This document shows, piece after piece, positions 1 to 64,000 of a stretch of 64,000 nucleotides of DNA; position 1 is the first letter of the stretch; each line of letters starts with the position of its first letter. Below the pieces are notes generated by a model, which did not search any database, was not told where the DNA came from, and was given only the letters and a program-made list of their open reading frames with translations. This DNA is from Stegostoma tigrinum (Eukaryota), in assembly GCF_030684315.1 (NCBI RefSeq), contig NC_081394.1, positions 13,312,658 to 13,376,657 of the forward strand. Reading direction: 5' to 3'. Both the position numbers and the translations under genes were made by a program.

Positions 1-712
1 GTTATAAGAAACACGAAATTTTGCTGAACATAACAATGTCATGAGGCAATTGGGAACTAAAAAGCAGTGATAACCACAAAGTCAGTTTTAAACGCGTCAA
101 ATTTCATGAAATCTTTCAAAATCGCATTTGGCCTAAGCAATGTAAATGTTGAAGCTGTGTGGTTACAGGTAGATTATTGTGAAATTGAGAGGCCAATCAG
201 TTATCTTTCAACAGAAAATCTTAACAACAGCCAAAAATTTCAACCATTGAATCGGAGGAATTGAGTTTGGAACCGGCCTGAGAACATTCTATTATCTAAG
301 TTACAAACAATATATCAGAGAATGTTGTGTATACATATCACAGTTCTTTGATGTTCCTGGAATGATTTAATGACGAAACCACCTGATATTTTTGCTTGAG
401 TCTCATTTGCAGATTTTGCATGTTGACGGTCAAGAATACATTATTGTGAATGATTCGTCACATGTTTAAAAGAAAAAAAGTTTGAATAAAATAGACAGTA
501 CTGTTTAGTGTGGCAATTATGTAGAAGTATTCTGAGGCATACAACTCTAGATTAAGGAAATATCTGTTGAGTAATAGGGGCATTAAAGTTTAGATATGAA
601 GAAAATGAACCCATCTTTTCATAATGATGATTCATTTTTCAAAGGGAGAGGTATTGTGTAGGGTGTAGAGTAATCATGGACTGGAAGGCAGGAAGATAGA
701 ATTTGGTGATTT

Positions 713-775
713 CTGAAGTAGTGTCCTGACCCGAAACGCCAGTTTTCCTGCTCCTCCCAGGCTGCCTGCCCACCC
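713..775 (+). mobile_element. Degenerate Penelope-terminus/hammerhead-like short repeat copy
   Basis: CTGAAGTAGTGTCCTGACCCGAAACGCCAGTTTTCCTGCTCCTC resembles the CTGAWGAAGGGTCTAGGCCCGAAACGTCAGCTTT family seen elsewhere in the window. Confidence 0.55.
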
Positions 776-1250
776 CATTTAAAAGATGTTCTTTTCCTTT
801 GCTTAGAGATTCAAAAATGGATGTTTGTTGGCTTGTTGATGAATAGAGCATGCAAAGAGAAACAGTTCTATCAAAAGGCTGTACTATTAACCGGCAAAGC
901 AGATTGGTTTACAAAGGCAACAGTATTTTTTAATTTAGCCAATTTATTTCAACTTGGCCGTTGGATACCAAAACCAATTAAAATTAAGACTGATGATTTT
1001 CATCAGATTGGAACAATCCAAATGTAAGAAACTGGTGTACTTTCAAGTGGATAAAATGTAATGACGTTTAGAAAGTCGTGGGAGAGTTAACTGTCATCTG
1101 CCAAGTGAACAGCTGTCAGATCGAAAATGAAATCATCACTGGCTCTCGTAGAATTCTCCAAGATTTAAAGTAAGCTCCATCTGAATTTCAGGTAATTATG
1201 GCACGAATATTTAATGTTTATGGCATTAAAAAGCACTTTGATGGAGAAGG

Positions 1251-1330
1251 AGTTCCTGACAGAACAATTTACCAAAAAGTCGTTCCTGTCAGAAGAATTT
1301 GTCAGAAAAGGCACAGAACATTTCAGAAAA
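1251..1330. repeat. Degenerate ~30-bp tandem repeat (about 2.5 units)
   Basis: GTTCCTGACAGAACAATTTACCAAAAAG / GTTCCTGTCAGAAGAATTTGTCAGAAAAG / ACAGAACATTTCAGAAAA. Confidence 0.55.
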
Positions 1331-1548
1331 CGTAATTTCGAACGAGTTTTTTTTTGTTTCATTTTATGGCGTTCAGATATATACATTTATTGGATCAGTG
1401 TGCCATGATAATTTTATTGTTGGTTGCTCTCCGAGCTGGTTCAATAGTTTGTATACTTTTCATTACCCTACTGAGTAGCATTATCAGTGCAGCCTCCTAT
1501 GAAATGCTGTTGTGTTTTCCCGCCTGGTATTTAAACTTTGCATTCCAT

Positions 1549-2545
1549 TAGAATATAGATCATAGAACATTACAGCACAGTACATGCCCTTCGGCCCTCG
1601 ATGTTGTGCCGACCCCTCATACCGATCTGAAGCCCATCTAACCTACACTATTCCATGTACGTCCATGCACTTATCCAATGATGACTTAAATGTGCCCAAA
1701 GTCGCAAAGCGTTTCATTCCCTTACTACTCTCTGAGTAAAGAAATCACCTCTGATATCTGTCCTATATCTTTTACCCCTCAATTTAAAGGTAAGCCCCCT
1801 CGTGTTCGCCGTCAACATCCTAGGGAAAAGGCTGCCCCTATCCACCCTATCTAACCCTCTGATTATTTTATACGTTTTAATTAAGTCACCTCTCAACCTT
1901 CTTCTCTTCAACGAAAACAGCCTCAAGTCCCTCAGCCTTTCCTCGTACGACCTTCCTCATACCAGGCAACATCCTAGTAAATCTCCTCTGCACCCTTTCC
2001 AAAGCTTCCATATCCTTCTTATAATGTGGTGATCAGAACTGTATGCAATACTCCAAGTGCAGCCGCAACAGAGTTTTGCACAGCTGAAGCATCTCTTGGT
2101 TCCAGAACTTGATCCCTCTATTAATAAAAGCCAAAACACTGTATGCCGTCTTAACAGCCCTGTAAACCTGGCTGGAAACTTTCAAGGATCTGTGCACATG
2201 GACACCGAGATCTCTCTGCTCATCTGCATTACCAAGAATCTCACCATTAGCCCACTACTTTGCCATCTGCTTACTCCTACCAAAGTGGGTCACCTCACAC
2301 TTGTCTGCATTAATCTCCATTTACCACCTCTCAGCCCAGCTCTGCAGCTTATCTATGCCTCTCTGCAACCTACAGCATCCTTCTTCACTATCCACAACTC
2401 CACCGACCTTAGTGTTGTATGCAAATTTACTAATCCATCATTCTACGCCTTCATCCAGGTCATTTATAAAAATGACAAATAGCAGTGGACCCAACACCGA
2501 CCCTTGTGGTACACCACTAGTACTTGGTCTCCAGGATGAATATTT
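1549..2545 (-). mobile_element. CR1 LINE, 5'-truncated (RT C-terminal half + 3' UTR)
   Basis: Minus ORF 1714..1926 LFSLKRRRLRGDLIKTYKIIRGLDRVD is a typical CR1 ORF2 C-terminus. The region is the reverse complement of the copy at 34410-35420 and has a TAGAA-type tail at ~1549-1570. Confidence 0.95.
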
Positions 2546-2549
2546 TCCA

Positions 2550-3433
2550 TTTTATAATGACTTCTGCCTCCAACTACCAAAAGCTGAAGTTCAAACTCTC
2601 CATTTCTGTTGTTCTGTTGATAAGGCTAATCTCTCTTTTTCTTCTTCTTCACCTAGTGTTATTCCTTCTTTTCATTTCTTCTATGAGAGTTTTTCCCCCT
2701 TTTCCTTTGCCACACCCATTGCTGTGTCATTTGCACCTGGAGTTTAGCTGATTGCCTTTCTTGTAATCTACCTACTAGTGTTGGTACCTCACATATTTGT
2801 GCAGACAAAGGCGACTCCAACTACAGCTGATCGTCCAACTCCAAAAGCCCTGAGGTAACCCATTTTCTGAATGAATCCCAATGTGACATACTCCATCCTC
2901 AGGATACAGCACTCAAAAGATCAACATTAAGCAAAACGCAATTTATTGAAAGACTATTGGAAAATACAACAAAAGAAAGAACTTAGAATAATTAACTCTG
3001 TTGGAATGTTAATTGATTAATAGATACTGTAACGATTACTCAATAACTGGTCAAGTAACGTAACATCCCTTAAACACAACCATTAGCAAAAAAGGTAATT
3101 TCAGAAATCAGATTTTCGCACATCCAATACCTGAACAATGAAGAGAAACCACAGCTTCTCGTTGTTACTGAGAGAGGAGGAAATAATGTAATCTTCTTCA
3201 GAACTTCAGCAGGCTCTACTACATCTAAAAGCTAGAAAGAAGCAACCCACAGAGAACCTGGCTGCACCTAACCAGGCTGTTTCAGTTTTTCCACCTTTAA
3301 AATAATGGTCTTGCAAGCTAGTTTTGTTACCATGCACGCTCGTAAAATCATATTCAATCTTTCTCCGGAAGAAACTAGGAGAAAATAAAACGCATAAAAC
3401 CGCAGCATTATTACTAGGTTTTCACCATGTCAT
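2550..3433 (-). mobile_element. Gypsy (Gmr1-like family) remnant: LTR (~2883-3433) plus gag fragment
   Basis: Minus strand encodes an E/K-rich REFELQLL stretch like the gag at ~30480. TGTGACA at 2883 marks an LTR edge and the LTR body resembles 50600-51261. Confidence 0.6.
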
Positions 3434-5169
3434 CTCTGATGTGATTATCTTTTCCTTTTCTGTTACAATTTCCAGCTCACTCACGTGTCTTGAGAACAGC
3501 ATTGCTCCTCACCATTATTCTTGTGCAATGTTATTTCTACGTTGATCTGACCAAGTGTTCTGCATATTTCATATTTGTACGCTTTGTACAAATGTGTTTC
3601 GAGAGAGAAGAAATGAAATCGACCATGTGTGGTCTAATATTTCTGAATCCCTGAATAAATGCAACTTAATGAACATTATCCTATTTCTTTTTATTTATTG
3701 TCATGAAGTTGCAGTACTAATGCTGAACTGATTTTCTTTTTTTTGAATGTTTCATTCATTAAATCATGAACTGTGGGTCATGCAAGTGAGGTCAAAATGT
3801 TATCACCAATCTGTAAGTGCCCAGAAGGCAGACAAGGCTGAATCACAGTTCTTAGTTTCGAGGGTCGCTTTTTGTTCCTGTAAAGGCATTAAGAAACAAA
3901 GTGACTTCTGTTCTTTACTTTCAACATTGGCTTAACGGCCATCATTCAACTCTATTTCCAGACTTTCATTTAACACAATAAAGTCATGATTGTATTTGTG
4001 CCCAGGTAACGATTAATTTGATCTGTGGATTAATACTCTGGATAACAATGCAACAATCTGTTACCTCATCCAAAGATGAATGAAACTTGGTCAGATAAGA
4101 AGTTTTCACTTTCAATTAAATTGTCAATAATTTATCCAGATAATCATTATTCACCGTTCTCTTTTAAGCAAGTAATTCATTTGTCCCTTTTTGTTTACTA
4201 TGGTTGTAAAACTGGTAGGTATTTAAATCTCCAGAAATGGAACCAAGATTCTTACACATATGAAATGCACTGCATATCAAGCCTGTCCCCTACTTTGGTA
4301 CATATTATGGCTTTTTTTAATTTTAAGATTATGAATGGATTTGCAATGGTTTTCCCCAAGTTATTTGGCAAACTTAAACGAAATCATACTGTCAAATTCC
4401 TATCATATGAGCATGCTCACTTTTAACAATTTGATCATGTTTTAAAGCTCATTTACCCCTATTTGCCTGGCAACCAAGGAGAATATCTAATAATTCTTAC
4501 TCACTTGCACGTTCTGCGACTTCAAACAATTTCAACAATTCCTTAATCACTGCTGTTTAACACGTAAAATGTTTATGACTACCGAATTATTTTAGTTAAG
4601 ACATGTCAACAGTGTATTTTTCATTTATTTTCTGCATGTTTTTTCTTCATTTGTCTTTGCCTTCTGATGCTTCATATTATCTCTAATGCTCATCTCTAGC
4701 CGAACTTGTTCCTCGTTTGGAACAAACAAACAGTGTAAGATTGTACTTTTAATTCATTTTGGGCGTGCAGTCTGTAGATTGTCAAGATACAAATATAATT
4801 GTTACATTTAAATTACCACTGATTCCATTTCACCTTACCAGCTGTTTCCTGGAGTTGAATCAGCTGCTTGATCACTGTCAAGAAAGGAAAGCACCATATT
4901 AGCTTGCAATGGAGGCAAATCAAAGTCTGAGAAGAATGTTGAGCAAAGCTATTCGTGAGATATTTCAATTGATAGTGAACTGAAAGAAAAAATATTAGTA
5001 GAAATGCAAACTCGTTACATCAGCACACATCAATGGTGACAGAAACAAAATTGACAATATGTGATTATAAGCTTTTGTTTTGAGTTGGCAAAAAAAGTTG
5101 TGACTCAAGGCTTTACTGAATTTCAATGTTTTACCACACATATAACATTTATTCATATCTGATATAAGT

Positions 5170-6522
5170 TGCAAGCCTACCAACTCCCAGACCTACCTAG
5201 AATATATATCCTCTTACCCATCCTCCTGCAAGATTGACATCCGCTCATCACAATTCTTTCGCCTCCACCACAGTTGCTCCCAGCATGTCCCTTTCCACTC
5301 CCAGACATTCCAGATGCCCTCGTTTTTAAAAGAGCACAATTTTCCTTCCAATGTGATCATAAACACCCTCAAACGCATCTGTCGCGTTTACCACTCCACA
5401 AACCTCACAACCCTCCCCCGCAATGACAACAAATACAGAATTCTTCTTGCCCTCACATGTCACCCAATCAACCTTTGGATCTAACGTATCATTCACCATC
5501 ACTTCGGCCACTTGCAATCTGACCCCACTATCAAGGAGATATAAATTTAATCAAGGAGATATTTTCCTCCCTACCCTAATCTGCCTTCCGGAGGTATCGT
5601 TTTCTCCATGAGTCCCTCGTACACTCCAGACACTCCACTAACCTCAACACCCCGGTACTTTTCCCTGCAACCACAGGAAGTGCTACATATGCCCCTTCAC
5701 CTCCTTCCGCTCCCCCATCCCAGGCCCCAGAAAAACCTTCCACATTAATCAAATGTTCATGTGCATATCTGCTAATGTGGTTTATTGTATCCAGGCTTCC
5801 AGGTATGGCCTTCTCAACATCGGGGAAACCAAGCAGACGCTTGAAGACTGCTTTGTTAAGCATCTGTGCTTGTTTCATCACAAATACCAACACCTCCCAG
5901 TAGCAAACCACTTCAACCCACCACCCCGTCAATCCCTGGACGACATGTCCATTCTGAGCCTCCCCCAGTGCCAAAATAATGCCACCTGAAGGCTGGAGGA
6001 ACAGCACCTCATATTCCACTTGGGGACCCTACAGCCCAAAGGTTACAATGGTCGCTTCATAAACTTCAAAGCCTCCTCACCCCCGACTTCATCTGAAGAC
6101 CCGCCAATCTCGCCTCCGCTTCCTTGACCTGTTCATTTTTACACCCAGAGATCTGTTGCTCCCACCTCACTGACCAACACCCACACCAACTTGCTGCCTA
6201 CTCACCTCTCCTGCCTCTTTGACCTGTCAGTCTTCCCTCCCCCTACCCACTCCTTCCTCTTCAATGACCAATCCCTATCCCAACTCCAAACCTACACTTA
6301 CCTTTACTGGCTCCATGCCCGCCTCCTTGACCCGTGCACCTTCTCCCCACCTATTTGCTCTTCTATCCATTTTCTATCACTTCTTCCCCCGTCTCTGTTT
6401 ATTTCAGAGCAAACTTCCCCTCCTCCATTTCTGAAGAAGGGTCCAGACTCGAAACATCAGCTTTCCTTCTCCTCTAATGCTGCCTGGCCTGCTCTGTTCA
6501 TACAGCTCTACACCTGTTATCT
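5170..6522 (+). mobile_element. Penelope-like element (RT thumb + GIY-YIG endonuclease, decayed) ending in a hammerhead-like terminus
   Basis: KPT..YL..SSHP motif near 5175-5225; ORF 5753..5989 SANVVYCIQASRYGLLNIGETKQTL is GIY-YIG; terminus CTGAAGAAGGGTCCAGACTCGAAACATC at 6431-6458. Confidence 0.9.
6431..6458 (+). ncRNA. Minimal hammerhead-ribozyme-like motif (Penelope-associated)
   Basis: CUGAAGA core, extra A, stem II GGGUC/GACUC, GAAAC, then AUC triplet. Confidence 0.6.
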
Positions 6523-7964
6523 AACTACATTTATTCATGATCACATGAAATCGAGAAAACTGCAGTTTTTGACTTATGATTACATCTCGTGGCTGCAGGA
6601 TAACTGCAAATAAACATCAAAATAAGGCGTAATGTTCACTTTAGCACATTTAAGATAGCGTTCAACAAATATCAAGATTCTCTTCGCATGCTTAAATGCT
6701 TTCGCTGGCAATTAATTGTCACCTTTATCTTTCTTCTCTTGTTGTGCATCTGAAATTCAAATGCAGTGAAGTCCGTCATTCTTTATCTTAAATGTTTTGC
6801 ACACTGAGGGAAATTTTTCCATTAGCATAGAGCTAAATATTTATCATGTAGAGGGTTGCAACACTGACAAATAATAGATTCAATTTTACTCAAAAACAGA
6901 AATTGTCTTACGCTCATACGTTTGCTTAACACTAGCAAGTGGAAACAAAAAAAGCAGGTTACAACAAACACTACCTCTTACACCAATATTAAAGTTGATG
7001 TGTGGAGTGCTTCTCTTGGTACAATCAACTTACTCTAAATAAGGAGAACTATTGTGGTTTTTTAAACCTGTTCACTTAGTGCAATGATAAAATAACCAGA
7101 ATGTCCTTTCTTTCCTAATAAGACACATAGTAGAATGAACTAATTCGATGTATAAGAAAATAAAAAGCATGATTAGAAAAGATTATTCTCGTGCAAAGCA
7201 TACTGAATTTTTATTAACTTATTTTTAACAGTAAAGGATTATAATCTTCATCACCCTGTCTATAGCAGCCAGCTGGATGATGGATACCAGCTTTTGCTTC
7301 TAACTCAGTTATATTGAATAAATAGTTTGAGGAGCAGGAATGTATGCCCAAGCATGGAAATGTTTTTAATTTGGGCAAGACTGAGCACAAGCACATAATT
7401 TAAGCTAATACAGTACCAGTGCTTTTTGATAGGTCAAATGACAATGATATCATCAGTTGAAGAAACAATCAATAAGAACGAGTTAAAAAAAAACATTAAT
7501 TTTGAGGAAATTACAATATTTCCTTCAAAACAAGTATCTACAGAAAGCATAATCACACTTGATTCCAGTGGATTTGAACGGATTCAAACGAATTTGTGTG
7601 GTATCAATCTAGCAGTCAGCCGTGCCAGCCAGCCTACAAACCAATACTCACAAAATTCCTTACGGCATCGATTTTCAAGTAGGAATTTTTTTTCTTAATT
7701 ATTTACTAATAAGTTGCAGGTAATTAAATAAATAGTCTCATTAATTATTCATCAGCAGGTCTTGTGAGGTGCTACAGTTCATTTGCCTAACAGTTGAAAC
7801 CAGTGCGTTTTTTTTTGTTTGGGCACTGCGAGCCATGACAACAGTTTCCTCTGAAGTAATGTGTTGGACTCTTCTTAATATCAAAAAAATCAACTAGTTT
7901 TCTCTCAGTATGCCACTGTTTGAGAACAAGAGAATCTGAAATCGATAAAGAAGCAATTAAACTT

Positions 7965-8066
7965 CAGCTTGTCTGCTCCTAAGATGTTGCTTGATGTGCT
8001 GTGTTCATCCAACTCTACACTTTGTTATCTGGGATTCTCCAGCACCTGCAGTTCCTATTATCTCTG
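7965..8066 (+). mobile_element. Penelope-terminus-derived short element (single arm with tail)
   Basis: CAGCTTGTCTGCTCCTAAGATGTTGC...GTGTTCATCC...GTTATCTGGGATTCTCCAGCACCTGCAGTTCCTATTATCTCTG. Confidence 0.85.
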
Positions 8067-10869
8067 CATAAATAATTGGTTGTATTGTCGATTTCTTTAA
8101 AACAGTCGTACTACATCAGATCCATTGTGAAAGTGAACTGCACAAAAGTGTACAAGCAACGTTGTCAGATTTAGATGAACGTTTTCTCAGCGTTCAGCTT
8201 GTTAACTGCCTCTTTACTTTCTCATCAGTGTCTTCTCTGAGATTTGAGCACTGCATTACTGCCATCTACCTTTACCTGATCATTTATCTTTCACAATGTT
8301 GATATTCAGGTGTCAATTTAAAAAGTTATTGGAATTAATTCAATATTATTAGGCGAATTTTCTGAGCAGCGTTAAGCTTTTGCCGTTTTCGTGTACGTTC
8401 CTTTTGTTTATGGCAAGAAGAAACTCTCTGTTTGTTATGTAAGATTTTGTTTGGCGTTTGCTGCAAACAGTGTAGCTGTCCATCCATGGTAATAGCTCTC
8501 CTGTAAATAAAACCGTTATGAAAAACCACCTCATGGCCTTGTTTCTCCCTAATAAACAGCAACGTTAAAATAAAAATGCAATCTGCAGCGTCAAAGACAA
8601 TCAAACTAGCAGCGAGAGTCAAAAGGCAAATATGCAAATTAGCACTAAACGTGGAGGGCTGACTACAAAGTGACAGTTGGGTACGAGTTTCAGACACTTG
8701 TGAAAAAACTTGGCATTTAACTAGTATCCAGCATTAACTAGTCATTCAGGGTTCCAGGGTACAAGTTGTTAAAGAAAATGATGTATTATATATGGGAGAT
8801 TGAGTCTGGAATGAGATATTGATTTTTGGTGAGAGGTGGTATCAGTGTTGATATCATCGTCTGGCAAGGTCAGCTGGTATATTGGGTTCTGGGCCAATGG
8901 GCAACATGGCGAGGATTTAGTCTCCTTTAATTTGGAAAAAAAAGTTATTTTCTGAACAGCATGACATTATGTTTTAATGGTAGTGACATACCTGAAACAG
9001 TGGAATGAGTATCCTGTTAAATAAGTCACGTCACAGGGTGGGTGGTTGAGTCTGGTGACAGAGTTGTTTACGTTCTGCTATGAGAGGGTTTGTCTGATCT
9101 CAGTTACTTGATGAAAACTGATGGTGGAATAAATTTAGTGATGTTCAATGCATTCTAATAGTTCCGGAGCACTTAAGCTTGAGGACATAAGTTCATTTTT
9201 CTGGAGATAAGAAATACGCTGTCCTAGTGGTGAATTCTATAATGCATTGGGTAGTTTTGACAGTTTCCTGGGTAGAACAATTTCGAGGGAACTCATAAAT
9301 TTCCTCTGCTGCACCATCTTACTCTATTAGAATATAGATTCCAAGTAAGTCCGAGTCTCAACTCCCTTATATGATGCAAAAACGACGATCAGAAAAAGGA
9401 GACCTATTGGACTGTAATGATTTAAATGGCTTCTGTGGAGGCAGTCAAGGAAATATATTCCAAAAGAAAACACAAAACACAAAGACCAACATCAAAAGTA
9501 AAGGCAGAATAAAAGAATAAGTGCAAGCGATTGTATTAACCTTAGGAAAATAACTCAATATCATTCCCCTGTGGATTGTGTATAAATACTTACAACCCTA
9601 ACACAATTGAAGCAAGAAACAGATTAAAGCGACCGCAGTGCACAAACATTTAAAATGCATTATGGATTGAGCATAACTTCTATGGACCCGAAACTGGTGT
9701 GATTATTATACTAAGGCCTCCAGGTTGATTGGATATATAAATTCTCTGGAGATTTTTCACATCTCTATTGAAAGCAACAAAGTGTAATTCTGGGTGAGAT
9801 GAACATTTATCGTTTCATACGAGATTTTTGGGTATTTGGTATAGTTCCTTTTATTTTGAATTTCTGAACGTAAAACTAAATACAAATGGCTTTCATACTC
9901 ACCATAATAGGTTTTTGTTTTCATTCTTTCTGCACATAATTTTTTTGAAGAAATGAATGAAATCATGCAAAACTTCCTTAAAACTGAATAGCATTCACAG
10001 CTGGCCAGCTGGCTAAATTTGAAATATTTCATAATTTAACATTAGGTTCCAAGGGGAGCTATCAGTTAAAATTTGCGATGCTTTCCTATTGGTTATAGGA
10101 ACTGTTCTTATTATTAATATATATGTTTCCTGGGGGCTTTGTTTTTTTTACTCATTCAGAAGTTATTATGAAACATAATTGCCTTGCTGTTAAGCAGTTT
10201 CATCAAGTGTTGAAGTTGTTGTTGTGTAGACAACAACAAGGCTTGATTAATCAGCTGCAATTCTGCCCCAAAGACAGCAAACGAATTATTATATATTCCA
10301 CATTATTTTTCTATGTTAGAGTGAAACTTCCGATATTGTTTACTGTTGTGGTATTGTCCTTCTTCGCTTTTGATTGCTGAATACCTAATTAAAATCTATT
10401 AACATTATTTCGGCATATTTTACAATAGCTTTTCAAAACAAAACAAATTAAACGAAAGTTTTCCTTTTATGCATTCGCAACGTGCAAAATGGATCTAAGA
10501 ATAAAATAATTTTGCATTGAATCATTTATTATAACTCACTATCCTTTATGCAAACTTTGGGTCAAAAAATTAAGAAATCGAGAAGTTCAAATAAATTCTA
10601 AAAGAAAATTGATGTAATTCTGAGAATTTTTTTTCAAATAAAAATTATCTAAACATTCATTTGCTCAAAATATGTCCAGTTGCAATAAAATTGTTTAAGA
10701 AACGTTAGAACACCAAAGTTTCTTCAAAGTGGACCAGTAATACAACGCATGGTGAAATGGATCTACTGCTTCAATTTTGATCCCAAGGACAATGTCTAAG
10801 TTTGTGTATGTTCCAAGTGTGTACCTTTAAGTAGGAGTGATGTATTTAAAACATTATATTCCTTTGAAA

Positions 10870-10990
10870 TGAACGTTCCCATGCATACGGGAGTTCTTCT
10901 GGGTGCTCTGTTGCCTCCGACAGTCCAAATGATGACAGGGTAGGTACATTGATCATGTTAAATTGCCAAATGATTTCAGGGATGTGTAAG
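10870..10990 (+). mobile_element. Decayed V-SINE (HE1-like) central domain
   Basis: GGGTGCTCTGTTGCCTCCGACAGTCCAAA...AAATTGCC resembles the V-domain of the SINE at 28215-28290. Confidence 0.55.
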
Positions 10991-13199
10991 CGATATCGAT
11001 TAGCAATGGGAAATGTGAAGTGATGGGATGATATATAATATATGATATTACTCAAGTTCGATTGACTTTTTTTGGCTTATTTACCTTCGAGTTTACAATC
11101 ATGAGATGAACATTCTTGGATGAGCATACGTTTCTGAATGGGACTTTTTTGCATGCCACCACGGTAGTTTTTTTTTATTAAATGAATGATGCAAAAATCT
11201 GGAATAACAGACTTGACTGATGACGACCATGGAAACAATGCTCATGGTTTTTGAAATCTGTTAAGTTAACCAATATACTTAATAGAAAAGCATATGCTTT
11301 CTTGCCTGACACACATGCGGCTGCAACATCCCCTGCAATCGAGTATATTTTTTTACTAGCCTCTGGCAATAAATGTTGACATATTCAGTGGAACTGATTC
11401 CGCACAATGTATTCAGACCAAATTGCCAAAATGTCTGTTTACTCTTACAATTTATATGTTTGTAATTTCGTATGCATTGCTAGGAGCGGATAATGGCTCG
11501 AAATATCGTATGGATATTTTTGTTATCGCAGTGAAAGTTTTCTGCTTCACAGACAACCTTGGTGCAGATGTTATAGAATGATATCCAAATAGATTCTTTA
11601 TCCTGCTAACACATTATAACAGAAGACTAAGCTAGCAATGGCACTGCAAGTAAACATTAACATGGAAATAACAGAAAATTTCAGCAAAGCCTCATCCTTC
11701 ACGTCAGGTAACATATATTTTCAATGTCACAGCCATACTACCTCACGCACAAGGAAGGATCGTCCAATTTGGTATTGAAGCATGCCGACTTGGTGAAATA
11801 ATAGATTAAAAAACCTGAGCAAGTGCTTCAAGACAGAATAGCACAATTATCTGTTAGAATAAAAAAAAGACAAAATATTTTCTATTTATGTGCAAAGCAC
11901 ATCAACAAATATGGAAACAGAGACAAACTCATATTCTGAGGTGCTTATTGATGTTATCCCTTTTGAAAGCTCGAGGAACAAAATATGGATGGACCGTTGT
12001 ACTCTTACCTGCTATAACTTCGTCAATATGATCTACCATGCCGTTATTTTCACTGAGATATTGTTGTGGCATGTCTCTTCTGTCCCACATTCTGATGTGT
12101 TCATCAGCGAACATTGCAGCTGTAGAAATTGGTGAAATGCAATTTATTACGAAGTTTATTACATTGCAACAACACAACAGTTAACATTTCAGCAGTACGT
12201 TTCAAAATACTGACGTAATTATTGAAATAAAAAATGGTAAACAGCACAGTAAAATGGAAATGTTTGAATGAATGCAGAAACGAATGAATGGATTTATTAA
12301 GAGAAAAGCTTTTATTCATCACCACGATCTGCTGTCAGTTTGAAAATTAGCAGAATACAAATAAACAAAAAGTATATTTTAAATAGAAGTCCATCTGCAT
12401 TCTCCTGCCTCCTCCATGAATCATGAACCAGCCGTGAACCATCACAGATACGCTACCGTGAATGCTGGTGTCAATTAATTTCAAATTCGCCAGTATTCAG
12501 GAACTGCCACTCATTCTGGGTTGATTATTCTCTATCACCACGTCACAGTTGGCTTTCATTTTTGTTTCTGATTTTCCTTTCCCTTCTGCAACATCTTCAT
12601 TGTGGCCAGGGCTGGACCCAAGCAAACATGATTTTGACAGCTCTCAGCTGCCATTTTTCGCCCCTGAGCCTACCTCACTAACGTCTTCACTGATGTCGCA
12701 GTCGCTGATTGCGAGTCCTGTGCTTCTACCAGAAGTATAAGTAAAAGCTTGCTCAAGTCTGTACTGGACTCAATTGAGTCTGCATGAAGCCTTCTCATGT
12801 CTGTGTTTGGACAAGGCGACTCTGCATTGAATTCAGTCAGCTCCTACATGAACCCGTGCTGGTAAATCTTGCCACTTCTCAACTGTTAAGAGATTACCAG
12901 ATATACAAAACGTAAGTCAGAGAGGTAAAGAAAAAAGGGGGGGGGAATCAGGAAAGTGAAAAGAAAAGACAACGGAGAGGCCGACCTGAATCGGGTTCAG
13001 CAGCCAGCATGCTTCATCAGCAAATCTGTTCTGAAGACTACCACCTGCCACAATCCTAAGAATGAAAAGGAAGTAAATCTCACTTCAACTGCCAAAAAGC
13101 ATCGCGACATCTTCACATACAACAAAACACCTTCTTATGGCCCAGGCCAGACGCCTTCATAATGTTAGGAACGCACCAGCATCCATGTCACTCGTGTTA

Positions 13200-15950
13200 A
13201 AAAACACATTGATCGGCATTACGTAATTAGGTCTAGCATTAAGTGGAGCAGTGGCTATCACAACATGCAGCTTGTTGAATGCCTCCTGAGCCTACACTTT
13301 CCACTTGAATATTCTGCACTTCTTCAACAAGTCAGTCAGTGGAGCAACCACACTGCTTAAATTCTGTACAGGCATCCATTAAAACATAACCAATCCCCGG
13401 AATCGTAGTAGTCCTCTTCCTCAATGATTTGAGAAACTCCCCAATGATCTTTGTTTGCATGTCCTGTGGGACCATCTGCCCATGTCCAATAGCATGTCCC
13501 AGGAATGGGACTTGTGTTTTTGCAAATTCATTCTTATCACCAAGTTTGCCTGTTAAAGTCGATCAAACGAATCCAATAGATGCTGCAATCATTCATTCAA
13601 TGTATGACGAAAAAAACTAGGTCATCGAAGTACATCATAGAATTGGGTAATTCAGAAATGATGTTGTTTGCTTAGCTTTGAAATATAGCTGCCAGATTTT
13701 CCAAACCCAATACCAAGACGTTTAATTGAAATTGTTTGTTTACTGTCATGAAAGCCACTATTGTCTTCACACATTTGGATACAGTTAACTGTCAGTGCCC
13801 TCTGACTACGGCCAAATTATAAGTGCAAATTGTTTGACTCAACTTCTCAGTATTGTCTTCCAATCACAGAAACCATATAAATAAATCGTTGCAATTGCGC
13901 TGACTTTATGGTATTTCACACAATATTGTTCGGTTGTATATGTTTTGGCACCATTACTGCAGCGGGAGCTCCAGTCAACTAAACTCACTTGGGTTCTTCT
14001 GTCTTTGAGCGTGTGTTCAATCTCTTTTCTGCATCTGTGCCAACTCCAAACCTTAAGTCTATATGGATGTTGCTTAATTGGAACAGCAGTTCCAATATCT
14101 ATATCATGTACAATTAGATTGGTACTTCTCAACTTATGTCCACATATCTCCTCATGTGATTGCAACAACTTTTCAGGTCACTTTGAAATTTCCCGAAGGG
14201 AACTCTGTAATTTATCCTACTTTTTGAAAACATCCTTTTTGTCCAATTAATGTGAGGAGTGCCCAACTCATAATCCACTGAATGTCGTTCTTAAGACTGT
14301 GTTTTAACAAGTAATATATTATCTTTTTTTTTGCTTCCACTTCAAAATATCTTTTCAGGATGTTTCGTTGACAAGTTCTGTGAAATTTCTCTCACCATAC
14401 TCAACGTCCGTTCAGTTTGTAAATTCAATAAATCTTGCATTTCAAGATTTAGCTACCCCTGGAAGTAACACTTTCATTTTAACCTATATGAGCAAAATTA
14501 AAAGGTTTTTTTTGATTTCCTCTCTGCTTCACATTTCATCACATGCTGCGCTACTTTTAAGCGACAGCCAACTGAGACATAACTTCATTTTTCCGATTTT
14601 AACAATAGCGTCTTCCCTACCCTTTTCACATGCATGCAGTATTTTTTGGTTTTTTTTTTCAGATTTAGCAATGGACACTGGTTACTCTGTATGGCACCTG
14701 ATTTTTTTTTAATGAAAAACTCGACCTCACAAAGCTACTGAAATTTCCATGACGATTTCCAAAGCAATGGTATTTTGTCTGATTAAATCTTCTCTAAAGA
14801 ACAAGTAAATTCAATACAGAGATAATTTCTTATCTATCATGACCATTCCAAATACACACTTCAAGTTCTTCTTGAACTTTATATAAAGGAACATCGATAT
14901 GTGCTGTCTACGTCGCATTTAACAACACATCTGTTTCCTTTGAATTCTCTGGAGTGTAATCCAACTCCTTTGCCAAGAAAATAGTTTGATTATCCCGCGT
15001 AATTCTGCTTGTTCTTATCTGATTGAGTACTTGTTTGTAACTGAAATAAATGCTGATTTTATCCACTTTACATGAAAAAAAATACACTTGATTTACTTAG
15101 GATAAAATAAATGATGTACTTACCTCTAGGATCTTCATTGTAGCTAATGTAGCAATCTAACCTGTGCAAATTTACCTTTTCAGGATCTTTTAAAATTATT
15201 GTTTTGCATATATTAGCATGATCTTTAGCAAGTCGCATGGCTTATCCTCTGTGCACAAACATTCTGAAAGAATGTGCCACATATTGCTAATACAGAAGAA
15301 CTTTGAATTCTAATTTTAACCTCCACCGTCCATTCTTTCCATTTCTGAGTTCAGTTAATACCTTAGGTGCTTGTCGCCATCAATGTTTTACTTTGATACT
15401 CACTAGGCTTAATTTTTCATCCTTACTATCCCTCTTAAACCTACCAGCCTGATAGAAATAAAGCTATAGTTTAGGAATTAATTTACAAGAGTGAACAATT
15501 AGTGCTATCTGTCAATTAGTTAGAATTCTCTAATTCTCAACAGAATTCTAAACATGTGAAGTAACGAGGTATTAACGCTGCCATGATTGCATTGGGGGTT
15601 TTATATGCATTTTTAAAAATACAATGTTCGTATCAATCAGTAAGGCCTACTTCTCCTAACACTTTTGTATATGAATTTTTTCTCCCAAATGCTTCAGGCG
15701 ATAATTTGCCAGCCACAAATACTCAGCTTCATAATAATGGGAAAAAAAATTACATTTCCATGTGAACATAAAATACTAAGGCACAGCAGGAGAAATTTGT
15801 AATGTTTTAGTCCTTTTTTGTCTAAACATTGTATCAAATGACATGAGAAAGGCACATCCACTTTTTTGTCAACATTTGTTTGACTCATGAATATATATTT
15901 TGCATGACTGAGCTTCAAGTTAATACTCAAATTAGTAGCAGTATGGTCCG
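13200..15950 (-). mobile_element. Decayed Gypsy element, Gmr1-type (gag - pro - partial INT - RT/RH)
   Basis: Minus-strand gag remnant (DKKVDVPF ~ DEKDVEAFF) at ~15870; INT C-terminal remnant ~14300-14700; PIKQHPYRL in ORF 13839..14168; YFDDL catalytic motif at ~13618-13635. Confidence 0.85.
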
Positions 15951-16348
15951 GAGTAATATGTAATGTCTCCTGTTTCTAGAGCTACATATGGACTGCTTCA
16001 CACCTTCCTGTGTGTTCTCTTCTCCTTTCGTTTCTATTTTATCTCTTTGTTAATTTAAATCAATCGCATATCCCATTCTGTTTTTATTTTTCTCTGTGCT
16101 TTCTTTGTGTTGTTGTCCTCTTTGGGATTGAATCTCCTGTTTCATGTTTTTCTTCCAATTCTCACCTCAGATCAAGCTCAGCTAAGCGTAAGAACACAGA
16201 ACCTGCAACCGACCTTCACAACCGAGGTACTATGTTCTCATGTTTTCACTGAACACAGAAAAGGATGGAATAGTAGCACCAAACTTAAATGAAACCTGAT
16301 CATTCGTTATGATAAATGACCAGTCTTGCAGAACATGCTCCATTCTTA

Positions 16349-16506
16349 NNNNNNNNNNNNNNNNNNNNNNNNNNNNNNNNNNNNNNNNNNNNNNNNNNNN
16401 NNNNNNNNNNNNNNNNNNNNNNNNNNNNNNNNNNNNNNNNNNNNNNNNNNNNNNNNNNNNNNNNNNNNNNNNNNNNNNNNNNNNNNNNNNNNNNNNNNNN
16501 NNNNNN
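16349..16506. other. Assembly gap (158 N)
   Basis: Run of N, followed by CA-rich sequence. Confidence 1.
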
Positions 16507-17766
16507 ACATGCGCACACACAGTCCTTTGAAATAAGGGGTTAAAAAGAAATCATTATGGATGGAACTAAAATTTGAACGAAGGAAGACAATAGCAATTCT
16601 GGGGTTCAGTAATCTCAGCTCAGAATATGAGTGTAATGTTCTTCAGTTTAGTCAACGTGTTATATGCTGTTTCTTTTGATTCATAACTCAACTAATTCCA
16701 TTGTCAAGTCAAATGGTAATGCCCACTCCTGCTGGCACAATGATTCATTCATTTGAAATTGCTCATGTATTGAAAAAATATGTCCACACTTTTCCAATTA
16801 AACAGTACCTGGACATTATCTGAATGAATTGTTAATTATATTGTGACCATTGTATCCTGAACTATCAAAGTCTTAGACAAGTTACTCTCGTTCAAATAAA
16901 AGTACTGTATTAGTCTAGCCTCATATATTATCAAGCTAAGCCAGCTGAACAATTCCTGAAATTCCCATAGAGCGGAAAACAGTATTTTATTGATGACAAT
17001 TTCTCTCCACCATTTACGTGATAAAATTCAGGAATAAATAATAATCTTCATTTGCCTGCATTATTGCAGCTGCAACTAAAGTGAAGAGGCTTACTGACAA
17101 GCACAACGGAATATAACAGTACAAACCCTCATGAACTGATGTCCAGATGGTCTAGAGTATGCAGTGAAGAAATTTACAAAGTTTCCTTATACAGATTTCA
17201 TTTAACCTATGATCAGTTGAATTTGGAAGGGGAAGGGAGCAAGTAGATGGGAACACTGCTAACTGAAACTCTGTCAGAATGCTGATAGTCATGGTGAAGT
17301 GTTTGATGGCGACTAAATTTCTGGCCAGCTGGACACTTTTTGACAAATAATTGCTGAAATATAATTTAGCTTATGCTGATCTCTGTCATTGAAGGGCGCA
17401 TTCTAGCTAAACATGTTGCAATTGTGTACTTTTTCATATGTATTCTCTGCTCTGATCGTTCATAGACACTAGCTACTGACAAAAGCTCAGAAGAACTTTT
17501 GATTATTATTTGCTTCATTCTTTTTATTTTGTTTTAATGCTATATATATCTGAAATTCCAAGCAGGAGTGTTATTATTTCTTATGAAACTTAGGATTTCT
17601 GGAATCATGATACAGTTAACTGTGCATTTCTGTTTGTGTTATTTTTGTTTACTTTAGTGTGATGTATGCTAGGTTTTACTTCGTAATGAACATAGCAAAA
17701 AATGTTGTGTGCATTTTGGTGATTACGTCCTCATTATCTATTGTAAGCTGACAAGAATATTTCAAT

Positions 17767-17820
17767 CAGAGGTAGTAAGAACTGCCGATGGTGGAGTCAG
17801 AGTTAACACAGTGTGGGGTT
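17767..17820 (-). mobile_element. Penelope-terminus tail fragment
   Basis: AGAGGTAGTAAGAACTGCCGATGGTGGAG...ACACAGTGTGG matches the reverse complement of the family tail (compare 61418-61470). Confidence 0.55.
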
Positions 17821-18779
17821 GATTCACCATAAACCCTGAAGACAGGTAAATAGAGTTCAGAGTAGAAGACCCCCTGGCATCAGGAGATAAAGAATTGTTG
17901 TACGCACTCCAAAACCTCAACAGAAATGAAGCCAGTTAAGAATTCTGAGAGAAAAAAAAAACAGCTCACCGAAAAGTATAGATTGAACCTTGACTAAAGT
18001 CAAAGCATCAGAAAAGACAAATTCCGCACAGCAGTGTGGGGAATTGTAACAAAAGCCTTCAATGCCTTCTTGGATTACTGGCCTGCTCAGACAAAAAACA
18101 ACCCAGAATGGGAATGGTTCAAGAAAGCCTGCATTGGAGGCCTGGGCAAATCCCTTCCTAATTAGACAAAGGTGACCTTGTTCATCCAGAAAAAAAAGGG
18201 AACCTTTAGAATGTTATGCCGATGCCACGTTTGCAGTATACAAAGAATGTTGGGGGTGGTCCAGAATCCCATTCGAGAAGTGAGATATATCGATGAAAAT
18301 TTAAGTTGGATTGGGTGCACATTTTAAAACAGTGATTGACCTGTGGTTGCTGGTTGGGAATGATTTAAAGAAAATACCTAGTCGGGGTCTAGAAGCAGAA
18401 AATAACGAAGGGAATGTTAGGAAGCTAGTGGCAGTTATTCATGGGATCCCAAATTAACAGGATGCTGGCTAGTCGCAAAGCAAGGAGAAATGGGCTTTGC
18501 TTGCCAGTAGGGAGGAAATTTCGCCAAAATTGATCCAAAAACAAATCATTAAATATGGGAATTGTGGGAAGCTGGGAAAGTGAGAAAAGAAGACTGTTGG
18601 TCTCCTGGTGGAGGCAAGCATGGACATGGATGAAAGCAGAATCAGGGAAATCCCCAGCCAGTTGCCAGCATAGTAAGCAAACTAACACAAACTTGCCGCA
18701 GGCAAGCAGAAAAACTAATCACGGACACGTAGTAGGTCGTAGACCATTGACAAATGGTAGGAGTTACCCAGACGTACAT

Positions 18780-18872
18780 TGTGCTCCTGAGATGCTGCTT
18801 GGCCTGCTGCGTTCATCCAGCTTCGCACTTTGTTATCTTGGATTCTCCAGTATCTGCAGTTCCATTATCACC
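18780..18872 (+). mobile_element. Penelope-terminus-derived short element inserted in the ERV gag/pro region
   Basis: TGTGCTCCTGAGATGCTGCTTGGCCTGCTG...GGATTCTCCAGTATCTGCAGTTCCATTATC, flanked by GTACAT repeats. Confidence 0.85.
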
Positions 18873-21526
18873 TGTACATAAGCACGCTGTCAGTGGGCTG
18901 GCAGTGCAGTGTGCTAATGTACACTGGAACTTTGATCATTTTCACTGATCTAGATTCACCATTATGTAATAAAGCATTGAAAATACAGGGTGTGGGTGGC
19001 GGGATTCGCCCAACCACTCTCAGCTAACGGGTTGACATAAAAGTTGCAGGTTGTGTAATTAATGTTTGTGTATGTAAAGATACTGAAGGCAGTATGCTAG
19101 GAATAGAATTATTGTAGCAATTTTGACCTTTAATTGAGTAAGAAATTCCTAAATTGATTGGAACTGCTGATTTTATTTTGGAATGGTGAGGATTCAATGC
19201 TTCTGTAATCTGTGCCACCACAATTCAATGGGAATGGGATTCCGAGAACACCAATCACAAGATGGCAATGATGCCCCCTGGCTTATGGTCAACTATCAAA
19301 ACCGAGTGCGGTAGATCAGACATAAACTATTTAAGCTACTTGATAATGCACACATGCCTAAAAAGCAGCGCTGCACACTATCCAATTTGAAGACATTGAG
19401 GTGATTGAAAAGATTGTGCAAGATTTGGAGAAACAGGGGATAATAAAAAAAGTTCCACTCTTAACTCCCCAATTTGATTAATGAAACAGCCCGATGGATC
19501 ATACCGACTAACAATTCACTTACAACAATCTAAACAAATGTGGTTGTAAGACAGTTTATATTGTATCAGATCCGACACTATAATGGACAATATGTGTCCC
19601 AAAGTCAAAATTATTACGGTCCTGTACATGACTAGCAGCTTCTGGGATTTGCTGATAGAGTCCAATCGTCAACGTACATTTAGCAGTGCCATTGATGGTG
19701 GGCTGTACACCTGGATGAAACAACAACAGTGATTCCACAACAGCCCGTCTAATTTTCACTCGGCTATAGCCGATTTAACAGCAAAGATTCCTAAAAAAAA
19801 GTGTTTTTTTTTGCAATACATTGTCATTATACTGTTTGTTTCTATTGGTTAAAAAAAACTATAGTACAGTACTGAAAACCACCAAAAGTTCTCAATTAGA
19901 GGTATACCTCAAGATTGCACAGTGAGTCAAATCAGAAGTGCCTAACCTAAGACAGATAATGACATAAGGCAGCCATAGCATTCCATTGGAAATGAAGTGT
20001 GCAATATTGCAAATGAAAAACAGCTAAGGTATTATTAAAGGTTAAGACAATTTAGAAGGCTACTTAATTGTTGCAGGACATTTGTAGAACTCTATCATGA
20101 TCTGGCTGGACACATGGCAAGACCTTACAAAAGCGGGGCGACCTAGCTCGAAGACGATTGACTGAGGACCTAAGCAGGAGATGGCTTTTGTCAAAATGAA
20201 ACAGATACCAGCCTCTGCACCAGCAATCAGACTCACTTTCACCTCCTTTGCAGTGAACGCTAGGTCAGTCAACCACAGTCGAGTTACAGAGACACGGAAA
20301 AGGCTCCAGCCTATGAGATATTAGTCAGTTAAATTGGATTGCTTATGCTGGAACAAGACTTGTTCAAGGCATCCAATGCACTACCTAGGTACTATTTCCA
20401 TCATCCACCTTGACAAAACTAAGGAAGGTGATATTACACTCACTGCATTGTACAATACATATATTAGAAGCTGACAAACTGAAAGGAGTTGCAAACAGTT
20501 GACAAGCCAAATGGGAAGCTGTGCTGTTGTCTATAAACTAGCATATAAAGTTGTTCAAGCTAATAGAGAGCATTCAGCTAGCTATGTGTATTTAGAAGGG
20601 CAGACAAATGATTACTTCCACGTCATGGAGCAGGAAGAAGAGAGACATGGTCGAGCTAAGGAAAAGCCAACAGAAGGGCTTGATGTGAAGTGCATGTATG
20701 TCGATCGAGTGGGCCATAGTTAATTTGAAGGAAGCTTCATCGCAGGAGGAAGCTCAGTGAACCAAACTAAAAGCACATACTGCTGACCTGCAGTTTGGAC
20801 AGGACAAAATGGTAACATCTACACAAGCAGTACATATGTCTTCACTGTCGTCTATGAGTGCATAATGGCTTGGACAAGGCAAGGTTACATCACTTGGCAT
20901 TGCTGTGTAATTCAGCACGAGATCCCATTTGAGAAACAACTGCATGCAGATTTTGAAACATTGGAAGTCGTCTTAATTAAAATAAAATCCCGCAGAAAGA
21001 TTCAGAAATCAGAGCAGCATTGAGCAATTTAGCAGGCAGTGCAGAAAAAAAAGCCAGAAAAGGAACCAATAACAGTAGCAGTGGTGAGAGAGGAAGAGGC
21101 CAAAGATGATCAATGAAAAACTTTAAACCTACAAGCAGCAGCTAGCTCAGAGGGAAAGGGCAGATGGATTTTAGACAGGACAGTGTTAGAAGCAGATGAT
21201 GTTTGGAGAAAGGAAGGTAAGGTAGTAGCTCTAACATTATGCCAACTGATAACATGCAATGTTTATCATGGATTAGCACACGAAGGAAGGGATAGAATGA
21301 TACAGATAAGATCTAATTGTTGGCAGTAGAAAGGAATTGGAAGTGGGTTGCTGAATTTTGACAGATGTGCACTGCACAAGGCACTAAATTAAATTTTAAA
21401 AATACATCAGCTCCATGCATGACGGCCATGGGAAGACATACAAATGGATTGTATAGGACCATTTCTACAATGTCAGAATAAGAAATTCTGTCTGCTCATG
21501 GTCAACTGCTTTTCCAGATGGGTTAG

Positions 21527-21655
21527 TAATGAAGGGTGTAAGCCTGAAACTTTGAGGTTCCTGCTCCCCTGATGCTGTCTGGACAGCTGTGTTCCTCTGC
21601 TCCCAACACTATCTTGATTCTGACTCCACCATATGTAATTCTTGCTTTCTACGAG
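21527..21655 (+). mobile_element. Decayed Penelope-terminus short element inserted in the ERV integrase
   Basis: TAATGAAGGGTGTAAGCCTGAAAC...CCTGCTCCCCTGATGCTG interrupts the integrase just after FSRWV. Confidence 0.7.
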
Positions 21656-22422
21656 ATCAGTAGAAGTTTTCAGCACAACGGCCGCACCGGAACATTGGTG
21701 TCAAAGGTATTGGCAGCCAAAAAACAAAAAAAAAAATACCGGGGTGGGCTTTGCATCACAATTAATCTCAGATCAAGATATGTCATTCACAGGCAAGTGC
21801 TGACAGGAAGCATGAAAAATCTCGGGAATAATACAGAAGTATCATATCCCCTAGAATGCACAGAGATCAAGTATGCCAAAGAGATGAACAGAATGCTGAA
21901 AGATGGTCTGACCAAGGCAACGATAGAAGAAGGTGTTTAATAGGCCATTTCCCTACCAGCCATTCTTACGGTCCAGCGGGAAACACTATCGAGGTCCACT
22001 GAACTAAAACCCTTTGAGCTTTGAAAGGATGAGAAATGACCCTTCCCCAGGTCCTTATCATAGCTTGAGCACAGCTGACAAGCATCAAGAGACAAATCTA
22101 GGATTACAAGCAATCCTTCTGTAATCATTTACACAGAGTTTACGGTGTGGCACAAAACCCGCAGTTTGTTAAGGACTGGGATTCTGAGAGATGCCCAGGA
22201 CAAACAAAAATGGCAGCCCTGGATTAAAGGTTTTGATGTAAAATATCTAAAGCAAGGGAGCTTTCTCTCCCTTATGGACAGACCTCATGAGGTAATAGTA
22301 ACAGGTAAAGGGAGCTCATTTATGATTGTAAAAGAATAGGGAAATGGAAACATCCCATGCAGCTAAGGATATATATGTGTTAAAAGTATAATAGTCCAGC
22401 GTGTTAGTCTGATATGCTTGGT

Positions 22423-22424
<2 letters not shown>

Positions 22425-22476
<52 letters not shown>

Positions 22477-22481
22477 CTCTC
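22425..22481. repeat. (CT)n microsatellite
   Basis: About 22 perfect CT units plus a degenerate tail. Confidence 0.97.
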
Positions 22482-22599
22482 TTTTATCCCACCAGCTTGT
22501 AGTTTTTAAAGGACCCTCACTTTGAAATCACCAACAAGCTGCAGGACCAGAAGCCTCGACCCCAGGGTGCCACTTTGAATAGATTAAGGTGGTATGTAA

Positions 22600-23750
22600 A
22601 TTTATGTGACATGACTTTGCAGTGGCAAACAATAATGAATATTACTATTATCATTGTACGCATGAAAACGCTAATACCATATTAACTCTTCTTAATTTTT
22701 ATCCCATAAGAGGATGGCAGGTGAGTAGATAGAAGGGATATTCATGCCAATACATTTTTATACATTTTGTATGCCTATCCTAAACACAATAATGTTTCCA
22801 GTTGTGGAGCTGTATGCACATCCCAATCTGATCCACCCTTTCATTGCCTTTGAACTAGCTGAATGAGGCAATACAGTATCACATGCCAGGGTTTTGGGGA
22901 AGGACACAAAATGCCCAACCAGGGAAATAAGATATGTCATCCACATCACTTTCCACTACATCCAATGCAAATCAGCAAGGTAAGGCCTGACTGCATTTGC
23001 AGTGCGGTACCAGCACAACTATAAGATTTCACATCAGCCTCCCTTTGTCACACTGAATAGCACTTTCAGAATAAGTAAAATTTAAAGGGACATATCTGAG
23101 ACAACTGAGAGCGGTAATTAGTAACTCTATTCAGAGATATAAGGTCACCCCTCTGTTGTTACTTCATCGATGTCACCCCAAGTTTATCACGCTGTTCTCC
23201 ATATGCAATAGCATCTATTTTATGTGTAGACACAGAGGCTATGTCTGACTACTAACATCGTGGACAGGATCATCAGACTTGAGCTTTATGGCACAGTTCA
23301 TGCGCCAAACGATGCCTTTCCTGATCTATCCTTGCTAGAAGTGCATAATTGTGCAATCTCAGAAAGTAAAAGATTCTTCACCATATTAATGTCCGGGGAT
23401 TGTAAAGCCAAGCTAGCCAGACAATCCATCTATCTGGCCACTGTCGTAGAGCAAGTGGCACTGTCACCTCACAGGTTCTCTGCAAGATAAATGGAGAAAT
23501 GGTCGCCATATGAATCATGGCACGATAGAACTAATTTGCCCCAGACTAGACATTAGTCGAGAAAAGGGGCACACATTCACTCACTAGAAAGGAGTACTTT
23601 GAGTACATCCCTCATGAGTAGGAGGAAATTACTAATGAGGCCGTGCAGATAAAAGACTGCTTATGCAATCTGATTTAGACTGTTGATTAGTAATATCTTT
23701 GTGGCTGCAATCTGGACTAAGGCCTAAGGGGAGTTCTGCAAGTGTGGCCA
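22600..23750 (+). pseudogene. env: Retroviral env remnant (gamma-type TM with immunosuppressive domain)
   Basis: IYFMCRHRGYV*LLTSWTGS (SU C-terminus, ~23213); AISESKRFFTILM (fusion-peptide region); EMVAI*IMAR*N*FAPD*TLVEKRGTHSLTRKEYFEYIP is a decayed LQNRxALDxxLAEKGGxC..CX6CC-YIP (~23496-23615). Confidence 0.8.
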
Positions 23751-24102
23751 AATACGGCTAAACAGAATAAAACAACCTGCTCCAGCAATAAGAAACAAAG
23801 TGGCCGGCAAGGGATAAGTAGAATTAAACTGCCTGTTTCAGCATTTAATTGAACCATAATGATACGTTTGAACAGGGCTACTCCAACATGAATGAGACAC
23901 CCTGCAAACATCCATCCAAGGCAGTTCAATACAGAGATTCCTAGGGATAGACAAGTGATTATTTTCAAACTTATTAATGAACGGATGTTGTCCCATTGAA
24001 TGAATAGCACCATTTACAACAAGGGATGCAAAACAACAGCTCATAAACCAACCAGCCTAACTCATTAAGTGGCTCTCAAATAATAGTATGATGAAGTCAA
24101 TT

Positions 24103-24233
24103 CTGAAGAAGGGTCCAAAACAGAAACGTCAGCTTTCCTGCTCCTCTGATGTTACTTGGCCTGCTGTGATCATCCAGCTGTACACCTTGCTTTCTCAGAG
24201 TCTCCAGAATCAGCAGTTCCCACTATGTCTGAT
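24103..24233 (+). mobile_element. Penelope-terminus short element with hammerhead-like head and tail
   Basis: CTGAAGAAGGGTCC..GAAACGTCAGCTTTCCTGCTCCTCTGATG...CAGTTCCCACTATGTCTGAT. Confidence 0.85.
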
Positions 24234-24440
24234 TAAGCAATTAGTTGTTTCTTTGAAGCCATTCACGATATTAAGGGATAGGTACCCGTCAAAGATTCCT
24301 CAGAAAATCAGAGATATATTTCAACAAAAGTGCAGATATACCTATAAACAACTTTTAATAAATGGATACGGTTAAAGAAAAACCTTTAAACTTCGATGTG
24401 AAGTTAATTAGTTTCAGAAAATGCTTATCTTATCTTTAAA

Positions 24441-24605
24441 ACGGTAGTAGATTCGCCAACTTTAAGTACATTTAAGTCGTCATTGGACAAGCATATGTAC
24501 GTACATGGAATAGTATATGTTAGATGGGCTTGAGAGCGTTATGACAGGTCAGCACAACATCGAGGGCCGAAGGGCCTGTACTGAGCTGTAATGTTCTATG
24601 TTCTA
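24441..24605 (+). mobile_element. CR1 3' UTR fragment
   Basis: Near-identical to 35260-35420 (GTAGATTCGCCAAC...GAAGGGCCTGTACTG..GTAATGTTCTATGTTCT). Confidence 0.92.
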
Positions 24606-27571
24606 AAAGATATCCAAAACTCTGAACAAAAAAGGATTGTTCTCAACTTAATAGTCACAAAGTGCAAACAGTTAATGTATCTGTGTAACTTTGCATTTTA
24701 TAATGATCTTTCTAAAAGTAATTAATGTAGTGAACATTATAGCAATTAGTTAAAACCAAAAATTTTTATATATTTTCTATACAGACATAATTAGAACAGT
24801 GGCAAATGTAAGAAGAAATCATTGAATTTGATACAGATAGGGCATTGAATACAATGAATAATGGAACTCAAGCAGTCCTAGAGATGAACAAGTCTGCGAC
24901 AGACTAGAATAAGAAAAACTAGTAACTTCGGAAAGTGGATTAATAGGATGCACATGAAGATGCCAAGACCTGGAGATTGCAATGTCTGTTAAAGATGGTG
25001 AGATCATGGCAAACTGAGACTGTCCACAAGAATGCTCATCATCGATTAGGTGCTCATGGGATTGAGTATTACTGATAAAGGGGAAGGACACAATGACTAC
25101 GCTTTGTGATTGTCAGGACACAACATGTATAAAAGTGTTGTATTTCACTGTAAAAATCAGCGTGTGCCATTGATACTTCTTCAGACATGAGCTGTAGATT
25201 AACAGAATGACAGTGTTCTTATGTCAAGGCCAGATTCAGTGAAGATTTTTGGCTCTCTCCCTGCATTAACCTGCTATTGCTTGAATAAGGATAAAGATCT
25301 GACACTTAGCTGAATCCTCCGTGCCTCTCTACTCTTTGTCCCCGGTCACGTATGTACCAAAACCAAGACATCAAGGACGCCATTTGCCTTCTTCATCATT
25401 TTGTCTGAAACTCTACTCTCAAGCAGTTATGCAACTGCACTTCTAGCTATCTTCGTTTTGGAACACTTCCTCGAGACCAACACTTAAAAGTGAATCTCCT
25501 TTGTTGGTATGCCTTACAAAACTGCCATACCTTACAATTATTTAAATTAAATTTCATATGCTACTCCTCGAACCATTGAACCATCTGATCAAATTCTCAT
25601 TGTACACTGAAATAATAATCCTCACTGTCTACACCACCGACTATTTTGAACTATAAGCATATCAGTAGAACGGATTTTGGATCTCATGCGGATACTTTCT
25701 GGAATCTGGCAAATGAAATTATGGGAATAAATGCATTTTTTAAAAGTGGCTTTATGTTGGACGATTAGACAGTTAGTCAGCAGCGTGAGCTGAAACAGTG
25801 AACAGAGTTAGTCATGCTTTGAGAAGAGACCAAGAAACTGGCTGAGAAGTTTTGCAATTTACTAAGCCAAAGAGATACTGACCGGATTCATATCAGCGAT
25901 TTTCAAATACAGAGTGAGAAAGTAATGGGGAAAAGTTACAAATTTCAAGAGGAAGTTAAAAAAAAGACTCACTTTGACGACACAACTGTAAAATAAACAA
26001 TGAGATGATTTAAAATGGCTATGAATGTTGTGTGTAATTTCAACGGTGGAGCAAAAGGGGACCTTAGGTGATCAAATGAAAAATGTGAAGCAGATTGAGA
26101 TGTGTACGCGACACATATCAGTACAAAGAGGGTAATATGTGCTGTTTAGACCCCATTCTATGAGGAGTATTGGGAGAAGGAGTAGATGATGAAGTCTTCT
26201 GAGATTGCTAGCAGATAAGTGGCAAGCTATGGAGAGCAAGGTTTAGCAGAATGAGATCACCCTCTGGAGAAAGGACTGGAGGAATGTTCACCACCCCTAT
26301 CTCCCCCCAACGCCCCCCCTCCCCATCACCACGATGATCATTTGGGGACAAAGTTTAACAGTGCCAGGAGAGCTACAGTCACTGTGGGAAATTACACTTT
26401 CCACCTCTAATGACATTCAACACTCAAGAAATATAAGCAAGTGTTTAGGGAATGATCAGCTTGGGTAGACCTACGGGAACTGCCCCAATTTATCACAAGC
26501 AGCAAATCATGCAAGAGGGAAACTGGTTAGATAATGAGGAGGAGAGGTGAAAAAATAATACTGATGTGTTCCATTCTAGTATACATTCAGCCACCCCTGT
26601 GGCACAAAATGCGAGCAATAGATGCGATAAATTTGGCAGGAGCTACAGTCATGTGGGCTAATACTGGGGGACCTAAGAGGAAATACTTAATAAGAGAGAG
26701 GAAGACTAATCGCCAAAAAGTGCTTGCCGCAAGTATGCAGGAAGTGTTCTGAAGCATATAGGGCCCAAGCTAAAGTGATAAAATATAGCTGTATTTGTTG
26801 ACAACTGGATGTTCTGTATGCTGCGATCCCATGGCAAAGTGGCGTGGCGGTAGTCACATGAGATGTTTGATTCATTCAACAGCAATGCACATACTGAGGT
26901 ACTGGCTCTGAGGAAAATGTCCTGAGCCGAGTCGAAGGAGATGAGAGGTTATAAGTTACAGGGAGGGCGACCAGCATCTCTTAGTAATCACAATGTGGCA
27001 TGGGCACATCAAGGTAAATGACCGACCCAAGGGGAGCATACTGGTCTATCAAACCATCAACACATGTCTTGGTGTGGGCAAGGAACGCCTCCCGTGTTTT
27101 TAAGTAGTGATAGGACCTTTGGAGGCTTCTGCAAGTGTTAAAATTGCAGGAAACAGCACTTTGCCAAAGATTTTCCAAGCCGGCAGAGAGCCAAGATGGA
27201 TTGGACTCATGCACAGCCTTTGTGACTACAGGGACAACAGCACACGCCTCAAGAAATGTGCAACCAATTGAGGCATCAAGTACTTCGAACTCTAACTGCC
27301 ATCATTGTTTCAGGGCACATTAATATTGTTGTGTAATGCCAAACCGGATGGAGACGAGAACCTTAGAAGATGATAGGGTTGGAGGTCATCCTATCATTTA
27401 TTTTTGGAACAAGGGGTTAGTGGAAATTGCACCACCCTGAATACATCCAAAGAAAATGCTAATGATTGGACAAAAGTAAACAGTAATAACCTTGATGATT
27501 GCCTAAAAACAAAGAATTTAACCAGTTTAATCATCCTCCTTAGAGTTGGCTGCAACAGGATTATCTTCCTC

Positions 27572-27912
27572 CATTCATTCATGGCATGAGGGCTTCACTT
27601 GATGGGCAGCATTTACTGCCCATTCCCAATTGCCCAGAGGGAAGTTAAAAGTAAACCACATTGCTGTGGGTCTGGAGTCATATGTAGGCTAGGCCAAATA
27701 AGGATGGAAGTTTTGTTCCCTAAAGGACATTAGTGAAACAAATGGGTTTTCCCAACAATGAACTCAATGTTATCATCAGGTTCTTAATTCCAGATATTTG
27801 TTGAATTCAAATTCCACCATGTATCATTACAGGATTTGCACTTTGCTCACCAAAACGTCGTTTGGTTGGTAAAGTAATAGTCCAGTAATAATATCACTAG
27901 GCTATTGCCTCC
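27572..27912 (-). mobile_element. Deu-domain-like SINE (SacSINE1-like)
   Basis: CAGCATTTACTGCCCATTCCCAATTGCCC...CCACATTGCTGTGGGTCTGGAGTCA...AAAGGACATTAGTGAA...TTGAATTCAAATTCCACCA, with a tRNA-like head at the right end; homologous to 53830-54180 and 61255-61417. Confidence 0.8.
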
Positions 27913-28122
27913 ACAGTTGCTGCTTGCTTATTGCAAGAGGTACATGGGCGATTGAAATCATTACTGCGTGGCTCCCAGTATCACATCTCTTCAGAAGGGG
28001 CACATGGCATGCAAAAAGCATTTCTGGTGGCTTTCTATGTGGTAAAACAATATTGGTAAAACAATACAACATTTTGAGAAGGACCAGTTAACTATTTTGA
28101 TTGAATGTATTGGGGTTAATTA

Positions 28123-28650
28123 TGGTGGTGCCGTGGCACAGTGGTTCACACCGCTGCCTCACAGCACCAGAGGCCCAGGTTCGCTTCCACCCCCAAGAGA
28201 CTGTCTGTCTTCCTCCAGGTGCTCCAGTTTCCTCCCACAGTTCAAAGATGTGCAGATTAGGTGAATTGGCCATGCTAAATTACCCATAGTGTTCAGGGAT
28301 GTTTAGTTGATAATAAAATGTGAGGCTGGATTAACACAACAGGCCCAGCAGCATCTCAGGAGCACAAAGGCTGACGTTTCGGGCCTAGGCGCATCATCAG
28401 AGAGGACTGAAACCTCTCTGATGAAGGGTCTAGGCCTGAAACGTCAGCTTTTGTGCTCCTGAGATGCTGCTGGGCCTGCTGTGTTCATCCAGCCTCACAT
28501 TTTATTATCTTGGATTCTCCAGCATCTGTAGTTCCCATTATCACTGATGTTTAGTTGATTTGGGTTATAAGGGATGGTTCTGCGTGGGATGTTGTGAGGG
28601 CCAGTGTGCACTTGCTGGGCCAAAGGACTTGTTGCCACACTGCCAGGATA
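28123..28650 (+). mobile_element. tRNA-derived V-SINE (HE1-like), interrupted by a palindromic element
   Basis: A-box TGGCACAGTGG (28134), B-box GGTTCGCTTCC (28178), V-domain GTGCTCCAGTTTCCTCCCACAG..AAAGATGTGCAG..ATTGGCCATGCTAAATT, CR1-like tail GGGCCAAAGG. Confidence 0.9.
28312..28545. mobile_element. Palindromic Penelope-derived element with hammerhead-like cores on both strands; 14-bp TSD
   Basis: Arms 28311-28405 and 28413-28507 are inverted repeats around a 7-nt loop; TSD GATGTTTAGTTGAT at 28298-28311 and 28546-28559. Confidence 0.92.
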
Positions 28651-28761
28651 CCATTAAAAAATGCATAACCACTTGGATTCTGATGAATAGATGTATGATC
28701 GACAGCATTGTGAGCCATAGCAAACCACTGGGTGACACTGCCACTACAAGGGAGAAATAAT

Positions 28762-31126
28762 TCAATTAATTCAATCTCTTTCATAATTGCTAAAATTCAC
28801 TAAATCTTGCTTGAAGACGTTCACTTATCACTGGAAGTGACACTAACACTTTGTTTCATTGAGCAAAACTGATTTTCTTTACCTCTTGTCTGATTCTGGT
28901 ATTTGTCTTTCTGTTGTAATTCAGTAGATTCTTTTGAATTAAAAAAGTTCACTTTTCCCTCCACCTGTTCCTGAGTTGCCTCAAACATTTTATCAAACAT
29001 AATCTATGATTATTCCAATTCAACTTCCTTACCGTTATTCCTAATCTGATCTTCCTGCTTCAGCCTGTGGCTTTGTGACCTTATTATCACACAGTCAGGA
29101 AAAATCCCATGATATAATTCCTGTAAAACTTCAGTTGTCTGACTTCCATTGTAATTGCAGCAACAGCATTTCCTACCTGTGATCCGGAAAATCATTACCA
29201 AGGGCAAATTGCATTCTAAGAGCCGTGAGTTCCTCGAGTACTGCTGACACCAATTCTCTACGTTTCAACCAATGCTCCAACGTCATTTCATGTAAGGAAG
29301 CAATTCCCGTCTCACAGTGAATTCCACATATTGTCACTTTTGCTGGCCATAGTCCTTCTGGACGACATGTGTCCTGATCTCTCATCTTCATCCTGTTTAT
29401 TTCAAAATCTTTAATATCATCACCAGCTCCTCCTGAGCTATGCGAGCAGCGCTTACCCTCACAGGTAACTATTTTAAGATGATCTGACGCTTTCTTTCCA
29501 ATCAACCTCTGGCACATTCACATATTCTCGTGCATCTTTTGCACTTACACTCTGCTTTCCTTTGCCACTTCAATAAACTGCACTATGTCGTCCTATTTTC
29601 CAACATCCTTCTTCCCTGTTCTCTTTTCTTAACCACACACACTGTGACTTCACGTGGCCTATTGTGAAGAACTAAGTTATTTTTAAATTATTTGTCTTTC
29701 CCCTTCTGAATTTCCTTTTAAATGCATGCTAAATGATCATCCTTGCCTTAAATGAGATCTATGTTTCCCTTACCACCAGAGGAATTCTCTTTTCCTCAAT
29801 TTTTGTCCTTTAGAGATTGAAATTGATGCCAGAAACCAAACTTTGATGCATGAACGAACTCATAATCATCAGTTACTCCGGAAGCTAGTATTACAAGTTT
29901 TCACTCTCCGCTCTTCCACATGAGTTATCAGTTCTTCCCGAAGTGAATTTTTGAAATCCTCCAAAATTATCACCTGTCCAAGAGTGTCATACGTTTGATA
30001 CATTTTCAATGCTCTTAATCGATATATTCACCAATTAGAATTACTTTGTTTGATCCTATCAAAGCCAATGTACATTTGACTATTGTTCCTCCTTAAATTC
30101 CTGAAATGTTGTGTGTAAGCTTTTGGCACTGCCTCACATTCAGTGAAGATGAAATTAGTGAACTCCTCATACTCGCCAAATATCTCCTTTGAAACTGGTG
30201 AAATTAACTCACGAGTTCTTCCTGCCGACCTTGTTTGGGTCTACATAACCCACATGGTCAATGGGCAAGCTTTCTTTTAGCCATTTTCTCAAATGAAATG
30301 AAAAAAGACTTCTATATCTTTCGTGTCAAACATACAGAATGCTTAGGCACATGTAAACAGATCCCCACATACTTTTAACTACGATGGGATTGCTCGTTAT
30401 AACTGTTCTCTTCAGTAAGCTTTTCTTCTGCCTTCAGCTCTACCCTTTGAAGTCGATTTTATTTTCTCTAGTCGCCAACTTCTGAACTTCAAACTGTACC
30501 TCATTATGCTTTCCTGTTCTCCCTGTCTCTTTTATCTTCTGCGAGGGTCTTCTTCTCCTTTTCTTTTTCTTCTGTTTTTAATTTGAATTCAAACTGTTTT
30601 ATTGCCTTTAGATGTTCAAGCTGCTTCACTGGCACTTGAATTTTAGCTTTTTGCTAGGATTCTGATGGCATTTACAATAAGTTTAAAGTTCAAACAATTG
30701 CTGTGACTACCTTTCCTTTCTCATAGGCAAATGTCACCGAAACCCCAATTTGTTTATCAATTCCAACAGGTCTGCATTGTTCATTTATTGTAAAACTCTC
30801 GGGAAAATTTCTTCCACTCCCGCAGAAACTGTAAAGGAGAGTTTCAGAGATAGTAGCAGCTAAGCATACGTTATTAAGGCTTCCAACCTTTATGGGACCC
30901 TAACAGCTTCTGACTGGTACAGCTAATAAAATAATTGAAAAACATGTTCTTTAAGAGCTGACCACTCCCCTTCTATTGTTCCAAATATTGAAAGAGAACC
31001 TGAAATCCTCATGAATTACTGACGCAAATAGTTTTCCGTAGCCACCTCCACACATCTGCCTTCACAATCTCTCTTCAAAAACAAAGTCCCAGGACAAAAC
31101 ATTTTTGAAGTAACAGAAGCATTACA
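28762..31126 (-). mobile_element. Gypsy (Gmr1-like) 5' portion: LTR, gag, protease
   Basis: Minus-strand DTKDIEVFF.SFEKMAK...LTMWVM (~30245-30325), knuckle GHVKSQC (~29640-29660), protease region ~29400; LTR ends ..ATTACA at 31126. Confidence 0.85.
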
Positions 31127-32969
31127 AGAGAAACAGTCCCCATCTATTTAACAGAAAATAAAGTAATGCATAAGGAATCAAAAATTTAAAAAATGCAAAA
31201 TATGTAACAAAAAAGTGCATACACGAAAAGGACAGTGGTTGGGTCTGAAGGAAAGTTTTTCACCCAGAGAGAGAAATAAATCATATAACTTATTGCTGCT
31301 GTGAGAGATATGGGCAACTAGGGTTGTAAAACGTCTTGGAGATGTTCAAGAAGTTGAGCTGATGGTCATGAATGAGAGTGGACATGGAGGATTATGTGAA
31401 AAAAAAATAATTCTGATATGTTCCTGAAAAAAACGACAAAAGTGTGAAGAAAAGAGGGTTTAGACATGCAAGGGTGGTCCGGGGCCCCTCAATAAATGTA
31501 TATATTAGTTTAATGGGACCTCAACGCGCATCTGCTGGAGGATGATTGTACATCATGGTGATAGCAGATACCTTCAACAAATGGTACTCGAACTGATACT
31601 GCTAAAATCATGGCGAAGGTCCTGTTAGAAAAATTTTTTTGTTTCTTTTTAGGGTTTACCAAAGAGTATTAACTCAAATCAACAGGCACAAGTTATGGCC
31701 CAGTTGATGCAATATTTCATGACACCGCTACTAGAGATAAAACAAAGATTCCAAATATTCAACATGCCCAAACCCAGTCCAATAATTGAAAGGATGAATT
31801 GAACATTGAATAATATGTTGACCCAAATGGTGCATTAGCATCAAACTGCAGTGTTGATGATGAGCTTCCTGTCAACCTGTCAAACGTCATAGGAGCTACA
31901 GTCAGAGCTGTCCATTTCCAGGTTTGATAATTGCTTCATTGTACAGCCTTCTGATTTGTGCTGGCTATTTTAGTGATTGCAGAACCACTCATCAACAAGT
32001 TTCACTCCGGGCTTCAAACCTTAAATTCGTATAATATCTTAGCTAGACAGAGAATCCATATCCGGAAACCTGTGCAGATAAAGGCACTACTTTGGTACCG
32101 GTATGAAAAGCAGCTAGTCAACCTCCGAAAGATGACAGCAAAAGGTTCAGTCCCAAGCCTGATGGCCCGAAATTTGTTGAGAAATGTGCACCTTAATTCG
32201 ATGAACATCTTTCAATTAGAAAATGACCGCCTAAGTAAATTCCCAATTAAATATCTGTTTTAATTTTTAGGAATTTCTGGCGCCTGTCAAAGGAGCCAAA
32301 GCTAACTTGATTGTTGACTAGGATGCAATTCAAAAATCCGAAAGGGCTTTTGCAAAACGTGTGAAAGGGGAGGCACTACTCAGAAAGCTGCACAGTAAAG
32401 CAATAATCAAACCAGGAAATTGGCAGCTCCAAACGAAGCTACTCTGCAGGGTGACAGATTGGTTTGCCTGTATGCATATTATGAACAATCGGTATAAAAC
32501 ATCTGGCAGCTAGTTACAACAACAATCTCTCCTATAGAGGACTTACATACAAAACAATGGGTGATGTGTGGTGGGCTGTATTATAGGGATCTAAACATCA
32601 GCCATTCATATCTTTAATTGCTGTTAGATGAAAACTCGAGGAGTATGCGCTTATTAATACCAATAATATTCTGTACCAATATATGAGACTGTCACTGGGG
32701 CATCATCAGCATGTGTTGATTTACACTGGCGGATGGAGAGTATGTCACAAGGTCTTCCCAAGATCACCATTTTACCCAATACCTCACTAATTAATTGGAA
32801 GCCCAATACAGAGCTTTAGAGAACTTAGATATAGTCCTTTCACGTTTCACCAAGGCAGGGGCACTCATTAGAATGGGGCAATGTGTGTTCCAGGCACCCC
32901 ATTTGTCTTAAGTGGAGTAGTGAGTTAATAAAACAGGGATACAACTTTTGATGGATAAAGAAAGGAATA

Positions 32970-35420
32970 AGTGAGAGAGACAGGGTAGTTGTCATGGGGG
33001 ACTTCAACTTTCCAAATATTGACTGGGAACACTATAGTTCAAGTACTATAGATGGGTCATTTTTTGTCCAGTGCGTGCAGGAGGGCTTCCTGACACAGTG
33101 TGTAGATAGGCCAACAAGGGGTGAAGCCACATTAGATTTGGTACTGAGTAATGAGCCCGGCCAGTGTTAGATTTGGAAGTAGGTGAGCACTTTGGTGACA
33201 GCGAACACAATTCTGTTATGTTTACTTTAGTGACGGAAAGGGATAGGTGCATACCACTGGGCAAGAGTTATAACTGGGCGAAAGGCAATTACGATGAGAC
33301 TAGGCAAGATTTAGGGAGCATAGGATGGGGAAGGAAACTGTAGGGCATAGGCATATTAGAAATGTGGAGCTTATTGTGTGTCCTACATAAGTATGTACCC
33401 GCCAGGCAGGGAGGAATCTGTATAGCGTGGGAGCCATGGTTTACAAAGGGGGTGGAATCTCTGGTCAAGACGAAGAAGAAGGCTTATGTTAGGATGAGAT
33501 GTGATGGCTCAGTTGGGGTGCTTGAGGGGTATGAGGTAGCCAGGAAAGACCTAAAGAGGGAGTTCAAAAGAGCCAGGAGGAGACATGAGAAGTTGTTGGT
33601 GTACAGGACCAGGGTTAAACCTAAGGCTTTCTATAGGTATATAAGGAATAAAACAATGACGAAAGTAAGATTAGGGCCAATCAAGGATAGTTTTAGTAAC
33701 TTGTGTGTGGAGTCAGAGGAGATGGGGAAGCACTAAATGAATATTTTTCAACAGTATTCACTCCAGAAAATGACAATGTTGTCGAGAAGAATACTGAGAT
33801 ACAGGGTATTAGACTACGTGGGATTGAGGTTCACCAGGAAGAGGTATTAGAAATCATACAGAGGGTGAACTAGATAAGTCCCCTTGGCCGGATGGGATTT
33901 ATCCTTGGATCCTCTGGGTAGCCATGGAGGAGATTGCTGAGCCTTTGGCATTGATCTTTAACTCGACATTGTCTACAGGAAGAGGGCCAGATGACTGGAG
34001 GATAGCAACTGTGGTTCCCCTGCTCAAGAAGGAGACTAGAGACAACCCTTGTAATTATAGACCAGTGAGCCTTACCTCACTTGTTGGTAATGTGTTGGAA
34101 AAGGTTATAAGGGATAGTATTTATAATCATCTAGAAAAGAATAAATTGATTAGGGATAGTCAGCACAGTTTTGTTAAGGGTAGGTCATACCTCACAAAAC
34201 TTATTGAGTTCTTTGAGAAGGTGACCATATAGGTAGATGAGAGTAAGTCGGTTGATGTGGTGTATATGGATTTCAGCAAGGCATTCTATAAAGTTCCCCA
34301 CAGTAGGCTATTTTACAAAATGCGGAGGAATGGGATTGTGGGAGATATAGCAATTTGGATCGGAAATTGGCGTGCTGAGAGAAGACAGAGGTTGGTAGTT
34401 GATGGGAAATGTTCATCCTGGAGACCAGTTACTAGTGGTGTACCGCAAGGGTCGGTGTTGGGTCCACTGCTGTTTGTCATTTTTATAAATAACCTGGATG
34501 AGGGCGTAGAAGGATGGCTTAGTAAATTTGCAAATGACACTAAGGTCGGTGGAGTTGTGGATAGTGATGAGGGATGCTCTGGTTTGCAGAGTGACACAGG
34601 TAAGCTGCAGAGCTGGGCTGAGAGGTGGCAAATGGAGTTTAATGCAGACAAGTGTGAGGTGATTCACTTTGGTAGGAGTAACCAGAAGGCAAAGTACTGG
34701 GCTAATGTTAAGATCCTTGGTAGTGTAGATGAGCAGAGAGGTCTCGGTGTCCATGTACACAGATCCTTCAAAGTTGGCACCCAGGTTGACAGGGCGGTTA
34801 AGAAGGCATGCAGTGTTTTAGCTTTTATTAATAGAGGGATCGAGTTCCGGAACTAAGAGCTTATGGTGAAGCTGTACAAAACTCTGTTGCAGCCACACTT
34901 GGAGTATTGCGTACAGTTCTGGTCACTGCATTATAAGAAGGATGTGGAAGTTTTGGAAAGGGTGCAGAGGAGATTTACTAGGATGTTGCCTGGTATGGAG
35001 GGAAGGTGTTATGAAGAAAGGCTGAGGGGCTTGAGGCTGTTTTCGTTAGAAAGAAGAAGGTTGAGAGGTGACTTAATTGAAACATATAAAATAATTAGAG
35101 GGTTGGATAGGGTGGATAGGGAGAGCCTTTTTACTAGGATGGTGACGGCGAGCACGAGGGGGCAATAGCTTTAAACTGAGGGGTGAACGATATAGGCAGA
35201 TGTCAGAGGCAGTTTCTTTACTCAGAGAGTAGTAACGGAATGGAACGCTTTGCCTGCAATGGCAGTAGATTCGCCAACCTTAGTTACATTTACGTCGTCA
35301 TTGGATAAGCATATGGACGTACATGGAATAGTGTACGTTAGATGGGCCTCAGATCGGTATGACAGGTCAGCACAACATCGATGGCTGAAGGGCCTGTACT
35401 GTGCTGTAATGTTCTATGTT
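32970..35420 (+). mobile_element. CR1 LINE, relatively young, most of ORF2 plus 3' UTR
   Basis: Endonuclease RVVVMGDFNFPNIDW; [50 protein letters not shown]; few stops or frameshifts; tail GTAATGTTCTATGT. Confidence 0.97.
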
Positions 35421-35674
35421 GTCTGTACTGTGAAGGATGCTCAAATGTGTTCCATCTCCCATGTGTTTTCTGGAGCTTCGTACTTTCCTCGGAATACTGA
35501 ATGATTCTGTAATTTTCATACAATACATACCTCCATCATGGAACCTTCATGTCTTCTGTTCACAAAAGTGTAGACTTGAAAGTGTTCTCGTCGCTAGGAT
35601 ATTGTCTGTCAGACCGTGAAGAAGCAACTCCTTTCATCAAAGGTGTTGCCATACAATGATCCTAAGATAAAGAG

Positions 35675-38600
35675 GGGTGAAATATTCTGAGTAACAGTTA
35701 AATCGAAAGATTGATGGGGAAGTTTTTGAATGTGAAGAGAATATGTCAATTAGAAAAGAAAGTCGAGAAAGTCAGAAGTTTGTCGTAACTCTGAAGAACA
35801 AAATAGGATTTAAGTCAATGTAATGAATCTGACAGATAAGACTGATGAACACATAGTATGCTAAGAACATGGAATTGGGACATAATATCCCACAGGTGCA
35901 CACAGATGAGAGATAGTCAAGACTGGTGGTTCACTATTCTGGATTTAGATGCTTTCAAAGGTAAAGGGGAAGGGCGTTGTTGCATTTTTGATCAAGGAAC
36001 ACATTAATATGTTCAGCCGAGAACGCATCTCTGAAAAATCTGCCTGTGAAAATATATGGTAGAAATTAGATATAAGAAAGGTTTGATAAGCTTGATGGAT
36101 TGCACTTTCATCCCACTCCCCCAAAAAAAAATTCTAAAAGAGATACCGAGAAACAAACATGCCAAGAAATCTCAGGTCTATGTAAGCATAGTAATATTGT
36201 ACTGGTGGTGGGGGGGTGGGTTCCAATTTATCAAACGTTGACAGGACTACCACAGTGTCAAAAGTTTGGATGGTGAAGAATTTGTCAAATGTGCTCAAGA
36301 ATGTATTTTTTTTCATCAGTGTGTGGATACTCCTAACTACAGAAGTAGGAAAACTATACGTCCTTTTGGCAATAAAGCAGGACAGGTGGCTGAAGTAAAT
36401 GTGGGGAAATACTTTGAGTCCAGTGATCTTACTTCTATGAGTTTCAAAATGTTTATGGAGGATGATAAGCCTTCTATAAAAGTTTGGATTTTTAATTGGA
36501 CTTAGGCAGATTTTAAATGTATGAGACAAGAACATTAAGAGTTGATCATAATGGACTGTTTGCAGGTTATATGATGTCTGACAAATGGGAAGCCTTCAGG
36601 ACTGTGATGACGAAGGTTCAGAGGCACTATGTTCTACTTAGAGTGAAGGATAAGGGTGTAATGATTAAGGAGCAATGTATGAATAAAGACATTGAAATTC
36701 TCGTTAAGAATAAAACCTAATCTTAATTTAAACATAAAGGTCAAGGAGGTCGCCTATGTATTCAAACTCAGGAGATGGGAGATATACGAAATGAATATTT
36801 CACATCAGCTTTTACTGTGGAGGAAAATGCGGTCTAGAAAATGCAGAGAGATAATTTTTGATGTTTTAAAAGCAGTTCACATTACATAAGATGGACTTCA
36901 GGAGAATTTAGTGAATAATGTGGATGAATATCCAAGGCCTAATACGGATATTTGTTCCAGAATGTTGCCAGAACGACGGGAGGAAATTGTAAGAAGCCAT
37001 GCAGGCATATTCCATAGATGCCCTACAGCATGGAAACAGGTAATTCGGCACAAAATGCTGAAACTGACTCTCCAAAGATCCGATCCAAATTTACCCACCT
37101 ACCTCATCTCTGCAACACCGCATTGCCTATGGCTAATCTACACATCCTTGGACGCTAGATGAACTTTAGTACGGCCAAAGTGGCCGATCTGCACATCTTT
37201 GGGCTGTAGGAGAAAACCAGAGCACCGAGAGGAAACCTATGCAGGCATGGAAAGAAAATTCAATTTCCACACAGGCAGTTGACAGATGCTGGGATTGAAC
37301 CCAGGTCCATGATGCTGTGAAGCAGCAGGGTTAATTGGTGAGTCACTGTGTTACCTCATTTGTATTTTCTGGAAATATGGTTGAGTAGGCTGAAGACTGA
37401 AGTGTGGATAATGTTGTAAGCGGAATCTGGAGAACTGTATACCTGTTAATCTGAATTATTGGAGTGTTGCAGAAGATCAGATTTATACATGTTCAGAGAG
37501 GCAAAGTTTGTTGAGGAATAGTCAACATATGTTTGATTGAGGAAAACCGTGTCTCTTGATTGAGGATTTGTCTTTCTTGAAATACTTCATTGAGCATTTT
37601 CGAGCAATTTATCAAAAAGATTGATGAAGCAGAGCAGTAGATGTTGTTTAATTTTCTCGAGTAAAAACTTTGATGGGCTTTAACGTGGTGGATGAATTAA
37701 TGAAATTCAGAAGCGTAGGATTCTAGGTGAGCTTGCCATTTGGTAAATAATTGGCTTACTGGCAGGAGACAGAGCGTGGTAGTGATGTGTTGGTTTTTGG
37801 GCTGAAGCCTGTCAACAGCGGCATTCCTGAGGGCTGTCTTATATTTCCTGTTTATTAAATTGATTTGAATGAGAATATAGAAGATATGTTTAGTAAGGTT
37901 GTGTACAACAGAGGAGAAAGTGAATGAAGTTCTCTAAGTTTACAAAGAGATGTTAATCAAATGAACCAATGGGGTGAAAATGGCAAATCGAGTTCAATCT
38001 GTACAAATGTGAGTTACGGTATTTTGGTACCACAAAAACTGGCAGTGCCCATTTAAATAAGTGGAGGGCCGAGGGCGACTTGTAGAATAAAGGGACCTAG
38101 GGTTTCAGTTGTACAATTCTTCAAAGTCTGCGTCACATACAGACAGAGTGGTTAAAAAAAATTGGCAAAATTGCCTTCAGTGTGACGTTCTTTGAGTAAA
38201 GCAGTTAGGAAGTGATGTCAAGGAGATTTGCGAGGCTTCTTCTGGAGTACTACGTCTGGTTTTCGTCGTCCAGTGACAGGATGATTTTATTTAGTTCAAA
38301 AAGTTTCGGAAGAAATCTACTCGCATGTTGATGTGCATGGAAGGTTTGAGTTGCAAAGAAAGACTGGATAAGCTGGGACATCTTCCCCTGGAGGACACTA
38401 AATTGAGAGATGACCTTGTAAAAGCTTATAAAACATGACGGGTACAGATAGAGATAATCTTACTTGCTTTTCCTATTGGTGGAGGATTTCAAGACGAGGG
38501 AGCACATTTTTAAAGTGGGAGGGGAGAGATATACAAAAGGAATGGGCCTCTTAAACAAAGATGGTGGTTCGTTTGTGGAATGAACTTCGTAAACAAGTGG

Positions 38601-38772
38601 TGGATGTGGGTACAATTACAACATTCAAAAGACGTGTGGATATGTGCATGATGTGGTAGGCTTTGAGGGACGTGGGTCAGGAGCCAAATAGCTGGACTCA
38701 TTTTACATTTTTTCGCCATGGAGTAGTTGAATCAAAGAGGCTGTTTTCATGTTGTACATCCCAGTGACTCTA
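35675..38772 (+). mobile_element. Older, heavily decayed CR1 LINE
   Basis: Endonuclease remnants 35820-36500, RT remnants 37400-38300, and C-terminus/3' UTR 38350-38770 (GAATCAAAGAGGCTGTTTTCATGTTGTA). Confidence 0.85.
37050..37356 (-). mobile_element. V-SINE (HE1-like) inserted in the old CR1
   Basis: CTGCACATCTTTGGGCTGTAGGAGAAAACCAGAGCACC..GGGATTGAACCCAGGTCC..GCTGTGAAGCAGC is the reverse complement of the V-SINE domain and B-box. Confidence 0.85.
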
Positions 38773-40989
38773 CCACAATAAGTGGTGCTGTCACGGGATT
38801 CTACCCAGTATATTATCGGGCTAGTGTTGGGTCACAGCTGACAAATGGACAGCAAAGCCCAATTGAGGGTGTTTCCCAGACTTTGGTTGAGGTCAAGTGC
38901 AAATACATTCAAAAAGGAAAGGACGTTTAAATGAACATCTGTGATGTGGGGACGTTCCAACAATATATTTGCACAGGAATCACAGAACAAAATCCCTGCC
39001 AGGGCTTTTTAAACAGGTAAGGCATTGCCGTCCATAGCTTGAGGTCAAATATAGCAGTTGGGTTTCATTAAAAGCGGGTACAATCCTGTATTGGCACAAA
39101 GACCCCGGAGGCCACATGGCAAATGTTGATGCCTTGAGCCACCTCCTACTATCAGATAGAGACCAGTCATGTCAGCACAGGAAGAGATGATTCTGGTTTT
39201 AAACATTTTGAACAACCTTCCAGTCACCACTGACACTATCACACTGTCGGAACAAAGATAATATTCTGTACTGGGAAGACCAAAAGACCAAGTAGTGATG
39301 TGTATGATGTGAGCAGTCATCACAAACAGAATTGAAACATTTCTTGATATCGTGACACCAGATGACATTACAGGGTTTAGCTGTGGAGAGCAACAGTGAC
39401 TATCTCGAGAAATGGTAGTCATTAGATACTGGCTAAAATCCACCAAGGTCATCCAAGGATGTCCAAAATTAAGATCACCGTGAAAAATTGTGTCTGGTGG
39501 ACAGCATAAGATGCACATGCATGTTTGTGAGGTAGTGCGTGGAATGCTGACAAGGACAACAATTACTGACAGCAGCTCCCTCACATTCGCAAGAATGGTG
39601 GGTAAAGGCTGGACTCACTTGATTCACTTAAACATCTACTATGTCAAACCTTTCATGGACTCAACATTTGTAATCAATGCGGGTCAAATTGTGTGAACAT
39701 GCACAGATGCTTTCTTCATACCACAAGGGAGATGATCGAAATTCGGTGAGGAATTTTACGATACATGCTCACCAGAATTGTTGATTGTAGACAATGGGCG
39801 AACATTTACTATCAAGGAATTCAAGTATTTCCTGAAGTCAACTGCCATCCCATATATAAACACACATCCATGCCATCCACCGACCGATGTCCTGATGGAA
39901 AGCACGTGTCAAATTTTGAAGGTAGGTCTTAGGACATCACTTACAGCTTCACTCGAGACCAAACTGTTCTGGTTACTAGTTGATTTCCAGATGACCCCTT
40001 GGAACCACAGGAATTGTTCCAACAGTCAGTAATTGGGAAAAGGCTCTTCACCAGCTAAAATGTGATCTTCGGAATCTCGGAGAGAAGCAGTAATGGCATC
40101 AGGATTGCCAGTGCTAGACCTTATGAGATAAAATCTTATAGAAGAGAGGCAATAATGTTTGAGTACAATGCTGTAGGCTTAATGCAAAAATATCTAATTT
40201 GTTGTATTTCGTACTAATTGTTCATCATCATTTTATTGATTTTCTGTGTATCTTGGAAGATGTATAAAGCATATGACAAAATTGTGCCTCAGAGAAAAAG
40301 AAAATTGGTAAGATATTGTAAATTGGCTTGTAAATTTGCTTACATTTATGGGTGTGTTTTTGGCAAGTTCAACGACCTAAATGACATTTTACATAATGCA
40401 AGTGAAGTTGTGCATTGCTGAGAATACATTGTTGTGAATCTCACCACTCTTTCGAGAAGAAAGCAATGCAGAGGTAATGGTAATCAGATAAGTTTTTGAA
40501 TCAAAAATGTGGATGTGGAAGATATTAGAGAAGGCTGAATATGGGGGAAATGATAAGAGTATTTATCTTGGGCTATTATCTGAAAGGAACTACACTGACT
40601 CATTCACGTCTGCTGAGAGCTGGAATTGCAGGAAGCCAGGAACTGTTGTCTATACCAAATAAACACGAAATATTCACGAATGGGCAAGAGTACAGGTAAT
40701 TCAAATAAGATGTATACTACACACAGAGACCTGAGTATAAAGCAAGCTTGGAGACTAAATCTGCAAGAGGTGATATACATCAGTAGGTAGATGATAGCAT
40801 CATAAAGAGTCTTATCGTGGCCAGCTGCTGACTTTCCTGGATAAGAACGTTTGGGTTGGTAACAGAACCCAGGGTAGTGAAAGATGATGACTGAGACATC
40901 TTGAGTAGTTAAAAAGCTTACTTGATTTGTTTAAGTGTTTCATGCATTAATTGGTGTGTGTAGAGCTCTTCATCTGTGGATATACTGTT

Positions 40990-43080
40990 GTTGCATAGAC
41001 CCAGATACAATTCCTGACAGCCTTTCGTAAACACTGGTACCACATTAGCCAAGCTCCAATCTCCTGACACCTCTGCTATCGCGGCTGATTAAACAAATAT
41101 CTCAGCAAGGCGCCCAGAAGTCTCTCCCCTCGTTTCCACAATGTTTCGGTAAACATCTGATAAAGTCCCAAAGATTTATCGACTCTTCTGAATTTTAAGG
41201 CTTCTGGCAGGCATTTTTCTGCAATCTGAATGTTTCCCGAGACATATTATTTACTTTCCCAAGTTCCCTCGCTGTAATTTCTACTGTCCAGTGAATATTG
41301 ACACAAAATTTTCATTTAGTGCCTCACTCCTGTTGTTCCACACATTGACGGCTGTGTTTATCTTTATGGAGCCATGTTTTCTCCCAAGTTACTCGTTTAA
41401 ACTTAATGTTCTGACAGAATTACTTTAGGCCTTACTCAACTCTATTATTCAAAGCAATTTCATGTTCCCTTTGCGTTTCTTATTACCATCTTATGTATAC
41501 TGCCCTTTTACACATGTCAGGATTTGCCCGATTCTAGCTGGCTATATGTGATATCTGACTTTTTTTTTTCTGAAGAAGGGTCTAGGCCTGATACCCCAGC
41601 CTTCCTACTCCTCTGATGCTGCTTGGCCTGCTGTGGTCATTCAGCTCTACACTTTGCTATCTCAGATTGTACAGCATCAGCAGTTCCTATCAGTTCTGAT
41701 ATATGCTTCCTGTTTTTACTTGATCTGAGCCTCAATGTCATTAGGCATTCAGCATTCCCGAAACATACCAGTCTTGTTTTTCATACTAACAAAAAAAGGT
41801 TTGTCTCTTTGCACTCTTTACTTCATTTTAAAGGCATCACTCTTTCCAACTGTCACTTTCCTGCGAGTAGCCTCCCCCAATCAAATTTCAAGCTGTCAAA
41901 GTTGACCTTACTCAACTTCAGAACCTTAAACTTTTCATCAGTTATATCATTTTCAACAACTATGGTAAAAATACTAGGAATATAATTGCGTTTCCCAAAG
42001 TGTTACACCACTGACATGTCAGTCACTCACCCTGCGCTGTTTTATACAAAAAGGTCGAGAATTGCTAATTCTAGAGTAGATGTATTCATTTGTAGAATAA
42101 GAAAGTTTTATTTTGTACACTTTTAATAAATTCCTGCCCACCCCAGTCCTTAACACAATGACAGTTCCAGGTTTCTTGGGTGGGAAATTTATTATCCCCT
42201 ATTATTAAAAGCCTATTATTCTTACTGTTATCTGAATTCCACTTATATGTTTGCTTTTCAGTTACCACTGTCTATTGGATGCCTAAAATAAAATCTCAAC
42301 AAAGTCATCGTGTTATTCTTATTTCTCAATCCACCCAATAACTTCACTGGAAGTACTGTCAGGAAAATCCTCCTTCTGTTATGACTAGAAAAAAATGCCA
42401 CCAACTCTCCTCACGTTTGTCTCTTTCTACATCATTTACATATCTACATCATTGAACGCTAAGCTGCCAGAACAACCATCCCAAAGCCTAATTTCTGTAC
42501 TAACTATGATACCTAAGACCCATTTTCCCAACCATCCTCTAAGTTGATCTGTCTTGCCTGGGAGGCATCATGCATCAAAAAGGTGCAGTTTAAGTTATCA
42601 GTATTACATGTTCTTTGCCAGAATGCCTGCCTTGATTATTTCACATCTTATCCAAATTAACAGCATCAGTCCTTTCACTTTTTCAGCAACACTTTGGTAA
42701 TCACCAACCACCCAATCGAAAACCCGCTGCCGTGCCTTACCAGTTTACAGCCTTAACCTAGCACTAGCAAATCTCCCACTAAAGATAATTGTCCCGTTCC
42801 TGTTCATCTACAATGTAGGTACCACTTCTAGCGGTCAACCATCCAGTTGATTTTATGTGCCGTTTTTCTATCTTCCTGAAACTGCGGTCCATCATGCGCC
42901 ATTGCATTTGTAATCCCCTTATTGCCTCTCATTGCAACTCAACCTGATTTGTGTAGCCTGGTTGGATTTACCACAAAACACTGGCTACAGACATAGTCTT
43001 CTGAAACATTTAAATAATCTATCATCTCCCATATTTGATGCCAAAAACACATCACTCTATTAAGAGGCACATCGGCAACT
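40990..43080 (-). mobile_element. Old CR1 LINE 5' portion (endonuclease / ORF1 remnants)
   Basis: Minus ORF 42086..42268 LLIIGDNKFP ~ VVGDFNFP; remnants homologous to 33000-34000 in reverse. Confidence 0.7.
41570..41700 (+). mobile_element. Penelope-terminus short element inserted in the old CR1
   Basis: CTGAAGAAGGGTCTAGGCCTGA...TGATGCTGCTTGGCCTGCTGTG...CAGCAGTTCCTATCAGTTCTGAT. Confidence 0.85.
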
Positions 43081-44129
43081 TTAACCATGAACACATCCAG
43101 TAATTACCTAAAGACAGTTATGACACACGAAAACCAAACAATCAGCTAATCAGCATCAAAAGCTAAAGGTTCAATGTAGTTTTAGACAATGATTCATATT
43201 CCTAAATTACAAAGAATTTCTAAAACTCCTGATACATCATTCCCTGCAATGTAGTTGCATATTAGACCTTCCACTTCAGTTGTGAAATTGCACTGCTTGT
43301 TTTTTATTTCGGTGATGTCCCAAATCAAGAGATCAAATGAAATTTATCAGTCAGACAGTTTCGAAACTACACTTGTTATCTGATTCATAAATAAAACCGA
43401 TCCCTGAGGCTTATCATCAAAGCCACGAAGTGTTTTAGGTAGTTATTATGTGCTCGTTTATGTCTTATCTCTCACTTCAATTTCAGATAAAGTTCACTGC
43501 TTGTATTTTGTTTTTTTTTCAATAGGAATGAAAATGCATGTTTCTTTATGTGATTGTACTGGTGAATGCTGGAAGTGCATTTACAGAAAAATCTCCAGCA
43601 TGTTCTTTGTCCAATTTTGACAAAAATAAATTCAAGTCATCATCTCATGAAAACGACCACTTCTAACTATTGCACTGATTCCATTTTTAATTTCAATTGC
43701 TAGCCCTCCCACTAAGTCAACTTTTTTGCCTTGGCTTAATGACAAATACCCCTTGATATTCAGGGAAAAATATCCTTTTCCTTTTGAGCACGGAAAACAC
43801 GGGGTAGTGTAGGTAGTAGTCTGTTGTACTGGCACAGACTAGTTGGGTGAAATAATCTCTTCTTTGTTGTTTGAATCGAGAATTTAAGTTTGGATAGGTA
43901 CCAACAAATATACTCATTGCAATTTTTGCATTTTTTTTGTTTATTCCTCTGTGGAGACATACCATACATTAGAATCATAGTCAAAACATCAAAACTTTAT
44001 TGCATCATGCTTGAGACATCTTTCTGAGATATCATTTTGGTGGCACACGTTTTTTTCACAAATCTCGAATGCCTGACAGCCTGCCTCTGCCAAATCATCT
44101 ACATATACATGAGTCACAACAGAGATGCA

Positions 44130-44792
44130 GTTAGGGATGATCATGAAGAAGGCATTTGATATCCACAGCCTTTCTTGGTTAGTGCGTTAAAAGCCAGAGT
44201 TGGGAAATCTTGATGCGGCTGTGCAAGACACGAGTTAGTTTTCTTTGGAACAGAGTATACACTTCTGTTCTCACAGTTACTGATAATATCTTATGACACT
44301 TGAAATACTTTTGAAGAGATTTACAAGAATGTAGCTATGGTCAGAGGCCTTGAACTATATGGAGAGGTTGTCCAGGTTAGGGCCACTTTCTCTGTAGCGT
44401 TGGAAGCTCAGAGGTGGCCATATGGGTATATAAAGACATGAAGGACATGGTTGGGTTGAACTATCAGGATGCTTTCCTCAGAGTAGTCGAATTCAAAGCC
44501 AGACATCAAACATTTAAGATGCGCAAAAAAAAATTATGAAGGATGAACGATGAACATTATTATGCAGAAGCTGGTGCATTTGTGGAATTAGCTGCTCGAA
44601 GAGATGGTGGAAGCTGATAAAATTGCAGCATTTAAAATACGCGTGGATGGATATACGAATACGAAACGTTTAGACTGATATAGGTGAAATGCTGAAAAAT
44701 AAATATAGTTTAATTCAGAGTATCTGGTCGACATGGACGAGTTGGATCGAAGGGCCTGCTTCCACGCTGTACATCTTTATAATTTTATGACT
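44130..44792 (+). mobile_element. Decayed CR1 3' fragment
   Basis: ORF2 C-terminal remnants and 3' UTR GACGAGTTGGATCGAAGGGCCTGCTTCCACGCTGTA. Confidence 0.8.
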
Positions 44793-47700
44793 GTATGGCA
44801 GAAACTTTCTGGGCTAAAACATACGGGACCTCAGAATCGCTCACGAACATGGAAAGAGAAAGGTCATTTGAATAGTTCTGTGCATGCCAGATTGTTATGT
44901 CCAGAATTGCTTGTACGCTGCCCCCTTAAGACAGCGATCAGGTGACCTAGAGATGGAAGTTAGGAGGAACAGTCTTAAAATCGACAATGGAAAAAAGACA
45001 GCTGCAATAAAGCACACCCCCCTGCAAGTTTATCTTTGTCTGCCTGATGGTCTATTTATGGTTTCAGTGAAGCACAAAATTAACCCTTGGATTCGCCAGC
45101 AGCATCTACCCATATGTGCAAACATCTTTCTTGTCAGAAAGAAGGAAGTCTTCCTAAATTTGGAAAATGCCACTGGTTTGTGGATGTTACGTATACGGAA
45201 CTGCAAGTCAGGGGTTTTGTGCTACAGTTGATATCAGCGAGGAATGAGATCCACTGGAGAGCAGCGATTGTGTCTGGATTGAAGATACAGCCAAATGTTG
45301 AAGAGAGATGCACTCACCCGAGAGCTCACTGAAGTCGACACAGAGGGCATTCGCAAAGGGACTTAGCCTCGGACTGATTCCAGTTAAGAACGATATAATA
45401 ATATAGCTGATGAAGCAGTGGCCAAAGTGGAAAGCATTCATTGAGGAGACTGCGACTGTGAAAGGCTACGAGACTTGAGTGGCAATAAAATGATCCTGTG
45501 GGTGCACATCAAATTGGATGTTCAGTCTGGAGAACTGGGATCCTTGCTGAAGAAACAGAAAATTGATTTCTGTATACTGAAATTTCTAATGCGTACAAAA
45601 ATGTGTTCGAACTCGCTGAAGACATAAGGGCCTTAATTTTCTTGAGTAGTATTGGGAGCAATGCCGACATGTTTCTTAGACTTTCGGTGCTCTGAGACGA
45701 GACCATACAGAAGAAATACGAAGAACGATGAGAGGGTCTGGGAAATTAGTTTGCACCAATTCTAATGATGATTGTGAAAGGTTTCTCCTTTTTCTTACAT
45801 ATAAATGTGTGCAGCATGAAGGTCTATTACCCATGTTTTGCCCACATTAAATACGTTAACACAGCATTTTAATATTGAAGGGCTCCTCCAATTTACCTGG
45901 AGGAACCGTTTGGCTTGTTAACTCGACACAACACTACTGACTGGGAGTTATAAAAAAGGAGATACCTCAATGTCAAGGCACTTTTCAAAATTGCAACCTC
46001 AATTGTGTCAGCATTCAATGGCGCAACATACTTCAGTGATGACGTCCTGATGTATAAAGTAATGGAAACTCAACAGAGGGTGCTACTAATCATAGAAAGC
46101 CGTCACTGAGCCAAGGCTGGGCATAAAGAGGCAACGTGTTTGGATTCGAGGAATTCAGTGGCACAGGTGTACCAAATGGGGCATATTACCCAAAATTGCC
46201 CAAGGCAAGTCAAGGAACAGAAAGAGATTCTAAACAAAGAAAAAGCTCCCTTCATGTATATCCAAGGAACAGTTCAGAAACAATTATTATCCTATTTAAG
46301 GGCAAGAGGAAGCTGATGTGTTGTGGATCGAATTAGATTGGTTACACTACTTAGCTTCAAACAAAACAAATTTTTCTTCTTAATTTACAGCTAAAATGTA
46401 AACTAAAGAAAAGAATGAAATATGTTAAGGTTATTAAACTTCACAGAATACTAGTTTATTTATGTACTAAACTGTAACATCTCATTAACACACCTTTCAA
46501 AAAGGCACAAACAAAGAATCAGATTGTCTCACATGCACTTCTGATAATAGAGAAAACTCCAGTTTGTTTTTGCTGTAGCAACATCAGCTTCAAAAAATCC
46601 CATCAACTGTTTTGTATTTCTTCAGAAAGTTACTCAGTCAAGCAATCAGTCTGCAAAAAATTGGCATGAACTTCCGATTAAAAATAAAAATCAATCCCAT
46701 GGTAAGAGGTACTTCCTATTTGCTTGATGGTATGTGAAATTACCCAGTAAACTTTATTTTCACATGCCATGGGGCCATTTGTCCTTTCCATTAACATGCT
46801 CTAGGAATCGAACTTGGACTTCTGCAAACTAACTCTTAACCGGTTTTATCACTGAGACCACTTCCTGAAGTGGACAATATAACTCTGCCAAATATTAGAA
46901 ATGTTCCTTACATGTGTGAGGAGATTGTCTAGAAACATGGTGTAATTAGGTAACAACGAAATGTACTGTTGGTTAGTCTTTCAAACGTGGCTGGCACATC
47001 CCTCATACTACATGCCACATATTTAAACTGTTCCAGTTCATTTGGTGTCACAGAATGCTGCATTTCCTTCACTCGTTTGGAGTAAGGTACCTACCAGGCT
47101 CTTTGAGTGAGTCAGATTTATAAATATGAGTTGCTTGTACCACGATCTCAATGTAATATTCCCGTTATTGAATTGTACATGAACCAGAGTTCGTAACTGC
47201 ATTGATTTTGCGATAATTCACACATAATCATCGGGGACCACTTTTTTTACACTATTATTATGTTTGAGGTCCAGTTGTTTCAATTCACTTAGATTATGTC
47301 AGCTCTTCTTTCAATTTATTTTAAAAGCTATGGCAATTGTACAGATTTAAATCTCTGAGGAGTTTTCTTAATTGGAACAAGATTACCAATGACTATATCA
47401 TGCATTATCAGTGCCACTTCGCAATTTATTCCCATATATTTCTCCTTCTGACTGTAATAATTCTTTTATATCATTTCGATCTTCCTCTGGAAAGTAAATC
47501 AATATTTATCCCAACTTTTGAAGACTTCCTCTTTTTTCCAAAATAATTTGAGGGATGTCTCAGTTGAATTATTTTAACATTCTTCTTAAACCTGTTTTGT
47601 AGACATTAACACATTCTCCTTTTGCTGTCCTTCTCTACTAGTATATACTGTGCGCATTTTCATACATGCACTTTGTGAGATTCCCTTCTATTTGTCGTGT

Positions 47701-48633
47701 TTATCAAACATTTCACCTCACTCAATTATCTTTCGATCTGTTAAGGCCAACTAAATCTCGACTTCAAGGACCCACCTGCTACTGGCTGTAAAACTAGCAC
47801 TTCATCTCCACAAGAAAAAAAAACATGATTTTTTTTAAAAATGTATTGCCTCCTTCCTGTTTTATCACAGGTTGTGCTACTTTGAAATGTTGTCTAACCA
47901 ATTCATGCACTCTATTTAATTACTTTATTTTTCCTAAAATGTGAAACTTAGAAAAGAAAAGATGTTATCTCTGAACTCTGACTCATAAATTCTTCCTTAA
48001 AAAAAATCAATGTCATTTCACCTCATGTCCACAATTTAATTCATATTTAGCCGATTCAGTTGATTCAATAGATACACTCTGAATTATAAAATGTACAAAG
48101 GGAGCTTGTTTATCATAATCATTTGAATCGTCAAAACTATCAGGCATCGTCATTGTCTTTAAAATTTGCCACCATCGTTCTAATGTTATTTATGATTTCA
48201 GAGTGTTAAGCAGTTAATGTAAATTGTTTAATTCCTAAACAATCCATAACTTCCTTGAAAATCTGATGTAAAATTTGAAAAAAAACAACATCCAAATGCA
48301 TTTCTGTGTGTAATATGTGTCTAGTTTTTTAAAAAAAGAGTAATGCTTTGGCAATCTTCATTCTTAGCCATGATACAGTGTACTGAGATGGCCTGCGGAA
48401 ATCTAGTAGGCACATGCATTATGATCAGCAAATACTGGTTCCCATGTTTTGTTTGAGGTACTGTTTTTTGCATGATCAGTTAAGACTGTTGGAAAAGATT
48501 CACTAAATGTGGGAATGTGTAATAGCTGTGCAGGGTTTATCATTGCCTGAGGTTCCTACATTTACTGACTTTTGTGGCGAGTCCAACAAAATTCAAATAC
48601 ATCTTGTTGCAGCCCTGGCAAAGCTAAAATCTG

Positions 48634-48844
48634 AGATAACAAAGTGTGGAGCTGGATGAACACAGCAGGCCATGCAGCATCTCAGGAGCACAAAAGCTGA
48701 CTTTTCGGTCCTACACCCTCTCTGATGAAGGGCTAAGGCCCGAAACGACAGCTTTGTGCTCCTGAGATGCTGCTTGGCCTGCTGTGTTCATCCAGCTCCA
48801 CACTTTGCTCTCTTGGATTCTCCAGCATCTGCAGTTCCCATTAT
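48634..48844. mobile_element. Palindromic Penelope-derived hammerhead-like element; 15-bp TSD
   Basis: Inverted arms centred at ~48720; CTGATGAAGGGCTAAGGCCCGAAACGAC at 48722; TSD CAAAGCTAAAATCTG at 48619-48633 and 48845-48859. Confidence 0.92.
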
Positions 48845-49039
48845 CAAAGCTAAAATCTGTTTTTTTTTTTCTTTCTTTCTTTTTTCACCCCTTTTGCCTT
48901 GAGTATTCCTTTATCGAACTAGTGCCAAATGTGCTATCTGGAACATTTCCCTTCTATGAGCCATTGGTAACACAACTTGAAGAAATTCTGATTATTCCTC
49001 ATCCAGCTCAAAGTGTGCTGGCTACCACGTCGTCATTGT

Positions 49040-49259
49040 TGTAATCGTTGAAACGTGGTCACCCAGGTTGACTGAATGGGACTATCAATCTGTCATGATT
49101 GGGACTATCAAACTGGTCTGATCAGGCAGCCCTGCCTGGTAGATATGAACCAGAGCATCAGAACTCCTATTCATTCTCAGAACTGGCTGTGATGAGCTGG
49201 TTTAGTATTAAGACACTTCACGTGCAAATAAAGATTAATTCTTCTCAAGAGTTATTTCA
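49040..49259 (+). mobile_element. Probable short solo LTR
   Basis: Starts TGTAAT, AATAAA at ~49227, ends TTATTTCA; internal TGGGACTATCAA duplication. Confidence 0.4.
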
Positions 49260-49269
49260 GTGCTACCAA

Positions 49270-49482
49270 AAGAAATGGAAACCGTTGCCAAAGGAGATGG
49301 TGGAAGCAGACAGTATAGCAGTTTTCAAAAGAATTTGGATGAGTACCTGAATAGGAAGAGAATGGGCTGGTATGGATCCTGTAATTGAAGACAGTTCTGA
49401 TATGGAACGACAAAATGTGTTTGTGCCAGTTTGGACGGCTGTAGGGCCTGTTCTTGTGCTGTAATGGTCTTTGTTCTTTGAT
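49270..49482 (+). mobile_element. CR1 3' UTR fragment
   Basis: GGAGATGGTGGAAGCAGACAGTATAGCAGTTTTCAAAAG..TTGGAT...GGGCCTGTTCTTGTGCTGTAATG. Confidence 0.75.
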
Positions 49483-50956
49483 CTAAACCTTACCAATGTA
49501 AGTAAATTATTAAAAAGTGCTCTGGACCTTTCTCTTCAATCACAATTTAACCAGGTTGTGCAATATTTTGTAGCTTGTTAGTTTCCACTGTGCTTTCTTT
49601 TTTACCACTTCAACAAAACTCACTGACTTAGTCTATTTTAATACATTTGTTCTCCAAATGCTTTTCTTAAACCAACCATACAGTATCTTCACATGCTCTA
49701 CTTTATTGCAATGAAAATACATAAGTTTTCTCCCCCAGCTTCTGCCGACACACATATTGAAATTGTTGTCGGAAGACAAACTTTGTTCTTTGAATCAAGT
49801 CATAATCATCAGCCATTACCACTTCAAATCTTACAGTGCCAATCAATGCTTTTTGTCCACCCATTCAAATTACTTGGTTTGATCCTTTCAAACTCTCTGT
49901 ACGTTTGAAAAGGCCGTTATCTTTCTAAAGCATTGTTTGTCGGCCTCTGGAACTTGCTCAGTTGCACTTAAGAAGTCAGTTTGCTCGTTAGCATATGCCC
50001 CGGATGTTTCCACTGATATTGTTGCAAATACCTGACTAAATCTACCTACCTATATTGTTTAACAGACATATTCAGATTCTTGCAGGTTACGTTTGGTATT
50101 TGGCTGCTTTAGCAAATGAAATTTAATGTTATTAATGTTTCTCCATCCTTCGTGTCAAATGTAGCTGACATTTGCAGATATTTAAAGAGATCCCCGGCAG
50201 TCCTTTGGCTACTGTGGGATTGCTCTCTATCATTGTCCTAATCAACATTTTTTACCTTTCCCTTCTACCTGCACCACTTTATGTTAAATTCAGTTTTCAG
50301 TTACCACTTCTAAATATTTGCTGCAGTTTATTTACCCTCTCTGAATATACACAGGTAACTCATCTTGATTTGCAATTGTGAAGATTTTGCCTTGCTTAAT
50401 TTCTGTTAAACACTCAAAGTGACTTCTTCCAACACCAGAAAACTCTAAGTGACTGAACGAGTCATCCCGACACAAGGTGCACCCAGTTTAAAACAAACAA
50501 ATACATTATCTGAATAAAAAGAGACGCACCACTTTGAGTCCCATTCTCCTAAATCAAACCTGGAATTTGGCAGTTTGATCGTAGGAAGAGCAATCAATTT
50601 GTTTTGAGCCAGATAAAACCCCAGAAGTGCATCAAGGATACAGGCTCGACACTATTTTTTACTTTACTGACGGTGCTAAAATTCTATTGGCTACACAAAT
50701 CTGTTTCAAGAGAAACAGTTTTTTTTTAAAATTCTTTTATAAAAGACAGATCAACTGTAATAAATGACTTCGGTGGGTCAACTTAGCAAATTATTAGATT
50801 GTGTAAGTATGAAACAACAATTCTTGTAATATCCCATTCACGGTATCCAATTCACATCCCATATCCGATTCACAAAGCAAAATTCAGCAAATCAGAGTGT
50901 CTCACATTTGATCGTGGCAACAGAGGAAACTTCAGCTTTTAATTGTAACAAACAGA

Positions 50957-50978
50957 AAGAGAGAGAGAGAGAGAGAGA
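50957..50978. repeat. (GA)n microsatellite within the LTR
   Basis: AGAGAGAGAGAGAGAGAGAGA. Confidence 0.9.
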
Positions 50979-52589
50979 AAGTGAGGGGGCTGGATTGAGA
51001 GAGACGTTTTAATTTTCACACCTTGTTTCCAAAAGCTACCCAGCAACTACAGAAGGCTAAACTAAAGACATGGCTCTGTGAAAGATCAACACCACCCCTT
51101 CATACTTGCATGCTGATGTATTGTTCTGACATTTAAAAGAAGGCTTCACAAGCAGTTCAGTTTTTAAATCTTGGGAAAGACTTCTAAATCATTCTGTGTC
51201 AGTATCTGTTCATTAAAAGCGAAACAGTATTCCCAATTTCCAAAAAAAAACTTTTGTCACAAATGTATGCGTTGTGTGCCACCAGCCAGGGTATGGTTGG
51301 GAGTCAGCTAGGTTTGTGGGACTGGAAGAAGGTCCATGGCACCGCAGTTTCCGTTAAACATCCTGTCAAGAGCAGTTAAAGTTGATCACTTCTGGGTTCT
51401 CACCATAACAGTGGGAAAGACACAAGAGATGGAAGACTCACAAGAGATGGATGCAACAGTATCTCTGATTCTGACATAACACAAAGGATAAAGTTAAAGG
51501 TACTGCAAAGAAGCCTGCTGAAAACATATCATGGACATAAATAGAAAAAGTGGCGCCAACGAAGGTCCAATGTACTGGAAAAAAATTACAGCTAATGGCT
51601 CACAGTGCCAAATTACTTTTGTGTGGTGAAAAGGTGATGAACATGCATTATTCTAATGCTCCTGATTACAGAAAATGAAGTTAAATTAGAGCGAGTTCAG
51701 TAACTGGTGAGCTCAAAGCAAGTTTTTCAGGCAGGTTGGGACACATGAAAAGAAAAAAAAGAGTCTTCGCGGAAATCTGGGACGAAGTGAAAGGAATTGA
51801 ATTAAAACTTAAGTTGAAGTGGGTGTCGCAGCTAAGATATCTGAAATCGTCTGTACCCCATCCTGCTAAAAGTGGAGGCGCACGTGGACGGCCGGTGAAA
51901 TGTAAAGCCTTGTAATCAGTACGCACTAGTAAATATGCAACTCTAACCATTCCAGACTTAAAACCATTAATGTCGAGGGATTTGCAGTGACTTAAAGATC
52001 GTAATCGATTTTGCTGTGTTCAGATAAACAACTATTCAAATCATTGATTACCCGCTCAGGGTATTGGCTGGGGAAAGGTAATGCTCAAAATGTATGTGTC
52101 ATGTAGGGATGCTACAGGTGACTTTATTTTTACACCAAACGGAACTTGGTCTGTCGTAGAGGACAAGGGATCAAATTTTAAGTAGATTGTGATGTGCCCA
52201 GAGTTGTGTGGACGCTTGTAAGGTTATTCTTCAAGGTAGAGCATTTGTAATATTTTGCAGAAGCCCTGAAAATGTTGCAGTAGATTTTTTTAAAAATGTT
52301 AAAAATGTGAGTATTTTTAACTCTATAGGAGTTGGGCCATGTAACCGAGGTTGTAGGATTATACAAGGCGTGCATTAAAAATAAAGGCTTCCTAAAAGCC
52401 GTTACACTAAAGAATATATGTCAGGTTTGATTGTTCTTGGGACTGGTGAACTACTATTGGAAGTTTGTGTCTGATCTGGCGAAAGCAAAAACATTGGTTG
52501 CTGTCTAAAGGCCAACCGTAAAAATGAACCTAGGAAAATGACAAGGCTTACCAGCTAATATCGCAAACCTTAGAAATCCTCAGAAGTGT

Positions 52590-52762
52590 ATCAGAGATAA
52601 TGGGAACTGCAGATGCTGGAGAATCCGAGATAACAAAGTGTGAAGCTGGATGAACACAGCAGGAAAGCAGCATCTCAGGAGCACAAAAGCATCAGCTTTT
52701 GTTCTCCTGAGATGTTGCTTGGCCTGCTGTGTTCATCCAGCTTCACACTTTGTTACCTTAGG
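52590..52762. mobile_element. Palindromic Penelope-derived element (tail on left, hammerhead core deleted); 10-bp TSD
   Basis: ATCAGAGATAATGGGAACTGCAGATGCTGG tail, arms meeting at AAAAGCATCAGCTTTT; TSD TCAGAAGTGT at 52580-52589 and 52763-52772. Confidence 0.88.
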
Positions 52763-53040
52763 TCAGAAGTGTTGACAGTTTACAATGCAAATATGACACT
52801 GAAATTGGCATGCAAAGCCTACACTCACGGTGCCAGTGTTGTATTGCTACACATCTTGCCTGAAGAAGAGAATAGACCAATTCATTCTCACCACTGTTTC
52901 TAGTGATGACACAGAAGAAGTACGCTGAAACAGGGAAAGATGGGATTTGATATCGTTTCCGGCATTTGCAAAATCATGTTTTTATTATGGCAGGCACCTG
53001 GTGCTTCTGAAAGTTCACAAGCTGCTAATAACATTTTTAT

Positions 53041-53249
53041 AAAATGTGAGGCTGGATGAACACAGCAGGCCAAGCAGCATCTCAGGAGCACAAAAGCTGA
53101 CGTTTCGGGGCTAGACCCTTCATCAGATGAAGGGTCTAGGCCCGAAACGTCAGCTTTTGTGCTCCTGAGATGCTGCTTGGCCTGCTGTGTTCATCCAGCC
53201 TCACATTTTATTATCTTGGAATCTCCAGCATCTGCAGTTCCCATTATCT
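53041..53249. mobile_element. Near-perfect palindromic Penelope-derived hammerhead-like element; 16-bp TSD
   Basis: About 85-bp arms with one visible mismatch, centred on 53125; TSD CTAATAACATTTTTAT at 53025-53040 and 53250-53265. Confidence 0.95.
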
Positions 53250-53689
53250 CTAATAACATTTTTATGTTTTTTTTTGGCCAGAAGATGTTAATAGCATCAA
53301 GTAACTGTTATTGTATTCTAACTGTTTTCAATGGCATTTTCGAGTAGAAATTGCACCCTTCTGACCAAATATATTTTAAAATGGATTCCTTACGCATACA
53401 AAATAACTGAGCTGTAGCTGAGTAAAAAATTAGTCATCATAAAGTTATGTTTTCTTAAAAAAACAATTTTCACTAAGTAAAGCCACTTTTCTCAAATAAC
53501 TTTTATGACCACTTTGCATTGCTGACCTAATATTGGGAGAGATCAGTTGACAAAGTTACCAAAGTCGCTATAATTTTCTGTCCACCACAGCGTCCTCTTG
53601 TTTACCGTTATCCCTTGCCTTGATTGTCCAGCGCCAGGGTAGTATTTCACACAAATCAGCTTGAATTATGTACCCCAATTATTTGCCAA

Positions 53690-54660
53690 TGGAACCATTC
53701 TGTTTCTAAACATTGTTAACCTAATGCAACACTTGACAGTGTTTAGCTTTTCTGTAACGATTTTTGCATCATTTGCAAATTTACAAAAACCTTCCTGCAT
53801 TCAAGCCTGATTCGTCAGCTTTATTTTTTACTGACGATCGGATGCGGATAACACTGGCTAGGCCATCATTTATCAGTACCCCTATATGCTCAGACAGCAG
53901 TTAGGAGTCAACCTCATGTCTGTGAGTCAGGAGACACATGCAGGCCAGACAAGGTAAGGATGGCAATATCGTTCCCGAAAGGACATGAGTGAATTGGGTA
54001 AGTTTCTTTCTTTCTTGCCAATAGTTGACAGATTTATCAACGAAATAAACTTAACTCAAGACTTTAATTGACTTCAAATTCAGCCTTCTGCTGTGGCTGG
54101 TTTCGTACCCTGGGCCCAATACACAGTATGGCTCTCTGCGCTAATAGTCAAGCCATTAACGCTACCAGGCCATGGTGTCCTTTACACTATGTGCAAGAGC
54201 ACAAGCAATGATCCAACACCCGTGAACACCAACTTCCCGTTCACAAATAAAGTCCTCAATCATCCTCTATCATCGACCCATCGCCTTTCCTTGAATGCCA
54301 TGGACTTTTAACTTTGCTATCAGTCTGCAATGCAGCAGTTTATAAAATTATTGGCTGATTTCCAAGTAAACCATCTCCAATGCATTATCTGTATCCGCAC
54401 GCCGAGTCTCACTTTCTGAGAAATCCTCTGAACAAAATCCTTTACCTTTTTGCGTGTATATTAATATTGTTCTTCAGCATGGCCTGCAATACTTTCTTTA
54501 TGTGGGAGTTGGAATGATGATTCTGTGGGCACCTGTGTTATCTTCAAACCTTTTGGTCTTAATCATTTTAACTGACCGATAAAGGGAGAAAAGGAGAACA
54601 CAGGTGTCTTCAGGACGAGCATTCCATCCCCAACAGAGTAGAACATTACTCCCGGCAATG
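53690..54660 (-). mobile_element. Old CR1 RT fragment interrupted by a SINE
   Basis: CATCATTTGCAAATTTAC (KFAND reverse) at ~53768; remnants of the PQG and DF.KAFD regions at 54200-54370. Confidence 0.55.
53830..54180 (-). mobile_element. Deu-domain-like SINE
   Basis: CACTGGCTAGGCCATCATTTATC..CAGGCCAGACAAGGTAAGGATGGCA..AAAGGACATGAGTGAA; homologous to 27572-27912. Confidence 0.8.
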
Positions 54661-54944
54661 CTGAGAAACATAATTTCCCATAATCTGAACATTTGATTTG
54701 GATTGCAATTTTCAACCAGTAAACTTCAACATTGAGCCAAAAACAATATAAACCAGGATTCCACCACTTTGATTCAATTATAAATCACTGAATTGAAAAT
54801 TGTTGGCTGTTTGTTGATATAAACATTACAACCACAAAGAAAATGATGGCATGTCAGAGCTGTAACAATTTGTGGCTTGCTTGAGAGTTTGTTTTAGAAA
54901 GTGCTATCTTCAAAAAAAAGCTAAAGTTATTGGACAGTTAATTA

Positions 54945-56350
54945 GTCCACTACAACCTTGCATTCACTGGAACCATCTCCAATACTCCTCTCTCCTTCCA
55001 AGGCCTCTCTGTTTCCATCTCTGGCAATGACCTGGAAACCGGTATCTATTTCAATTTTACCGACTCGCACAGCTACCTTGAATACATCTCATCTCACCCA
55101 CCTTCCTGCAAGAATGCCATCACCTACTACCAATTCGTTCACTTACGCTACATCTGCTCCCAAGATGAGACATTCCAAACTCAAACATCCCAGATATCCT
55201 CGTTTTTCAAGGACAGCAAATTCCACTCCAGAAGTTTCGAAAATGCCTTCGACCACATCTCACTTGTTTCTCACAATGTATTTCTCACACTCCCTCCCCA
55301 AAAAAGAACACAACAAAAACAGAATCACCCTTTTCCTCACGTACCACCCCACCGACCTTCAGATTCAAGGCATTATTCTCCGCCACTTCTGCCATCTGCA
55401 ATCTGACCCCACTATCAAGGACAGGTTTCCCTCCCCACGCTTACCTGCCTTCCAGAGGAACCACTCTCTGTGGGGCTGTCTTGTCTTTTCCACACTCCCC
55501 ACTAGACCCACCACCCTGACACGTTTTCCTGGAACGGGAGGGAAGCGCTAAACCTGCCCCTACCCCTCCTCCCTCACAACCATATAAGGCCTCATGAAAA
55601 CCTTTCACATTCAACAGATGTTCACCTGCACATCTGCTAACATGGTGTATTGTATTTGCTGTTCTCAATGTGGCCTCCTCTACATCGGCAAAACCAAATG
55701 GAAGCTTGCAGACCACATTGTGGACCACCTACGCTGAGTTCACGACTTTCGACTGCACATCCCAATCATGAAATACTTCAACTCTCTCCCCGACTCCTTG
55801 GACGAGATGTCCATCCTGGGCCTCTTTTAGTGCCACAACGATGCCGCGCGATGGTTGCAGGAACTGCACCTCATATTTCACTTTCGAACCCTGCAGCCCT
55901 ACAGTCTCGAGGTGGACTGCATATGCTTCAAAATCTCCCTGCCCACGCCCCATCCAAAAACCGGCCCAGCTCATCCCCGACTCCTTGACCTGTTCGTTTT
56001 TCTCTCACATATCCGCTTCTCTCACATTACTAACCTACCCCACCCCCATACCATACCTACCAGCCTCATCCCTGCCTCTGTGACCTGTTTGGCTTCGCTA
56101 GACTGACCAAACTACATGTTAACTCTTCAACCACAGCCACATTTACTGGCTCCATTCCCACCTCCTCGACCTGTCCGTCTCCTCTCCACCTATCTGCTGC
56201 TTTATCCGGCTTCCACCTGCCCCCTCACTCTCTCTATTTATTTCAGAATCACCTTCCATTCCCAAATTTGAAGAAGGGTCCAGGTCTAAAACATCAGCTT
56301 TCCTGCTCCTCTGATGCTGTTTGGTCTGCTGTGTTCATCCAGATCTACTC
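54945..56350 (+). mobile_element. Penelope-like element (RT C-terminus + GIY-YIG), decayed
   Basis: FTGTIS...DSHSYLEY.SSHP.SCKNAI; SANMVYCICCSQCGLLYIGKTK (~55634-55698); terminus TGAAGAAGGGTCCAGG..AAACATCAGCTTTCC; homologous to 5170-6522. Confidence 0.92.
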
Positions 56351-59300
56351 TTAACAAACTTTGCAGGGCTGTTTGTTCACCTTCTTAAGAAGTCCCAAAA
56401 ATGTCAGGTCCATTGTAACGCAATTGTTTCCAATACAAATGCTCCCAGACATGAAATTATTCAAACCACATTCTCGAAGATACACGTCCATGTATGTTTT
56501 TGATTTTTCTTTTTGTCTCTGTTGTGACTCCAACGATTATAGAAATCGACTAATTCGCTCGGACTTGTACAGAATTACAGAATTAGCTAATCGTAATAAT
56601 TTGTTAGTGATAGCTTGCAACAGCTGGCCAACATTAAGTTTTTGTTTTATTCTATTTCGTGCGAACATTTCAAATGTATTGCAATACCTGCTTAAAACAA
56701 TATTTTCGGTCAAAACAACTTAGACATTATAAACAAGTAAATTGTTCATAACAAAAGTTTTTTTGTGCAATTCAATAACTCATTTTAAGTAAATCGGTGC
56801 CGATTGTTATTGAAGTTTGTGAAGAAATAATTTGGAATTAAAATGCATGCACAGAAGAGAGGTGTTGCATGATCCACAACACAGAATACTGCACGTTTTG
56901 GACAGTATGGTTATTTCTTGAAGTGTTCCAAATTTTCACAATATGTAACAACACTAGGGCTTGATGGGAAAAGAAGAATGTTTTCAAATTGTGGAATTAA
57001 AAAAATGCAAATACTTATATACTAAAGGTATCCTGTATATTAAACATTATTTTTGCTTCGGTATATAAAGCAACAGAAAACTTCCGTTTAATCATCTCTA
57101 CGTGCATCCAGCATCTACAATGGAAATGTTGTTGCAAAAGGCACCATCTGTATATTCATTTCGAAAAAAACATCGCAACACCAAACTCATAAGCACATTT
57201 CGGATGCTTGAATGCCATAAACGAGGGACAGTCATCAACTTCTTATGACACTTAGCTTCATTTCATTTTCTTTTTTGTTCATTTTTTAAATACATAAGTC
57301 CAAAAAGCAAATTTGAAAACCTGCTGCATGACGACAGAGACTTTCACAATGCAAACAAAGATTCATTTCTGTTCTCACGAGTTACAATACGTAGATTGTT
57401 AACTATTTCCAACTTACCTTCGAACTACTTATTTTGTAGATTCTTTTTGATCACGAGTTGACATGGGCCATTTACACATCTCAAATACAATAGTCAAGAT
57501 GCAATATTTTCTACTTTTGTGTGTTGCTCGATTGAGTAAGTTCACGCTTCTGAATGAGGATGATCACGAGTTCTCCACTGGTACAGGAAGAGGCAGCAGA
57601 TATCAGCAGGAACGACGGTGGGAGGAGATTAAATGACCCAATCTGATACCATATAATCTACCAGAAGTTTGTACATATGGGTTTTAATGACAGACATTTA
57701 AGGAAGTGAGATAGGAAAGAAACAGCTTTTAAAAAAAAACACTCATGTTCTGTGCATAGGCTTGTGGATGTATTTGCGAGTAAGTGCTGACAGTTCAGAA
57801 TTTACCATGCAAATTTATTTCCAAAAGTTACAGGCTTTTAAAAAAAATGTCCTAATACTCTTTGTGGAGAACAATTTGCATTGCATGAGTACAGAAAAGT
57901 GTTTTTTTGGGGAAAATAAAAGAAGTAATTTGAGGAGGCAGTTTAAAATTTACTTAATACCAGATGATGTTGCATTTTGTTGCCAGACATTAAAACAATG
58001 AATAATATCATCCTGGTACGTAAAGTGCATGAATTTAAAATTGCAGGGGCATGTGATACCGAAGTTTCGACGACAGTTTCTTGTTAAATATGCGACTGGA
58101 AATTTAAAGCTCACGTTACTCTGGCAAAAGCAGCAACTTATGCTTATACTGCAAAAAAAGTAATATTATTTTAACAGGTAGGTTTGAGATCATAGCTTAG
58201 AAATAAAGGGTGTGATTTACCTTGTTGGTGATCCACCAACTGATGTTATTTAATTGGCACCAAAATTGCTCATACTCCCCTGAAAAAAGTTCATACTTTA
58301 ACTATTAATGCTCGAGGAAGAATGAAGCAAGTTATCAAACACGTCCCAAATATGTCAACTTTTCTTTCTTGTCATTCCATTTAGTAGAAAACTGAGTTTT
58401 CAAGCACATAGAACAAGACTGTAAACGCTTAAGCCCCTGTATCAAGAACAATAGCAACACAATGAAACAAATATATCAATCCTCCTGCAGTAACTAAAAA
58501 TACAAGCGTCAGAGACAGGCTTGAATTGTATTCTGGTATAATTCCAATGAGTCTGAACATGTTTTCGCATATCTTGAAATGGAATATCCGGACTAACAGC
58601 TACTTGTTTCATTTGGTTAAGCAGCTGAAACGCTCCAAAAGTAGAGAGGACAAGGTCATATCTCTTGGAATTCTTGATGAATCGATTTATATCTAATCTG
58701 GTATATTGAATTTGCTATGCACTACCTCATAATTATGTTGTTTTAGCATTAGAGTGGCAGGTATGTTAAAGGTATGATTTCATATGGAAGAGAACAGGAA
58801 GAATTTTAGCTCAATTTATTACTTGGCAGACAAGATAATTAACTGTCATAGCATATAATACAGTATTTGTTTAAAACAAAACAAAAAAAAAACGTCAGTT
58901 CCATGTTCAGCCATCAAGCTTTTCTTTAGTTTGTAGTGGGTGGAATTCGTTTCAAGTTATATTCCACTTGCCTTTGTTCTTTTCTCTCTCTCTCACTATA
59001 GAGAATGAAAATGAAGTTTACTGAGCTGGTTCAACTATTTCTCAACATCACCATGAAATGTGACCGTTCCTACAAACTAGCCATTGACGTTCAAAGTTTG
59101 AAAGCAAGGTCTCGATAATGCAATTATCCATTCACAATTAATTGAGATTTCCTTGTTTGTGACTTGTTATTTGATTCTAAAATGGCATTTCCGCCTGCAA
59201 AATGTTATTATAACCCTATTGTAATCATGACATCGTAGTATAATACCACTTTGATTGTCAGAATCTTCTTTTCCAGATACATAATTTCACAATTTGATTT

Positions 59301-60739
59301 ATTACACAAATAAATATTTGCAAAGGGAAGACTTATCTTGTGGCAAGGTTAGGTCATATTGGAAGTTAACTGAGTGAACAAAAACAATTTAATGACAGCA
59401 AATATATCCTACCAAAAAGATAAACAAAGTAACAAAAAGTAAATTTACTTGAATGATTGAATGGTTTGATGCATTGCTACAGCCTTGGAATTCATCACTA
59501 GGACTTTGAAAATGCATTTATGGTTTTACTGCTTCAAAGTTAAACATCGTACATTCAGAGGTAATGAACGAGTTAGCAACCATGAGACTGTAATGTTTCT
59601 TCACATTTTTCATGTAGCTGAGTTTTTGCCTCATTTCCCTCACATTGCATGACAGTGGAGTGCTACAACAATCACTATGATCAATAGTGTTCCTTATTTA
59701 TATTTTCACAAAGTATTTGTTTTCGCATTCTTGACTCGAAACAGTGTTTCTCCAAAAAGGACAAAATTTGTAAAGTCAATAGGGGAGGCAAAGATCTTCT
59801 TGTAATAAAACTTGTTTATTGGCTCAGATCCCCAGTCCACAGTTGGATAATATGGTTTAGAATCCCACTGGTGTCTATTTTGAATTTGGGATCCATATGG
59901 TAAAATTTGTCTAATGATGATCATAAGTTAATCGATGCAAACCTATTCCTTTGCAGAAAAGGTACTGGCTCACCCTTGTCTACGTGGGAAAGGTATCTAC
60001 CATACTTTTCCGACTAACATTTGATTATCAACTTGGAGCAATTTGGCTGATTCTTGGCTGTTACCTGGATAATTAGAGGTCTGCCGTATATATGTGGACA
60101 TTTGCCATTAATGACCACATACAGTGACCACATAATGATAAAAAAAAATGTCAAACCATTATGCAAAATGTCTCAGATATTGTGGTTTCGATCTTTCAGT
60201 GCCTGACTGAAATAAAAGTCGCATGTCAAAGTATAAATATATTCACAAAATAAAAAGCATAATCATAATCTTTCAAATTATTTCCTCTTTAATAAAGAAA
60301 ATAAATACATAGAAAACCCTTTATGCTGGGGTTACATTACAAATACAGCGAGATTTTATCATCATGCGTAATCAAATATTGGGCGACAGGGGTGGAGTGA
60401 AAACTGTACAATAGAGCCATTTCCAAATGTCAACAAAGGCACAAAACAGTAAGAGAAACATCTTAGATAACAATTTTAAAAACACTATATTTTTTTAAAA
60501 AGCATAAATATTGGAAATATGTCCAAAAAAAAGTGAAACATCAATGTCTTAAAGTCTGGTTTCCATAAGGTATATAACAATCCATTCCCCCCGCCACCCC
60601 AGTCAACCCTCCTGCTTCTGCTCCAAGTTCAATGTTGCTGCTGCTTCTGCCTGCCACCTCAACTCATTGCTACCACAGCCGCTGTCAATTCAATTAACTC
60701 GCTCCATGTTTTTACGAGCTTCACCTTATACAGTTGCTA

Positions 60740-61250
60740 TATTGGGTATTGAGACAATCCAAGGCTTGGCAGGTATATTTTGTCCTGTATTTTGTTTATG
60801 AAGAATGTCTGGGACAGAGGTGAACAGCAATCTGCTCAAAGCCAATAAAACCAACAACTGGTGAGGCCTATTTTTCTTTAAATTTGGAACATTAGAATAA
60901 GCCCGAATAGGCGGGGTCAGGCTCCCACAGAAACTAGATTTTTAGTTTTGTCTTTCTGCAGTTGAAGCTGAATGTGGGAACTATTATTCCTCCTTCTGTT
61001 GCAGCAACGATCTGGAATTTGACGTGAGAAAGTATATTATACCGAGTTTAATAAATATTACCTTGTCGGTCGTATTATTTCAGTGTGGGGATTGATACCT
61101 AAATTATAGAGAAAATAATTTACTAACTACATTTAAGTGAAATGTGACGTTTCTCCTCCATAATGTGTTAAATTCATGTAGTATCTGTACTTAGACTAAT
61201 TAGTAGCAGAGATTTATTTCTTTGTTGGTAATGTTTGGAATTTTTGTTTA
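60740..61250 (+). mobile_element. Probable solo LTR of the Gmr1-like family
   Basis: GGGGTCAGGCTCCCACAGAAACTAGATTTTTAGTTTTGTCTTTCTGCAGTTG resembles the reverse complement of LTR segment 51040-51100. Confidence 0.5.
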
Positions 61251-61254
61251 TTTC

Positions 61255-61417
61255 TTTACAAGATGAGGGACATCATTCGCTAGGCAGCTTTTTATTGCCC
61301 ATTCCTAACTGCACTGAGTGCAGGACAGATCAACAACATTGCTCTCGGTCCGAGTCACATGTAGGCCAGATCAGGTAAGGATAGCTGCTTCCTAACTGTA
61401 AGAACATGAGTGAACCA
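61255..61417 (-). mobile_element. Deu-domain-like SINE 3' part
   Basis: GGCAGCTTTTTATTGCCCATTCCTAACTGC..GAGTCACATGTAGGCCAGATCAGGTAAGGA..GAGTGAACCAG. Confidence 0.8.
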
Positions 61418-61543
61418 GAGATAGTAGGAACTGCAGATGCTGGAGAAATTGAGATAATAAGGTGTAGAGCTGGATGACCACTGCAGGCCAAGCAGCATCA
61501 GAAGAGCAGGAAGGCTGACACTTCGGGCTTAGACCCTTCTGCA
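61418..61543 (-). mobile_element. Penelope-terminus short element (tail + arm + degenerate hammerhead head)
   Basis: AGATAGTAGGAACTGCAGATGCTGGAG...GGCCAAGCAGCATCAG..GCTGACACTTCGGGCTTAGACCCTTCTGCAG. Confidence 0.88.
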
Positions 61544-61984
61544 GGTCTAACTTTAAATTAAATTTAAATACTTAAAACTATCGAGTTATGAAAACCAGTT
61601 AGTCATTTTCTCCTTGCTTCACTCTGTTATGCTGTTTCTCCCTGATCTGGTAATATGCTTATCTTTTCCACTTACTTTTCTTGCATTAAGCAACACTGTC
61701 TTTGTCCCTTTCGGTTATCTCCGTTTATTTCTGTTTCTTAAATTCTTCACAGCTTTCTATTTTTCGGATTAGAATGATTCTTCTTTTTATTTTCCCTTTT
61801 TTGTGTATGAATACAATTGCTTCTTTTCGTTTCTCCACGTTTACTGCCATCACCAAGAATTTACAGTGTTCCTCTCACTTTGATGTCACTGCAAATTGAT
61901 GTTTACTATCTTCATTTTACAAGACGTAATTACGAAACAGATATAAGCAACCTGTAAATGTCACGTTGCAGCTTGATTAATGCC

Positions 61985-62695
61985 ATTGTTTTACAAATTG
62001 AGTCCTTGAAAGCAGTTATGCAAAACTTCGATGGCTTTGGAAAAGTAGATGCCATGTATTTGAATTTTCGTAAACCCTTCCACAAGAATCCGCATGGCAG
62101 ACTAATGAGTAAAGTTAGGTCACATGGGATTCAGCGAGAGCTTGCCATTTTGGTACAAAGTTGGCTGAACGGCAGGAAACAGACCGTGATGGCGACTGGG
62201 TGCTTTTGTGACTGGAGTTTTGCCACCAGCAGTGCTCTGCAGAGTCGATTCTAGGTTATCTTTTGCTTGTCACTCATATAAATAATTTGAATAAGAAGAC
62301 AGAAGACATGGTTAGTGAGTTTGTGGATAACACCAAAAATTGTAGATATAGTGGACAGTGAATATTTTCTCAGATTACAAAGAGGCCTTGAGCAAGTGGG
62401 TCCATGGTCTAAAAATCAATGATGGTATTGAATCTGAAGAAACCGAGGTATTGCATATTGTATAAACATGTGTATGGCTGATAGGATAAATGTTAAGGCC
62501 TTGGGTAGATTGTAGAAGTGAGGAATCCAGAGGTGCAAGTACAATTTCTTGGACATGTGTGTCACATAGAGTCAGGCTGTGTAACAAGGCAATTGGCACG
62601 CTGTCCTTCATTGCTCATTCTTTTGAGGAGAAGAGTTGGGAAACCATGTTAATATTGTAACAGGCATTTGTGAGACGTCTTTTGAAATGTTATGA
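61985..62695 (+). mobile_element. Old CR1 RT fragment
   Basis: ORF 61958..62254 VDAMYLNFRKPFHKNPHGRLMSKVRSHGI..WLNGRKQ. Confidence 0.88.
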
Positions 62696-62719
62696 GCCAA
62701 TATTCTGCCAATTCTATTG

Positions 62720-64000
62720 ACTCCATGTGCTATCAAGAAATGCTTGGTGACACTGGATACTGCAAAGGCTACGGACCCTGGTAACATTGTGGAAATACGT
62801 TTGAAGATTCGTGCTCAACGGCTTGCCACTCACATAGTCAAGATGTTTGTTTATGATTACGATATTAGTATCTATGTGGTCATGTGGAAAGTTGCCGAAA
62901 AATGGCATGTGCACAAAGAGCAGGGCAAAATCCAACCTGGAGATTTAGCACGCTATCTCTCGATGCTCAATCATCAGGAAAGCGAATGAAGGTGTAATCA
63001 ATAGTTTATCAAGCAACAGTTACCCAGCAAAGACCCGCTCAGCAATGCTCAATTTGCGTTCCGCCAGGACCACTCAGTTCCTGACCTCATTACAGCCTTG
63101 GTTGAAACATGGACAAAACAGCTGAATTCCAGAGGTGAGGTGAGAGTGATAGCCATTGATATAAGGCCACATTCGACCAAGTGCAGCATCAAGGAGTCCT
63201 AACAAAACTGGAATCACTGGGTATCAGAATCAATCTGTCCGGTGGTTGAAGTCATACCTAACACACAGAAAGATGGATGATCATGTTTGTTGGAGCTCAA
63301 TCATCTCAGTTCAAGGAAAGCTGTTCAGGGGTTCCTCTGGGTGTTGTTCTCGGCCCAACTATCTTCAGCTGCTTCATTAATGACCTTCTCTGCATCATAA
63401 GGTCAGAAGTGGGGATGTTCGCTGATGATTGCACAATGTTCAGCACCATTCGTGACTCCTCAGATACATTCCCGTTCAAATGCAACACAATCTGCACAAT
63501 ATCCAAGCTTCAGCTGAAACGTAGCAAGTGACATTCGCACCAAAAAATACCAGCTTTGTTCAATGCCATTCAATTTGATCACCACCCTTGACATTCAACG
63601 AATTTACCATCACTCAGATCTCCACTAACAAAATTCTGCAAGTTATCATTGACTAGGGATTCAACTGGAATCACCGCATAAACACAGTGGTGATAAGGCC
63701 AGCTCAGAAGCTAGGAATACTACAATGACTAACTCAACCCCAAATCCACAAAGCATGTCCTCCATCTGCAAGACACAAGTCAGGATTGTGATGGAATACT
63801 GCCCACTTTTTGGATGAGTGGAACGTGAACAAGATTCAAGAATGTTGATGCCATCCAGGGAAAAGCAGTTCACTAGACTGGCACTAACCCACAAATGTCC
63901 TCTCCGTCCATCAGGGATGGTCCGGAGCAGCAGTGTGTGCTATCTACAAGTTGCACTGCAAAAATTAACAAGAGATCATCAGAGAGTACTTTCCAAACTC
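62720..64000 (+). mobile_element. Second LINE family (CR1/L2 group) RT, runs off the window end
   Basis: LDTAKATDPGNI ~ KATGPDNI; QFAFRQDHS; GVPLGVVLGPTIFSCFINDL; MFADDCT. Confidence 0.9.

What the first reader, a model, noticed from the sequence alone, without database searches (positions are those of the whole stretch)
28298..28559. ~235-bp rod-like hairpin mobile element with hammerhead-ribozyme cores on both strands
Seen: inverted arms around a 7-nt loop, a plus-strand core CTGATGA-AGGGTCTAGGCCT-GAAAC-GTC (28418-28445), a minus-strand core CTGATGA-TGCGCCTAGGCCC-GAAAC-GTC (28373-28400), and a 14-bp TSD showing it integrated as one unit into a V-SINE. Established: CUGANGA/GAAA/NUH is the hammerhead core, Penelope-like elements carry minimal hammerheads, and Penelope can insert with inverted termini. 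Inference: a non-autonomous, retrozyme-like unit whose RNA in either polarity could fold into a long hairpin containing a hammerhead, architecturally reminiscent of viroid-like RNAs. Caveats: helix I looks very short (~2 bp), there is an extra A after the core, and the long hairpin would compete with ribozyme folding.
Basis: partly seen in the sequence, partly recalled or inferred. Interest (0 to 1): 0.8.

Follow-up and report, generated by a model that had tools for sequence, protein, structure and literature searches.

The report
Mirror-image Penelope retrotransposon stump
The hairpin is a decayed, stump-sized insertion of a very common jumping gene whose ribozyme-bearing end was copied twice, head to head, as it landed, which is a known pattern and not a self-copying viroid-like element.

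Summary
The anatomy is confirmed: 97-nt arms, 7-nt loop, two hammerhead (HHR) cores, 14-bp TSD. It is two 5'-truncated copies of the pLTR end of a Penelope-like element (PLE) joined head to head, one with the ~36-nt 'tail' and one without; this layout is published for PLEs. A long copy with RT and GIY-YIG frames and 93-98% identical ends lies in the same genome. It does not propagate as a unit: its junction is unique in 3.2 Gb; 7,519 related palindromes exist and the first 50 show 32 junctions; one recurrent junction has the tail on either arm; pairs run 107-1,449 bp. In the unit's RNA the HHR cannot fold in either polarity (stem II probability <1e-10). What is worth keeping is mechanistic: 28 of 30 unselected pairs have exactly one tail, both outer ends share microhomology with the target, and the arms share subfamily alleles. 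This points to priming from both target strands at two sites of one RNA (about 55%). This scan reported the same kind of palindrome in two other genomes.

The parts
28298..28311 (.). Left target-site duplication (14 bp); its last 3 nt also match the template at the tail-less arm's end
28309..28405 (-). Inverted, tail-less pLTR arm (pLTR positions 1-97), 93% to the long copy L094; six private substitutions
28373..28400 (-). Minimal hammerhead core of the inverted arm; stem II has a C-C mismatch at its second pair and the extra base is changed; decayed
28406..28412 (.). Junction filler (7-nt loop), found once in the genome; not the master's upstream sequence
28413..28509 (+). Direct pLTR arm (positions 1-97), 96-98% to L094
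28418..28445 (+). Minimal type I hammerhead core; closing stem II pair decayed from G-C to G-U at a CpG; nominal cut after 28445
28510..28545 (+). PLE 'tail' (~36 nt) between the two family-wide 3' end positions
   Evidence: tail described in PMC3846280, PMC8557442, PMC11167929
28546..28559 (.). Right target-site duplication; its first 3 nt match the template's continuation past the tail
28124..28642 (+). Host SINE-like repeat interrupted by the insertion (approximate extent; V-SINE label recalled, not tested)

Best explanation
One dead insertion of an endonuclease-bearing Penelope-like retrotransposon, in which the hammerhead-bearing pLTR end was reverse-transcribed twice and the two short cDNAs were joined head to head during integration. 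Shown: parentage, one event, new junction at each insertion, no foldable hammerhead in the unit. Inferred (about 55-60%): the PLE enzyme nicks both target strands ~15 bp apart; one 3' end primes at the tail end (pLTR position ~131-134), the other ~36 nt further 5' (position ~91-101) on the same RNA; both cDNAs run toward the RNA 5' end, often stopping just upstream of the hammerhead core; end joining with microhomology or templated filler makes the loop. Two fixed starts plus a preferred stop give the recurrent ~200-235 bp size that looks like a unit.
For: Parent: L094 holds the same ends (93-98%) around RVT_1 (E 1e-4, below cut-off) and GIY-YIG (E 0.012, below cut-off) frames; Atlas neighbours 0.95-0.96 carry GIY-YIG in 13-26% of members; it has an inverted tailed 5' arm and a 10-bp TSD. 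Junctions: 1 match genome-wide for this one; 32 in the first 50 of 7,519 (hand count); 27 strings in 30 palindromes from the best-hit loci. The 44-copy junction has the tail on one arm in 20 and on the other in 6 loci and at least five subfamily haplotypes. Pair length 107-1,449 bp. 3' ends bimodal in 69 of 72 unselected arms. One tail in 28 of 30 unselected pairs versus 29 tailed and 34 tail-less unpaired arms (p 3.7e-7). Microhomology 1.86 nt (n 58) and 1.52 nt (n 67) at the two outer ends versus 0.39 control. Arms share non-CpG subfamily alleles, e.g. 20 shared, 2 one-sided, 4.2 expected of 96. 3 of 30 pairs are non-overlapping: tail only, plus an inverted body. In vitro a PLE cuts and extends both strands and starts at two sites that define the tail (PMC11167929).
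Against: No intermediate was observed; the mechanism rests on genomic footprints. PMC11167929 saw no difference in start site between strands, so the one-tail rule is not explained in vitro. Reading one RNA twice needs strand displacement, not shown. Microhomology at the tail-less end could come from end joining. The recurrent junction is skewed 20:6 in tail side (part of the 20 was tail-selected), so a few source palindromes are not excluded. One pair (L160) has arms of different subfamilies. Pfam scores are below curated cut-offs; L094 is broken and rearranged.
Confidence: 0.87

Rival explanations
1. Same PLE origin, but the second arm is made by fold-back self-priming of one cDNA (or of an antisense template, as proposed in PMC3846280) and is cut or joined at the tail-less position.
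For: Arms share subfamily alleles; inner ends are correlated (Spearman 0.47, p 0.008, n 30); short self-complementary centres are the commonest junctions (5 of 50).
Against: The tail-less end equals the 3' end of unpaired copies; non-overlapping pairs (3 of 30) cannot be a copy of the first arm; in 7 of 7 long pairs the tail-less arm reaches further 5' than the tailed arm, by up to 773 nt; most junctions are not self-complementary.
Confidence: 0.25
2. Same PLE origin, two priming events on two separate RNAs or on two pLTR copies of a tandem transcript, held by a protein dimer.
For: Predicted PLE dimer and both-strand extension (PMC11167929); one discordant pair, L160; tandem pLTR units exist (L103); no strand displacement needed.
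Against: Independent RNAs predict about half one-tail pairs, observed 28 of 30, unless the dimer is asymmetric; discordance is rare although several subfamilies exist.
Confidence: 0.2
3. One reading: a non-autonomous retrozyme-like or viroid-like unit that self-cleaves in both polarities and spreads as a palindrome.
For: Single TSD; 7 pairs of <=260 bp in 320 kb of random sequence; some junctions recur; the motif class shows compensatory changes across repeat lineages.
Against: Unique junction; junction diversity and tail-side switching; length continuum; stem II probability 4e-16 (+) and <=2e-11 (-) in the unit and in every prefix tested, because the antisense arm is transcribed first in both polarities; no excess of 5' ends at the cut site (3 of 72 at positions 32-35). 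The one arm-specific variant shared with best hits is a scattered mutation: 239 versus 19,086 copies, 10 tailed and 10 tail-less of 20.
Confidence: 0.03
4. A MITE-like DNA transposon with long terminal inverted repeats, or two independent neighbouring insertions.
For: Short palindrome with TSD.
Against: Ends are asymmetric and ragged, TSDs vary 10-18 bp (61 of 80 at 14-16), arms are the end of an RT element; one TSD encloses both arms and arms share alleles.
Confidence: 0.01

Closest known systems
EN+ Penelope-like element insertions with inverted pLTR and tail (PMC3846280; PMC8557442 Fig. 2 legend)
   Same: Head-to-head inverted 5'-truncated copy, 30-40 bp tail at one end only, TSD, palindrome at the junction.
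   Different: Both arms are cut down to the ~100-135 nt end, so the whole insertion is a hairpin; copy number is very high (7,519 exact tight-junction loci; roughly 70,000 short pairs by extrapolating 7 in 320 kb).
Minimal hammerheads of metazoan PLEs (PMC4209133)
   Same: Core boxes, extra base before stem II, G10.1-C11.1, palindromic bases in place of helix III; 2-bp helix I as in Drosophila virilis Penelope; dual motifs on opposite strands were noted in Schistosoma (100-700 bp apart).
   Different: Stem II is short (4 bp plus palindromic loop); cores are 17 nt apart; both are decayed in this copy.
Poseidon element of Anolis, PAc (PMC11167929)
   Same: Two RT start sites bracketing the tail; both strands cut and extended; hammerhead not needed for insertion in vitro.
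   Different: This family has a CxxCxxC linker before the GIY-YIG (Neptune/Nematis trait per PMC8557442); that paper does not treat inverted arms.
Non-LTR retrozymes (bioRxiv 10.64898/2026.07.22.740005)
   Same: Non-coding, PLE-derived, type I hammerhead.
   Different: They are head-to-tail tandems; this is head-to-head. A tandem derivative of this family exists elsewhere (L103).
LINE-1 twin priming (recalled, not read here)
   Same: Second target nick primes internally and inverts part of the insert.
   Different: L1 parts do not overlap; here the arms usually duplicate the same sequence and both starts are fixed.

Membership tests
EN+ Penelope-like element (insertion) | Parent ORF with RT followed by C-terminal GIY-YIG endonuclease | tested here: met
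   L094/L095 frames: RVT_1 E 1e-4, GIY-YIG E 0.012-0.044 (both under cut-off), Atlas 0.95-0.96
EN+ Penelope-like element (insertion) | pLTR at both ends, direct or inverted | tested here: met
   L094 has direct and inverted copies 93-98% identical to the arms
EN+ Penelope-like element (insertion) | Optional 30-40 bp tail at one end | tested here: met
   Bimodal 3' ends in 69 of 72 arms; one tail in 28 of 30 pairs
EN+ Penelope-like element (insertion) | Hammerhead motif in the pLTR | tested here: met
   143 identical intact motifs in fetched DNA, much of it selected on the motif
EN+ Penelope-like element (insertion) | RT phylogeny within PLEs; Neptune clade | not tested
   No tree built; only the CxxCxxC linker was seen
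PLE minimal hammerhead | Core nucleotides, extra base, stem II, short helix I | tested here: met
   Family motif intact; across 13 motifs of several repeat lineages 20 cells change on both sides, 0 of 500 shuffles. Rows were picked for core and stem II, so only helix I is unbiased, and it rests on about three lineages
PLE minimal hammerhead | Covariation within this family | tested here: inconclusive
   8 copies: no change on both sides
PLE minimal hammerhead | Self-cleavage | not testable with these tools
   Needs in vitro assay
Non-LTR retrozyme | Head-to-tail tandem units, each with a hammerhead | tested here: not met
   Head-to-head, single pair
Viroid-like RNA | Hammerhead able to fold in both polarities | tested here: not met
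   Computed stem II probability <1e-10 in both polarities
Viroid-like RNA | Fixed unit sequence copied as a whole | tested here: not met
Viroid-like RNA | Circular RNA in cells | not testable with these tools
   No raw RNA reads were offered
MITE | Symmetric fixed termini and fixed-length TSD | tested here: not met
V-SINE (host) | Conserved V domain | not tested
   No reference sequence obtained; label recalled

The most novel reading that the evidence does not exclude
These palindromes are a genome-scale footprint of an undescribed step in Penelope transposition: ordered priming from both target strands at two fixed sites on one RNA, the leading enzyme starting at the tail-less site and the trailing one at the tail, which either stops where the first began (non-overlapping class) or displaces it (full palindrome). 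This would explain both the inverted pLTR and the one-ended tail of all EN+ PLEs. A weaker add-on: the preferred stop just upstream of the hammerhead is a capped transcript start.
Probability: 0.5. Interest if true: 0.55.

Novelty: new member of a known kind. Interest (0 to 1): 0.25.

Why it matters
As an object it is ordinary: one of tens of thousands of PLE stumps. It matters in two ways. First, how PLEs make inverted pLTRs and a one-ended tail is open (PMC3846280 proposes self-priming; PMC8557442 endonuclease resolution; PMC11167929 leaves later steps unvalidated), and this family gives counts that separate the models and can be tested with the existing in vitro system. Second, it is a caution for viroid-like RNA and microRNA screens: a rod with hammerheads in both polarities can arise passively from PLE integration (Rfam's best sub-threshold hits here were miRNA hairpins).

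Tried and rejected
Rfam: nothing at gathering score, no hammerhead at E<=10. Expression: no RNA holder listed; two guessed-RNA contig sets did not cover the element and two other runs cover both flanks without spanning it, with no empty-site joint among the 15 of 187 rows shown; none of this bears on expression or polymorphism. An arm-specific variant shared by 11 best-hit loci looked like a master palindrome and was rejected as search selection. Hammerhead cleavage as the source of 5' ends: no peak at the cut site. Capped start: G precedes the motif in 63 of the first 100 of 8,901 places (hand count), but TSD-anchored checks in 30 loci were uninformative and 76,317 of 104,276 arms run through the site, so it stays a hint. 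One search used a misplaced helix I and is superseded. One search's first block failed by an offset error and was redone. No tRNA call in the host SINE. The random sample stayed at 32 stretches (320 kb) plus window and flanks. Literature: 'Penelope + twin priming + inverted + retrotransposon' gave 2 unrelated papers; searches showed no paper on two-strand priming for PLE palindromes; subscription papers and Repbase are not covered, so absence from print is not shown.

Full report
Observation. The region holds two 97-nt arms (28309-28405, 28413-28509; 93% complementary; 7 nt apart) inside an exact 14-bp direct repeat (28298-28311, 28546-28559). It folds as a rod far beyond shuffles (z -20.8). 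Both hammerhead-like cores are where stated. The right arm has 36 extra nt. Other copies of the host SINE run through the site with the 14-mer region once (4 of 20 flank-pair hits at the expected spacing, most others a shorter variant), so this is one insertion. The genome is 3.2 Gb; I take it for a shark from recalled repeat sequence, untested.

Parentage. The arm is a very common repeat: 16 hits in the window, 53 arms in 320 kb of random sequence, 104,276 exact matches of a 21-mer. L094 (4465-7427, minus) has the same ends at 93-98% identity around broken frames with RVT_1 and GIY-YIG similarity, both under Pfam cut-offs, with a CxxCxxC linker; Atlas neighbours are GIY-YIG-containing eukaryotic clusters. 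It has an inverted tailed arm at its 5' end, a tail-less 3' end and a 10-bp TSD. This is the PLE layout in PMC3846280 (passages) and PMC8557442 (passages): inverted 5'-truncated copy, 30-40 bp tail at one end. The finding is that layout with both arms cut down to the pLTR.

Does it spread as a unit? No. Its junction occurs once in the genome at up to 2 mismatches. A gapped pattern finds 7,519 tight palindromes; the first 50 have 32 junctions, the commonest 5 times (hand count). The three other palindromes in the window each differ. A junction with 44 copies has the tail on one arm in 20 and on the other in 6 de-duplicated loci (some of the 20 were selected for a tail) and spans at least five subfamily haplotypes, so it arose repeatedly. 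Thirty pairs not selected by my queries run from 107 to 1,449 bp. One result pointed the other way: 11 best-hit loci shared an arm-specific variant with this copy. Genome-wide it is 239 against 19,086 and lies on 10 tailed and 10 tail-less arms of the first 20: scattered mutation picked by the search.

The hammerhead. The family motif fits the PLE minimal hammerhead of PMC4209133 (parts 1-2 of 4 read): extra base before stem II, G10.1-C11.1, no real helix III, and a 2-bp helix I as in D. virilis. Within the family there is no two-sided change (8 rows). Across 13 motifs from several repeat lineages there are 20 such cells, 0 of 500 shuffles, including helix I, which was not selected for; few independent lineages, so modest support. 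In this copy both cores are decayed (7 of 97 arm differences). In a transcript of the unit the antisense arm is made before the core in either polarity; computed stem II probability is 4e-16 (+) and at most 2e-11 (-) in all prefixes, against 0.5-0.8 for a single arm just past the core. 5' ends show no excess at the cut site (3 of 72 at positions 32-35). In PMC11167929 (parts 1-2 of 4 and passages) the hammerhead needed protein and was dispensable for insertion.

How it forms. Shown: 3' ends fall at two positions (30 at 93-103 and 39 at 131-133 of 72). 28 of 30 unselected pairs have exactly one tail, while unpaired arms are 29 tailed and 34 not (p 3.7e-7). Of 91 one-tail palindromes 80 have an exact direct repeat of 10-18 bp, 61 at 14-16; template microhomology averages 1.86 and 1.52 nt at the two ends against 0.39, and is 3 nt at each end here. 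Arms agree at non-CpG subfamily sites (20, 21, 22, 18 shared against 4-6.5 expected; 2-6 one-sided) but not at CpG sites, so they came from one template and decayed separately. Three of 30 pairs consist of the tail alone plus an inverted body, and in 7 of 7 long pairs the tail-less arm is the longer. Fillers often copy the element itself (10 of 13, 16 of 18, 8 of 9 nt in three cases; this copy's 7-nt filler has only 4). Inferred: both target strands prime, at the two start sites, on one RNA, and the cDNA ends are joined by microhomology-type end joining (that pathway and L1 twin priming are recalled). The Anolis PLE does cut and extend both strands and starts at two sites bracketing the tail, though without a strand difference in start site. 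Fold-back and two-RNA models remain (0.25, 0.2). A modest stop hot spot just upstream of the core (27 of 72 arms at positions -2 to 8; but 73% of arms pass it) sets the typical size; a capped start there is a hint only.

Verdict. A new member of a known kind: a PLE inverted-pLTR insertion, not a retrozyme or viroid-like unit. Genuine retrozyme-like tandems of the family exist elsewhere (L103; definition from bioRxiv 10.64898/2026.07.22.740005, part 1 of 5 and passages; its supplements were not seen and may list this family). Two earlier AI notes on other genomes reached the same reading, looked up after my own was recorded; they are not independent support. Interest 0.25; the priming rule would rate 0.55 if confirmed.

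Noticed in passing
window 48619-48859, 52580-52772, 53025-53265: Three more head-to-head pLTR pairs with TSDs of 15, 10 and 16 bp and different junctions; one has lost both hammerhead cores.
   Followed up: yes
L103 1102-2042 (G000:C3): 304-bp head-to-tail tandem, 3.1 copies, 97% matches: pLTR, tail, ORF start joined to ORF end, with intact hammerheads in the complete units; fits the non-LTR retrozyme definition. L107 looks similar.
   Followed up: partly
L094 4465-7427; L097, L098, L100, L102: A recurring deleted form in which ~136 nt of the ORF start is joined directly to the pLTR; L094 is a mosaic of it and a long ORF piece within one TSD, suggesting template jumps.
   Followed up: partly
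genome-wide: 5' ends cluster just upstream of the hammerhead core and are often preceded by G (63 of 100); the site resembles a polypyrimidine (TCT-type) initiator (motif recalled).
   Followed up: partly
L048, L055, L086, L090, L140; L040, L058, L062: Two other repeat lineages with minimal hammerheads of different stem sequence; parent elements not identified.
   Followed up: partly
L160: Palindrome whose arms carry different subfamily alleles.
   Followed up: no
L011/L027 and L143/L144: Same palindrome with the same flanks at two places: local duplication after insertion.
   Followed up: no
window 5156-6093, 54946-55978, 34233-34856: Older PLE ORF fragments (71-72% to the young family) and a LINE-like RT fragment; the window is repeat-rich with no ORF of 150 aa or more that I recognised as a host gene.
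   Followed up: no

Follow-up and report, generated by a model that had tools for sequence, protein, structure and literature searches.

The palindromic copy at 53025-53265 is almost certainly a dead insertion from an endonuclease-bearing Penelope-like element (EN+ PLE), namely a 5'-truncated copy of its terminal repeat (pLTR), and the reading that we favour for its inverted arms, with a probability of roughly 0.55, is that the two target strands primed cDNA at two start sites and that the truncated cDNAs were joined by microhomology. The copy displays the whole layout of EN+ PLE insertions, namely 5' truncation, an inverted upstream copy, a 40-nt tail at one end only and a 16-bp target-site duplication (TSD). 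Its features are listed below, numbered within the window, i.e. the whole 64-kb stretch of DNA that was analysed.

53025..53040, plus strand: left TSD, 16 bp, AT-rich, same letters as 53250-53265
53041..53124, minus strand: tail-less arm in inverted orientation, reaching outwards to the internal start site, where it has a 2-nt microhomology with the TSD end
53098..53126, minus strand: predicted minimal type I hammerhead motif, core complete, C3 at 53126 and C17 at 53099
53125, no strand: unpaired central A, the complement of hammerhead U4, which agrees with the tail-less arm
53126..53209, plus strand: forward arm, 5'-truncated at hammerhead G5
53126..53152, plus strand: clipped hammerhead motif without U4, predicted cleavage site 53151/53152
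53170..53250, plus strand: ATG-led frame of 27 codons, spanning the end of the forward arm and the tail
53210..53249, plus strand: 40-nt tail on the forward arm only, with no mirror partner
53250..53265, plus strand: right TSD, a copy of 53025-53040

The two TSD copies were identical at 16/16 positions and could not be extended further; the odds of such a match at random are ~2e-9 per offset, or 7e-7 across 400 offset pairs. The arms (53041-53124 and 53126-53209) were complementary at 83 of 84 positions, the sole mismatch being at 53110. The original prediction had described near-perfect arms differing at about one position, a 16-bp TSD and a centre reading CATC-A-GATG with a single A (53125) between the arms, and all of this was borne out, the TSD exactly; it overlooked the asymmetry of the copy, in which one arm carries the 40-nt tail that is the key to its classification. 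The same heptamer occurred at both ends of this tail (53210-53216 and 53243-53249, spaced 33 nt apart), and 2 nt were common to each TSD end and the element at the two heptamer sites. The region between the heptamers formed a weak hairpin (-5.5 kcal/mol, z -0.56), and a tail profile found 9 strong tails in the 64-kb window. The ATG-led frame is a candidate for the beginning of the element's ORF; it stayed open across the tail in 5 of 7 translated copies, there was no tandem copy in the window, and a protein search with the peptide of a sister copy returned 1 candidate and no match.

The ribozyme at this locus is a hammerhead predicted by motif match. The minus strand reads CTGATGA-A-stem II-GAAACGTC and the plus strand CAGATGA, and motif inspection upheld the earlier description of a core intact on the minus strand and clipped on the plus strand. 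C3 of the minus-strand motif (53098-53126) comes from the microhomology at the centre, and the 53110 mismatch sits in stem II. Minimal type I hammerheads of metazoan PLEs are defined in the accessible part of Cervera and de la Pena 2014 (PMC4209133), and their full core, extra base after A9, G10.1-C11.1 and palindromic tetramer in place of helix III were all present here. The putative helix I had 1 bp at 53025-53265 and 2 bp in one of the sister palindromes (the 28312 copy, see below). Rfam gave 0 matches at the gathering score in the whole 64-kb window, local sub-threshold searches gave 20 and 9 hairpin-type matches with no hammerhead among them, and minimum-energy folds of 7 segments contained no hammerhead fold and showed no gain over shuffles (z -0.77 to +0.85). 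At position 7, the older and younger subfamilies differed (A versus T; 6428-6487, 24100-24158, 41567-41625 and 56265-56323 compared with 28413-28470), and since this is the only free core position, the motif seems to have been under selection in the source elements. Both long copies of the family have, ~20 nt 5' of the hammerhead core (6400-6412 and 56235-56247), a pyrimidine tract with a splice-acceptor-like end that resembles the intron end beside the D. virilis Penelope hammerhead.

Family members in the 64-kb window were identified by blastn (17 arms) and by a profile search (18 arms), the latter alone detecting, at 17772-17829 on the minus strand, a short and old fragment that covers the final 60 nt of the terminus (E 1e-5). 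Together they represent 14 insertions: 4 palindromes, 8 short monomers and 2 long copies. The three sister palindromes and the long copies were as follows.

28298..28559, plus strand: sister palindrome (28312 copy), 14-bp TSD, one tail, both arms ending 5 nt upstream of C3 with a 7-nt filler between them
48619..48859, plus strand: sister palindrome (48634 copy), 14-15-bp TSD, 4-nt microhomology, 9-nt loop on the tail-bearing arm
52580..52772, minus strand: sister palindrome (52590 copy), centred on the cleavage site, with a 4-nt loop and a 10-bp TSD
5145..6538, plus strand: long tail-less PLE copy, older, 12-bp TSDs, with remnants of the reverse transcriptase (RT) thumb, Cys linker and GIY-YIG
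54948..56352, plus strand: second long tail-less PLE copy, decayed, with RT and GIY-YIG remnants

All four palindromic copies carried a one-sided tail, and all four centres differed, as had been claimed for this copy relative to those at 28312, 48634 and 52590. The filler at 28406-28412 lies between arms that end at the same base and, with its neighbours, resembled the stem II/GAAA part at 8 of 10 letters; it is possibly a templated insertion, or a product of chance. The two palindromes within 52580-53265 are independent copies from different subfamilies, in opposite polarity and 250 bp apart, and could cross-pair.

The short terminus was 81-84% identical to the 3' ends of the two long copies, which carry RT and GIY-YIG remnants, and the short unit is thus the terminal repeat of an EN+ PLE. 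The nearest proteins to the long copies came from whale shark, zebra shark, rays and other eukaryote models (19 matches among 174 candidates), and the best of them (P0001) contained RVT_1 (E 9e-5) and GIY-YIG (E 9e-5) and aligned with both long copies at 55-64% (tblastn). The window's own GIY-YIG piece scored E 0.017, under the cut-off, and Pfam found no match in either frame tried at 54942-55548. Only the C-terminal part of the RT survives; Neptune-like Cys pairs precede GIY-YIG in the 5145-6538 copy and have decayed in the second. From these remnants the family, which resides in an elasmobranch, probably belongs to the Neptune clade, of which a Zn-finger-like Cys linker between RT and endonuclease is a feature in the accessible part of Craig 2021 (PMC8557442). 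The 1.37-kb copy (5157-6526) ends at the internal start site, 4 nt from its 12-bp TSD and without an inverted arm. The RT frame of this copy begins directly after the TSD, and a candidate inverted tail stub at its 5' end (5157-5175) was rejected as RT coding sequence. An 11-bp repeat flanks the second long copy (54805 and 56367) and may be due to chance. Pieces of the family in contigs over a 501-nt stretch numbered 99,764 in sequencing run X3 and 130,280 in X4, figures that are not copy numbers, and further pieces occurred in contigs of runs X5 and X7 (the latter from a related species), none of which covered the flanks of 53025-53265. Contigs from metagenomes, viruses and prokaryote genomes gave 0 matches to a 25-nt family pattern, and a search with P0001 confirmed no relative among 74 candidate stretches of metagenome contigs. 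The window also contains decayed LINE-type RT copies at 33344-35418 and 1561-2550, which lie on opposite strands and are 86% alike, with a Pfam RVT_1 match at 34233-34853 (E 9e-18) and related pieces at 24440-24605.

Arm identity at 53025-53265 was the highest of the four palindromes (83/84, cf. 86/93, 72/79 and 59/64; Fisher p = 0.03 pooled). The copy had been proposed to be the youngest and a recent insertion: it is indeed the least diverged of the four, and it is recent only relative to its three sisters. Its 4 hammerhead CpGs were intact, which is weak evidence of age. One mismatch corresponds to ~8.5 million generations (95% 0.2-47 million) at the rate of the epaulette shark, possibly not the source species, for which the accessible part of PMC10587355 gives 7e-10 per site per generation; were the mismatch an RT error, the insertion would be younger. 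Contigs of X3 and X4, two samples from one study of which one is possibly the source of the window, crossed both TSD junctions unbroken with 0 differences. An empty site did not occur among the best 15 of 798 joints in these two samples, where contigs show presence rather than absence.

The 5' ends of family members, assigned manually from the alignment, piled up upstream of the hammerhead core. Eleven of the 16 short arm ends fell at -34 to -17 of the predicted cut, i.e. at the 5' edge of the core, and among the 15 arms that pass the cut, 13 stopped within 34 nt and 2 extended for more than 1.2 kb, with none in between. This clustering had a p of ~3e-9 by arm and 8e-8 by insertion under a crude null of a constant stopping rate that ignores shared ancestry. 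Contig evidence, drawn from 4 of 12 listed sequencing runs, placed the biggest pile of loose ends in both X3 and X4 at 53127 (920 and 1,077 contigs), where the consensus lost the family signal and became AT-rich after ~6 letters; these counts are biased to copies with short upstream parts, so that long copies are under-counted. We infer that the ends most likely collect here through a template RNA that starts at this point or through stalling of RT on the pyrimidine-rich tract, rather than through cutting by the ribozyme. The 5' end positions may already be visible in a published map of genomic copy ends (Supplementary Fig. 2 of Frangieh 2024, PMC11167929).

In the formation route that we propose, the GIY-YIG endonuclease would make two cuts in AT-rich DNA, one per strand and 16 nt apart, and each free 3' end would pair over 2 nt with uncleaved element RNA and prime reverse transcription, one at the tail end (~53249-53251) and the other at an internal site ~40 nt upstream (53209-53211). 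Synthesis of both cDNAs would halt on reaching the 5' edge of the core, their 3' ends would anneal over 2 nt, and fill-in would then yield, in order, the TSD, the inverted tail-less arm, the forward arm with its tail and the second TSD. The centre would be the meeting point of the two truncated cDNAs. The two-strand cutting and the two start sites are taken from in vitro work on a different PLE clade, in which the anole PLE protein, a predicted dimer, cut and extended both strands from two RT starts one tail apart (Frangieh 2024, PMC11167929). That Poseidon element showed no strand difference in start site, and joining was not shown. For the present copy, the joining of two cDNAs is what we infer, whereas the anatomy, family identity, end positions and microhomologies were observed.

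Priming from both target ends was supported by inverted arms that begin within ~8 nt of the internal heptamer in 4/4 palindromes, and by the use of the internal start site alone in the 1.37-kb tail-less copy with its 12-bp TSD. The central A was read against the upstream family sequence of the 28312 and 48634 copies together with the letters of contig joints; the two letters after 53125 are compatible with either arm and make up the 2-nt microhomology. This 1-nt loop and the loop of the 52590 copy both match the tail-less arm, and such letters would be out of reach of a tail-bearing cDNA that folds back. Microhomology of 1-4 nt was present in all 11 centre joints among the best 15 of 798, and one joint in that set was a loop-less perfect palindrome on a self-complementary tetramer. 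A few contigs (X3, X4 and X5) contained joints from 53127 to 53207, 53216, 53218 or 53222, which combine a long tail-less arm with the tail only. Against this reading, the case of 53025-53265 consists of one nucleotide, perhaps untemplated or changed later (T at 53125 makes up ~35-40% of summed contig depth, from other copies), and the 4-nt loop of the 52590 copy matches the tail-less arm only if one CpG has decayed. Moreover, the tail-only joints could alternatively be nested insertions, and contigs across the junctions do not reveal the tail-bearing arm. The arms share subfamily-diagnostic letters in 4/4 copies and thus have a common source. Fold-back predicts this; priming from both ends would require one RNA used twice or two RNAs from the same source.

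Fold-back itself, in which a tail-primed cDNA truncates, folds over 1-4 bp, copies back to the tail boundary and joins the other target end, is the main rival, possible though less likely on present evidence. Besides the shared diagnostic letters, it would readily accommodate the 48634 copy, with its clean geometry of a 4-bp stem and a 9-nt loop on the tail-bearing arm, and 10 of the 11 centre joints (best 15 of 798), which allow loops of 4-29 nt, the deepest being a 4-nt T loop. It is also close to Arkhipova 2013 (PMC3846280), in which palindromes at junctions are explained by self-priming on an antisense template. At 53025-53265, for which fold-back had originally been suggested, the fit was poor, as the loop is 1 nt long and its letter matches the wrong (tail-less) arm, as it does in the 52590 copy; the 7-nt filler of the 28312 copy does not discriminate between fold-back and priming from two ends. 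Nor does fold-back give a reason for copying back to stop at a site that acts as an independent target-primed start in the long copy, or account for the joints of a long tail-less arm with the tail only and the zero-loop joint (among the best 15 of 798). Both routes may occur. The original prediction further held that the centre varies within or next to the hammerhead, which was true of all four centres in the window, and that the RNA end defined by the ribozyme dictates the centre, RT running off the cleaved end and then folding back or switching template. The latter is very unlikely: sequence 5' of the predicted cut is present in 7 of 8 palindrome arms and in 15 of 18 arm ends, no arm ends exactly at +1, and both arms of 53025-53265 reach 25-28 nt upstream of it (53151/53152), so the template RNA was uncut or religated. 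Four of the 16 short arm ends did lie within 7 nt of the cut, the 52590 centre straddles the cleavage site and 4 of 11 centre joints had their midpoint within 6 nt of it; the midpoints as a whole ranged from -4 to +22, with 6/11 more than 10 nt downstream (11 centre-spanning joints among the best-supported 15 of 798, in which centres upstream of 53126 cannot appear as skips). The 2-bp helix I of the copy with the longest upstream part also speaks against this explanation, as does the anole element, in which hammerhead catalytic mutants left insertion unchanged in vitro, making cleavage dispensable, and no reads ended at the site (Frangieh 2024, PMC11167929). The ribozyme cut may explain a minority of centres.

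We give little credence to two further explanations. The palindrome might be a MITE- or SINE-like non-autonomous element of small size, copied whole from a master hairpin, in agreement with the similar size and TSD of the four copies and the great abundance of the family (99,764 and 130,280 contig pieces); against this, all four centres differ, with at least 11 further centres in contigs, the ends are asymmetric, TSDs vary from 10 to 16 bp, and the 8 short monomers and 2 long copies have identical ends. A MITE or foldback DNA transposon as such was excluded by the one-sided tail, the 10-16-bp TSDs and the 4/4 differing centres. Template switching during replication, or repair, can produce short inverted duplications, and the inverted arm could on that basis have arisen after insertion, or through an assembly artefact, given that none of the listed contigs spans the whole hairpin. 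Such an origin is scarcely compatible with the enclosure of both arms by the TSD, with an arm that begins at the family's internal start site in 4/4 copies, or with the presence of both outer junctions, without differences, in the contigs of two samples.

Among the 15 listed joints of 798, those supported by the most contigs were tail-to-tail (11 + 37 in X3, 23 + 49 in X4), linking 53214-53215 to 53248-53251, so that an end at the internal start site is joined directly to the tail end of an inverted copy; a possible origin is insertion of the element into its own start-site heptamer. A more speculative extension of priming from both strands, which we put forward tentatively, is that most short copies are strong-stop products: both strands would prime at the heptamer sites and RT would run off the RNA 5' end, which would lie just upstream of the core, and the cDNAs would anneal, sometimes via the ribozyme's tetramer. 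If so, the many junctions of the genome would settle the choice between two-end priming and self-priming and would locate the RNA 5' end, from sequence.

Twin priming of L1, in which the second target strand primes internally and yields an inversion inside the TSD with microhomology at the junction, offers a parallel; its two parts do not overlap, whereas here the same 84 nt are present in both arms and the second start has a fixed position. Taken singly, the locus is minor, as the 64-kb window alone contains 14 copies of the family; its value lies in the centre as a type of data. The arm to which an unpaired centre belongs discriminates between self-priming and two-strand priming, and can be read in young, short palindromes. 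Such hairpins interrupt short-read contigs and resemble miRNA precursors (cf. the sub-threshold Rfam matches), which is relevant to annotation, and if transcribed would yield double-stranded RNA. Titles and abstract openings, a search that covered subscription papers and Repbase poorly, contained no report of inverted-junction centres mapped against the hammerhead. The origin of tandem and inverted PLE structures is described as still undefined in the accessible part of Craig 2021 (PMC8557442), and the competing published ideas are self-priming (Arkhipova 2013, PMC3846280, in the portion available) and two-strand priming, as suggested by Frangieh 2024 (PMC11167929).

The layout of 53025-53265, an inverted PLE copy plus a tail, is already published, and in this respect the locus is mostly ordinary. 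Arkhipova 2013 (PMC3846280) describes an inverted pLTR within a TSD that encloses the whole, one end bearing a 31-bp tail, and Craig 2021 (PMC8557442) gives an inverted 5'-truncated copy with a 30-40 bp tail as typical. The present copy shares with these EN+ PLE insertions the head-to-head truncated copy, the single tail, the outer TSD, a palindrome or short overlap at the junction and an AT-rich target. It differs in that the copies are cut to 84-124 nt with no ORF between them, and in its TSD of 16 bp, cf. 8-10 bp in the rotifer examples (PMC3846280); in the accessible parts of both papers, junctions are not mapped against the hammerhead. Non-LTR retrozymes, as outlined in the available part of Li 2026 (bioRxiv 10.64898/2026.07.22.740005), are likewise short, non-coding, hammerhead-bearing, PLE-derived and found in cartilaginous fish, but form head-to-tail tandems with a complete hammerhead per unit, whereas here the units are head-to-head and cut at the hammerhead. 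A retrozyme was therefore rejected, on the basis of the head-to-head arms, the clipped plus-strand core and the lack of tandem units among 18 profile matches. Opposite-strand hammerhead pairs resembling 53025-53265 occur in Schistosoma, according to the accessible part of Cervera 2014 (PMC4209133), where helix I is mostly 4-5 bp and 2 bp in D. virilis, cf. 2 bp in this family and 1 bp at this locus; the helix II of 4-5 bp in the putative ribozyme also counts among the differences from those minimal hammerheads. Lastly, PAc, the Poseidon PLE of Anolis carolinensis (PMC11167929), resembles the present family in its two starts a tail apart, its AT-rich cut, a hammerhead ~100 nt upstream of the start sites and an uncleaved RNA template. 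The main text of that paper does not account for the joining of an inverted arm, and the present family is set apart from PAc by its Neptune-like Cys linker and by two start sites that share one heptamer.
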